Shown here piece by piece: positions 1-64,000 of a DNA stretch of 64,000 nucleotides. The notes under the pieces are model-generated. The model saw only the letters and a program-made list of their open reading frames with translations. It searched no databases and was not told where the DNA came from. Position 1 is the first letter of the stretch; each line of letters starts with the position of its first letter. A program made the translations under genes and the position numbers. This stretch comes from Mustelus asterias (lineage: Eukaryota). The stretch lies in NCBI RefSeq assembly GCF_964213995.1, contig NC_135801.1, positions 86,676,001 through 86,740,000 of the forward strand. The letters run 5' to 3'.

Positions 1-1044
1 GAAAAACCAAGAAGACCATGAAGCACAGGAACCAATGGCAACAGATGATGGACTGCAGCCAGGGCAAGAGGTGCACAATAATCTCACAGCTCCTTATCCT
101 AAATGAATGGTGCAATCAGCCACCAGCTTTTTCTACTGGATGTATTTACAATCGCAATAAAAAGAATGATAGAATGGAAGACATAATAAATGTAAATGAG
201 TATTGTTCTGCTTGAGTGCATGCATACTTAGTGCATTATTCTAGTGCAAATGCCCAATTTCAGCTGTAAATTTCTCGGTGCCTTATTCTGCCAGCTGATG
301 AGGGAGCAGAAGGGAATTGCTGCTCTCCTGCTAGATACGTAACAAGGAGGCCCACAATGTGAATATAACTGACATACCTACATCAGTCTCGTCTCTCTTG
401 CTGCATTCTCATGAGGTGGAATTTAATGAGCCCACTAGAGCATCGACCATACTGGGAGGGAGGGTGTAGAATCACACAGGTGGCGGGAGGCAGCAGAGTT
501 GCATGCAAGCAATGATATTAATGATATTAGATCATTAAAAAGGTCATTAAGTAGAATAAAACATTCCTCTGAAAGCAATTAAATGCTGCTCTCTGAATTT
601 AATGAGTGGCCAACAGGGATCACAGGCTGTCAGATCCCTGACCATTAAAAGGAGTTGTTTTCCAGACGAGGTCTCAGACTCTGAGGGGAATGTCAGCCAA
701 TCTGGAGCTGGCTTCAGTCAGAGCCCAAACCTCCACTGAATGGAAAGTGGAGGCCAATGAACGTGTGTAGGAGAGGGGCAGAGGTTTGAAGGGCAGGGGT
801 AGGGCTGAGAAGCTGAGGGGCAACAGCTGGACACTGCATCCACGACCAACAATCAGTGAAGGAGGTGTCATCCAAAGATGGACCTCCTCCGCCCATCTCA
901 TATTGGAATGTTTTGAAGTTGTTGGCATGCCATTGCCAGAGAGGCCTGCACCTCTCAAGGGAAGAGGTCAGACTGGCAATCAGCTTGATGGGCCAAATGG
1001 TGTACTCCTGCTTCTATTTCCTATGTTCCTACGTTCCCATGCAA

Positions 1045-1133
1045 GGTGAATAGAGTCTAAATATAGGGATGTTTTGTTGCAGTTGTACAAAACATTGGTG
1101 AGGCTACATCCGCAGCACTCTGTACAGTATTGT
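1045..1133 (+). mobile_element. Short CR1 LINE fragment (RT C-terminal region)
   Basis: Reads as IES(K)YRDVLLQLYKTLVRLHPQHSVQY, matching the LQLYKTLVRPHLEYCVQFW motif in the other CR1 copies here. Confidence 0.7.
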
Positions 1134-1139
1134 TTTTTT

Positions 1140-1272
1140 TAAGTTTATTTATTAGTGTCACAAGTAGGCTTACATTAACACTGCAATGAAGTTACTATGA
1201 AAATCACCTAGTCGCCACACTCCGGCGCTTTTTCGGGTTCACTGAGGGGGAATTTAGCATGGTCAATGCACG
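1140..1272 (-). mobile_element. 3' part of HE1-like V-SINE with Rex1-type tail
   Basis: Same sequence as the tails at 8345-8460 (-) and 44140-44241 (+): ...cttgtgacactaataaataaactt. Confidence 0.8.
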
Positions 1273-1339
1273 TCTTCGTTTAAAAATAGACAAAAGAGAT
1301 GAATTCCGGAGGTGAGATGAGAGTCTTAGCCCTTAACAT

Positions 1340-2462
1340 AAAGGCAACATTTGACTGAGTGTGGCATCAAGGATCCCTAGTAAAACTGGAATCAATGGGA
1401 ATCAGAGGGAAATCCCGCTGCTGGTTGGAGTTAAACCTGGCACAAAGCAGGATGGTTGTGCTTGTGGAGGTTCAGTCATCTCAGCTCCAGGACATCAGTG
1501 CAGAGTATCTCAGGATAATGTCCTAGGTCCAACCATCTTTAGCAGCTTCATCAATGACCTTCCTTCCATCATAAGGTCAGAAGTGAGGATTTTCGCTGAT
1601 GATTGCACAATGGTCAGCAACATTTGCGACTCCTCAGATACTGAAGCAGTCCATGTTCAAAAGCAGAAAGTCCTGGACAATATTCAGGCTTGGGCTGACC
1701 AGGGGCAAGTAAAACAAAATTGCCAGGCAATAATCAGGTCCAACAAGAGAGGATCTAACCATGGTCCCTTGAGATTCAATGACATTATGATCACTGAATC
1801 CCCTACTATCAACAAATTTGGAGTTACCATTGATCAGAAATTGAGCTAGATTAGCCATAGACATACTGTGGCTACCAGATCTGGTCAAAGACTAGGAATC
1901 TTGCGGTGATTATCTCACCTCCTGACTACCCAAAGCCTGTCCACCACCTACTAGGTACAAGTCAGGAGTGTGATGGAGTACATGCCTAGACAAGTGCAGC
2001 TCCAATAACACTCAAGAAGTCCGACACCATCCAGGACAAAGCAGCCCACTTAATTGCTATCCCTTCTTCAAACATTCAATCCCTCCATCACCAACGAACA
2101 GTGGCAGATGTGTGTCCCATACAAAGGACTGCACTGCAGGAACTCATCAAGACTCCTTAGGCAGCACCTTCCAAACCCATGACCACTACAATCTAGAAGG
2201 ATAAGAGCAGCAGATACCTGAGAACACCACCACCTGGAGGTACCCCTCCAAGTCACTCCCATACATTGCCATTTCTTCACTGTTCCTGGGTCAAAATCTT
2301 GTAATTCCCTCCCTAACAGCACAGTGAGTGTACCGACACCACATGGACTGCAGCAGTTCAAGAAGGCAGCTCATCACCACTTTCCCAAGGGCAACTAGGG
2401 ATGGGCAATAAATGCTGGCCTAGCCAGCGACGCCCACATCCCGTAAATGAATTTTTAAAAAT
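1340..2462 (+). mobile_element. 5'-truncated non-LTR retrotransposon (CR1/L2-group, family 2), degenerate RT plus 3' tail
   Basis: ORF 1361-1849 has QDNVLGPTIFSSFINDLP...FADDCT (RT motifs B/C). The tail gggcaataaatgctggcctagccagcgacgcccacatccc recurs at 36828-36880, 48870-48925 and 60590-60650(-). Confidence 0.9.
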
Positions 2463-5074
2463 TAAGAACAAAACAGAAAACTCGCCATTTTCTTAGTTCC
2501 CTTCTTCTGACTTCCCTTAGCTGTAAGCAAACTACTTGAATATTTTATGTTTTCTGAACTGCGGATAATTTACTCACACTTCTCAAGAGTTCTATACGCA
2601 CCACCTAATTCACTCAGAGTACTCCTGTGATGTCACTGGGGGGTTTGATTTTATATTCAGTCCTTTCTAACCTCAGTGTGAATTCTGTCATTGGTCCTGA
2701 GTAACTCTTCCTCCCGCATGCCCACCTCCCTCTCAGATTCTGAAGATAAATCAACAAACAGTAATGCCCACTTAAAGGCCTCATCCCTCTGCCACAGATA
2801 TTTACTCATGTGGGAAACATGAGAAGCAAACTCTGGTATGTTTGTTTGTGCAGTCCCAGGGGAGTCTCTCCTTCAAAGGAGCTAGCATCAGAAAGCCATT
2901 CCTCCTGCCTTTGCTGCCAACTCTACTTCCCTGCAACCTCCACCCCATAACCAGCCCCAACATCACTCACCTGTACCTAGGTCCCTCCTTGAACTGAAGC
3001 TTTGGGTGGGTGTAATACAGCAGCAGCTACCATCTGCCCAATGACACCAATGAGTAGAGAGGAGATCCTGGCCTCTAGCCAATCCACTGGCCTGTTAAGT
3101 GCCTGAATGGCACAAGATGTGGTAGGCCTTCCTAAAAAGGTGAGGCATAGAGGTCTCGCTGGCACTCGCGTTGATGGCCGCGATTCCCAATGCCTCCATA
3201 AGATTCCACCCCAAGTGGAATCCTTGTCAGCAATGTGACATGTAAAATTAACCCTCAAATGTGAAAGCTTATGATTTCCAAGTATGTCCCACTACAAATC
3301 TCCACTGAAGTATTTGAGAGCTTTTCAGGTACATGATTTCCACGAACAATTATTGTTAAAAATTCACAAATAATTCAGACGTTCATGAATTAACCATGTT
3401 CAGAATCAGGAAAGCTGTGGCAGTGATTTATTTAGGCCATTAAGGTGTGCTACCTTGATACTGTGCTGTTAACGAGAAAAACATTGTACTCCCACTGACA
3501 ACAAGATGCAATAATATAAGGTAGACAAATTCTGCATCACCAAGTATCTTGCAAGAATGAACTACTCCTGAATTCTGAGAGTAGATGTTAAAGGTGCAGA
3601 AAAGGTAGCATTATTTTCCCTTTATCTCTTCCATAGGGTTGAAAAAGTACTCTAAAGAGAGGAAAGTGGCACATCCTAGGTCAATATTCAAGAACTGGTG
3701 ATGCCTCCAGTCTGTTTCTCACAGATATATTTATTCTTGACTGATTGTGAGTTAGTGTATCTGATTTTAACAGGGGGCATGTATTGCTATTGAATTTCTC
3801 CAGTACTGTCTGAGCAAACCTGATTTCCTCTCTGCTAGTGCGAAAGTCTGGGCAGTTTAAGATTTTTACAATTAAACTGTTGTCTGTTGTCATTTTCTAG
3901 GTCAGTTGGTAGCCTCCAAAGTTCTTAATGTTTTAGATTTCTTTCTATTACAGTAAGGGTAAATTTATAGTGCAGCCCAAATGTAGTAAAACTGGCAAAA
4001 TTGGGACCACATTTATCTATAGTTGTTGTTCTGGCATCAGGGAGAGATAGTCTCACTCATGGAATGTGGTCATTCCACCCCCCGCCCCCCCACTCCCCCA
4101 CCCCCACCCTCCCCCCCCAACCTCTTCAATTTCAGATAGATAAAGGGGAAAGAGGGAGAGAGATAAGGTGGGGGAAGAGTTTTTAGAGGGACAGGCATAG
4201 GAGGGGAAGAGGGAGAAATGGAGAGAAACACAGGGGTGAGGGGAGGACGGTGAGGGAGAGAGGGCAGAGAACTGGGATGCTGGGAGAGAGTGCAAGGAGA
4301 GGGGGAAGGCAAGACTGGAGAGGAGTGGGGAGTGTCTGCGAGGGAAGGGGTTTGAGGGGGTGGGAGGAAGAGATTTGAGGAGGGGGCAGAGAGTTGTGGC
4401 TAGAGGGTAGGCCATGTATTAGGCCAAAGCTTGAGGGAGTGTTGAGAGGAGGCTCTGAGACTGGGATGGTGGTTGACGCACAGTCAGAGTACATTTTCAA
4501 CAGACCTAAGGGGGAGGGGTGGGTCCGGACCATCAGAGCTGGGTGCTTGGCGTTGATGACTTAGGGCAGAGGAAGTGCGATCTGAGAGGGACTGGTGGAG
4601 TGGAGGGAGGGTGTTAAGAACAAAGAACAAAGAAAAGTACAGCACAGGAACAGGCCTTTCGGCCCTCCAAGCCTGTGCCAATCATGATGCTCAAACTAAA
4701 CTGGTGATGTGGTGACCAGAACTGCATGCAGTACTCCAAATGCAGCCTAACCAAGGTTTTATATTGCTGCAAGATGATTTCCCAACTCCAGTACTCAATG
4801 CTCTGGCTGATGAAGGCAAGCATGCCATATGCTTTCTTAATCACCTTGGCCACCTGTGTTGCCACTTTTAGGGAACTGTGGACCGGCACGCCCAGATCCC
4901 TCTGTACGTTAATGTTCCTAAGCATTCTGCCATTTACAGTATAATTCACCCCTAAATTTGATCCTCCAAAATGCATCATCTCACATTTGTCTGGATTAAA
5001 CTCCATCTGCCATTTCTGTGCCCAAGTCTCCAATCTATCTATATCCTGTTGTATCCTCTGACTATCTCTGACTT

Positions 5075-5297
5075 TTCTTTACTCAGAGAGTGGTTGGGGT
5101 GTGGAATGGACTGCCTGCTGTGATCGTGGAGTCGGACACTTTAGGAACTTACAAGCGGTTATTGGATAGGCACATGGAGCTCATCAGAATGATAGGGAGT
5201 GGGATAGCTTGATCTTGGTTTCGGACAAAGCTCGGCACAACATCGAGGGCCGAAGGGCCTGTACTGTGCTGTACTGTTCTATGTTCTATGTTCTATA
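5075..5297 (+). mobile_element. Young CR1 3'-end fragment inserted antisense into the older CR1
   Basis: Nearly identical to 22053-22268; ends in (TTCTATG)n. Confidence 0.92.
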
Positions 5298-5503
5298 TCC
5301 CTGGCACTATCAGCAACTCCACCAATCTTCGTGTCATCCACAAACTTACTAATCAGACCACCCACATTTTCCTTCAGATCATTTATATATACTACAAACA
5401 ACAGAGGTCCCAGCACTGATCCCTGCGGAACACCACTAGCTACAGATCTCCATTCTGAAAAACACCTTTCCACTGCCACTCTCTGTTGTGTTCTATAACC
5501 AAG

Positions 5504-5569
5504 TAAGAAGTCTCACAACACCAGATTAAAGTCCAACAGGTTTATTTGGTAGCAAAATCTTCGTGTCCA
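5504..5569. mobile_element. 66-bp insertion (Penelope-like end fragment) with 13-bp target-site duplication
   Basis: ttctataaccaag at 5491-5503 and 5570-5582 flanks taagaagtctcacaacaccagattaaagtccaacaggtttatttgg; the family name is from recollection only. Confidence 0.6.
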
Positions 5570-6759
5570 TTCTATAACCAAGCCAGTTCTGTATCCATCT
5601 CGTCAGCCCACTCCGAATCCCATGTGATTTTAGTTTTTGTGCCAGTCTGCCATGTGGGACCATGTCAAACACCTTACTAAAGTCAATATAAACTACATCC
5701 ACAGCCCTTCCCTCATAAATTATCTTTGTCAGTTCTTCAAAAAACTCAATCAACTTGGTGAGACATGATCTTCCCCGTACAGAACCATGCTGCCTGTCAC
5801 TAACTAATCCATTTTCCTCCAAATGTACATATATCCTGTCCCTCAGTATCTTCTCCAAAAGCTTCCCCACCTCCAAAAGCGAGCAGTAGCTGCATGTGTT
5901 TAAGTCCTTGTCGTTCTAGGTGATAGAGGTCGCAGGTCTGGAAGATGACATTGCAGAGCCTTGGTGAATTGTTAGCCTTCTTAGTTCCTTATATACTTTG
6001 GAATTTAATTCCACTGAACTATTACTTCTCAGTGGTGCCACACTTACTCTGTTACTTACATTGTTGACTATTTCTTTACTGTGACTCCTCCCCACCCTTG
6101 GCACAATGTCATTTTCCCCAGAGTTGGTGAAGGCTTTAGTTCCTTGAATTCCCAAGTGCTTAAAAATAATAATGATCGCTTTTGAACAACCTTGACAAGC
6201 CGCAATGGCTTTCGAGTAATTTTGAGTGATTTTAATGGGATTTTTCCCCCTCCAAATGTGATCATTATGAATGTATCTTTTTTTGCGTGAATGAATACTC
6301 ATTCCAAATTGAATCATTTGAAGTCAGATCAGCATTGAACGCTTACAAACTTTCCTAAACGCTGAAAAATACCAGGATTTTTCTGGCAGGGAACTGCCAG
6401 GATTTGCCTAGTGGCAGGCCTGTATAGCATGACCCCCAAAAATATGAAGTCCTTAAGTGGCCACTCAAGGGTCTCAATTGAAGACTGCCCTTGCAGGGTG
6501 TGGAGGGAGTTTAAATTCTGCCCAAGGGTAGTATTTGGGATGCTCATCCAATTGCTAACTCCTTAAATTTTATGTGCTTCCAAGTTAAGGCAATATAAAA
6601 CCAGAGAAAGACAAAGGCAACTATGTTGAAGCAACTATCAGCTTTTGAGGAGGTTGCCCTAAATTCTTTTTGATCATGAATCTACAAGGAAATTGCCAGT
6701 GGTGAATTTGGCTGCGGGGCTCCAACATCCTCCATTTATTATTATCATTCCTATCCTGA

Positions 6760-6996
6760 GGGTAGGATTTTCCGCTGCGCTCGCCCTAAAACCAGAAAAT
6801 CCCACCTGAGGTCATCGGACTTTGCATGGTCCCCCCCCCTCGCCCCGCCCCCCCACCCCCTCCGCACCCCGCCCCCTCCAGCACCCCGCACCCGCCCACC
6901 CCCCGCCACCCCCCCCCCCCCCCCCCCCCCCCCCGCCTTCCTCCCCCACCACCTGCTACGATTCCCGTAGTGGGTGGGACGGGAAAATTCCCCCCG
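6760..6996. mobile_element. Short Harbinger-like MITE with internal poly-C expansion
   Basis: Termini gggtaggattttcc ... ggaaaattcccccc; related to 27302-27400, 45051-45176 and 62680-62806. Confidence 0.75.
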
Positions 6997-7419
6997 AATT
7001 ACTTTCGTAATTCTCACAGTAATGACAAACATTGCTCAGAGGCAGCATGAAGAACAGAATGCCTTATAATCTCATCTCTCTCAGTGTAGAGGAGAATCCA
7101 CATAATTCTTCTTCCTATTCTTCTTCAAAGAATTAATTTACTTTCATTTGGTATCCAATGTCATAATTTTGTAGCCCAGGCTACCAATGAAAGAGAAGTG
7201 AATTTTCATTTTAATCAAAATTTGAAAATTGTTTGCTGAACAAAATTAACTATAGCATTTAAAATTAAAATGTACAACAGCACATCATATCAGCACGTGT
7301 CAAATACTGACTGATGTAATGCACATGAGATGTTGGATTTAAACTTGCAGGCAATTGCTTTTTAGCAAAGAAGGGATCTGTTTCAGAAGGGTTAATCTGA
7401 AAACCAAACCTGGAAGACA

Positions 7420-7553
7420 GGGCTGGAATCATCCGACCTTGCCCGAAACTTGGATTCTCCAGTCCTGCTGCAATGAATGGAGTTTTTTGGCTAAGTGCCA
7501 AATTCCCCGTTCTCACTGGCAGCGGAGCGAGCGAGATTAGAGAACCCTGACCC
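7420..7553. mobile_element. Short Harbinger-like MITE
   Basis: gggctggaatc ... gagaaccctgaccc; similar to 17751-17888. Confidence 0.6.
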
Positions 7554-8344
7554 AGAAGTCAGGTCAATCTAAAATTAAGACCATTCCATACTCTATTTGT
7601 CTGGGAAATTCCCATACAAGAGTTACCATCGTTCATGATGAATGAAGAAATGTGGAGGACAGTCATTGGCAGCTAGCGATGGTTAACTGATAATGATGAC
7701 ATCAAAAATGTATCTCTCAGAAGAATTGACTTCAAAAATAATAAGGAAAAAGTAAATTCACTGAGGAAACCTCCTTTTCTGGATCAAAACATATTTGGTT
7801 CAATATATTACTTAAAGCACATCACACTCTTGACTAGATATGAAAGCTATGAAATGTTGTATTCAGAGACATTTGATCTATTCACATTGATCTCTTCTAA
7901 TAACTTTAAAGGGAAGTGACTTTATTAAAGTTTTGCTTGTCAGTACTTAAAAGTCACTGCATAATATCAGTTCAGGTGTTAAATGTGCCAAGTTGATAGC
8001 AGAAGGAATATGTGAGCTTCTTCAAAGCATGTGCAAACTATGATTCACCAGATGTAAATGGCTCTAAATAAAAGTATTGAATAGTCATGCGTGGGTGACT
8101 TGGGATAATACCCCATGGTGACAGAACATTGATGAAATTACAAATTTAGAACAATATATTAACAGTTATAAAAGTGAAATTTTGAAGAATAGCAAAGTTT
8201 GAAAACAATTATGTCATATTGAAGCCAAATGTGCAATGCAGATGGTGAAATTTGTTAAGGCCCAAAAATGGAACTGGAGGTTGCACTGCCTGATTAATCT
8301 ACAGCCATTACTTTGGGTTCAGGCAGCGTGCAAACTAAAGTTTA

Positions 8345-8645
8345 AAAAGTTTATTTATTAGTCACGGGTAGGCTTACATTCACACTGTAATTAAGTTATT
8401 GTGAAAATCCCCTAGATGCCACAGTCCGGCATCTGTTCGGGTACACTGAGGGAGAATTTAGGCCAGTTCACCTAACCTGCATACTTTTGGACTGTGGGAG
8501 GAAACCGGAGCACCCGGAGGAAACCCACTCAAGCACGGGGAGAATGTGCAAACTCCACACAGACAGTGATCCAAGTCAGGAATCGAACCCGGGTTCCTGG
8601 CACTGTGAGGCAGCAGTGCTAACCACTGTGCCACCGTGCCACCCA
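8345..8645 (-). mobile_element. HE1-like tRNA-derived V-SINE, Rex1-type tail
   Basis: A box TGGCACAGTGG, B box GGTTCGATTCC, V-domain GTGTGGAGTTTGCACATTCTCCCC. Confidence 0.92.
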
Positions 8646-8819
8646 ACACGACTGCAACATACAGTCAGCACTAGCAAGAGATGCAAGATCATGAGAAGTT
8701 ATCACAAGTTCAAGCACTGCATAAAACCAGCCTGTACCTCTTAAAGGGGAGGTAAGTTTTGACTGGAGCAGGTGCTGGAAATCATTCCAGCAGTCAGCTT
8801 CCTCTGAGAAAGAGACAGA

Positions 8820-9060
8820 ATGGCACAACATGCAGGGGATGGGCTCCAAGATTCTCTGACTTAGCACTGAAGGCCTTAGTGCAGGAGATGGTTGGACGAG
8901 AGAGGTCCTCTATCCACAGGGAACCAGAATCTCCTCCACTCAGACACTGAAAAATAAATGGGATGAGATAGCTGACATGGTCAATGCCAGCTGTCTAGTC
9001 CCAAGGATCTGGATGCAGTGGTAAACAACGTTCAATGTCAGAAGAATGGTCAAGCTGAGT
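8820..9060 (+). pseudogene. Harbinger Myb/SANT-like (trihelix) DNA-binding domain, frameshifted
   Basis: APRFSDLALKALVQEM / RREVLYPQG...TLKNKWDEIADMVNASCLVPRIWMQW*TTFN follows the F(S/T)xxExxxL...W..IA..VN....R...Q...(W/F)N pattern. Confidence 0.8.
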
Positions 9061-9099
9061 GAAATTTATCTTCAAATACCATTTCCTAACAATGGTGAG

Positions 9100-9424
9100 T
9101 GGCACAGTGGCACAGTGGTTAGTACTGCTGCCTCACAGCGCCAGAGACCCGGGTTCAATTCCGACCTTGGGTCACTGTCTGTGTGGAGTTTGCACGTTCT
9201 CCCCGTGTCTGCGTGGATTTCCTCCGGGTGCTCTAGTTTCCTCCCACAGTCCAAAGATGTGTGGGTTAGATTGATTGGACATGCTAAATTGACCCTTAGT
9301 GCTAGAGGGATTAGGAAGGTAAATATGTGGGGTTATGAGGATAGGACCTGTGTGAGATTGTTGTCAGTGCAGGCTCGATGGACCAAATAGCCTTCTTCTG
9401 CAGTGTAGATTCTATGATTCTATA
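9100..9424 (+). mobile_element. HE1-like V-SINE, CR1-type tail
   Basis: A/B boxes and V-domain; ends gattctatgattctat. Confidence 0.92.
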
Positions 9425-10069
9425 ACTGGACCTCCAGCCTCACACACTGTTCCATTCACCACACACCCCATTCACTTAAGTGGTAACATTCTTTATCAAT
9501 CAGGACTTTGTTATGATCCCAGTTATGAGCCTGGTGCTTGTTAGGATCTGGCTTGATGCACCATAATCATTTCAAGTATTGTAATATGTGGAGGAATCAA
9601 GAGTCAGGAAATGAGTACCAGGACTCCGTGATTAAATTGAAACAGCAAAATAAACTTTATTAAACCAACCTGAACAAAATAAATACACGCAATAATAACT
9701 ACATAGGTACACTGAGCAAGTAAGTCAATAGGTGGAATTCTCCATTTTCTTTCGAAATGTGGTAGCAGGTGGTTCCGGCAGCAGCGTTCCCGCTGGCTGG
9801 AATGGCATGAACTCATGCCCAATTTTGCTTTTGTAGCCTGATTAATTATGCATGAGCAAGCATCTCTCTGAATCACTTGGCAGGTTGGGCTTGACCCGTC
9901 TGGCCACCCTTAGCTGTCAGGTTCGAAGGTCGAGGAGCCATATGTAAATACCAGTCCAGCACACTCGTGTCACGCTCACTGCTGTCCACTAGACCTCACA
10001 ATATCAGGTCTGGTGGGCAGCAGTGAGCGTGCAGAACCCAGAGGCAAAAGTTTAGCAGCCTCAACAAAG

Positions 10070-10290
10070 TATTCTGCACCTTTACTCAACCAACAATCCA
10101 TCGAGGCCTTGATTCAAGGAGTCTGGGGACAGAGGCAGGTCCCCCTAACCAAGGGATAACTCCAGAAAGTGCACCAACCTCTCCAGCCTTGGAAGCTGGA
10201 CCTCAGGAGGTCAGCGTGACTGGCGACCGTACCAGAAGCATCACGGTGTGCAGGAAGTGGATGAATGATCTGATCCACTCCACCAGGGTA
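10070..10290 (+). pseudogene. Harbinger Myb/SANT exon remnant
   Basis: SIEALIQGVWGQRQV...(L)EAGPQEVSVTGDRTRSITVCRKWMNDLIHSTR, followed by the donor GTAAGT. Confidence 0.8.
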
Positions 10291-10489
10291 AGTCCTCTCC
10301 CAGTTCCCTCCACTATCAAACTCTTAGCACGGCATCAGTTACTCAATCAGCAGCTCTCTTCACAGATCTCACACACCCATTAGCGGGGGACACATTCTCT
10401 CATGGGCACTTTCACATCGCCACCATCTCATCGATGATGTTGGTCTCATTCCATCCTCTGGTTTTTCTGGGGGGCCTCACCTCTCTGCC

Positions 10490-10705
10490 AGATCGTGATC
10501 ATGCAAGAAATCCTCTCTGGTGTGTATTGCAGAGAGCCACCTGAACAGTCCAGGCATCAGAGTCATATCTTCAGGACTCCTATAGTCTACTGTGTGAGGG
10601 AGGAGTGAGCAATATTGTACAACTTCTCGGTATGAGTCTGAGGGTGATGGACTGGAGTCAACAGCCAATATTTAAGAGAATAGCCCTTCTCCCCAGAAAC
10701 CATCC
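10490..10705 (-). pseudogene. Harbinger DDE transposase catalytic C-terminal remnant
   Basis: Manual translation GEKGYSLKYWLLTPVHHPQTHTEKLYNIAH..*TIGVLKI*L*CLDCSGGSLQYTPER matches the HARBI1-type GDxGYP..WLMTP...E..YN.AH...TIGLLKMRFRCLDRSGG.LQY.P. Confidence 0.9.
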
Positions 10706-11653
10706 CTGCAGACAATCTGGATCCAGTCGTTGCTATGGTGGGTATTCCCAACCCTCCCAACCCCCCCCCCCCCCCCCCCGCCCAGGAAGCCCATCACCAG
10801 CGAGGTCCCACATGGATCTCTACTCACCCTATATGGAGTTTGCATGCATATTCTCCAGTCAACAATCTTTTTTGTTTGACCCCCCCCTTACTTCTTTGCG
10901 TTTCATGCAGCTTGGGGTTCACCTTCCTTCCCCTTGGTCTTCTCTCTGCCTTCCGTTGTTTGTCCTCCTCGTCCACCTTCTGGTCCCCCCCTGCCTGTAA
11001 TCATGCAGCCTTGCATGGAAGTGAAGAGCAAGAACCAGTCTGTCCCAGCAGAGTGCCATTCAGTGCAGCAGGAACAGCGCTATGACAGGCAGGCTACGTA
11101 TGTTGCACTCACCTCAAAGACTTGAGCAAACTGGGGTCCACCTTGTGTACGTCACTGTTTTATCCAACTGGTGTGACGTGAGATTGGAAGGCCTGGTGAA
11201 ATTTCAGCAAGCAGCTTTTTTTTCAACTTTCATGATATGCAAATGAATGCAAACGGCACTCACGCCATCAGGCAGTCGCTGAACCGATCCACCATGAACC
11301 CACCATTGGCAGAATGTCAAACTGTGTTTAGGCTGGCAGGTTTCTGACTCCCACTGGATTTTCCACTCCCACCTGTCACCAAACCCACTGCGGGTGGGAT
11401 GGTGTCCCATGATCCTAAACAGCGTGAACTTCGAACTTAAACTTACTCCAACAGATTGAGTCCAGTTTAACCTTTTCACTGTGGCTTTCACTCTGACAGG
11501 CTTTTAAACATACACATACTCTGGGTGGCAGTTCCTTTTTCTCTGTGTCCGGCTGCTCACAGGTCACAGCTCAGGTCTATGGTATATTCCAAGTCCCAGT
11601 ATAGGTGTTTCCGATGGTCACATGCTATGTCCTACCAGAAACATGTAGACACT

Positions 11654-11898
11654 TGTGGTGGACCTCAGTTGTGCCTTTGTCCTATATGGACCACCGTTGT
11701 GTGTGTTTGTCATACCTGGACACATCCCCTTCCAGTTTGGTTCCTCCCCTCAGCACCTAGTATAAAGGTGGCTGTCTCCTCCCCCTTGTTCAGTCCAGGT
11801 CGGTTAATTGTTGGGATCTGCTCCTGATTCTGTTGTGAATAAAAGCCTACACTTATATTGGCATATCGGTAGTCTTTCGCCTTATTGATAGTGCATCA
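11654..11898 (+). mobile_element. Gypsy solo LTR related to the LTRs of elements A and B
   Basis: TGTGGTG...GTGCATCA, perfect 5-bp TSD ACACT, TATAAA at 11761, tgttgtgaataaaagcc at 11831. Confidence 0.9.
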
Positions 11899-12017
11899 AC
11901 ACTCCCTTATTGTTTATTTCATCGGCTCAACTTCTCTCTTTACAGAGCCACTTGGTCCTACCTACCCACTCCTCCAGAACCCCTTTAAAGAGAAATAGAG
12001 AGACACAGAACTGAGTT

Positions 12018-13057
12018 CATAGAATCATAGGGCCCTATTTTACCATTTTGATTCTAAGTGCTGGGTGGACTTGAAACTGGGAGTGTTTCTGATCCGACTT
12101 TTAGATCCGTTCTCAGGCGCCCCCATACGCAATCTGCCTGAAAAAATATCAGCAATTCCGAATTGGCTGCAGATGCTTGTGGGTGGGGCTTAACGCGCCC
12201 GAAATCCTGCAGCTCTGATCAGCGCCTCCAAACTGCGCATGTGCAGAAAAAAAATGATAGAATGCGGCTCCCCTGCCACATCACTCCCGGGGCAGCTAAT
12301 GCCCCTCCCTGGCCCCCACAGACATTGCCCCACCCCCACAACATTACTGACCCCCTTATCCCCCCACCACCCAAACCGATCGCAGGTCTTTCCCCTCACT
12401 GATCACGGGCAGAGTGGCAGCGGACCCCCCTTCCCCCCAACTGATCTCAGGCAGAATGGCAGCAAACCCCCCCTTCCCCCCCCCCCCCCACTGATCTCAG
12501 GCAGAGTGACAGGGGACCCCCCCCAAACCCCCTCACAGATCATAGGCAAAGTGGCAGCGGAACCCCCCTTCCCTCTCCCACCGCACCCATCTCAAGCAGA
12601 GAGCCGTCAGACGCTCAGCACTCACTTCCTCACTAACTGGAGCACCCGAATTGGACTTTTGTGGAGCATGTCTGTTTCGTGCCGATTCTGGATAGGCGAA
12701 CACGGTGGTAAAGGTGGAAGTGTCGGTAAGTCAATTTAAATACATGCAAATGCATTTAAATGGCTGTCATGCCCCTTTCGGGCACGGTCCCGATCATGGC
12801 CATTTTCGGGCCTTGGTAAAGGGGGAACCGGCATGCAGGCAGGCGCGGATTGGGCTACTCACCTCACACCCGACTTTACCAAGTTTGCGCGCCTGAAAAC
12901 AGGTGCAACTTGATGGTAAAATCGGCCCATCGAGTCTGCACCAACCACTATCCCTCCCAGGCCCTACTCCCGTAACCCCACCCATTTACCCTGCTAACCC
13001 CCTGACACTAAGGGGCAATTTAGCGTGGCCAATTAACCTAACCCACACATCTTTGGA
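12018..13057 (-). mobile_element. Partial HE1-like SINE 3' half, interrupted by a MITE
   Basis: catagaatcatag at 12018; SINE body resumes at 12929 (atcgagtctgcacc...cacatctttgg). Confidence 0.8.
12030..12928. mobile_element. About 0.9-kb GC-rich non-autonomous DNA transposon (Harbinger-like), copy 1
   Basis: TIRs gggccctattttaccat / atggtaaaatcggccc; internal C-rich tandem units (gatctcaggcagagtggcagcggacccc); second copy at 27724-28647. Confidence 0.88.
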
Positions 13058-13701
13058 GTTCTCTAGTTAAACACAACAGACTGGATGTCTTCACCCTCCA
13101 TGTCATCTTCTCTTACACTTATTTCATCCCAATAAAATATACATCAGTTTTCCTTTTAGAGCGTAGCTCAAACCTCAGCAATTTTCTCCATAGCAACCTT
13201 GGGGCTTCCTTGCTTCTGAAGGTCTCTCTGCTGGGTCAAAAGTTCAAGCATGGTTTGTGAACATACACACAGGCATATTAAATCAAACCAAAACAAACAA
13301 GCTCAACTCACCTTAAACTGAAGCCAAATTTACATTTTAACCCTTAATATAATCCACAATAGGGACAATTATAACAACTCATACCTAATATTCATAGCTT
13401 CACACACTTAGATTATTGTCCCACACTTACATCCTTCACCTTGCACACTTTACAGCTATTCAACCATGACAGGAATATCGCATAAGCAGATTGCACCACA
13501 CTCGCGACAAACCTCCCTCTCCCTTGCAATACCGGGTGGTGCACAATCACAGTTAGTGCCACATAACTGGTGGGGGACAGGCACCCCAAAGGGGGAGACG
13601 GTGCCCGCCATCATTTGAGAGGTATGACTGAGGCTTTGAAGAAGAAGGTGCGCTCCTACTTATTCCTCCTTCTCACATTCCACTTCCCACTTATTTCACT
13701 A

Positions 13702-14582
13702 TTGGTGAAATCTTACCAAAAAATGGCAGAGTGCTGTATCCAACAAGAAAACCAACGTGTTTCTCTCCAGGTCTTACAACATTCTGCCAAAAAAAATCCA
13801 GGGGGCATGTTTCACACTTCATATGCAGGATTGTGGGTAGATGGGGGGGTGGAGGGGTGGGGGGCTGAGCAGGCCAGCAAAACCTGGCTGCACATAGATT
13901 GGGGCACCATCTTTAAAGGGCGCCCCCATCAGACCCTGAGTAAATCTCCCCCTAGACCACCACGCAGGTCTCAGGGGCTTCCCTCCCTTCCCGATTGTCA
14001 GACTTCCCCCGATTATCTGACCCCTTCCCTCCACTGCAACCGTCAGTGTTGGCACCCCCCCCCCCCCCCCCCCCCACCCCACCTCCGCCAATCATTGCTG
14101 GCATCCCCAGCTCCCAGACCACCTCCACATATGAATGACTTCCCCATGAGGCTCCCACTGGGGTCCACCCCTGGAACTGACCCTGGCACAGGGTGGCACT
14201 GACAAGGTAGCACTGTGCCAAGAGGCAGTGCCAGGGGGCATTATCAAACCAATGCCTGTCCATGTCCCTCTCCCCAGGAGCTATACTCACCTTTACGTCC
14301 TTGGGGAGATCTCCATGGCAGGTTCACGTCCAGGTGAACCTGTTGTAAACTGCGCCGACGTGACGACACATCGGTACGGTCTGAATATCTGGGGGGAGCC
14401 TTAATATCTTGCTAAGGGGGGTGGTTAATAAGTGGTTTCACACCCATTATTGCCGTGAACCTGATGACATGGGCAGAGAAGATCGGAAATTTGTGATCTT
14501 GTCGGCGCGATTTCTGACTTCTGGATTTTGAGTCCCCACCGGCATTCGCACGGACGGTGAACATGGGCTCAAGATCATCCCC
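13702..14582. mobile_element. GC-rich non-autonomous Harbinger-like element
   Basis: Termini tggtgaaatcttac ... caagatcatcccc; internal ggcactgcc blocks shared with 24357-25397 and 49178-50269. Confidence 0.6.
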
Positions 14583-17500
14583 AATGTCTTCTGATTTACA
14601 AACTGCAGATTTTGCACCTCTTGATTCCAGCTCCACCCTATTGTACCCTGACCCTTATCCCTTTCTCCTTTCAGATACCCAACAACTTCCACCTGGCTGG
14701 GTATTAGCTCAGGATCAAAGCTTGGAAGTGAAAGACTCTGATGATAAAGAAACACTGCCATTTTCTCTCACACTCAGAGCACCAGCTCATATACTCACAG
14801 TGTGTGTATTTCAGAGGATAGCTTACAAGTGGGATGTGCATGTGGTGGGACACCAGCACAAGTATCCTGTAGGCTGGGCAAGGTGAAACTCTAGTGCAGG
14901 TGCCACCTTGCTAGCGGGTACAGGTACGGTAGGTGAAGGCTATAATGGGGCAGTATGCAGAAAAAGACTGATGGATGTACAGACTGAAACACTTGGTGCA
15001 TTAGCACCAAGACAGAAAGTCCGTGATCATTATCATGGAGCACGCAAGACTTGGAACACCAATACTTTACAGCCCAGAATGAAAATAAAGCAGTAAAGAG
15101 GGAAAGAAGAAAACTGATCCAAACTATTTTTTTTCCCTTCTGGGATGGTGCAGAGTTTAGAATCCATTGTTTTTAACATGAAAGACTGGTGGCCAATCCC
15201 AATAACATTGAACTCCAAGATGGCACCACTGGATTCAAATCAGTGTTGCACATTGCATTCTGCCTATTCAGTATACTTATACAGTGCCATTCCCAGCAGC
15301 TGTACTGCACAGACTGCTGGCCAGCGCAGCCAGAACTGGAAGTGTGTGTGCAAGAGGTGCATGTCATCTCGGGCCCAAAATGGCACCCGTAGCACCAAAA
15401 ATACAAGCACTAAGCAATTACGTTTTTTGGCCACAATCTTGCAATCTGGAACTCTATTGCTGCTCGGTCAATTGATATATTTTCGGGAAGGCTTTTTGTG
15501 ACCAAGCATGAGGCTGGACAAATGGAATAATACCACCCACCAGAATTCCTGCTTCTAGCACCCTCAGCATGCCATACATCTGCAAAGGACAGCTGTTCAG
15601 TGATGGAAATGGGGCCCACAAGGTTGTTTTAGTTTGGGTAATTATCGCAACCCATCACAAAGTGATTGGCCTACCTGCATCGTCAGTGTGACCTGCTAAC
15701 TCTGCCCGGGACTTACAGGACACTGCCACAGATTTATAGCTCCCTCCCACCCCCACCTACTGGCTGTCTCAGCAGCCCTGACACCCACTGAAGTACATGA
15801 CAGGAATGTGTTACTCTGGCTGACTCCAGGAATTCTGATGAAGCCAGGCACAGAGGTGAAGTGGAACTACCACTCCAAAATTATTATGAGAGTGAAGCAG
15901 CATTGTGAGTGTTCTGGCCCAGTAGTGGCAACAGTTTCCTTCATTTGCTCACATTTGTATGATAAATATACAAGCCAGAAGCTTCAATTAATTGTAATAT
16001 GTGCTGAACTGAAATGTTGCATTTAATATTTCTTGCAATCACAGTATTGTAGATCATTTATCACATTTCAGTTATTTGCACCACAAACTGGAGCCAAATA
16101 GACTTGAGGTCACACAAGCAATTAGTTACGTGCACAACAACCACGGTGATTTTCGAAGAATACAGTTAAATGCAGCATTGCCATTCTCTCCTGGTCATTT
16201 TCAGAATGTAATCAGATATTGTTGTGACATTGCATTAAATTATATACTGAGGCAGCTATTAGGGCTACTGATTGTAAATGAGTCACTTGCTAATCTAGTA
16301 AAATCATTTAAAATATTATTGTGTTAACTTCCCCAGCAACAAGTGACTTATTGATCCACGAAGCTTTGCTTATCCAACAGGTAATTTGCTAAGATAAACA
16401 TGGTTGGATCTTTAGACACTGCAGTATTGATTCAATGTCAGATGAATTTCTCAACTAAACAAGGCCTGTCTGAAGTTAGCGTCAATAAAAGTGACCCCTG
16501 TCACTGTAAAGGTTTCAGTTCATCCATTGATATCCAAAGTGCATCTCACCGACTATATTATTTTCTGTTGACTGCTTTGTTTTTTCTGTATGAATCATCA
16601 TCCATTCAGATGAAATTCTACTTTTCCACTATCTGACAGCTCAATAATTCATCTGCCAAGCGATGGCCTACATACCAGACTCTGACATATAACCTGTCAG
16701 GAAGGGAGATATAAGAAAGTCAAATGAATCCTTCACGGGTTTGTGAAGAAATTAAAATAGTCCTAATCTGCAAATACTGTCAATATTAATTTCAGATATC
16801 TGATGATTGGTCACTTCATGATCTGAAGTTTCATTACAGAATCAACTACTTCTTTTGTGTGAAATCTATTGTGTCCCTGTGACAAGGAATGTTAAGTACC
16901 GACAGCCGATATGGGCACAGCAGATTACATTCAGCCTCAACTGTGGACATGGGCCATTACTATGGACAGACTGATAGCAAAAGACTTCAACCTAGGATTC
17001 AGGTGCTGAGGATTGAAGAATACTGGGACAATTGAGTGTAGTTTCATGCCAAATTATTTTCAAAAGATAGTGAAGTGTTGAACCGAGTCCATAATGGTTT
17101 ATGTTATAAGGAGATGCTTGTGAAGCGAAATTTGTTTTCATTGCTGAAATTAAGTGGTTGTGTGTGTAAGTGTGTGGTGAGGGTGTAGGGACAGAATGGG
17201 GTTGGGGATGTGCTGTGAAAAGGAGAAGAAAATCCCCAAATTATTATGTCCAGGCATTGCTAAGCCATCATTCCCTGGGGAGGTGGGAAGGAATTTGATG
17301 TGGGAGCCAGTCATGCCAGACCATGGCCTTCCCTATAGCACAATCACAGTTTTGCCAAAGCTGGAAGAATATTGTCATGAATGCGTGTTGGTGTTGATGC
17401 TTATGTGGTGGAGGGTAGGGGAATATGCCTATGCTTGTGTGGTTGGCAGGGGGAATGCCCCAATGCTTGCCTCATGGGGCAGTGTCGCTCCAATGTTTGT

Positions 17501-17750
17501 GAGGGAGAGGGGGTTCTCCATGTCCGTGGGGAAGGGGCAGAGTTTAATTCCAGTGCAGATTGGGGTGCCCTATACAGATTGCACATCGATCTCTGTGGAG
17601 ACAACCTTGCTGTCTCGATCAGGCTCCAGAGTGACGGCATAAACCCCACCCCCAGATTCTCTGTGCACTGAGTCCCAGAGAATCTGGAATGAAAACTCGG
17701 CTGTGCATCTGGAGAGGTACATATTGGTTTTCAGTCTGAACCTGACACTC

Positions 17751-17888
17751 TGGCTGGAATTCTGCAATGTCGTTCGCCCTGCTCCTGCTGCCAGCGAGAA
17801 TGGAGAATTTGGCAGTCAGCCAAATCTCCATTCAGAGCAGCAGGACTGGAGAATCCCAGCTGCAAGCGAGGTCAGAGAATTCCAGCCT
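17751..17888. mobile_element. Short Harbinger-like MITE
   Basis: TIRs ggctggaattct ... agaattccagcc; related to 46741-46877 and 55325-55455. Confidence 0.8.
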
Positions 17889-18004
17889 CCACCAGATTTT
17901 GGGAAAATTCTCCCTACGTAGAAGTAACAAATTGAAAAGGACTATTCAGCCCAACTAGCCCGTGTCGGTAACCCTTCTCTGTGCGAACATGCAGTCTTAT
18001 TTAC

Positions 18005-18155
18005 CCATATCTCCTTTTCCTTCATTCGTATATTCTCAATTGTTGGCATGGGTGAACTTTCTAACAGAGCATGAAACAGGCAGTGGGTCTGCTGCCCCAT
18101 AATTTCCCTTAGCAATGATTTCATCTGGGCAAGATCATTGCAGGGGTCATAGGAA
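18005..18155 (-). CDS. Candidate coding exon of an unidentified host gene
   Basis: cag/ at 18156-18158 and /GTAAAT; one open frame SYDPCNDLAQMKSLLREIMGQQTHCLFHALLESSPMPTIENIRMKEKEIW; non-repeat sequence; protein not recognised. Confidence 0.25.
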
Positions 18156-19234
18156 CTGGGTAAGCAATGTGTTTGTAGATTAAAGGCTCAGAGACCTTAG
18201 CTCCAAAGTCTCATTCCCATAGGCAGGACCTTTTGCAGAGCCAGAATCAGTACTTGGCTGGCAGTCTGGAGCAGACGTTAGGCCTACAAGAGGCTAATGT
18301 AAGACATCGTAAAGTAAATTCAAATACATAATGCAAGGGTAGTACACACATTTCTGAATTTTAAAACTTGGCACACACTAGCTATCATAGTGACAGAATC
18401 AGCTTTTCTCTCTCACCAAAGTGAGTCTTCAAAGAATCACAGTGCAACCAGTTACATTTTCTGATTTACTTTGTATGTTTTTAAATGCATTTTTATAGAA
18501 GTTGGGAAGATTGTCACAATTTACACACAATTATGCTAGATGTACACATTGTTTCATTAGATGAAAAAAATTAGAGTAAATATTCTAAACTGATTACTTT
18601 AAATGGGGGCCTTCATGACCCGACCCCAACATCAGGTAAATTTGTCAGAGGGCTCAGGGACGGGAATCCGGAGTGGCGGCGATGGAGGAAGCACTGCCTG
18701 GGGTGTATCAATGCCTTCTTGTGAGTCCAGAGTGCACACTTTCTGGAAAATTTGGCCTGGTGGAAAAACCAACTCAGGCTTTAGGTTTAAAATGAGAAAC
18801 TGGGCCCCAATGACATCATTAGAACTTGATCTGCATGTTTATAGAGGACCCTCACCTGCTTGGCACTGGTGTCCTTGCTGCCTCCAACTTAAAATTGCAG
18901 GCAGCTTGATTGGGATAGGAAAGGAATGGGTAAACCCTGTCTCCATTTTCTCTTTGCCTGGGTCTGTATCTCAGAATGATGCAGGGATTACACTGTGTGT
19001 GCACCTGTTTTACTTAGTGAAATATCAACTCCATGCCATAGTTCCAGCTTTCAGCTCTTTTTAGTTTGTTCACTTTTCTCTGAGTCCACATCCAGGTTTA
19101 AACAATCAAGCACAGTGAGCACCAATAGTAAACAGACAGGCATAATCAAACACAAAACAATACAGAACACTACAGATGAGAGAATTAAAATCAAGGCTTG
19201 AGTCTCTCTTTCGTCCTTCTTACACAATTCATCC

Positions 19235-22200
19235 AATTTGCTTCCCTTTCCCCAAATCCGTACTTTTAATCTTCTCTGGCAATCCCCCATGTGCTGGCTT
19301 GTCAAAGATGTTCAGTAAGTCCATGTGCACTACAGTCACTGCATTCCCACATTTACCATATCTGTTACCTCCTCAGAGAATTTTAAAATGTTTACTAAGC
19401 ACAATACGCAGACAGGAAGGTGGGTTGAAGTGTGTCTACTTCAATGCAAGGAGCATCCGGAATAATGTAGGTGAACTTGGAGCGTGGATTGGTACTTGGG
19501 ACTATGATGTTGTGACCATTACGGAGACATGGTTAGAACAGGGACAGGAATGGTTGTTGGAAGTTCCGGGGTATAGATGTTTCAGTAAGAGTAGGGAAGG
19601 TGGTAACAAAGGTGGAGGAGTAGCATTGTTAATCAAGGATAGTTTAACGGCTACTGAAAGGCAGTTCGAGGGGGATCTACCAACTTAGGTAATATGGGCT
19701 GAAGTTAGAAATAGGACAGGAGCGGTCACGTTGTTGGGGGTTTTCTATAGGCCCCCAAATAGTAATAGAGATGTGGAGGAAGAAATTGCAAAGCAGATTA
19801 TGGATAGGTGTGGAGGTCACAGGGTAGTTGTCATGGGTGACTTTAACTTTCCAAACATTGATTGGAACCTTTATAGGTCGAATAGTTCGGATGGGGCAGA
19901 TTTTATACAGTGTGTGCAGGAGGGTTTCCTGACACAATATGTGGATAGGCCGACAAGAGGTGGGGCCACATTGGACTTGGTACTGGGTAATGAACCGGGC
20001 CAAGTGTTAGATTTGGTTATGGGAGAGCACTTTGGAGATAGTGACCACAATTCGGTGTCTTTCATTATTGCAATGGAGAGGGATAGGGCCTTATGGCAGG
20101 GCAAGGTTTATAATTGGGGGAAGGATAATTATGATGTGATTAGGCAAGAATTAGGGAGCATAAGATGGGAACAGAAACTGTCAGGGAAAGGCACAAATGA
20201 AAAGTGGAGCTTGTTCAAGGAACAAATACTGCATGTCCTTGATAGGCATGTCCCTGTCAGGCAGGGAGGAAATGGCCGAGTGAGGGAACCATGGTTCACA
20301 AACGAGGTTGAATGTCTTGTCAAGAGGAAAAAGGAGGCGTATGTAAGGATGAAAATACAAGGTTCAGTTGGGTTGCTTGAGGGTTACAAGGTAGCAAGGA
20401 ATGAGCTAAAAAAAGGGCTTAGGAGAGCTAGGAGGGGGTATGAGAAGTCCTTGGCGGGTCGGATCAAGGAAAACCCCAAGGCTTTTTACTCTTATGTGAG
20501 AAATAAAAGAATGACCAGGGTGAGGTTAGGGCCGGTCAAGGGTAGTAGTGGGAAATTGTGCATGGAGTCAGAAGAGATAGGAGAGGCGATGAATGAATAC
20601 TTTTCTTCAGTGTTCACCAAGGAGAGGGACCATGTTTTTGAGGATGAGAGTGGGATACAGGTTGATAGGTTGGAGGAGGTAGATGTTCTAAGGGAAGGTA
20701 TATTAGCAATTTTGAAAACCCTGAGGGTCGATAAGTCCCCTGGGCCAGATGGGATATATCCTAGGATTCTTTGGGAGGAAAGGGATGAGATTGCAGAGCC
20801 TTTGGCTTTGATCTTTGGGTCCTCACTGTCCACGGGGACAGTGCCAGAGGACTGGAGAGTGGCGAATGTTGTTCCTCTGTTCAAGAAAGGAAATAGAATT
20901 GACCCTAGTAATTATAGGCCGGTTAGTCTTACTTCGGTGGTCGATAAGTTAATGGAAAAGGTCCTGAGGGATAGGATTTATGACCATTTGGAAAGATGTA
21001 GCTTAATCCGTGATAGTCAGCAAGTCTTGCCTCACAAATTTGATTGAATTCTTTGAGGAGGTAACTAAGTGTGTAGATGAAGGTAGAGCAGTTGATGACG
21101 TATACATGGATTTTAGTAAGGCGTTTTATAAGGTTCCCCATGGTAGGCTCATGAAGAAAGTAAGGAGGTGTGGGATAGAGGGAAATTTGGCCGATTGGAT
21201 AAATAACTGGCTATCTCATAGAAGACAGAGGGTGGTAGTGGATGGAAAATTTTCAGACTGGAGACCAGTTACCAGCGGTGTACCACAGGGATCAGTGCTG
21301 GGTCCTCTGCTATTTGTGATTTTTATCAATGACTTGGAGGAGGGGGCTGAAGGGTGGGTCAGTAAATTTGCTGATGACACCAAGATTGGTGGAGCAGTGG
21401 ATGAGGTGGAGGGCTGTTATAGGCTGCAACGAGACATAGATAGGATGCAGAGCTGGGCCGAAAAATGGCAGATGGAGTTTAACGCTGATAAGTGCGAGGT
21501 GATTCATTTTAGTAGAACAAATTTGAATGTGGATTACAGGGTCGACGGCAGGGTTCTGAAGACTGTGGAGGAACAGAGAGATCTTGGGGTTCATATCCAC
21601 AGATCTCTGAAGGTTGCCACTCAAGTGGATAGAGCTGTGAAGAAGGCCTATAGTGTGTTAGCGTTTATTAACAGGGGGTTTGAGTTTAAGATCGTGGGGT
21701 TATGCTGCAACTGTACAGGACCTTGGTGAGACCACATTTTGAATATTGTGTGCAGTTCTGGTCACCTCACTATAAGAAGGATGTGGAAGCATTGGAGAGA
21801 GTGCAGAGGAGATTTACCAGGATGCTGCCTGGTTTGGAGGGTAGGTCTTATTAGGAAAGGTTGAGCGAGCTGGGGCTTTTCTCTTTGGAGCGGAGGAGGA
21901 TGAGGGGCGACTTAATAGAGGTTTATAAGATGATGAGGGGGATAGATAGAGTGGACGTTCAGAGACTATTTCCTCGGGTGAATGTAGCTGTTACTAGGGG
22001 GCATAACTATAAGGTTCGTGTTGGGAGATATAAGAGGGATGTCCGAGGTAGGTTCTTTACTCAGAGAGTGGTTGGGGTGTGGAATGGACTGCCTGCTGTG
22101 ATCGTGGAGTCGGACACTTTAGGAACTTTCAAGCGATTATTGGATAGGCACATGGAGCTCATCAGAATGATAGGGAGTGGGATAGCTTGATCTTGGTTTC

Positions 22201-23300
22201 GGACAAAGCTCGGCACAACATCGAGGGCCGAAGGGCCTGTACTGTGCTGTACTAGTCTATGTTCTATGTAAGTCCCTTATTTAATTCATACTTGCTATTT
22301 CTCACTATTTTTCTTTACCTAAATACAAAGTAACGTGATCCAAATTCAAAAGTATTTATTTTCCTACCACTGATGTTAAGCTAACTGGTCTGTAATTACC
22401 CGGATTAGCTCTGTCGGTTTTATGATACCTCAGGCACTCTCCAATCCTCAAAGACATATTCACTCTTAATAAAATGCTGAAATGTATATCTAGCGCCTCA
22501 GCAATTTCCTCCCTCATCTCCCGCAGGAGCCTATGATGTATTCCTTGAGCACAAGCACTTTGTCTTCCTCTGTTCTAACTAACTTAAAAATTTCCTTTCA
22601 TCCATCATAATATTATTCATTTCACTCTTAACCACTTCAGGATTCATCTCCTGTTTGACACTTGTCTCTTTAACACATAGCAGCGTGAAGTATTTTTAAA
22701 ATGCCTGCATCATTTTTTGATCATCACCTGAAAATGGACAATTATCTCTTCATAGATGTATTATCTCAATTTTTAAAAAATTCTTTTTGTTATTCTACCT
22801 ACAAAATTCTTCACTGCTCTTTTTGATTTTTCTGAACATTTTCCCTCATTCTTCTTAGCTTTCCTTATCCCACGCCTAATCTTACATTTTCTCATATTTT
22901 CCATTTTTTGTCATTATTGTAATTATAGTCCTCAAACACGCATTTCATCAATTTTGATTGTTTTCTAATCTATTTATGTATGGTATCCAAAATCCATTAC
23001 TACTTTCCTTTTTTATTAGTGAAACTTTACCTTTGCAATCCTTCGTGTTGGGTCTTAAACTTACCATATTGCGGTCATTATTCCCAAGTTGTGCACGCAA
23101 ATCGAGGTCTTCTACCTGTTCCATTTCATAACTCAACTGGAACGAACAATGTCCCTGCTCTTGTGATGTTCCTGTTTATAGAAGGTACATTTCTGAAATT
23201 CCACTCCTGATTCACCATTTACTCCCTCTGTCCAAATCAATCAATGGTTAATTAACATCTCCCAGCACATTAATCTTGTAATTCTGACTCAACTCGTCCA
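19235..23300 (-). mobile_element. Old, heavily decayed CR1 ORF2 (APE to RT), split by a young CR1
   Basis: Minus-strand [16 protein letters not shown] at about 22360-22410 and EFxEEVT-like sequence at about 19360-19385; halves rejoin across TAAG. Confidence 0.7.
19400..22268 (+). mobile_element. Young CR1 LINE with near-complete but disrupted ORF2 (APE endonuclease plus RT) and 3' tail
   Basis: [52 protein letters not shown]; frameshifts near 19680, 21020 and 21690 and a stop near 21852; (TTCTATG)n tail; TAAG at 19396-19399 and 22269-22272 is a possible TSD. Confidence 0.97.
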
Positions 23301-23302
23301 TT

Positions 23303-23620
23303 TCATAGAATCCCTACAGTACAGAAAGAGGCCATTCGGCCATTGAGCCTGCACCGACAACAATCCCACTCAAGCCCTGTCTCTGTAACCCCACGTATTT
23401 ACCCTGCTAATCCCATTGATACTCAGTGGCAATTTTAGGCCCGATCCACCTAACTCGCACATGTTTGGACTGTGGGAGGAAACTGGAGCACCCGGGGAAA
23501 TCCACACAGACACGGGGAGAAGGTGCAGACTCCACACAGACAGTCACCTGAGGCTGGAATTGAAACCCAGGTCCCCGGTGCTGTGAGGCAGCAGTGCTAA
23601 CCACTGTGCTACCGAGCTGC
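23303..23620 (-). mobile_element. HE1-like V-SINE, CR1-type tail
   Basis: A/B-box head at 23560-23615, V-domain, tail catagaatccctacag. Confidence 0.9.
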
Positions 23621-23819
23621 CTGCACCACCCCACATTTAACTGCACGTTTCCTATTCTGTTTCTTCCCTACCGTTTGATGGCCTAATCTTCACCATTATA
23701 TTTCAACCATATTGACTCTCTACAGTGTGTGGTCCTTCGGTTACCAATGCTACCATTCCATCTCCTTTTCTACCTTCTCTATCCCCCCAGATCCTGTTTG
23801 CTCAACTCTCAAATGGCCA

Positions 23820-24185
23820 GTGTTTGGAGGAGGACAAAGAAAATGTTTCAAAGACACTCTGGACCTATCCTTGAAGACTGGCAGTGCTGACATTAATGAC
23901 TGGGAGGAGCTTGCTACCAATCATTCATGATAGTACCATCTTCCATGCAGCAAGCTGGATTATACTTTGAGTCACAATGCCTTCATGCTGAGGCAGAGCG
24001 ATGGGAGAGATGGAAAGGAAAGAAAACAAATCCTGCATTCCGGATCCCAATACCTCACCGGATGTCCTGGCTGATGTGCCCAAAGATCTATGGGTCGAGA
24101 ATTGACCTGTTCAGTCCCATGGTAGAAACTTACACTCCTGCGTAGACATCATCCTCAAATCGAGGGATAACTGCCACCAAGGAAA
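23820..24185 (+). mobile_element. RTE-clade LINE 3' fragment
   Basis: GGQRKCFKDTLDLSLK...DWEELATNHS and CPKIYGSRIDLFS match the RTE C-terminal GGQxKRFKDxLK...WExLA and Zn-finger remnant. Confidence 0.75.
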
Positions 24186-24356
24186 ACCTTCCAAATATAT
24201 TGCGTGCTGAATTTTAAAGTTTGAACCAGCTTGCGATAGGGGAGGCGAGGATATTGGCTCAGAAAATCAAGATGTAGGAGGGAATGTCCGATAATTTGTC
24301 AGAATGTCAGGCTGTGACGGAAAACTGGTGCGTATCTCTCTGAGTTTTCAGACCAT

Positions 24357-25397
24357 GGGGGCAATTCTCCCAGCCCGCTGTGCTGCTCAATTAGCGCAAT
24401 GGACCAGGAGATATCAGCAGGGGCCATTTTGTGGGTTTTCTGCTGGGCAGCACGGCCTTCACACATTTCCACAACCAGGTTTTTCTGTGCAATCAGCTCC
24501 ACGCTGATTTCCAGCACTGAGCTGATTTCAATATGGAAGTAGCAATTTCCATCGGATTTGCGGGCCAGGGACTGAAGTCTCCAGTCCGACGAGTGTCTCT
24601 CCCCCCGCTGGGAGTGGTTCACTATTGTGGGATTTACTAACAGGGAACTGGTGGCCCGACTCCATTGGGGAGAAGAGAGGCCATTGAGGCCCCTCAGGAG
24701 ATCGGGGACAAGGGGGGCGCCCCTTGGATAGTGCCCAAGGAACAAACTGGCAATGTCCAAGTGGCACCTTGCCATGCTCACTGGGCATCAGGCAATGCCA
24801 AGGGAGTGGGGCCAGAGGAGTGGGGCCAGAGAAGTGGGGCCTATTGGGCAGGCGGGGCCTATTGGGGGCGACCAGTGGGTGTGGGGGGTACCTGCTGCCA
24901 CTCTGCATTGGGATCGCTGGGAGAGGGAGGGAAGCGGGCAAACATGGCTGGCCACATGGGTGGGAGGGGGGGTCAGGGTTGCCGGGTGGGTCGGGGATGA
25001 TGATCGGTGGGGGGATGGGGGGGAGGATTGGGACTGTCGGGGTGGAGGTCGGGGCTGGCCGGGGCAGGGGGGACATCGGAGCTGGTCCGGAGAGGTCTGG
25101 GAGGCCAGCGACCTGGGGGTTGGGGGGTCGGAAGGCCAGCAATGGAGGGTTGCAGGGCTGGCCAGAGATCGAGAGGTCGACAATGCGGGGCTCTGATAGA
25201 TTGGCGCATGCGCAGTGGCCTCTCGGGTGGAATAGGCCCTGCCCCCAGATTTACAAAGTGAATCACGCTGAGGCACTCTATGATGCACAGAGTGTCGGAG
25301 ATTCATTCTGGAAATCAAGCTAAAGAAAACAATGGGATTTACTCCCATTTTCCTGCACGTTGGGAACTTAGAATTTTGTTTGGGAGAATCTCGGCCC
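24357..25397. mobile_element. About 1-kb GC-rich non-autonomous Harbinger-like element, probably nested in a related element (about 24203-25777)
   Basis: TIRs gggggcaattctccc / gggagaatctcggccc; related copy in opposite orientation at 49178-50269. Confidence 0.8.
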
Positions 25398-25822
25398 AGA
25401 TCTTCAGCAACTCAGATAAAAAAAACAGGGCCTGATAGAGCTGGCAAGGCCCCTGCCACAGGTTGGCACTGCCAGGTTGGCACCCCAGCAGGATCCCCCC
25501 GACTGAATCCTGTTCTTCTGAAGCTGTTGTAAACCTCACCGACGTGATTTGAATATTTAGTGAGTGGGAAATCATGTGCCAGGGAGACACGATAATAGTA
25601 TTTAAATTTATTAACATCCATTTATGGGCAGAAACCTTGTTAAGCCACCAGCGAGGAGCAGGAAAAATCAGGAAATTAGATCTCACCGGCGAGAATCCTG
25701 TTCCTCGGCTCTCGTGAGATTTTGCACCTGTGTCACTGTTTACACTTGTGGCGAACACTGGCGCAAAATCATTCCCTTAGAATCAGTCTGGGTGGAGCTA
25801 AGAAGCAACAAGGGAAGAAAAG

Positions 25823-26370
25823 CCAAGGAGAACAGTCCCAACCTCTCCAATCTATCCTCATAACTGAAGTTTCTCATCCCTGGAACTATTCTTATAAACC
25901 TCTTCTGCAGTTTCTTCAATGCATTCACATCCTTACTACAGTGTGGCACACAGAACTGTGCACAATATTCCAACTGAGGGCTAAGTGTCTTGTATAAGTT
26001 TAGCATAACCGCCTTGCTCTGGTACTCTATGCCCCTATTAATTATGCCCAGAATATTGACTGCTTTCTGCTTGACTGCTTTATTGACTGCTCTCTTCACC
26101 TGTCCTGCCACCATCAATGGTCTGTGCACATATACACTCAGGTCCCTCTGCTCCTGCAATCTTTTAAGAATTTTATATGTTTTTTATATTGTCTCTCCAT
26201 GTTCTTCCTACCAAAATGCAATGCTTTTCACTTCTCCGCATTGAATTTCATTTGCCATCTATCTGCCCACTTCATTAACTTGTTTATGTCCTTTTGAAGT
26301 TCCACACTGTACTCCTCACAGTTTGCAATACATCCAAGTTATCCGCAGACAATGAAACTGTCCCCTGCAC
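25823..26370 (-). mobile_element. CR1 RT C-terminal fragment
   Basis: ORF 25740-26159: EQRDLSVYVH...LNLYKTLSPQLEYCAQF...EDRLERLGLFSL. Confidence 0.9.
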
Positions 26371-26380
26371 ACCAATCTAT

Positions 26381-26548
26381 GGGTGGGATTTACCATGTAA
26401 CCTACCTCGGGGGGAACCCGCCATCGGCTGGCGGCAGGATCCTTTGGTCCTGCCATTGTCAATGGAGTTTCACATTAAATTCACCCCTCACAGCTGGACA
26501 ATCCTGCAACGGAATTGCGCCATCGTCAGGCCTGGAAGATCCTGCCAA
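26381..26548. mobile_element. Short Harbinger-like MITE
   Basis: gggtgggatttacc ... ggaagatcctgcc. Confidence 0.65.
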
Positions 26549-27723
26549 TAGGAGCGACCGGCAAGTTCGAGGCGAGGTCACTAAAATAAAAGCAAGGATC
26601 CCAATACCGACACCCTGGAGAATACCACTACAAACCTTCCCCCAGCCCAAAAAACATCCATTGACCATTACAAATCTGCACAATTTAATTTCAGTGACAA
26701 AATAGGTGCTTTGGCTGTTCATTTATAGGATTTTTAAAATCGGCAGTCATGCCCATTGGCAATGGAAGAAAGGGGACTATCCCAGCTGCCTGTTGACAGA
26801 ACTAGATATCACACAGCAACATGCCACACTACAGTCATACATTTTGTATTGGTGTCAGCAGGCAATGAGAAGTGATAATCTGTCCAATTAGTCCTGTGAA
26901 CCATTTTAGCTTGTCTCTTCTCATTTGCGTCTTCTGCCACCCATTGGCCATGTGTCATTCAGGAGTTTGTGTGGATGTGGAATGAAAACTCCTCAGAAGA
27001 GGTCAAGCATTCTACGCAAGTACCATCAAACATCTGATACACACACCTTGGGGGTACTGTGTTAAGGACAGCTGGGTTGTCACATGGTGAGTCACATATC
27101 ACAAGTAAGCAGGAACAGGTAAAGATACAGTAGCAGAGAGAACCCTTTCAAGGTATAGCAAACTCCAAGCTCTGCGCAGCTGGATGTAGATGCTGAGCCT
27201 CAGGAATCATTAACAAAGACTAAACAGTTCCAGTAGTAGAAAATATCTGTGCTTCTGTTCCAGAGGCATTACAAACAATTGCAAAGAGATTAGAAGAGTG
27301 TGGGCAGGATTTTCCAGCCTTACTCGCCCCAAGACCGGAACATCCTGCCCGAGGTCAATGGACATTTACATGGTCCTGTCACACCCGTTACAATTCCCAT
27401 AGACTAACTGTCTCTCTTGCTAAATTGCAATCAAAGTGACCCCTGGGCCTGGATGGAAAAACTGCTCTTCAGATACACTCCTCCTTCCTTGTTCCAGGGT
27501 AGTAAACAGGATGGAAAATGTTTTCTATATACTCAAATAAATACATATTCCATGGACATGGTTTTTCCTCTTTTGCAGATAAGGGTATCAACTACAGATG
27601 GCAGCCAATCATATTTGAGTAATAAAGTAAAGGGATTCCATTTCTATTGATCCGTTCAATGCCTCCAGGCATGCCTGAACATCTGAAATAACAGCCTAGA
27701 TAGTGTGTGTGTACGGACCCTTC

Positions 27724-28647
27724 GGACCCTATTTTACCATTTTGATTCTAAGTGCTGAGCGGACATGAATCTGGGAGTGATTCAGATCCAACTTTTAGAC
27801 CCATTCTCAGGTGCCCCCGTACGCACTCTGCCTGCAAAAATATCTGCAATTCCAAATCAAGCTGCAGAAGCCTGTGGGTGGGGCTTAACGCGCCCAAAAC
27901 TCTGCAGCTCCGATCGGCGCCTCCAACTGCACATGCGCAGAAAAAATAGATAGAATGCTATCCCTTGTCACATCGCTCCTGGGCCGGGTAATGCCTCCCC
28001 CTGTCCCCCACAGACATTGCCCCACACATTACTGACCCCCTTATCCCCCCACCCCCTCCGCCACCCAGACCGATCGTGGGCCCCTCCGCTCCTTCCCTCC
28101 TTCCCCCTCACTGACTCAGGCAGGGTGGCAGCGGATCTCTATTCCCTCTCATTGATCTCAGGCAGAGTGGCAGCGGACCTCCCCCCCCCCCCCCCCCCGC
28201 CTCCCGCCCCCCCCTCCCCCCTCCCCACCAATCTCAAGCAGAGAGCCGTCAGACCAACCTTCCCCCCACCACCCCCCCTCTACCGATCTCAAGCAGAGAC
28301 CCGTTGGACATTCAGCACTTACCTCCTCACTAACTGGAGCGCCCGAATCGGACTTTTGTGGAGCATGTCTGTTTCGCACCGATTCTAGACGGGCGAACGC
28401 AGTGTAAAGGGAGAAGTGTCGGTAAGATTGGGTGTGCAGCCCATTAAGTCAATTTAAATGCATGCAAATGCATCTAAATGGCCGTCATGCCCATTTCAGG
28501 CATGGTCCAGATTGAGACCATTTTCAAGCCTTGGTAAATGGGGAACTGGCATGGAGGTGGTCGCAGATCGTGCTACTCGCCTTACACCTGACTTTATCAA
28601 TTTTTCGCGCCCGAAAACGGGCACAACTTGATGGTAAAATCAGGCTC
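27724..28647. mobile_element. About 0.9-kb GC-rich non-autonomous DNA transposon, copy 2
   Basis: Colinear with 12030-12928; TIRs ggaccctattttaccat / atggtaaaatcaggctc. Confidence 0.88.
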
Positions 28648-29343
28648 TTGGGGTGGGACTTGAACTGTACAATGCAGAGATAAGAGTGCTATCTCTTAGC
28701 CAAAGCTGAGATCAGAAGTAGGGTGGAAATCACTATTGGCTTGTTATTATCCAAAGACTGATGCAATATCACTTATTATGTTATTTATTCAAATACATGG
28801 TTGAAAGCTTCAAGTTTCTAGGTGTCCAGATCACTAACAACCTGTCCTGGTCCCTCTATGATGATGCTATAGCTAAGAAAGCCCCCAAATGCCTTGACTT
28901 TCTCAGGAGCCTAGGAAATTCAGCGTGTCCACTATGACTCTCACCAACTTTTACAGATGCACCAAAGAAAACATTCTTTCCGGATGTATCACAGCTTGGT
29001 ATGGCTCCTGCTCTGACTAAGGCCGCAAGAAACTACAAAGGGTTGTGAATGTAGCCCAGGCCACAAAGCAAACCAACCTCCCATCCATTGACTCCGTCTA
29101 CACTTCCAGCTGCCTTAGAAAAGTAGCCAGCATAATCAAGGATCCCACGCACCCTGGATATATTCTTTTCAACCTTCTTCCATCAGGAAAAAGATACAAA
29201 TGTCTGAGGTCACGTATCAACCTACTCAAGAATAACTTTTTCCCTGCTTCCTCCCTGCTGGACTGACCTTATATTAGGTTGATCTTTCACTACACCCCAG
29301 CTGTGACTGTAGCATTATATTCTGCACTCTCTCCTTTCCTTCT

Positions 29344-31058
29344 TGTGGTGAACCATTGTTGGTTCCCACCAGGTAGTGCTGAGCCATGGTCTGGCCAGTA
29401 CTATGAGTCTGTAGATATGTTACTGTTGGGGTTAGGGTTGGGCTGTTCTACCTGTTAATATAGTCCTATGGTACACCCCAGTTGGCTCCGCCTCCTGGGA
29501 GAGGTATAAAGGTCACTGCTCTGCCTGGTGACCCTTTAGTCTGGGATTGTATATTGTATATAGTAGCTCTGTTATTGTTGGCAATAAAAGCCTTTATTTC
29601 CCGAGTACATCCTGCCTCCCGTGTGATTTATCGCGCATCAATTTTATTGCCAACAAGTAAATTCTTTTTTTCAAAAAAAAAACAAAAGAAAACATGGAGC
29701 AAATGCTTAAACCCGAACGGCTTACGTTGGGCCCACGTGCGGCGGGAGCATCGAACACTTTCGACCACTGGTTGAAGTGTTTCCAAGATTACCTCGACGC
29801 CTCCACAGCGGCCACCGACGACGCCGACAGACTCCGGGTCCTCCACGCGAGGATAAGCGACGCTGTATACTTAGCGATCCGTGGGGCCACCGACTACAAA
29901 GGGGCCCTCGAGCTTCTCAAGAAGCGATACAACAAACTGCCGAATGAGATCCATGCTCGACACCTTCTAGCCACTCGACGGCGTCAGCCCGGCGAAACGA
30001 CGGAACAGTCTGGAAGGCTGTCTTACTGGCGTTGAGGTCTAAAGGTCTTCCAGTCTCCCGTTGGCAAGAGGTACTCCCTGATGCGCTCCACTCCATATGC
30101 TCACTCCTGTGTACGGCAACCAACGCTACTCCTCATGAGAGAATGTTTTCATTCCCTAGGAAGTCTTCCTCTGGGACCTCATTACCGTCTTGGTTGACGT
30201 ACTCAGGACCTGTCCTCCTGCGGCAGCATGTTAGGACCCGCAAGTCCGACCCTTTGGTTGAACAGGTCCATCTCCTCCACGCCAACCCTCAGTATGCCTA
30301 CGTGGCATATCCTGACGGGCGAGAGGACACGGTCTCGATTCGAGATCTGGCGCCAGCAGGGGGCTTGGAAACCCTTGCTGCTCCCACACCCCCTGTTAGG
30401 GACCCCCCCAACCATTATTTCCCCTCCTGGCACGGTGCGGGCAGTATCGGGACCACCACTTAACCCTCTTACTCCCGTGTACAGCTTGCCTGAGTCCAGG
30501 AGATGGTCGCCACTTCAAGGCGTGCCCGAGTTCAGCGGATTGTCACCACCTCGTGGTCTACCGGCCCGTGAGGAACTGGAGGAGTCGCTGGACACCACCT
30601 TGGAGAGAACGTCACCGCGATTGCCTGAACCGGTGTCATCGCCGGTGTTGAGGAGGTCACAGCGACGGTGCGGTCCCCCAGACCGTTTGAACTTATAGAC
30701 AGATGAACTATTGTTCTGTGTTTTGTACCCCGCCGGCCTTTGTTTTCAAAGGAGGGGTGAATGTGGTGAACCATTGTTGGTTCCCACCAGGTAGTGCTGA
30801 GCCATGGTCTGGCCAGTACTATGAGTCTGTAGATATGTTACTGTTGGGGTTAGGGTTGGGCTGTTCGACCTGTTAATATAGTCCAATGGTACACCCCAGT
30901 TGGCTCCGCCTCCTGGGAGAGGTATAAAGGTCACTGCTCTGCCTGGTGACCCTTTAGTCTGGGATTGTATATTGTATATAGTAGCTCCGTTATTGTTGGC
31001 AATAAAAGCCTTTATTTCCCGAGTACATCCTGCCTCCCGTGTGATATATCGCGCATCA
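29344..31058 (+). mobile_element. Gypsy element A: 1.7-kb internally deleted LTR retrotransposon (gag N-terminus joined to integrase C-terminus)
   Basis: LTRs at 29344-29640 and 30762-31058 (297 bp, 4 differences by eye); TG...CA; TSD CTTCT; PPT aaaggaggggtgaa; gag MEQMLKPERLTL; IN WQEVLPDALHSI...TNATPHE. Confidence 0.97.
29505..29541 (+). promoter_or_regulatory. LTR promoter: TATA box and putative initiator
   Basis: TATAAA at 29505-29510 and TTAGTC at 29536-29541; same spacing in element B (37638/37669) and similar in the solo LTR (11761/11790). Confidence 0.6.
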
Positions 31059-32028
31059 CTTCTTCCCTATATACTCTATGAATGGTATGCTTTGTCTGTA
31101 TAGTGTGCAAGAAACAATACGTTTCACTATATCCCAATACATGTGACAATAATAAATCAAATCAAATCAAAATAGTTTAGAAAGGAAACTGGCACAAGGA
31201 AGGAGTTACTTGAATTAGTTCTGTCCACATAGTGAACCCAAATGGAGGTCCAAAGACCACCCACTGGTTTAGAAGCACTGGAATGACAGTCAGTTGCAAT
31301 TCTGAGGGCAGGAGGAAGGAACCCTCCCGGAGTGCATAGGTAAGACGTTGGGGAGAGGGACATGGCCAAGTAGTGCCCTGGCCTCAATGCCCATCTCACA
31401 CATTTACAGTGCCCAGGGGGAAATGTCGGCAATGATTATGTGTGTGGGGGGGTGGGTGGGGTGTGGTTAGGGAAAATGCTGGGGATGATTATGGGGATGG
31501 GATGGGAGGGCTTGTGTCCTGATACCTCTGTGGTGGAGTGGGGGAGTTTAATTTTATTTCTGATTGAGGCACCTTTAAAGTTGGCGCCCCGATGCTTGTG
31601 GAGCCTGTTGTCAGTTCTAAGAGTCCCCGGCAGAGTGATGGCGTAAACCATGCCCACTCACTTCTTTTCTTTAAAGAGGTTCAAAATCTGGAGAGAAAAC
31701 TGGTCTGTTCGATTGAAGAGTTACAGGTCAGGTCTTCGACTGAGCTTGACACTTTGTCCAATTCTGGTAAAATCTTCCCCTATTAAAATCACCTCTTACT
31801 CTTCTAAACTCTAATGAGTATAGGCGCAACCTGATCAATCTTTCATCATCAGGCAACTGCTTCATCTCCGGAATCAGCCAAGTGAACCCTCTCTGAACAG
31901 TTTCCAATGCAATTATATCCCTTCTGAAGTAAGGAGACAATAATCTAGTTGTCTCACCCAGATCCTGTACAAGACTTCCCTACTTTTATACTCTATCTCC
32001 CTTGCAATAGAGGCCAACATTCTATTTG

Positions 32029-34243
32029 AATCATAGAGAATCATAGAATCCCTACAGTGCAGAAGGAGGCCATTCATCCCTTTGAGTCTGCACTGACAAT
32101 AATCCCACCCAGGCCATATCCCCATAACCCCACATATTTACCCCACTCATCCCCCTAACACTAAGGGGCAATTTAGCATAGCCAATCTACCTAACCGAGC
32201 TCAGAATATAAAAACAGATAGCAAAAGTTTCTGCAAATATATAAAACGAAAGAGAATGGCGAAAGTAAACATTGGTCCTTTAGAGGACGAGAAGGAGGAT
32301 GTAATAACTGGAAATGAGAAAATGGCTGAGGCATTGAACAGGTATTTTGTGTCTGTCTTCACAGTGGAAGACACAAATAACATGCCAAAAATTAATGACA
32401 GGAAGGCTATGACAAGTGAGAACCTAGAAACTATCATTATTACAAAAGAGGTAGTGTTGGGCAAGTTAATGGGGCTAAAGGTAGACAAGTCTCCAGGTCC
32501 TGATGGAATGCATCCCAGGGTACTATAAGAGATGGCGGGGGAAATAGCAAATGCACTAGTGGTAATTTACCAAAATTCGCTGGACTCTGGGGTGGTTCCC
32601 GCAGATTGGAAAACAGCAAATGTGACGCCACTGTTTAAAAAAGGAGGTAGACAAAAGGCAGGTAACTATAGGCCGGTTAGCTTAACTTCTGTAGTAGGGA
32701 AAATGCTTAAATTTATCATCAAGGAAGAAATAGCGAGACATCTGGATGTAAATTGTCCCATTGATAAGACGCAGCATGGATTCATGAAGGGCAGGTCATG
32801 TTTGACTAATTTGGTGGAATTCTTTGAGAAGATTACATGTGTAGTGGACAATGGGGAATCTGTGAATATGGTGTATCTGGATTTCCAGAAGGCATTTGAT
32901 AAGGTGTCCCACTAAAGACTGTTACATAAGATAAAGCTGCACAGTGTTACGGGTAATGTATTAGCATGGATAGAGGATTGGTTAACTAGCAGAAAGCAAA
33001 GAATGGGGGTAAATGGGTATTTTTCTGATTGGCGATCAGGACTAATGGTGTGCCTCAGGGATCAGTGTTGGGACCGCAATTGTTTACGATTTACATGGAT
33101 GATTTGGAGTTGGGACTAAGTGTAGTGTGTCAAAATTCACAGATGGCACTAAGATGGGTGAAAGAGCAAAGTGTGCAGAGGACGCTGAAAGTCTGCAAAG
33201 GGATATAGATAGTCTAAGTGAGTGGGCGAGGGGCTGGCAGATGGAGTACAATGTTGGTAAATGTGAGGTAATCCATTTTGGTAGGAATAACAGCAAAATG
33301 GACTATTATTTAATGGTAAAAAATTGCAGCATGCTGCTGTGCAGAGAGACCTGGGTGTCCTTGTGCAGGAATCTCAAGGAGTTGGTTTGCAGGTGCAACA
33401 GGTAATTAAGAAGACAAATGGAATTTTGTCCTTCATTGCTTGAGGGATGGAGTTTAAAAACAGCGAGGTTATGTTGCAGCTGTATAAGGTGCTGGTGAGG
33501 CCACAATTGCAGTACTGTGTACAGTTTTGGTCTCCTAACTTGAGAAAGGATATACTGGCACTGGCAGGGGTGCAGAGGAGATTCACTAGGTTGATTCCGG
33601 AGTTGAAAGGGTTGGCTTTTGAGGAGAGACTGTGTAGACTGGGGCTGTACTCATTGCAATTCAGGAGAATGAGGGGAGATTTTATAGAAACGTATAAGAT
33701 TATGAAGGGAATAGATAAGATCGAAGCAGGGAAGTTGTTTCCACTGGTGGGTGAAACTAGAACTCGGGGGCATAGCCTCAAAATAAGGGGAAGCAGATTT
33801 AGGACTGAGTTGAGGATTAACTTCTTCACACAAAGGATTGTGAATCTGTGGAATTCTCTGCCCAGTGAAGCAGTTGAGGCTACCTCACTGAATGTTTTTA
33901 AGGCAAGGATAGATACATTTTTGAACAGTAAAGGAATTAAGGGTTATGGTGCGAGGGCGGGTAAGTGGAGCTGAGTCCACAAAAAAATCAGCCATGATCT
34001 TATTGAATGGTGGAGCAGGCTCAAGGGGCCAGATGGCCTACTCCTGCTCCTAGTTCTTATGTTCTTATGTTCTTAACCTGCAATCTTTGGATTGAGGGAG
34101 GAAACCGGAGCACCCGGGGGAAACGCATGCAGACATGGGGAGAATGTGCAATCTCCATATAGACGGTCACCCAAGGCTGGAATTGAACACGAGTCTCTGG
34201 CACTGTGAGGCAGCAATGCTAACCACTGTGCCACCATGCTGCC
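32029..34243 (-). mobile_element. HE1-like V-SINE (32029-32196 plus 34074-34243) split by a CR1
   Basis: Tail at 32029-32060, head with A/B boxes at 34170-34243; taacc duplicated at 32192-32196 and 34074-34078. Confidence 0.9.
32197..34073 (+). mobile_element. 5'-truncated CR1 LINE (different subfamily), degenerate RT
   Basis: [54 protein letters not shown]; (TTCTTATG)n tail. Confidence 0.96.
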
Positions 34244-34966
34244 CTTTGCCTTCCTAATTACTTGCTGTACCTCCATGCTAACATTTTGTGATTCATGTAC
34301 AAGGACAGCCAGATGCTTCTGAACCAGAGCATTTCTCCATTTGGTGTCCGAGAGAGGTTCGATTGTAGATGGTCTTTGTACCATATGGTCTGATTGATTA
34401 GTACCACAGCCTTATGATTAATTACTGGTTTAAACAGGAACATATTTGCTTGATATAATTACAAAATTTGACTCAACTATAAGTTAAAACACCTTCTAAT
34501 AACCAAAGGATTTACCTGCTAATCTTAGCTTGTTTGTTGAATTTGAGTCTATCGTTCCAAGGTCATGTAATTAAAGTCGACTTTTTACCAAATAATCCAT
34601 TCCTTACTAAGGTATACTTGTTTTGACTTGGAATCAATATTTTTCACATCATCTATGTTCAGCCCTGGTGAAGTCAGTCACATTACTGATGTCAATTTTT
34701 TTTTAATCAGTCATAAAGCCAAGGCCTAGCATGGCAAGATTAATGTTCCTGTGATTTGTAGTGAGTGGGGATATGTGAGCAGCATCAGAGAGTAAAGTCA
34801 AAGCACCTTTAAATGCAAAATGTGTGGCAAATGGAATTTTGCCAAATAACGTATTTTAATAATAAACCGTCAAATGGAACATTCATGCTCCTGGTAAACA
34901 GGAGTTTTGAAACAATAAATAAATATATGTTATAAAATTATAAATGGAAAGTTTTGGAAAACATAC

Positions 34967-35120
34967 AGTCCCGGTTGTCCTTGGCCCACTGCCCTGTATA
35001 CACCCGTTTCCTGGCTTTTGGGATAAAAGGAAGGCAAGCCAGTCGCAGCCCTTTCTGCCCTTGTCAGACATTTCCATTCAGGGTCAGACAGGATCAGAGA
35101 CATTTCAGTGGAAACAAGTA
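34967..35120 (-). CDS. Candidate coding exon of an unidentified host gene
   Basis: Acceptor ttggatttcag/ and donor /GTATGT; one open frame LVSTEMSLILSDPEWKCLTRAERAATGLPSFYPKSQETGVYRAVGQGQPGL; non-repeat sequence; protein not recognised. Confidence 0.35.
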
Positions 35121-37818
35121 CTGAAATCCAAATTGGATATAAAACAAGTGGAAATAGTGTCAAGGTGGCATCTGTTTCAATTTTGTCCCCCGAACACTGG
35201 TTACAAATTCTGGCACACCAGCAGCGCACATCAAAAACCTCCTCCAGATCCACTATTGAACACATGACCAAAATGCCGAAGCAATGCTTAAATTGTCCTT
35301 ACGTGTCTGGTGTTGAATTTCCGCATAACCCAGACAAATAGCGTGATTCTCTGACCATGTGCGCTCATGCACAAATTGTGCTGAGGCCAGAGAATCGCAG
35401 GGGAGGGCCATAGTGCGTTCAATGCCAGTGAGAACCCCTTTTGGGATTTTCCCAGTCCCTGCACCCTGACATAAATACCCAATAAGAGCTATCTTGGCAC
35501 TGCCAGGTTGTCAGGTTAGCAGTACTGAATGGAGGGCCTGGGTGAACATGGGGGAGGTGCTTCTGAAGAGTGGTATGAGAGCCCTCCTAAAGTGGGGTAA
35601 AGCATGGGTGAGCTGCTTAAGGGGGCAGCAGGGGTGTGCTTATGAAGGGGGAACCCAGCAGGCTCCTGAAAGTGGGGGAGCACTTGGCGACCTCATATCA
35701 GGTTTGCTCACTTGGGGAGGGGTTGTTGTTACCAGCGAGTGGGTGGGATTGTCTTAGCTGATGAGTAGGAGGGGAGTGCGTTGTGTTGTCTGGAGACCAG
35801 GGTGCCCTTTAAAAAGGATGCCCTCATCTCCAAGGAGCCGGCCTTGCCGGTGTCATTGTGTCCCCACTCCAAGGAGAGAGTGTGAGTAACGTGACAGATG
35901 GGATGGTGTTGTGAAAGGGTCCATGAGAGAATGAGTGTCGATATGTGTCCCCACTAATGGATGTGTGAAATCTGTGAAGAGAATCAACATTTGAGTATAT
36001 GATGCCATGCTGAGAGTTTGAGTAAGTATATATATTTTTCATTGTTCCTGTTGGTTGCTATGGAACCAGGAATAGCAAGAACTCACCCCAATTACCCCCA
36101 CATTCCGTACCGTCTCCTTCTTTGCACCCCAGTACTCCAAATGACCCCTTCATGGGCTTACATTTAGACCTGGAGATCAAGATCTTCTTGTAGATTAGCA
36201 GGAAACCAGCTATATACACACAAAAGGTCTTTTCTGAATGTCTTTCCTGGAACTGCATGTGAGGAGACTACAGCAGAGCACAGAAACTCTGGGAGAGCTT
36301 CTTTCCATTCTTCAGGCAGATCGGCGAGCTATCTTAAGAACCAGAACAGCGTTTACTGAAGCTCAGAAATCCATGGCAGCTCTTAACTCTGGGGCACCGG
36401 ATTATTCTAAGGAACAACAGCCAGCTTCTATCAGTTAGTGAGTTGGATGTCTACTTTTTACAAAGGGAGGCAATGGATGCTCTATTTGCCAGGGCAAACC
36501 AGGTGATTAGATTTGATGCAATATCAAGGCAAATAAAGGAAAAGGCCAATCATTTTTATGGGTCTTTGGATTTCCATGAATGTTTCAAGCTGTAGATTAC
36601 ACTCTCGCAGCCATCTGTGTTCTGCCTCTCAGCCCACATCATTATGTTAAGTGGAAAAGGTTTCAACACTTAATGTCATGCAAAGATCTCTCATGAGTTT
36701 ATAGGCACATCCACAAGTTTCTGTGTAACAATATCCAGTTAAGCAGAAAGCTGATGATTTACTGAGATTCTTTCTTGATGAGATATATCCAATAGTACAG
36801 TGACTGCTACTCACAATGAATCAGACAAGGGATGGGCAATAAATGCTGGCCAGCCAGTGACGCCCATGTCCCATGGGTAAATTAAAGAAAAAGACAAACA
36901 CAGTAAAGAGGTTCACATTTGCACTTATGCACAAATTTGTACATTCTTTCCTTCATAGAATTTGTGCTTGTAGTGGGGCAAACGTTCCGGGGTATAGATG
37001 TTTCAGTAAGTGTAGGGAAGCTGGTAAAAGAGGTGGAAGAGTAGCATTGTTAATCAAGGATAGTTTCACGGCTGCGGAAAGGCACTTCGAGGGGGACCTG
37101 CACACTGAGGTAATATGGACTGAGGTTAGAAATAGGAAAGGAGCGGTCACGTTGTTAGGAGTTTACTATAGGCCCCCAAATAGTAATAGAGATGTGGAGG
37201 AAGAAATTGCTAAGCAGATTATGGATAGGTGTGGGGGTCACAGGGTAGTTGTCATGGGGGACTTTAACTTTTCAAATATTGATTGGAACCTTTGTAGGTC
37301 AAATAGTTCGGATGGGGCAGTTTTTGTGCAGTGTATGCAGGAGGGTTTCCTGACACAATGTGTGGATAGGCCGACAAGAGGTGAGGCCACATTGGATTTG
37401 GTACTGGGAAATGAACCGGGCCAAGTGTTAGATTTGGTTGTGGGAGAGCACTTTGGAGATAGTGACCACAATTTGGTGTCTTTTGTTATTGCAATGTGTG
37501 GTGAACCATAGCTGGTTACCACTATGTGTACTTGGACACATGTTACTCTTGTTACTGTTGGGGTTAGGGTTTGGGTGTTCCACCTGTTATTATTGTTTAT
37601 GTGGTACACTCCGTTCGGCTCCGCCTTCTTACAGGAGTATAAAGGTCACTGCTACTTCCTAGTAGCCCTTAGTCTGGGATAGTATTGTTAAGTAGTGTGC
37701 TCCAATCTTGTTGTGAATAAAAGCCTTTATTCCCAGGTACGTCTTAGCCTCCCGTGTGAATCAATCGCGCATCAATTTTATTCACAACAAAATACCGAAA
37801 ATTTTGTTCGAGGAAAAA

Positions 37819-38730
37819 ATGGAGCAGATGCTGAAGCCCGATCGGCTAACCTTGGATCCGCGTGCCGCTGGGGCATCGAATACTTTCGACCATTGGTTGA
37901 AGTGCTTGGAGGATTACGTTGAGGCCTCAACAGCAGTCCAGTCCGACACCGACAGATTGCGGGTCCTCCACGCCAGGGTGAGCGACACTGTGTATACAAA
38001 AATTCACGATTCCCAAAATTACGAAGATGCTATCGAATTACTCAAGAAGTTGTATAATAAACAGCCGAACGAAATTCATGCTCGTCACCTATTAGCCACT
38101 CGACGGCGGCAACCCGGCGAAACTACGGGACAGTACCTGCGCGAACTTCAACAGCTAGCCAGAGCCTGCAACTGCAAGGAGGTGTCGGCTACTCAATACA
38201 CCAACGATCTTATTCGGGACACGTTCGTGGCGGGAATCGGCTCATCCTATATTCGCCTGCGGCGGCTAGAGCAGGGTAACTTGGACCTGGCTAAGACGGT
38301 AGAATTGGCCGATGCAATGGAAACGGCCTCCAGAAGTCTCGAAACCTACCCCACCGACCACGTGGGAACAGCGTGGCAAGCACAGCCACCGCCTCAACTG
38401 TACTTGGCGGCTCCTCGGAACTGCGCGATAATGCTCCCAACTTCAGACCTGACGGCTGCGGCAGCTCCTGGAGCCCACGGTGCTATTTCTGCGGATTGGC
38501 GAAGCATCCTCGCCAGAGATGTCCGGCCAGGGCGGTGTTTTGTTCTGCCTGTGGAAAGAAAGGGCACTATGCAAAAGTGTGCCGAGCAAAGACCCCTTCG
38601 AAGCCCAGCAGTGCTGCGTGCGACTCCCCAGGATCCATCTCCTCGTCTCCGGCCTCGTCGATGTCTTCAGCCACGTGCGATCCACGGGCGCCGCCATTTC
38701 CTATGATGACGACGCAAGCCACGTGCGACC
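37819..38730 (+). pseudogene. gag: Gypsy gag with tandem CCHC zinc knuckles, frameshifted
   Basis: MEQMLKPDRLTLDP...RRRQPGET...LIRDTFVAGI; in the next frame CYFCGLAKHPRQRC-PARAVF-CSACGKKGHYAKVC. Confidence 0.92.
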
Positions 38731-40538
38731 TGGTGGAAAACGGGGTCATCGGCCCCGATCCAGACTGTATGCGTCCCCTCCTTGAACTTCCCCTACCCAC
38801 TAGCATCAAAGCACTGAGAAGATGTTTAGGCTTCTTATTGTACTATGCACAGTGGGTCCCAAATTACGCGGATAAAGCCCGTCCGCTCATAAAATCTACC
38901 TCTTTTCCCCTGACAGCAGAGGCTCGCCTAGCCTTTGCAGGGATAAAAGCCGACATCGCGAAAGCCACGATGCACGCTGTTGATGAGTCCATCCCTTTTC
39001 AAGTGGAGAGTGATGCATCTGATTTCGCCCTGGCCGCCACACTTAACCAGGCGGGCAGGCCCGTCGCCTTTTTCTCTCGCACCCTCCAAGGCCCTGAAAT
39101 TCGGCACTCCTCTGTGGAGAAAGAGGCTCAGGCCATTGTGGAGGCCGTACGGCATTGGCGCCATTATTTGGCTGGCAAACGGTTTACCCTGCTCACGGAC
39201 CAGTGGTCCGTGGCCTTCATGTTCAACAACACGTTAAAGGGAAAAATTAAGAATGATAAAATCTTGAGGTGGAGAATCGAACTCTCCACCTACAACTATG
39301 ATATCATGTACCGTCTGGGGAAGCTCAATGAGCCCTCAGATGCCCTGTCGCGTGGAACATGTGCCAGTGTGCAGGAGGACCGGTTACAGGCCCTCCACAA
39401 TGATCTCTGCCATCCGGGGATCACTCGGTTTTTCCATTTTATAAAGGCTCGGAATCTGCCCTACTCCATAGAGGATGTCAGGTCGATAACTCGAAGCTGC
39501 CAGGTATGTGCAGAGTGCAAGCCGCACTTCTACCGGCCTGACAGGGCACACCTCATTAAGGCCACTCGCCCTTTTGAACGACTGAGTGTCGACTTCAAGG
39601 GGCCCCTTCCTTCGACAGATCGGAACGTGTATTTCCTCAACGTGGTTGACGAATATTCCCGATTCCCCTTTGCCATCCCCTGTTCTGACATGTCCTCTGC
39701 CACAGTCATCAAAGCCCTGCGGAGTCTTTTTACCCTGTTCGGCTACCCCAGTTAAATCCACAGTGATAGGGGTTCGTCGTTTATGAGCGACGACTTGAGG
39801 CAATACCTGCTCTTGAAGGGAATTGCCTCAAGTAGGACTATGAGTTATAACCCCAGGGGTAACGGACAGGTCGAGAGAGAAAACGCTACAGTCTGGAAGG
39901 CTGTTTTACTGGCGCTAAGGTCTAGGGGTCTTCCAGTCACCCGTTGGCAAGAGGTACTTTCTGATGTGCTCCATTCAATCCGGTCCCTCCTGTGTACGAC
40001 AACCAACGCTACCCCACATGAGCGGATGTTTACCTTCCCTAGGAAGTCTTCCTCTGGGACCTCTTGGTTGACGTACTCAGGACCTGTCCTCCTGCGACGG
40101 CATGTTAGGGCCCGCAAGTCCGACCCTTTGGTTGAACAGGTCCATCTCCTCCACGCCAACCCTCAATATGCCTATGTGGCATATCCTGACGGGCGAGAGG
40201 ACACGGTCTCTATCAGAGATCTGGCGCCTGCAGGGGACCTGGAAACCCCCGTCACTTCCGCACCCCGGGTTAGGATTCCTTTGCCCATTCTGTCCCCTCC
40301 TGACACGGCGCGGGCAGCATCGGGACCTCAACTTAATCCTCTTACTCCCGTGTGCAGCTTGCCTGAGTCCAGGAGATTGTCGCCACCTCGAGGTCCACAG
40401 GCGCGTGAGGAACTGGAGGAGTCAGTGGACACCACCTCGGAGAGAGGGTCGTCACCACGGTCACCAGAACCGGCACTGGAGCCAGTGCTGCGGAGGTCGC
40501 AGAGACGGTGCGGACCCCTGATACGGCTGAACTTGTGA
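38731..40538 (+). pseudogene. pol: Partial pol: RT connection, RNase H, integrase (stop at 39753-39755)
   Basis: ESDASDFALAATL, VAFFSRTL, EKEAQAI, TDQ; HNDLCHPG...CQVC; VDFKGP, VVDEYSRF, HSDRG, NGQVERENAT. Confidence 0.95.
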
Positions 40539-43500
40539 ACATGTGGACAGTTCGTATTGTCTCCTTACCCCACCGGCCTTTGTTTTTAAAGGAGGGGTGA
40601 ATGTGGTGAACCATAGATGGTTACCACGATGGGTACTTGTACATATGTTACTCTTGTTACTGTTGGGGTTAGGGTTTGGGTGTTCCATCTGTTATTATTG
40701 TTTATGTGGTACACTCCGTTCGGTTCCGCCTTCTTACAGGAGTATAAAGGTCACTGCTACTTCCTAGTAGCCCTTAGTCTGGGATAGTATTGTTAAGTAG
40801 TGTGCTCCAATCTTGTTGTGAATAAAAGCCTTTATTCCCGGGTACGTCCTAGCCTCCCGTGTGAATCAATCGCGCATCACAATGGAGAGAGATAGGGCCG
40901 TACGGCAGGGCAAGGTTTACAATTGGGGGAGAGGTAATTATGATGCAATTGGGCAAGAATTAGGGGGCATAGGATTGGAACAGAAACTGTCAGGGAAAGA
41001 CACTAATGAAAAGTGGAACTTTTTGAAGGAACAAATACTGGGTGTCCTTGATAGGTATGTCCCTGTCAGGCAGGGAGGAAATGGCCGAGTGAGGGAACCA
41101 TGGTTCACGAAAGAGGTGGAATGTCTTGTGAAAAGGAAGAGGGAAGCTTATGTAGAGATGAGGAAACAAGGTTCAGATGGCTCGATTGAGGGTTACAAGT
41201 TAGCAAGGAATGAGCTGAAAAAGGGGCTTAGGAGAGCTAGGAGGGGACATGAGAAGTCCTTGGCGGGTCGGATCAAGGAAAACCCCAAGGCTTTTTACTC
41301 TTATGTGAGGAATAAAAGAATGACCAGGGTGAGGTTAGGGCCGGTCAAGGACAGTAGTGGGAACTTGTGTATGGAGTCAGTAGAGATAGGCGAGGTGATG
41401 AATGAATACTTTTCTTCAGTGTTCACCAAGGAGAGGGGCCATGTTTTTGAGGAAGAGAAGGTGTTACAGGCTAATAGGCTGGAGGAAGTAGATGTTCGGA
41501 GGGAGGATGTACTGGCAGTTTTGAATAAACTGAAGGTCGATAAGTCCCCTGGGCCTGATGAAATATATCCTAGGATTCTTTGGGAGGCAAGGGATGAGAT
41601 TGCAGAGCCTTTGGCTTTGATCTTTGGGTTCTCACTGTCCACGGGGATGGTGCCAGAGGACTGGAGAGTGGCGAATGTTGTTCCTCTGTTTAAGAAAGGG
41701 AATAGAAATGCCCCTGGTAATTATAGACCGGTTAGTCTTACTTTGGTGGTTGGTAAATTGATGGAAAAGGTCCTTAGGGATGGGATTTACGACCATTTAG
41801 AAAGATACGGATTAATCCGGGATAGTCAGCACGGATTCGTGAAGGGCAAGTTGTGCCTCACAAATTTGATAGAATTTTTTGAGGAGGTAACTAAGTGTGT
41901 TGATGAAGGTAGGGCAGTTGATGTCATATACATGGATTTTAGTAAGGCCTTTGATAAGGTCCCCCATGATCGGCTTATGATGAAAGTGAGGAGGTGTGGG
42001 ATAGAGGGAAAGTTGGCCGATTGGATAGGTAACTGGCTATCTGATCGAAGACAGAGGGTGGTGGTGGATGGAAAATTTTCGGCATTGAGGCAGGTTGCTA
42101 GCGGAGTGCCACAAGGATCAGTGCTTGGTCCTCTGCTATTTGTGATTTTTATTAATGACTTAGAGGAGGGGGCTGAAGGGTGGATCAGTAAATTTGCTGA
42201 TGACACCAAGATTGGTGGAGTAGAGGATGAGGTGGAGGGCTGTTGTAGGCTGTAAAGAGACATAGATAGGATGCAAAGCTGGGCTGAGAAATGGCAAATG
42301 GAGTTTAACCCTGATAAATGTGAGGTGATTCATTTTGGTAGGACTAATTTAAATGTGGATTACTGGGTCAAAGGTAGGGTTCTGAAGACTGTGGAGGAAC
42401 AGAGAGATCTTGGGTCCATATCCACAGATCTCTAAAGTTTGCCACTCAAGTGGATAGAGCTGTGAAGAAGGCCTATAGTGTGTTAGCTTTTATTAACAGG
42501 GGGTTGGAGTTTAAGAGCCGTGGGGTTATGCTGCAACTGTACAGGACCTTGGTGTGACCACATTTGGAATATTGTGTGCAGTTCTGGTCACCTCACTATA
42601 AGAAGGATGTGGAAGCGCTGGAAAAAGTGCAGAGGAGATTTACCAGGATGCTGCCTGGTTTGGAGGATAGGTCTTATGAGGAAAGGTTGAGGGAGCTAGG
42701 GCTGTTCTCTCTGGAGCGGAGGAGGCTGAGGGGAGACTTAATAGAGGTTTATAAAATGATGAAGGGGATTGATAGAGTGAACGTTCAAAGACTATTTCCT
42801 CGGGTGGATGGAGCTATTACAAGGGGGCATAACTATAGGGTTCATGGTGGGAGATATAGGAAGGATATCAGAGGTAGGTTCTTTATGCAGAGAGTGGTTG
42901 GGGTGTGGAATGGACTGCCTGCAGTGATAGTGGAGTCAGACACTTTGAGGAACATTTAAGCGGTTATTGGATAGGCACATGGAGCACACCAGGATGATAG
43001 GGAGTGGGATAGCTTGATCTTGGTTTCAGATAAAGCTCGGCACAACATCGTGGGCCGAAGGGCCTGTTCTGTGCTGTACTGTACTATGTTCTATGTTCTA
43101 TGTAAACTAAGGGAGTTTGGGCTGCTGCAGGAGAAGAATGAATGGAAAGAGTTAAACAGACAGCCTGACTATAGTATTCATATTCACTGTGGGCATACAC
43201 GACAAATTACCATATCCCAGACAACACTAACACAGTCACATCCTAGGTGAGATCTTTGAGGTTACAGCAACGATAAGAGAATCAATATCTTATCAAGGCT
43301 CCACAATGTCTGGAGGAGCCATTGATCTCTGGAAAACTAACCAAGTATCAGGGAGGTGGGAACAATTAACACACCATCGAAATTTGTTTGACAAACATAA
43401 TGCTTTGATATTGTAAACGGGTAGACAGGAGATGTCCAGAAAATGACTAAAGCTAAAGCACACAATACAATGAATCTGTATAATGTGATCAAAAACAGAA

Positions 43501-43974
43501 CTGTAACCAATTTAAAGTAACAAACCGATGACCTAATCAAAATGTAGCACTTTGTAACGTGAAAAAGTATAAGAATATGTAAGAAGCAATGATTAGCAGA
43601 GTAGCTCAGAAGCAAGCTGGAATTACAGCCACGAGTTCTGCTCTCCCTCATGCATGTTGAATAAAGCCGTTTTGTTAAAGTTCTACATGGTCTCTGAAGA
43701 CTCAGTTCCAACAGTGCTATAGCAATGAATATGATTAAAACATTGGAATCAGGGAAGGCAAAGTGATTTGTTTATGTAATGGTGAAGAAATTGGACTAAT
43801 TGGCTTACAGTTTGCAGAGAGCTTCAAGTCTATGTACGAGGTCATTAGATTTTGTCATCTTATTTCAGAAAGAAGGTTCTTTTTCCTGGTTGGAGGTTTG
43901 GGCCATAGAATTCAACTCTGAACCATCTGATTTTCAGCGCTACAATTCTGGAGGCAAGATAGCTGTGTTCAACC

Positions 43975-44241
43975 ATGCAGTGACACAGTGGTTAACACTG
44001 TGGCCTCACAGCGCCAGGGACTTGGGTTCAATTCCCGGCTTGGGTCACTGTCAGTACGGAGTCTGCACATTCTCTCCGTGTGCTCCGGTTTCCTCCCACA
44101 GTCTGAAAGACGTGCTGGTTAGGTGCATTTGCCATGATAAATTCTCACTCAGTGTACCTGAACAAGCAACTAGGGGATTTTCATAGTAACTTCATTGCAG
44201 TGTTAATATAAGACTACTTGTGACACTAATAAATAAACTTT
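43975..44241 (+). mobile_element. HE1-like V-SINE, Rex1-type tail
   Basis: A/B boxes; ends cttgtgacactaataaataaactt. Confidence 0.9.
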
Positions 44242-44244
44242 TGA

Positions 44245-45019
44245 AGAAGGGAAAGGGTTAATGTTTTTTTTGTACTCAATGTATTTTGTGCCTAAAAGGT
44301 TGAACTTTGTACCTGGAACGTATCATAAACATAACCCTTTTTTATGGCTAGTTTCCCCTTTGTTGATATTGCTCCTGGTAGTAGTATAAGCCATTTGTTC
44401 ATGTCTTTCATCTTTAACTTTTAGTAGCACAAGCCATTTGTTTTTGGTTTCATCTTTAACTTTTAGTAGTATAAGCCATTTGTTCATGGTTCCCTCGCTT
44501 GTTTGTATCATTCTGATAAAACAGACAGTTAAATGTAGATGTAGGGTGGTAAGTCTTTCTTTCTCATAGGCTTGTGTATGATTTAAACAAAGGAAGCAAA
44601 TGGTAGAGTGCGAGAATGGCCATTTGAAGGAGGGCTCCCACTGGGACAGCTGCACTCGTACTCAGTCACCTCAAAGGAAAAGCTGCGGGAAGAGCAGGGG
44701 ACCAGAGGTGGCACCTTGGCTTCGACTACCAGGAGAATTGTGCTTTATGACCCAAGGATATCAGATAGTCTCTGGATCATGGTTAGAGACTATCAGAAGC
44801 TGTTAAAAGAACTATAATTTACGATCAAGGACTGTTAACTGGACTTTGCTTTATGGCTTGTATTGGGAACCCTGATGTATAAATATCCACACTTCTTGGG
44901 TTCAGAGAGAACTTTGGCTTCCGCTTTCAAGGGGTCAAGTTCTCCCATAAGCTTGTGAGAATAAAGCCTGACTGTATTTTGACTCATACCAGCCTCAAGA
45001 GGTATATTTTCCGACTTCA
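44245..45019 (+). mobile_element. Probable solo-LTR remnant
   Basis: 3' end gcttgtgagaataaagcctgactgtattttgactcat...ca resembles 47667-47733; no TSD found. Confidence 0.4.
44379..44489. repeat. About 42-bp tandem repeat, about 2.6 copies
   Basis: tagtagtataagccatttgttcatgtctttcatctttaactttt repeated. Confidence 0.9.
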
Positions 45020-45296
45020 TTTTAAACTTTTGATCTCCATGAGAGACTATGGGTGAGATTTTATGGCCTCACTTGCCCTGGAACCATAAAATCCCGTCCG
45101 AGGACAACAGACCTTTCCATTGTCCGTCCTTGCCTGCTCCAAATCCCATGGCGGGTGGGGCGGTGAAATTTCGGCATGTGTGTGGCGATGAGCAAACTTA
45201 TTGAGATTTGCCCTGGTGTCATTTTGTTTGCAATGAGATACTTTAAAAAATTTTCACCAGTATTCCAGAGGCTGTTTTTGGTGAGTTCACATTCTA

Positions 45297-45618
45297 GGGG
45301 CAGCACGGTAGCACAGTGGTTAGCACGGCTGCCTCACAATGCCAGGGACCTGGGTTCGATTCCCGGCTTGAGTCCCTGTCTGTGACCCAAGTTTGTGCAT
45401 TCTCCCTGTGTCTGCGTCAGTTTCCTTTGGGTGCTCCGGTTTCCTCCCACGGTCCAAAGATGTGTGGGTTAGGTTGATTGGCTATGCTAAATTGTCAATT
45501 AGTGTCGGGGACTAACAAGGTAAATATGTGAGGTTATGGGGATAGGGACTGGGTGCGATTATGGTCGGTACAGACTCCATGGGTCGATTGGCGTCCTTCT
45601 GCACTGTAGGGATTCTAG
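45297..45618 (+). mobile_element. HE1-like V-SINE, CR1-type tail
   Basis: gggcagcacggtagcacagtggttagc, GGTTCGATTCC, ends gtagggattcta. Confidence 0.92.
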
Positions 45619-45875
45619 TACATTCCAATTATTTTGCCTCCAAAGTTAATTCACTGGGTAGTGTTCAAATTCCGAGGGCATTAAGATTAGTTCTGGGGCA
45701 GGAGGGACCTGTTTACATGTGGAAGGTGTTGTATCTTAACACAGCTAGGATCTATCACCTCACAGGGTGATTAACTGGTGCTTAAAATAACTTAGACGCC
45801 AGGACACAGCAGCATAGAGAAGAATCAGGGTGCATGGAAAATCAAGAAGGGCAAACAGAAACAAGAGTAATACAT

Positions 45876-46184
45876 GCTGGGATTCTCTTTCCCCACCAAA
45901 GCAGGTTCCCCCATGGCGAATGTGGTGAACCATTTAAATGTCCATAGATTTCAGCGGGACCGGAAGATCCTGCTGGCAGGAAGGGCTGGAAAATCCCAGC
46001 CCAAGAGTTAGCTGGAGGGAAATAGCAAAGCCAATCCCCAGTGTGGTGTGGAAACCATAGCCGGAATTTTACTGCTTTGCCCACCCCGGAATCAGGGTGG
46101 ATGCGGCTGGCAGAATGGAATTCTCCGTTGGCCTCGGGTGGGATTTTACGAGCCTCACCCGAGTGAGGTCTAAAATACCGGCCC
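45876..46184. mobile_element. Two adjacent short Harbinger-like MITEs (45876-46002 and 46059-46184)
   Basis: gctgggattctc...ggaaaatcccagcc; gccggaatttta...taaaataccggccc. Confidence 0.75.
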
Positions 46185-46199
46185 ATATGTGTTGATGCA

Positions 46200-47000
46200 A
46201 GATGTGTTATCAATAGGATTTTGACAAGTTGCAGGGCACTAACATGAGTGGACTGGAAAACAGAATATGATCAAAAGTAGGCTTTCAAGGTGGAGATAAA
46301 TCAGTCAATCTTTGTTTCCAGTCCAACTGCACTCGATCTCTTCTCAAAGCCCTGAAATCCACTCTGATCAAACTTGGTCATTTCACTGTTGATTTCTCCT
46401 TTTCTCTTCCCATTACTATTTTAAGCCAGCGAAGCATAGATCCACAAGGAAGAAAGCTTGGGAGTATCCAAAGAAAATAAAGGTTAAAATAAAACTGAAA
46501 ATTGATGTTTATGGCAAATGACATGCACAAAGTATAATACAAACATGATAAAGAGTGCTGGGGGAAAATGAACATGGATATAAGAAGGGCAACAAGAGAA
46601 TATGAGAAAAGATTACTTGGTAAATCAAACTCAAAGGTCTTTTCGAAACATATAAAAAGCTAACTAAAGGAATGTTGGGGCAGAAAAGGAGATCTTCTTG
46701 GGAAGGAAGAGTACATGATTGCGGTACTAAATGGATACTTCGGCTGGAATATTCCGGACATTCATGCCCCGCCACCACTGCAAGCAAGATTGGAGAATTC
46801 GGCGCTCGGTCAAACCTCCGTTCACTGCAACGGTGCCAGAGAATCCCACTGGCATGAATGGCTGGAAAATTACAGCCTTTGTATCTGTCTTCATGGAAGA
46901 AGAGGATGAACTTAATGTCAAAGAACAGAAGGATTGGGTAGGGATATTGGATGGGATAAAAATAGAAAAGAGGTACTAAATAGGTTGGCATTAATCACCT
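46200..47000 (+). mobile_element. Old CR1 ORF2 linker fragment containing a MITE (46741-46877)
   Basis: IRRATREYEKRL; LNGYF/FVSVF split by cggctggaat...aattacagcc. Confidence 0.6.
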
Positions 47001-48182
47001 GTATGAAGATGTGTGTTACTTTTTACTATTTTTGGGAATATGATGGTATCCGTTAAGGAGGCCATGTGTGTATGCGTTGAAGAAGGGAACGGGTTAATGA
47101 ACTTTGTAACACTTAAGATTTGTGAGAAATATTGTAAAACTTGTTTTAGTGTCTGTAGAGCCTGTTTTCGTGTATCCAGACCAGATAAGAGAGACAGCTA
47201 TCCTTGCTGTTGTACACAACCGTATGCTTTTCCCAGCTAATTGTGTTCAGGAATGTGGCTAGTTTAAGCTAGAATCCATTTTGTGTTCTTTTATATTATG
47301 TACTGCTGTTTAACACGGTGGAGCTTATATGCATGCCTTCTGTGATCATATAATAATAGATTCATATATATTCATTATATAGTATTCATCCTTATCGATA
47401 TAAATTGTTATATAGGCCCCTGTACATCAGTTAACTTGTTTATGCAAACTTATCATCTTGTATGCTGGACATAGAGGCGACAGAACAGATAGTCGCAGCC
47501 TTGAGATGGCCACGATTACACAGACTACGCGGAGGCGCTGAGGCAGCAATAATCGTGAGAAAATGCGGACGTGACCAGGGACGAAAATATATGTATAAAT
47601 ATTTGATCTTAACCTGTATTCGGGGAGAAGTCTGGAGACCGCGTTAGGGATCGGACTTCTCCCACAGGCTTGTGAAAATAAACCACTGTACTTTGACTCA
47701 TGACTAGTCTCAGAGGTATTATTTACCTACAACAGCGTAATTAATTAAACTGGGGGAAGGTTAGTAGAGATAGCTTGTCTGTGAGAGTTGAGGGATAAAA
47801 GGGTAAAGTTTCTTGATGCATGCATTTGTAATTAGAGACCATGGTGAAGTTGGATTTACAAGTAAATAGGTTAGGTTTTAAAAGTTTGCCTCAGGAAATA
47901 GATCGGGGCTTACCTTTTTAGTTGTTAAATTTCAACGGGGAGTTTAAAGGACTTTTACAACATACAAAGGTTTCATTAAATATTTAAGTTTTTTCTTCTC
48001 ATTAATAAATCTTTTATTTTTAAATCCTAAAGGTGTTACTGGAGTTCTAATGCTTCTGGGATCAGAATTGTTTCCTCCCCTTCTCAGTTTCAAAATACAA
48101 ACAAAAAGGTTATAATCAGTAAGACAGGCCTCCCACTGGCATCTGTCTTCCTCAGCCAATAGCAACCGCCATGGCCATAACA
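47000..48182 (+). mobile_element. Cluster of LTR-like remnants
   Basis: AATAAA followed by CA-ending termini at about 47733 and 48182; no TSD resolved. Confidence 0.35.
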
Positions 48183-48744
48183 CCTAGTCCAGGTCAGATA
48201 CATCAGTGGCGCTTTTCCCCCCCAAAAAAACGAAGTGCCCAACGGGCGGGAAAATGGGAGATTTTCCTGCCTGTTTTTTTGGGTGTACTTAGTTGAATTT
48301 CCAGCACTCAGTCTGCCAGGGGATTCATGCTGGTAAGGGGGAGGGTGGGGACTAGTCCTCCCTCAGAGGCTGGCATCAGCGTGCTGAGTGGGCCACTGCG
48401 CATGCCCCCCCCCCCCAATCGTTGGCCTCCCAATGGCTTACCGACCCCTGGGCTCGCTAATGAGATTCAACTGTCAATTTCAATATAGTAATCAGCGCCG
48501 CGCTGTTTTCCGGAGCAAGGCTGATCTTGCCATAATAAATGGGCCAGGAAAGTCGCAATCGGCTGTACACCGGTTGCAAATCCCATCACAGCCCTCCCAT
48601 GTGCAGTGCCGGGGGAGATATGAAAGTGGGGGACAATACAACAGGGAAGCCCACTAATGATATTGAAATGTATATAAATAAGGTTCCTGACCTTCCTGGA
48701 CATGAACTATGTTACCTCAACAGCAGACAGAGGGAGTGATCCCA

Positions 48745-48930
48745 TCGTGTTCATTAATGGTTCACTCATGTCTTTTAGGGAAGGAAATCTGCTGCCCTTA
48801 CCTGGTCAGGCCTACATGTGACTCCAGAGCCACAGCAATGTGGTTGACTCTCAACTGCTCTCGGGCAAACTAGGGATTGGCAATAAATGCTGGCCAGCCA
48901 GCGACGCCCACATCCCACAAATGAATAAAT
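48745..48930 (+). mobile_element. SINE-like 3' fragment sharing the tail of LINE family 2
   Basis: ggttcactcatgtcttttagggaaggaaatc... then ggcaataaatgctggccagccagcgacgcccacatccc. Confidence 0.7.
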
Positions 48931-49059
48931 AGCAAGATTGCGCTAGCCAGAACCTCATTTTCAGCCTGTTGCTAGATTTTTGCCCCCATTGCCATTTATG
49001 CTCAAGGGAAAGAGGGGTTGCGAACAATCCCTGCTATTGTAACAATCATACTCCAAGAT

Positions 49060-50340
49060 GTAAAATAAAAGTAATGTATTGTGGATGCTGGAAATCTGAA
49101 ATAAAAAGTGAGAATGCTGGAAAGATTCAGCAGGTCTGGCAGTCCTCTGAGGGAGAGTCATATGGAGTTGAAATGGTGGGGGCAATTCTCCAAAAGTGCT
49201 GAATTGGTGGGAAAACTGTTCTAGATCACGACTGTTTATTCAGTGCAACTTCAGACCTGAATCTCCATGCTCTGGGTGATGCAGAGGTCACAATCGTGAA
49301 TCTCATTAAAAAATCCAAAGGCCTATTTGAGCAAGAGTCTGATAGTTCTGGAACTCTGCGCATGCACAGTGGTCCCGATCTGTCAGTCTCCCCATTTGAT
49401 GGCCAGCTCAAATGCTGGCCAGCCTGGGACCTCCACAGTGCTGCCCCTCCAGCCCCACACACGGCCCAATCGTGGCCCCTACAACAATTCCCGGGCCAGC
49501 CCTGACGCCCCCCCTCCGTCCCAGAGCGTCCTGATGTCCAGCCCGACCCCCCCCCCCCACCCGAATCCCCTCCGGGATCAGCCCGACCCCCCCCCCCCCA
49601 CGCCCGAACCCACTCCGGGATCAGACCTCCCCCCTGGGAGGCAGGTCCCCCCCGGCAGACACCCCTGGCCTCTCTCCAGCCCAGACTGACGCAGAGTGGC
49701 AGTGGAACACCCCACCTCCACCAATCGCCCCTAGGCCCCGCCCACAATAGGCCCTACCCCCTTGGCACTATCCGATGCCCTGTGGGCAATGCCAAGGTGC
49801 CCCCTGGACATGGACACTTTGCACCTTGGGCAGTGCCGGAGGCACAGACTGGCACTGCCAGGGTGCCCATGCCCAGGGGGGCACCATTCCCCCGCCGCCC
49901 GACTCCCTGGGGGGGCCTCGATTGCCCCCCCCCCCTTCATTCTGGCAGGGTCTCCTGCTGGTTCCTCAAACGTGTGGAGCTACTCTCAACCCTCCCGGAA
50001 TGAAGTACTCCTGGCGGGATGGGAGATGTTCTCAGGCTGGGCCGGATAATCACATGCAAAATATATTTAAACTACATTTTAAAAAAATTCAAACGACTTA
50101 TGTCTTCTCCCGCCGGTTTCCAGCACGGTCCCGACTATGACTGTTCTCCGGCTCTGGGAGACGTGCATGCATTACCGACGCATGCATGAATCCCGTGAAA
50201 TGTCCGACATGCGATTCTCCGGACTGGACCCGCCAGAAAGGTTGCGGGTCACGATGGGAGAATCGGGCCTGTTAGTTCTGTTTATCTCTCCACAAATGCT
50301 GCCAGATCTGCCATGTCTTTCCAGCGTTGTCTGTTTTTAT
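49060..50340. mobile_element. Penelope-like inverted-repeat fragment (49060-49177 plus 50270-50340) split by a MITE
   Basis: gatgctggaaatctgaaat...cagcaggtctggcag and the inverse ctgccagatctg...tttccagc; related to 52540-52640 and 59706-59882. Confidence 0.65.
49178..50269. mobile_element. About 1.1-kb GC-rich non-autonomous Harbinger-like element
   Basis: TIRs gggggcaattctcc / gggagaatcgggcc. Confidence 0.8.
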
Positions 50341-52699
50341 TATACACTAAGGTCTCTATTTTTATTGCTTCTGTCATTCTCTGATATGATAAACTAGAGG
50401 ATCTGGAACCAAAAAGCAGCTGAATATTACCATACCAAATCAAATGTTTATTCAGATGTAACACTCAATTGGTTATGCGACTGCTATTTTTGTTGCTGCA
50501 GTTATGGGTTACCAGTAGCAGGAGGAGTCAGGGCCAAAAGCAGTACAAAATGGGCCAGGAGCCTCTGGAGTGCTGCATGCTAGTGACCTCCTGCCACATT
50601 GCATGTCCGTCTATCAGCCAGGTGCCATTTCCTGTTGGCTTTGTATGGGAGTCTGAGAGGAGGTTGCAGATGAGGTAAATTTCTGGGGCCATTAACTGCT
50701 GATGTCAGGATGCTTGTTCGATTGTTGACTTCCTTTATAATCGGGTCCACTGTTAACGCACCCTTAGGGACTAAAATTTGGCCCACAGCTTAAAGTCCAA
50801 AACAGTGCAAAATCCATATATCTATGGAAACTATTAAGAATAATACACATATATTTCTGACATATAAAATAATGACAAGCTCAATGATGCAGTAGGAAGA
50901 GTAGACATAAAACCATTGTTAGTCTGGGTCAGGCAGCTGAGTTACTTGCCATCTACCCATCTGCCCCCAGTGTTATAGGTAATGGGCAAGGCCTAGGGTG
51001 GCATTAGCTGCCCTTTCCCCGATTGAGGCCCTAAAATGGATAATCAATGGACAATAAAGCACCACTTCCTGCCCTGGCTGGAAGTGATGCTTTTCAGCTG
51101 GCAAGAGGAGGCTGATGATGGGGGAAGGGGGGGGGGTGAGGGAAGCCTGGCAAGTTAGCATGTTCGGGACAATCCCCGTTGGCGTGAACGGCCGAAGAAT
51201 TCCAGCCGTTAGATAAATGCTAATTGTCCAAATCTTAAAGAATATCTTAGTGCCTAATGATTATGAATTCATCATCTAATTTTTGTAATGGATATATTCT
51301 CCTTCTATATGCCTGGCAGCCACTGTTTTCTGCTTATATTTTCTAACAGCATTATAAGAGTGATAATAATTCAATTTTCCAAATGTCCATGTGCATCATA
51401 CCATGAAATTTCAGAGAAGTTCTACTGGCAGAGGTTCCGTCGCAACTCTGGCAAGAGAGCATCGGATCCCCCATGGAATTTCAGGACCCAAATATCTTTT
51501 GAATCTCTACATTAAGTTTCACTGTACAGACATTTCCTCGACCATGTAGGCTATTACACTTGGGTTAAACACCCCTGCTATCTGTATCCAAGCCGCAGAG
51601 GCATTCACATTCATGGTAAATTTGAACTCATGAATAGTCTCAGATCATGCATTTCACTTTCAAAAGAGCAAAGAGGCTTTGATAAGCTTAGCATTTTTCC
51701 TCTCTAGTATCAAGTAATCATGTTACATCATGTTACATTTAATACCTGAATATTTTGTTCGCTAGTTCCTCCTGAGGTACAAATACAACAGATAACTTTT
51801 CATCAATCTTTATGTACAATCATATTTTAAAATATTTTGATAATTAGTATCGAGATTCACAAACACGATTAAATAATCAAGGGAAGAATTTTGTGTTTCT
51901 GGGAAAAAGAATTAACTCTTAATAAGCTTGTGAATGCTTTTATAAGCTCAAAGGAAGCTGTGATTATCCTGGATGAGAATGATATCGGCCACTGATCACA
52001 GTCTGGGTCAGATTCTCCTCTTAATAAGCCCAGTAATCTGGTTCATCTGGACAAAGCATAGAGTAAGTCATTGTGCAGGGGGATTGTACACCCTTAACTT
52101 AAACAGATGGTAAGTCACGTAGGTTACATAGCACACAAGAAATCCTTCCTACTTGGTTGTCTCCTATGCACAGCACTCAGGCAATCCATTACTCCCAAGA
52201 ACAGAGAGGGGGATATCTACCCCATCAGGGCCCATTCTCGAACACTAACATAGAAATACTTAGTAAAGCTTCTGAAGAGCTTCTCTACACTACACAAAGG
52301 CTCCACTAAAACAGTGAAAAAGAGGACTATCATGTATTCATGTGGTAACATCCTACAATATCCCTTTCAAGCATAAGGGACACTGCACAATCATTCAAAA
52401 TAATGCATAGATCAGAATGTCCCCCGTTGCAATTATTGTAATGAAAAGTAGCCTTTGTAAAATGAAGCAATAAGGCATGGCTGTCACATGTAGATTTGTA
52501 ACTAGTGGAGTCTGATATCGGATCTGCCAACTGTTGAGTTATGTAGAAGAGTCATATGGACTCAAATGTTAACTCTGTTTCTCTCTCCATAGATGTTGCC
52601 AGATCTGCTGAGTTTTTCCACCAGTATCTGTTTCTTTTTACAAATTTACAGCTGTCCAACACAGATCATATTCTATAGATGGTGTGTGAAGTATTACAT

Positions 52700-53265
52700 A
52701 AAAGAAGAAGAGGGAAAGAGTTGTTGGCCCTTCAAGCCTGTTCCATATTATCATGTGAAACTCATTTATACCATGGCCCCCATTTCTCCAAGCCTCCACT
52801 TACCACTAACCAGTAAATGCCCATGGCCAATTGAGTGCAAAGGCTCTGAAAGGTTCCTTTCCAATCTCCAATAGATGATAAAGCAAGTTTCACAAGACCA
52901 TGGTGACTGAGACAAATCCTTCACTGCTTCACCGACTTTTCATCGTCTGTGAAGTCAGAGTTAAGGGCTTTGCCCGCTCTGTTTAAAGCAAACCTGCACA
53001 CTCTGCACAGCTGGCAACTACTATAAGTCACAAATCTCTGAAAAGATGTATCATTTTCAAGTCTCGCCGAATTCTATGTTTAGACCTGTCTTCCCTATCC
53101 TGTTTAATTGAAATAACCTATCCACATGGACCAAATGTAACTTTCACATGGACTGAGTCTAATCTTTGCCATAAGTTTAAAGGCCTCAATAAGATCTCCT
53201 CAGAGTCTTTGCTTTTCTACAGTGAAAAGCCCAGCACTCTAAGACCATCGCAGTAACTTTATGAG
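52700..53265 (-). mobile_element. Very old CR1 3' fragment
   Basis: Minus strand LRVLGFSL*KSKDSEEILLRP resembles L.LFSLE.RRLRGDLIE; tail-like ggcccttcaagcctgttcc. Confidence 0.55.
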
Positions 53266-53364
53266 CAAGTAGCTTGCTGAGCACAGGCAATATTTATTTT
53301 GTTACGATCTCCGTAGAGACCAATAACTTTTAAAGAGAAATTCCTACTTCCAGTTATTAGCTGA

Positions 53365-54112
53365 AAGAAAGGCAAACAACAAGAGCAGGTCAAAGGCTAG
53401 GAATTCTGTGGCAAATAATTCACCTCCTGACACGCCAAATTCTGTCCACCGCTTACAAGCACAAGTGTGATGGAATACTCTCCACTTGCCTGGATGAGTG
53501 TAGCTCCAACACAACTCAAGAATCTCAACATGATCCAGGAAAAAGCAGTCCATTTGATTGCTACCCAACCCACGACATTCAGCATTCACTTTCTAGATGA
53601 CTGATGCACAGTGGCAGCAGGGTGCACCATCTACAAGATGCACTGAAGCAATTCACCGAGGCTCCTTGTACAGTACCTTCCAAACCCACAACCTCTACCA
53701 TCCCAAAGAACAAGGAAGCAGATGCATGGGATCATCATCAGCTGAAAGTTCCCCTCCAAACCACATACCATCCTGATTTGGAACTATGACCACAATTCTC
53801 TGGCTATTCACGCTGGTCCTGGTGGTGGGCACCCCCTGCCGCGGGTTTCCCGATGGCATGGCATGGCTTCAATAAGAATTCCCATTAACAGCGGTGGACC
53901 AGAGGTTCTGACTGCCAGTGAATGGCATGCTGCCTCTGCCACTGGAATAAACACTGAGGGGAGGCCAGAGAATTTCACCCTATATTGCCTTTCCCTCACT
54001 GTCGCTGGGTCAAAAGCCTGGAACTTCCTACCTAACAGCATTGTAGGTGTACCTGCAGCTCATCGTCATCCTCTTAATGCCAACATCCCATGAACGAATA
54101 ATTTTTAAAAAA
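53365..54112 (+). mobile_element. LINE family 2 3' fragment containing a MITE (53788-53980, TSD TAT)
   Basis: Similar to 1880-2460; MITE gaccacaattctctgg...ccagagaatttcaccc is flanked by TAT on both sides. Confidence 0.85.
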
Positions 54113-54443
54113 CATCATGTTTTCAAACTTTTACTGTAACAACTGCAAATAAAACTATCAACTAAACTCTAATTTCTGTTTATAATTTATACTTCAAATT
54201 ACGAAAGAGAATGTGCACCTTTCTACTTTTAATGATAACCTAAAACTTTATATTTTGTGATGTCATTTGATCCAATTCTCCTGGAACCAAAACAAAGTGA
54301 TTTGCAGCGCCCATCCTTCTGCTTTATTTTGTTCCCAACAACATCTTCCACAATTTCATTTTCCATGGACATTCTCCCTCTAGTTCCAGTGAGACAAATC
54401 CTCCAGCCTCGTTTCAACTCCTCACAAACTCTGTCTTCAAACT

Positions 54444-55100
54444 GGAATGTGTTGCCGGGCAAGGTGGTGGAGGCGGACACACTGGGAACGTTTAAGACTT
54501 ATCTAGACAGCTATATGAATGGAGTGGGAATGGAGGGATACAAAAGAGTGGTCTAGTTTGGACCAGGGAGCGGCGCGGGCTAATTGTTCCTTGTTTCTCT
54601 TTTCAAGGCTTCATTCTATGATCATCTTGCTGGTGCCAGTACAGAGCGAGACTGCGGATAGTTGGGAACCTGTCTCGGGGGCAGGGAATTCATATGGTGT
54701 TCGTGGAAGTGGAAATGACTAGGGTTGGGAAGCATTTTCCGATCAGGGCCAGTGTGATCTCCTGGACTCGTTTCGATCGCCTCAGGGGGTCGGAGAGGAA
54801 TTTCCCAGATTTTTTTTCCCCATATTGGCCCTGGGGCTTTCACTCTGGGTTTTCGCCTCTCCCTGGAGATCACATGGTCTGGAATGGGGGGGTGGGGGTG
54901 AGTTAATAGGTTGTGATGAACAAAGCATCGTAGCTGTGAGGGACAGCTCGGTGGATAGGATATTGGTATGTAGATAGGCTGGAAAATTGGGCGGGGATCC
55001 TGGATTCAGGATTCAATCCTGGACCGGGGAGCGGCGCGGGCTTGGAGGGCCGAAGGGCCTGTTCCTGTGCTGTATTGTTCTTTGTTCTTTGTTGTTCTTT
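54444..55100 (+). mobile_element. CR1 3' end with extended 3' UTR
   Basis: WNVLPGKVVEADTLGTFKTYLDSYM; tail gggccgaagggcctgttcctgtgctgtattg(ttctttg)n. Confidence 0.88.
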
Positions 55101-56049
55101 GAGTGTGAGCTTCCATCCGCAATTCACACGGTGAACAATAGAATCAGCAATTTCTCTGCTAATGCTGCCAACCTGGCTGGCTCTATTTCTTTGCTCTCCT
55201 CTGCTCAGTTAGCTACAGATTCTATAAGGCCAAGCAGCAACCCCCGTCCATCAATAACATGCTTGGGTTTAAAGGAAAGCCCGCGCTACCTGCCCCAAAA
55301 TAGCTTGCTCCAACATCTTTCCCATGGCACGGGGAAACACAATGGGAGCGACCTTCCCAGCTGTGATGCCTGGAGCGAGGTCAGAGAATTTGCCACCCAG
55401 ATAAATCTCCGTTCACTGCAGCGGGATGGGAAAATTCTGCCGTAACATTCCGGCCATTAAGTTTGCAGCTAAGTAGAAATATTAATCAGTTCTCTTCGAT
55501 CGCAACTGCCTTTCATCTTAGAAGTAATGGGACAGGTTTGAGCACAAAAGTTGACAACCTGATATCTGGGGCTTTGGGAGACTTAGGGTCTCCTCATTGT
55601 AAAGTTAGAAAGAGCTGTCATTGTCTCCAGGTGTAAATACCTTGCACCTCCCTCTCAAAATAATTTGGGTCTCATCGATCCCTAACAATTAGATCACCCA
55701 AGCTTACCATCAGGCAGACTCCAACACAGGTCACACATCCATTTCCTCTACCTAAATCTAAAGGTACAGACCCAAAGTAGAAGACTCTTATAAATCAAAA
55801 AGTGTAATTCTAAAAGATAGTAGTCTTATAAATCTCACAATTTTAACTCCTCACAAACTCTGTCTTCAAACTGAGTGTGAGCTCCCATCCACATTCCACA
55901 CGGTGAATGATAGAGGCATCATTTTCTCTGCTCATACTGCAGCCTGGCTGACTCTATTACTTTCATTCTCCTCCCCTCACCTTAAACACCCTCGGGTAAA
56001 TTGAGTCAGAGCCAGATCCCTGATATATTTTCATATCCCCTTATTGTAG

Positions 56050-56363
56050 CCAGTGGCACAGTGGTTAGCCCTGCTGCCTCACAGCGCCAGGGGACCTGGG
56101 TTTGATTCCCGGCTTGAGTCGCTGTCTGTGTGGAATCTGTACATTCACCCCGTGTCTGCATGGGTTTCCTCCGGGTACTCCGGTTCCCTCCCACACTCCA
56201 AAGGTGTGCGGGTTAGGTTGAATGGCCATGCTAAATTGACCCTAGTTTTGGGGTGATTAACAGGGTAAATATGTGGGATTATGGGGATAGGGTGGGATTG
56301 TTGTCGATGCAGGCTCAATGGGCCAAATAGCCTCCTTCTGTACTGCACGGATTCTATTCTATG
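56050..56363 (+). mobile_element. HE1-like V-SINE, CR1-type tail
   Basis: A/B boxes and V-domain; ends ggattctattctatg. Confidence 0.9.
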
Positions 56364-56369
56364 AATGAT

Positions 56370-57040
56370 ATCTCAGTATCCATTTTGATACTTATAACTG
56401 TGTATCAACTCTCAATTGCTAACTCAGTTTCATCTTCTGCTTGTGTCTGATTTGTCCTTGCGCAGGGCCTGTCGGCCCACTTGACTATATTTTACCCGTC
56501 TGTTAACTCGCGGGATATGCGACTTTCTTTTGCAATAGGATAGCTTGGAAAATATTCCATTTTTTTCAAAATTGGCAATGTTTCCAATTGTACGGCTGCC
56601 CAAATAACCTGGCTCAAGCCATCTGTCATCTTTGCAAATCTAACCTTCATGAAATCTGGTACTAAAGCAGCATTACATTTTCAGCTCCTTTGATTTGGCT
56701 TATCCAGTTAAATCTAATACCATTATTGTCACAGTTGGCAGGTGTTCTCCCACATGTAGGTCTGGTGCTGCTTCAGGGTTACTGCTAATTTCTAAATTGC
56801 TAGCTTGTTCCTGACCATGTGGTATATACAGAAATATTCATCTAGTATATCTACCTATCTTTCATTTGTCTTGTCCTCAACACTTGATGGATTACCATCA
56901 GACCATTGAATGCCTGGGAAATTAAAACCCCCACTACACACATACACTGCTTTAGTTGCCCTTGGAATTCGTTGCCAGGCTGCATCAACATGACTTCTTC
57001 AACCTGGGGACCTATAACAGATGCCCCGGTTTCAGTATAC
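56370..57040 (-). mobile_element. Very old CR1 endonuclease-region remnant
   Basis: Minus strand GICYRSP, VCVVG..NFPGIQW, VGEHL. Confidence 0.55.
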
Positions 57041-57434
57041 CTGTTACTGTACCTGAATTACTAACACCACTCCAGGTATTGGAAAAGAAAACTGGCTTGG
57101 TTCATATAAGGATAATATTTGAACTTTGAAATGCAATAAAATTATATTATGCTTACATAAGAAACATGCTTTCCCTGTCGATGATATAACTGAGCTGCTG
57201 AGGATTTTTTGTTTAATGAGATATATTTCTAAAAATCCATTACAATAACTCAGGTAGCACAAATGTCACATTCACAAATGATTGGAGTTTTGTACACGAT
57301 ATAACTGAAAGATCTAATTACTGCAGAAAAGAAATGACGAATAAATATCAGCAACATTTTCACCATTAGCAAGAAATGAACAGGTATAAATGAAGATTAT
57401 AAAGGGTTTGAACAGTAGACAGGTGCATGTGACT

Positions 57435-57522
57435 TGTTACATTACAAAAGTGACTGTACAAGTGGCTGTGAAGCACTATGAGATATCTTGTGGTTGTGAC
57501 AGGTGCTATATAAATGCAGGGT
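57435..57522 (+). mobile_element. DeuSINE/L2-type 3' tail fragment
   Basis: tacattacaaaagtgact...ggctgtgaagcac...ggtgctatataaatgcag. Confidence 0.6.
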
Positions 57523-58944
57523 TTTTTTTGCTTATGAATAGCTTTTACTTTCAGTTACTGGCCCAGAGAATTGGAGAGTCTGTAATTGGCAGGTTTGGGA
57601 AAAGTGTCTGGGCTCTTACAAGTGACTAACTCGATATTTAAAATATATTCTATGTGCATTTTATCATCCAACAGTCTCATTACTTAGCATAGCCTTCTTG
57701 CCCTCATTGATTTCAAATTCTTGGTTAATATGTCACCAATTTAAAGTTTGGAACATAAATTATATATTTCTAATCTTATATAACTTGTTTTCTTGACAGA
57801 CTTAGTTCCTATGAAGTGTATTGTTGGAGGCACATGCATTTGGACACTTAACAAAAATATATACTGCACTTACCCATGCTAATCTTCCCCAGTTAATCAG
57901 GCTTAAGTAAAATACCCTTGAGCACTGAAGTCTATCTATAGAGCCTGAAAAATGATGATAGCAATTGCTAAACCTCATTCAAGATTCGACAAAAACATAC
58001 AGATGAGAAAATTTGAAGATTTGAATGTGACTAACACAGAAAGAATAGCTTAATGTTTCAAAATATTTGTAAGGAACTTAAGTGATTCCAGATTGAAAGC
58101 AAGGAAATTCTGTGAGTTTGTGCCAAGCACTGCATGTTTGTTTAATCTCCCTGTAGGACCTTGAATTTAAAATGTGTGCGAATCCAGGTTCTCAAATAAT
58201 TACATTATTTACATCATTAAACAAATGAGAGACATTACTTGATGAGCAGTAATTCTGAAATGGATAGCTTGACAAGTACTATCACCTAAAGGCAAGCTAT
58301 AGTAAAATTTGTAATAAGTGCATTTTTATTGCAAAGTCTCTGCGTTATGTGTCCGATTGACAGCTTAGCATGAAAAACCCATCAAACATATAAATTGCTT
58401 TGGGGAACCCATAGGGAAAGGAAACCTTCTCGTGTCCAAATATAATTTTATAAGTACTGTACCTCAGTCAACTGACTGTTTGACACAGTTCACTGGTCTA
58501 AAGTGTCAGATTTGAAACAGATGTATTTTCTGTTTGTGTCTCAGTATCTCAGCAATTGTCTAATCTTGTTCAAAGGCAAGGCAGGATTTTTGAGTAAGGA
58601 CACATGATTAATCATTACATTACATTAATCTGTGAACTTAAACATTTTCTCTTTACACTTCTATTTTTTTCTCTCTCATGTCACTTGGCTGAAGTACGAT
58701 TATACTGATAAATACCTTGGGGGGAGATGGACACCATTGAGGCTGCGGGAATGGTGTACTGTAAGGTTTTAGCACAAATTTAGGAACAGTTGACCTTGTT
58801 GGATCTTCTGGAATTGGCCAATTTAACCGTTCAAAAATGAGCTACGTAAAGACATCAGGTCTACTATTAAGAGCTTATTGAACGCAAAAGGAGATCTGCT
58901 AAAGCATTAATGTTTAAAGGGCTATAGGCCAGAATAAAAGAGGC

Positions 58945-59440
58945 AGAACCATAGAACCATCAAACAGTTACAACAATAAAGGAGGCCATACAGCCCATCT
59001 TGTCTATGCCAGCCTGAGGACACGCAGGTGCCCTTTCTAATCTCACCTTCCTCCACCTGTAGCTTAAAGCACTTAAGGTGCAGATCCAGGTACTTTTTAA
59101 AAGAGTTTAGGGTCTCTGCCTGCACCACCAACTCAAGCAGCGAATTGCAAGCACCCACAACTCTTTTGTAAAAAGGTTCTTGCTCAAGTCCCCTCTATTC
59201 CTACTGCCACTTATCTTGAATCTATGCCCCCTCGTTCTAGAATTCTCCACCAAGGGAAACAAGTTTATCCAGTCCACTCTATCTCTTCCCCTCATAATTT
59301 TGTACACCTCTATCAAGTTACCCTTCAGCCTTCTTTGTTCCAAGGAAAATAACCCCAACCTAAGCAATTTCTCCTCGTAACCACACTTTTCTAGTCCTGG
59401 CAGCATTCTTGTAAACCTCCTCTGCACTCTTTGCAGACCA
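58945..59440 (-). mobile_element. CR1 3' fragment
   Basis: LQRVQRRFTRMLPGL...LGLFSLEQRRLKGNLIEVYKIM...TRGHRFKI. Confidence 0.92.
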
Positions 59441-59705
59441 ATTGAAGTATGGCCACTCAAAGGCAAAGAAATATCCAAAATGTGTGTTTGTAAGTCTGCA
59501 ATGATGCATGTCTTGCTTTGCATTCTTTGATATGGAAGTTTTGGTAAAGGATGGTGGTCAACCTTCCCAAAAGGTGTAGAATTCAAAGTCATGTATTAGC
59601 CTTCTCAAAGATCAAGTGGAGGAATAGAAGGCGGTTGTGAATACCAGTGGACAGCAAAACAAAAGAAAAGCCAGCAAATAGACAGGCAAACTACACTCCA
59701 GCAGA

Positions 59706-59882
59706 TAAGAGCAAAATACTGCGGAGGCTGGAATCGGAAACAAAAACAGAAAATGCTGGAAAATCTCAGCAGGTTTGACAGTAGCTGTGAGGAGAGAATA
59801 GAGCCAATATTTTGAGTCCAGATGACCCTTCGTCAGAGATCTGCGAAAGGGTCATCTAGACTCGAAATGTTGGCTCTTTCCT
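59706..59882. mobile_element. 177-bp Penelope-like insertion with palindromic hammerhead-like core and 14-bp TSD
   Basis: tacactccagcaga at 59692-59705 and 59883-59896; inverted repeat 59800-59877. Confidence 0.8.
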
Positions 59883-60025
59883 TACACTCCAGCAGAGAGC
59901 TGGTAGGTGATAGAGAGAAAGCACCCGCTGTCTACCCAGCCTTGTTAGCAGAAGGCCCAGACCTCATTCCTCCAGACAGCTAACCATGTCAAATGGGTCT
60001 GCAGCCAGTCAGGTCTGGGGCTGAA

Positions 60026-60582
60026 ATGCACTCAACAAACTCCCACATTTTGCTGGGACAACAAATCACCAACACTGCCATGTCTGTCATTTTTTAATTG
60101 ATTAGTTAACTAGTTTGGTTAAGTTAAGTAACAGCAACTTACAGTCTCTTCAGATGTCAGTGCATCAGTTGGTAAGGACTGTGGATGGAGATACCAGACA
60201 TTATGAAATACAGGGTGTAAAAATACCAAACAGTACCAAATACATGTTAAGGGATCCACGTGTAGTTGCCACACATTTACTGGTGGTGAAAGAAATGACC
60301 TGAGACACTGTTACAATAGCTCACTCTGGGCAGAATTTTCCAGACCCATCATGGGAAATGCGGTGGACCAACTAAATCTTCCATAGGACTGGAAGATCCC
60401 GCTGGCAGGAGGGGCTGGCACGGTTCACACACAACCTTCAATAAATATTGATTGCCTACTGATACATTGACATCTCAAGTTGCTAACTACTTAACTAGTT
60501 AACTAATCAATTAAAAAATGACAGACATGGCAGTGTTGGTGATTTGTTATCCCAACAAAATGTGAGAGTTTGTTGAGTGCAT
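60026..60582. repeat. Inverted repeat, arms about 60026-60140 and 60477-60582
   Basis: atgcactcaacaaactcccacattttg...aattgattagttaactagtt and its near-exact reverse complement. Confidence 0.9.
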
Positions 60583-62450
60583 CTTTAAAAATTCATTCAT
60601 GGGACATGGGCGTCGCTGGCTGGCCAGCATTTATTGCCCATCTCTAGTTGCCCTTGAGAAGGTGGTGGTGAGCTGCCTTCTTGAATCACTGCAGTCCATG
60701 CTCTGTGGGTTGACCCACAATGCCATTAGGGAAGGAATTCCAGGATTTTGACCCAGCGACTGCGAAGGAATGGCGATATATTTCCAAGTCAGGATGGTGA
60801 GTGGCTTGGAGGGGAACTTGCATGTAGAGTCATAGAATCATAGAGGTTTACAGCATGGAAACAGGCCCTTTGGCCCAACTTGTCCATGCCGCCTTTTAAA
60901 AAAAAAATCTCTAAGCTGCAATCCCAATTGCCTGCATTTGGCCCGTATCCCTCTATACCCATTGTACCCATGTAACTATCTAAATGCTTTTTAAAAGACA
61001 AAATTGTACCCGCCTCTACTACTACCTCTGGCAGCTTGTTCCAGACACTCACCACCCTGTGCGTGAAAAAATTGCCCCTTTGGACTCTTTTGCATCTCTC
61101 CCCTCTCACCTTAAACCTATGCCCTCTAGTTTTAGTCTCTCCTACCTTTGGGAAAAGATATTGACTATCTAGCTGATCTATGGCCCTCATTATTTTATAG
61201 ACCTCTATAAGATCGCCCCTCAGCCTCCTACTCTCCAGAGAAAAAAGTCCCAGTCTATCCTTATAACTCAATCCATCAAGTCCCGGTAGCATCCAAGTAA
61301 ATCTTTTCTACACTTTTTCTAGTTTAATAATATCCTTTCTATAATAGGGTGACCAGAATTGCACACAGTATTCCAAGTGTGGCCTTACCAATGTCGTGTT
61401 CAACTTCAACAAGACATTCCAACTCCTGTATTCAATGTTCTGACCAATGAAACCAAGCATGCCGAATGCCTTCTTCACCACTCTGTCCACCTGTGACTCC
61501 ACTTTCAAGAACATATACCCTTAGATCTCTTTGTTCTGTAACTCTCCCCAACACCCTACCATTAACTGAGTACGTCCTGCCCTGGTTCAATCTACCAAAA
61601 TGCATCACCTTGCATTTGTCTAAATTAAACTCCATCTGCCATTCGTCAGCCCACTGGCCCAATTGATCAAGATCCCATTGCAATTGGAGATAACTTTCTT
61701 CACTGTCCGCTATGCCACCAATCTTAGTGTCATCTGCAAACTTACTAACCATGCCTCCTATATTCTCATCCAAATCATTAATATAAATGACAAATAATAG
61801 TGGACCCAGCACTGATCCCTGAGGCACACCGCTGGTCATAGGCCTCCAGTTTGAAAAACAACTCTCTACAACCACCCTCTGCCTTCTTCAAGAAGCCAAT
61901 TTTGTATCCATTTAGATACCTCACCCTGAGGTATTGTTCCCATGTATCTGCTGCCCATGACCTTCTAAATGGAAGTGGTCATGGGTTTGGAAGGTGCTAT
62001 CTAAGGATCTTTGGTGAATTGCTGCAGTGCATCTTGTAGAAAGTACACACTGCTGCTACTGAGTGTCAGTGGTGGAGGGATTGAATGTTTGTAGATGTGG
62101 TGCCAATCAAGCGGGCTGCTTTGTCCTGGATGGTGTCAAGCTTCTTGAGTGTTGTTGGAGCTGCACCATGCAGGCAAGTGGGGAGTATTCCATCACACTC
62201 CTGACTTGTGCCTTGTAGATGGTGGATAGGCTTTGAGGAGTCAAGAGGTGTGTTACGCGCCACAGTATTCCTAGCCTCTGACCTGCTCTTGTAGCCACTG
62301 TATTGATGTGGTGAGTCCAGTTGAGTTTCTGGTCAATGGTAACCCCAAGCACGTTGACAGTGAGAGATTCAGTGATGGGAACACCATTGAATGTCAAGAG
62401 GCAGTGGTTAGAGTGTCTCTTATTGGTGATGGTCATTGCCTGGCATTTGT
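60583..62450 (-). mobile_element. LINE family 2 3' fragment (60583-60822 plus 61930-62450) split by a CR1
   Basis: LGVTIDQKLNWTHHINTVATRAGQRLGIL...YKAQVRSVMEYSP; family tail at 60590-60650. Confidence 0.9.
60823..61929 (-). mobile_element. CR1 RT and tail
   Basis: [49 protein letters not shown]; tail (tatgactc)n. Confidence 0.95.
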
Positions 62451-64000
62451 GTTGAATTTCAGTCCCAGACAACCATTTCCGGTTTAAGTGTCTGCAGATT
62501 GAGCAACTGGGACTCAGAGGTGCTAATCTGGAGTCCGAGCAGCAGACATTGCCCGGCACACACGAAATAGAAGCAGGAGTGGGTCACCAGATCCTTCAAG
62601 CCTACCCCGCCATTCAATACAATCATGGCTGATCCGTGCTGGCCTCATCAAGATAGGATGATAGTTACCCAGACATCTTCACCAGAATTTTTCCATCCCA
62701 CCCGCCATGGAAATCATGGAGGGTGGGGGACAGACCATGCAAAGGTCCGTTGATCTCGGGCAGGATTTTCCAGTTTTGGGGTGAGCGCAGTCAGAAAATC
62801 CACCTCTTGTTCTAGGAGGCAGTCACACCACTTGGATCAAGAGAAATTTTAGAGTTGATCAATTGTCAGAACTGGAGGTTGGGACTGCGAGTCAGGCAAG
62901 TATGGAGATCCAGCATGTAGTAATGAAAGAGCCTCAGTCCATAAATTTGACCAACAGGCACAGGATGCTTGCTAACTGTGTGAGTGAAAACAAGGACTGC
63001 TAGGTGGATGAGAAAACTGACATTGGCACCATGGTGCAGGATGACACTCAATTAGGGGCAGCAAAAAGTAATGCAGTAGTGATGGGGAAAGAGTATAGCC
63101 AGGGGATATAACATTATTTGCAGCCATGATCCTAAGCTCTGAAAATTGCGTTGCCTGCTCAGTACCTGGATTAAGGATATCTCCTCATGGCTGAAGACAA
63201 ACCTAGAAGGGAAGGGTCCAATTGCTATGGTCTATGTGGAAATCAACAACATAGGAAGAACTATGAATGATGTTCTGCTGTGAGAGTCTGAGGAGAAAGG
63301 ACCCAAATTAAAATGCAGAACTTCAAAGGAAATCATTTCGAGATTGTTACCTGAGCCACGTGCTAATTGGCATCGGGTCAAGCACTTTAGAGAATTAAAT
63401 ATGCAGCTTAAAGATTGGTGGGGAAGAAGGTTGTTAATTTCATTGGGCACTGGCAGCAATACTCAGGAAAGAAGAGCTGTTAAACTGGGCTGGGCTCAAT
63501 ATCCTGGCAAATTGAATTATTAGGGCTATGGACTGAAGGGTTGTCGGGAGAGGGTTCAGGTGAATCTGTCAATACAAGGGAAAAAGATGAGACAACAGAA
63601 GAGTGCAAAGATATGGGTAAAGACAAGCATAGTGAGACAGGAAGGGATAGAGAGCAGAATGGCAAAGGTGCATCAGCGATTAATAGGAGTAAAAACATAA
63701 AAAGTGAAGTTTCTTTATCTGAATGCACAGAGCATTCACTATAAGGTATATTAACCAATAGCACAAATAGAAATAAATAGTTTTGATTTAATTGCCATTA
63801 TAAAGACATGGTTGTATTATAAATGTCTGGCACATGTGGGGTTAATGTGGGACTGAGTACAGTACTGCCCACACAGTGATGTGGGAGAACACATGATCTG
63901 CACCTAGGGATCAGTGTAGTGTTGGACAGAGTCATGTGCACAAGCAAGCATGAAGACAGTTCCTCGCTTGATCCCCTTGTAGTATATACGTACACAGTTC

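Follow-up and report, generated by a model that had tools for sequence, protein, structure and literature searches.

How do two retrotransposons whose primer binding site (PBS) lacks TGG start minus-strand DNA synthesis? The question is raised by A and B, two Ty3/Gypsy elements located in the window analysed here (the whole 64-kb stretch of DNA). The PBS of A (29642-29656) is the exact reverse complement of a segment of its LTR (29575-29589), the PBS of B (37776-37790) is that of LTR positions 37708-37722, and neither pair can be lengthened by another Watson-Crick base. In both elements the PBS begins 1 nt (an A) past the LTR-terminal CA. These pairs are the sole exact inverted repeats of at least 15 nt with a spacer of up to 100 nt in the window, which contains no tRNA gene. 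The LTR segments, called arms below, differ between A and B (GC/TG), and the difference is mirrored in the respective PBS. Recomputation thus confirmed the exact complementarity and the TGG-less PBS described in a sequence-only reading of this DNA. The elements are likely to prime with the capped first ~51 nt of their own RNA, cut after AAUAAA, by means of the 15-base arm/PBS pairing.

Both elements lie on the + strand. A is flanked by the target duplication CTTCT (29339-29343 and 31059-31063). Its 5' LTR (29344-29640, 297 bp, TG...CA) contains a predicted TATA box, TATAAA (29505-29510), and a predicted initiator, TTAGTC (29536-29541, +1 at 29538), spaced as in most of the copies sampled; one fossil inverted copy stops at the equivalent site. 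The 15 nt arm includes AATAAA (29583-29588) and is followed by a conserved GCCT; the cut site and GCCT together span 29588-29593, and, judging from snap-back fossils in relatives, the putative RNA cut lies most likely between 29588 and 29589. The internal part (29694-30761) consists of a gag start fused near 30006-30009 to the integrase end, with about 3 kb missing (most of gag, PR, RT and RNase H), and ends with the PPT (30748-30761). The 3' LTR (30762-31058) differs from the 5' LTR at four positions and also contains the arm, with no PBS behind it.

B is organised in the same way between copies of CAATG (37492-37496 and 40880-40884). Its 278 bp 5' LTR (37497-37774) has the predicted TATA box at 37638 and initiator at 37669 (+1 at 37671), AATAAA at 37716-37721 within the arm and GCCT at 37723. 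In the internal part (37819-40601) gag encodes two CCHC knuckles and is followed by RNase H and integrase; a deletion of about 1.2 kb near 38730 has removed PR and most of RT. The PPT (40588-40601) precedes the 3' LTR (40602-40879), and the LTRs differ at nine positions. The TATA and TTAGTC words reported earlier for A are therefore present, with equivalents in B, and the predicted +1 is 37 nt from the arm start. Both elements are internally deleted derivatives of a lineage far larger than these two.

This lineage is abundant in the same cartilaginous-fish-like genome, where about 11,200 LTR-PBS junctions were found. For covariation analysis 60 rows were taken and two dropped (one with the LTR deleted, one fold-back). 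As the sample was chosen on the first seven PBS bases, only positions -8 and beyond count as a test. Positions -8 to -15 of the remaining 58 copies are 93.5% Watson-Crick paired, while 2000 shuffles give a mean of 50% and a maximum of 59%. There are 16 different fully paired arm/PBS sequence types, and the stem has a sharp limit at 15 bp: 50 of 58 copies are paired at -15 and only 4 of 58 at -16. It is scarcely credible that a host tRNA, tRNA half or other small RNA binds the PBS and that the LTR match is incidental. A Gmr1-like element with a TGG-type PBS is present in the same genome, which suggests that tRNA priming operates in this host. However, a primer ending in CCA-3' requires TGG, and each of the 16 PBS types of one genome, like the additional types from other samples, matches the LTR of its own element, which no fixed host RNA could follow.

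Pairing also extends to distant relatives from metagenomes and MAGs of invertebrate-associated samples, whose RT/RNase H is 40-69% identical where measured. A stem of 11-19 nt starting 1 nt after CA was found in 27 of 33 testable loci; these were the testable part of 88, of which 50 had no gag start and five had gag too near or past the contig end. Four loci without a stem were placed in a tree, and three of them sit on long terminal branches (0.45-0.62); the tree contains no named reference sequences, and its root is not usable because the two outgroup rows are short and long-branched. Taken together, these data bear out the earlier proposal that pairing is conserved rather than sequence.

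If the arm serves as a primer, aberrant products of reverse transcription may have left a record of it. Mis-copied insertions with 5-bp target duplications were indeed found, and it is likely that they mark the RNA cut site; this part is new. They are rare in the genome. A search for fold-back products gave 142 matches against none in the controls. Seventy of them were examined, and 47 of these are an LTR joined to an inverted LTR with a 5-bp duplication. The inverted copy runs to the end of U3 in 69 of the 70, continuing into the PPT or pol in four of those. The only one of the 70 to stop at the initiator (+2 to -1) is L298, a plus-strand product that consists of an LTR, the inverted copy, the PPT and another LTR, with a target duplication present. 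A follow-up search for inverted copies ending at the initiator gave four matches: L298 again, two point variants running into U3 and one unrelated.

A search for snap-back products over gaps of 6-128 nt gave 35 matches, and removal of three unrelated and three duplicate ones left 29 distinct events. Minus-strand copying ends at -1 to +4 of the junction between the arm and GCC in 19 of them; five run beyond it and five stop short, and none stops at the initiator. A 5-bp target duplication (with at most one mismatch) accompanies 16 of the 19. A homology-weighted null puts 6-20% on average in the -1 to +4 interval (p about 1e-7 or less). Homology itself favours the junction in some families, where it is the best site for snap-back and takes up to 68-85% of the null weight; about half of the 19 events can therefore not be counted as independent of homology. 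Where junction self-homology is low, 5 of 10 events still stop at the junction (p about 1e-4 under a uniform null, with families assigned by eye). Together with L298, the stops at the arm/GCC junction suggest that the primer is a capped leader of about 51 nt cut just after AAUAAA. The sequence-only reading had placed the cut 3' of AAUAAAA; a cut at the arm 3' end agrees with the 19 of 29 snap-backs, but the best placement is one base earlier, after AAUAAA.

The arm occurs in both LTRs, and the primer could instead come from the 3' LTR: the arm of the same or a co-packaged RNA, trimmed or cut to AAUAAA(A), would prime at the PBS, and the stops at GCC would be pauses at the arm/PBS duplex. Indeed, the junction stops could reflect such a pause and not a template end, and the 69 U3-long inverted copies (with the four that enter PPT/pol), which fit fold-back and transfer, fit equally well a read-through into the attached 3' end of the RNA. 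However, if the 5' arm were free, the cap would be the expected end of minus strong-stop DNA, while the snap-back stops lie there in 0 of 29 events and at GCC in 19; L298 stops at the initiator; and fold-back of plus-strand DNA accounts for the U3-long copies without such a model. We therefore regard the 3'-end primer as unlikely, though it is the strongest of the competing explanations.

Another question is where the RNA starts. Contigs inspected for RNA ends revealed neither transcript starts or ends nor poly(A) junctions. Of the 58 copies, 52 retain a predicted TATA-initiator pair (spacing 31-33 nt) that lies 50-55 nt ahead of the end of the arm, which supports the earlier suggestion of transcription start upstream of the arm. 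Tf1 primes with the first 11 nt of its RNA. The same geometry here would imply a start at the arm (with a primer of 10-15 nt) or just after it, the upstream TATA-initiator pair not being a working promoter. A 10-11 nt primer would suit the G at -10 found in 51 of 58 paired copies with A or T at -11, a pattern similar in most of the distant stems, and the sharp 5' limit of the stem; moreover, a TATA-like word lies some 30 nt ahead of GCC in 16 of 58 copies. But positions -12 to -15 covary too and must therefore be in the paired RNA, and both the conservation of the upstream pair and the end of L298 at the initiator speak for the longer leader. A start at or just after the arm is thus quite improbable in our view.

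We propose the following course of events for priming by the capped leader. Transcription would start from the predicted initiator 31-33 nt past the TATA box. The arm, 37 nt into the RNA, would pair with the PBS; covariation shows the pairing, and the folding is predicted. The fold prediction forms the central duplex and a U5 hairpin, with modest z-scores (-1.7 and -1.95), and some families have GCC-to-U5 complementarity; the PBS-flanking duplexes of the three-duplex "pretzel" leader type were not seen in A or B. The RNA would then be cut at the 3' end of the arm, mostly one A ahead of GCC as the fossils indicate, possibly by RNase H: in Tf1 the RNase H of the RT reportedly releases the primer, and the enzyme is suggested here by analogy to Tf1 only. 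The freed 3' end would prime minus-strand DNA through U5 up to the cut, and transfer to the RNA 3' end would rely on the stretch of about 20 nt that separates the cut from the poly(A) site. Such a cut would give linear DNA with 2 nt beyond the terminal CA. Plus-strand synthesis may enter the still-attached primer, so that the PBS would be rewritten from the arm in every cycle, which could account for the near-pure Watson-Crick covariation. Finally, folded-back or snapped-back self-complementary strands would sometimes be integrated; the insertions themselves are observed, the route to them is presumed. As to whether the leader travels with U3 or with U5, correlations and discordant pairs among 165 LTRs pointed both ways. 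Overall, covariation and the fold-back and snap-back fossils favour the self-priming proposed in the sequence-only reading, as a variant of the Tf1 type.

The poly(A) signal lies inside the predicted stem in the 5' context only, and A(A/T)TAAA is present in 13 of 27 distant stems. Could the stem control polyadenylation only, hiding AAUAAA in the 5' LTR, while another RNA primes? This is very improbable: the complement lies exactly at the PBS position, 1 nt past CA, the arms of 14 of the 27 distant stems have no hexamer (in two of the 14 it is in the loop instead), the snap-back fossils begin at the U5 end beside the PBS and stop at the arm, and no other primer site was seen. Hiding the 5' poly(A) signal may be a second job of the stem rather than its core one, a possibility to which we give slightly less than even weight. 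A still more tentative proposal is that in a pan-animal non-chromovirus Gypsy lineage the 15-bp stem is a two-way switch. In the nucleus it would conceal the 5'-LTR poly(A) signal; a later cut exactly after AAUAAA would let the capped ~51-nt leader prime and rewrite the PBS in every cycle, and the more than 100 integrated fold-back and snap-back products would be a record of the intermediates, precise almost to the base, left in a vertebrate germ line.

A and B belong to a non-chromodomain Ty3/Gypsy lineage. The LTRs are of the TG...CA type with target duplications, the order PR-RT-RNase H-IN is seen in the natural full-length relatives P0001 and P0002, and the best PDB match is the Ty3 RT, as expected of Metaviridae. 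No match to Chromo or SH3_Tf2-1 was obtained in the seven proteins scanned, nor was a chromodomain present in the precomputed domains among the matches listed. A search of the same genome for SH3_Tf2-1 gave fragments and two Gmr1-like elements. The lineage RT is about 29% identical to those, and the Gmr1 hallmark, integrase upstream of RT, is absent, as IN comes after RNase H. The single gag-pol ORF and the two CCHC knuckles of Gag presumably resemble Mag and Cigr-1. Protein relatives occur in cnidarians, crustaceans, an aphid, a nematode, sea cucumbers, sharks and rays; none was found in the viral contigs scanned, and the ESM Atlas gave generic Gag clusters only. As the relatives span many animal groups, priming without a tRNA may be widespread among animals, and its origin may be independent of that in chromoviruses. 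A primer that is internal to the RNA and carries a capped tail calls for a geometry unlike that of Tf1 and, we infer, would escape silencing by tRNA fragments. With mis-copied insertions, primer cuts and strong-stop ends can be located from the genome itself, without experiment. Other families predicted to self-prime lend themselves to the same kind of search, which can also serve the annotation of LTRs (PBS-less elements and palindromic "solo LTRs") and bears on how LTR priming evolved.

In the literature available to us, self-priming is demonstrated for fission-yeast Tf1 only and is otherwise predicted from complementarity. Our search found no paper on integrated snap-back LTR products or on self-priming in this lineage, although Repbase, GyDB or subscription papers may already note it; nor did it find a self-priming report for the Mag, Cigr-1 and CsRN1 clades. 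The lineage resembles these as a non-chromodomain animal Gypsy, and its LTR start matches TGTGGYG, the CsRN1 LTR-start motif listed in Table 3 of PMC3601003. According to the accessible text of two sources, Tf1/Tf2, Tj1, Tosmo1-3 and Tf1/sushi, Ty3/Gypsy chromoviruses without a tRNA site, have a PBS that pairs with their own 5' LTR RNA, and in the Tf1 type a cut frees the primer (PMC10085805, PMC4600332). The PBS of our lineage is likewise complementary to its own 5' LTR and not to a tRNA. Unlike in Tf1, the arm is placed by prediction and L298 37 nt inside the RNA and not at its very 5' end, is 13-17 bp long, ends with NNTAAA ahead of a conserved RCC, and overlaps AAUAAA in this genome; unlike Tf1/sushi, the lineage has no detected chromodomain and its Gag has two CCHC knuckles. 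For the plant elements Tcn1 (Gypsy) and TAR/Houba/Osr-1 (Copia), which belong to other lineages and hosts, self-priming was predicted from PBS-LTR complementarity, with no cut site or poly(A) overlap mentioned in the available part of the paper (PMC6317226). The fossils have their closest counterpart in HIV-1, where freed minus strong-stop DNA folds back and is extended, a dead-end in vitro product that was not detected in endogenous reactions according to the portion of the source available (PMC6088434). The side reaction is the same in our lineage, but here, unlike in HIV-1, its products have apparently been integrated in the germ line, most of them with target duplications.

Elements A (29344-31058) and B (37497-40879) are Ty3/Gypsy copies, each with a complete LTR pair and a 5-bp target duplication. 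The 15-base match between the PBS and a stretch of the LTR (the arm, counted in negative positions from its 3' end and followed directly by GCC), to which the sequence-only reading had drawn attention, is exact in both and cannot be extended in either. Within the 64-kb window, the two arm/PBS pairs are the sole inverted repeats this long with a spacer of up to 100 nt. Relative to natural full-length copies at other sites of the genome, about 3 kb is missing from A and about 1.2 kb, with most of RT, from B, so both rely on enzymes from other copies. B is inserted in a LINE, broken at 36861-37496 / 40880-42255, whose long reading frame resumes directly after the 3' LTR of B; LINE pieces are also present at 19146-21729 and about 32200-34070.

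In the 3.68 Gb host genome, counts of the LTR-end/PBS junction are 5,627 + 5,609, against 10 for reversed-pattern controls. In full-length copies, gag and pol share a single frame of about 1,340 residues, which encodes two CCHC knuckles followed by PR, RT, RNase H and IN; a search of the full-length family proteins for a chromodomain found none. Among named protein relatives, the closest belong to rays and a catshark; others occur in anemones, corals, crustaceans, an aphid, sea cucumbers and a nematode. Mag and Cigr-1 are presumably similar in layout. The LTR start fits the CsRN1 LTR-start motif as given in the available part of PMC3601003. Several identically scoring copies cluster at about 80.6-84.0 Mb of one contig (G000:C15), suggesting segmental duplication and not new insertions. 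The same genome holds a Gmr1-like element (L361) in which RT follows an integrase-type SH3 match; its LTRs are ~800 bp long and its PBS is of the TGG type.

Covariation was assessed in the first 30 listed matches of each junction search (58/60 kept); this sample was chosen on the first seven PBS bases, so only positions -8 and beyond are informative. There, 93.5% of arm/PBS pairs in the 58 copies are Watson-Crick, against 50% (maximum 59%) after shuffling arms and PBSs between copies, and 16 different fully paired types occur, which bears out the earlier proposal that pairing is conserved over sequence. Pairing drops from 50/58 copies at -15 to 4/58 at -16. Inside -13, few G-U pairs occur, which would be expected if the PBS were copied from the primer and not merely selected. 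The same reading had treated loss of pairing in other subfamilies as decisive against it; in metagenome and MAG contigs, a stem of 11-19 nt starting one base after the CA is kept in 27/33 testable loci, the arms of these distant relatives mostly ending in TAAA with RCC mostly next. Judged by the covarying types together with the distant stems, one fixed host RNA as primer would in practice be excluded.

One copy, L087, joins the arm of one subfamily to the spacer and PBS of another, with a single mismatch at -9 (compare L090, L092, L110). It may represent a step in arm/PBS co-evolution or have arisen by recombination at the transfer point. At -10 and -11, G and A/T respectively are kept from the own genome (L081-L170) to distant relatives (L171-L258) while their neighbours vary freely, possibly marking a recognition register or a second cut. 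Loci L251-L258 are animal-type retrotransposons in contigs filed as bacterial MAGs (e.g., Rubritalea, Ekhidna, Hyphomicrobiales), where they most likely represent contamination by host DNA.

Self-priming in some form is hardly in doubt. It probably proceeds by cutting as in Tf1, though in another geometry: the RNA's capped leader, ~51 nt long, would be cut off and then extended as primer, its last 14-15 bases pairing with the PBS. In 52/58 copies, a predicted TATA-initiator pair with 31-33 nt spacing is kept 50-55 nt before the arm end, in agreement with the start upstream of the arm suggested earlier. The leaders predicted for A and B form the full stem in minimum-energy and centroid folds, with modest folding z-scores (-1.7 and -1.95).

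Probable traces of the cut are found in snap-back fossils, integrated mis-copied insertions that start with the reversed U5 end, head inward, turn and copy themselves. With gaps of 6-128 nt covered by four pattern searches, 35 matches turned up against 0 in controls; 3 were unrelated and 3 were duplicates, which left 29 events. In 19/29 the copy stops within -1 to +4 relative to the arm/GCC junction (16 of these 19 with target duplications), in five before it (two of them at -2, owing to homology with the arm junction) and in five beyond it; none of the 29 stops at the initiator. The stop is fixed while the turn-back point in U5 varies, as is characteristic of a template end. For some families, however, the junction itself also offers the best self-homology (up to 68-85% of null weight). 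On family average, the junction window holds 6-20% of null weight (p about 1e-7 or less); where families have low homology, A's own included, 5/10 events still stop there (p about 1e-4, families assigned by eye). Seven events cannot extend past +1 and one locus (L307) is fixed at exactly +1, which places the RNA cut most likely directly after AAUAAA, leaving one A on the template. Of the cut previously put 3' of AAUAAAA, the location at the arm's 3' end is upheld by the 19 stops, and the best placement shifts one base earlier. Such a cut would yield linear DNA with two bases beyond CA. Two bases beyond CA are commonly processed by integrases. Snap-back products may have gained their U3 end either directly or by LTR-LTR recombination at a later time. 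HIV-1 strong-stop DNA undergoes the same side reaction in vitro, according to the accessible text of PMC6088434.

The first fold-back fossil was a sampled locus with a target duplication, in which an LTR and an A precede arm, leader and U3 in inverted orientation. A search for this junction gave 142 matches against 0 in controls, at least about 1% of LTR/PBS junctions. Among the 70 examined, 47 are LTR plus inverted-LTR palindromes with a 5-bp duplication, four continue into PPT and pol, one (L298) stops early, and the remaining 18 are truncated or complex or have no detected duplication. Extension into PPT and pol is seen at L121/L323, L133, L139 and L273; L121 and L323, 1.5 kb apart, appear to be two abnormal ends of one insertion. 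By the simplest route, PBS-ended plus-strand strong-stop DNA would fold back and anneal either to its own arm or to an RNA 3' end. These fossils show that PBS/arm pairing occurs during copying and are compatible with either arm as primer. As 69/70 inverted copies reach U3, priming by the 3'-LTR arm keeps a low probability. In a recombination test on 165 LTRs, intended to tell the two arms apart by whether the leader goes with U3 or with U5, the signals went both ways. For the capped leader as primer, L298 would be the expected trace of read-through from arm to cap, in one case: its inverted copy stops at the predicted initiator (+2 to -1; 2 nt shared sequence) and jumps to the stretch preceding the PPT, within two LTRs and a target duplication. 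A directed search for a second initiator-ending inverted copy found none. L298 (G000:C16, about 52866720-52867400) is a ~680-bp mini-element (LTR, inverted leader to initiator, about 60 nt, PPT, LTR; 5-bp duplication) resembling a TRIM arisen from one copying error.

Since AAUAAA lies inside the arm in this genome and its complement is present only behind the 5' LTR, hiding of the 5' poly(A) signal is a plausible second role of the stem, predicted tentatively and at somewhat less than even chances. A(A/T)TAAA occurs in only 13/27 distant stems and in the loop of two others, and in the 3' LTR of B the prediction places the signal within a local hairpin in any case. A position close to the cap may be enough to block use of the 5' signal. 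In the A and B families, both LTRs can form a short local hairpin of AATAAA with the TTTATT that follows directly (29583-29598, 37716-37731); several other subfamilies cannot.

Overall, the self-priming signature is real, lineage-wide and mechanistically informative, and mapping of the cut by fossils adds to its value. We found no paper on self-priming in this lineage in a literature coverage without Repbase, GyDB and several key papers; the available portions of PMC6238403 and PMC8220671 discuss the clades, not priming. According to the accessible parts of the sources, self-priming from the RNA 5' end has been demonstrated in Tf1 and is ascribed to the Tf1/sushi chromoviruses (PMC10085805, PMC4600332), and self-priming was predicted for the Tcn1 and TAR lineages (PMC6317226). 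Priming in the present family probably works like that of Tf1, whereas the family differs from Tf1/sushi in two membership features, the chromodomain and the predicted position of the primer.
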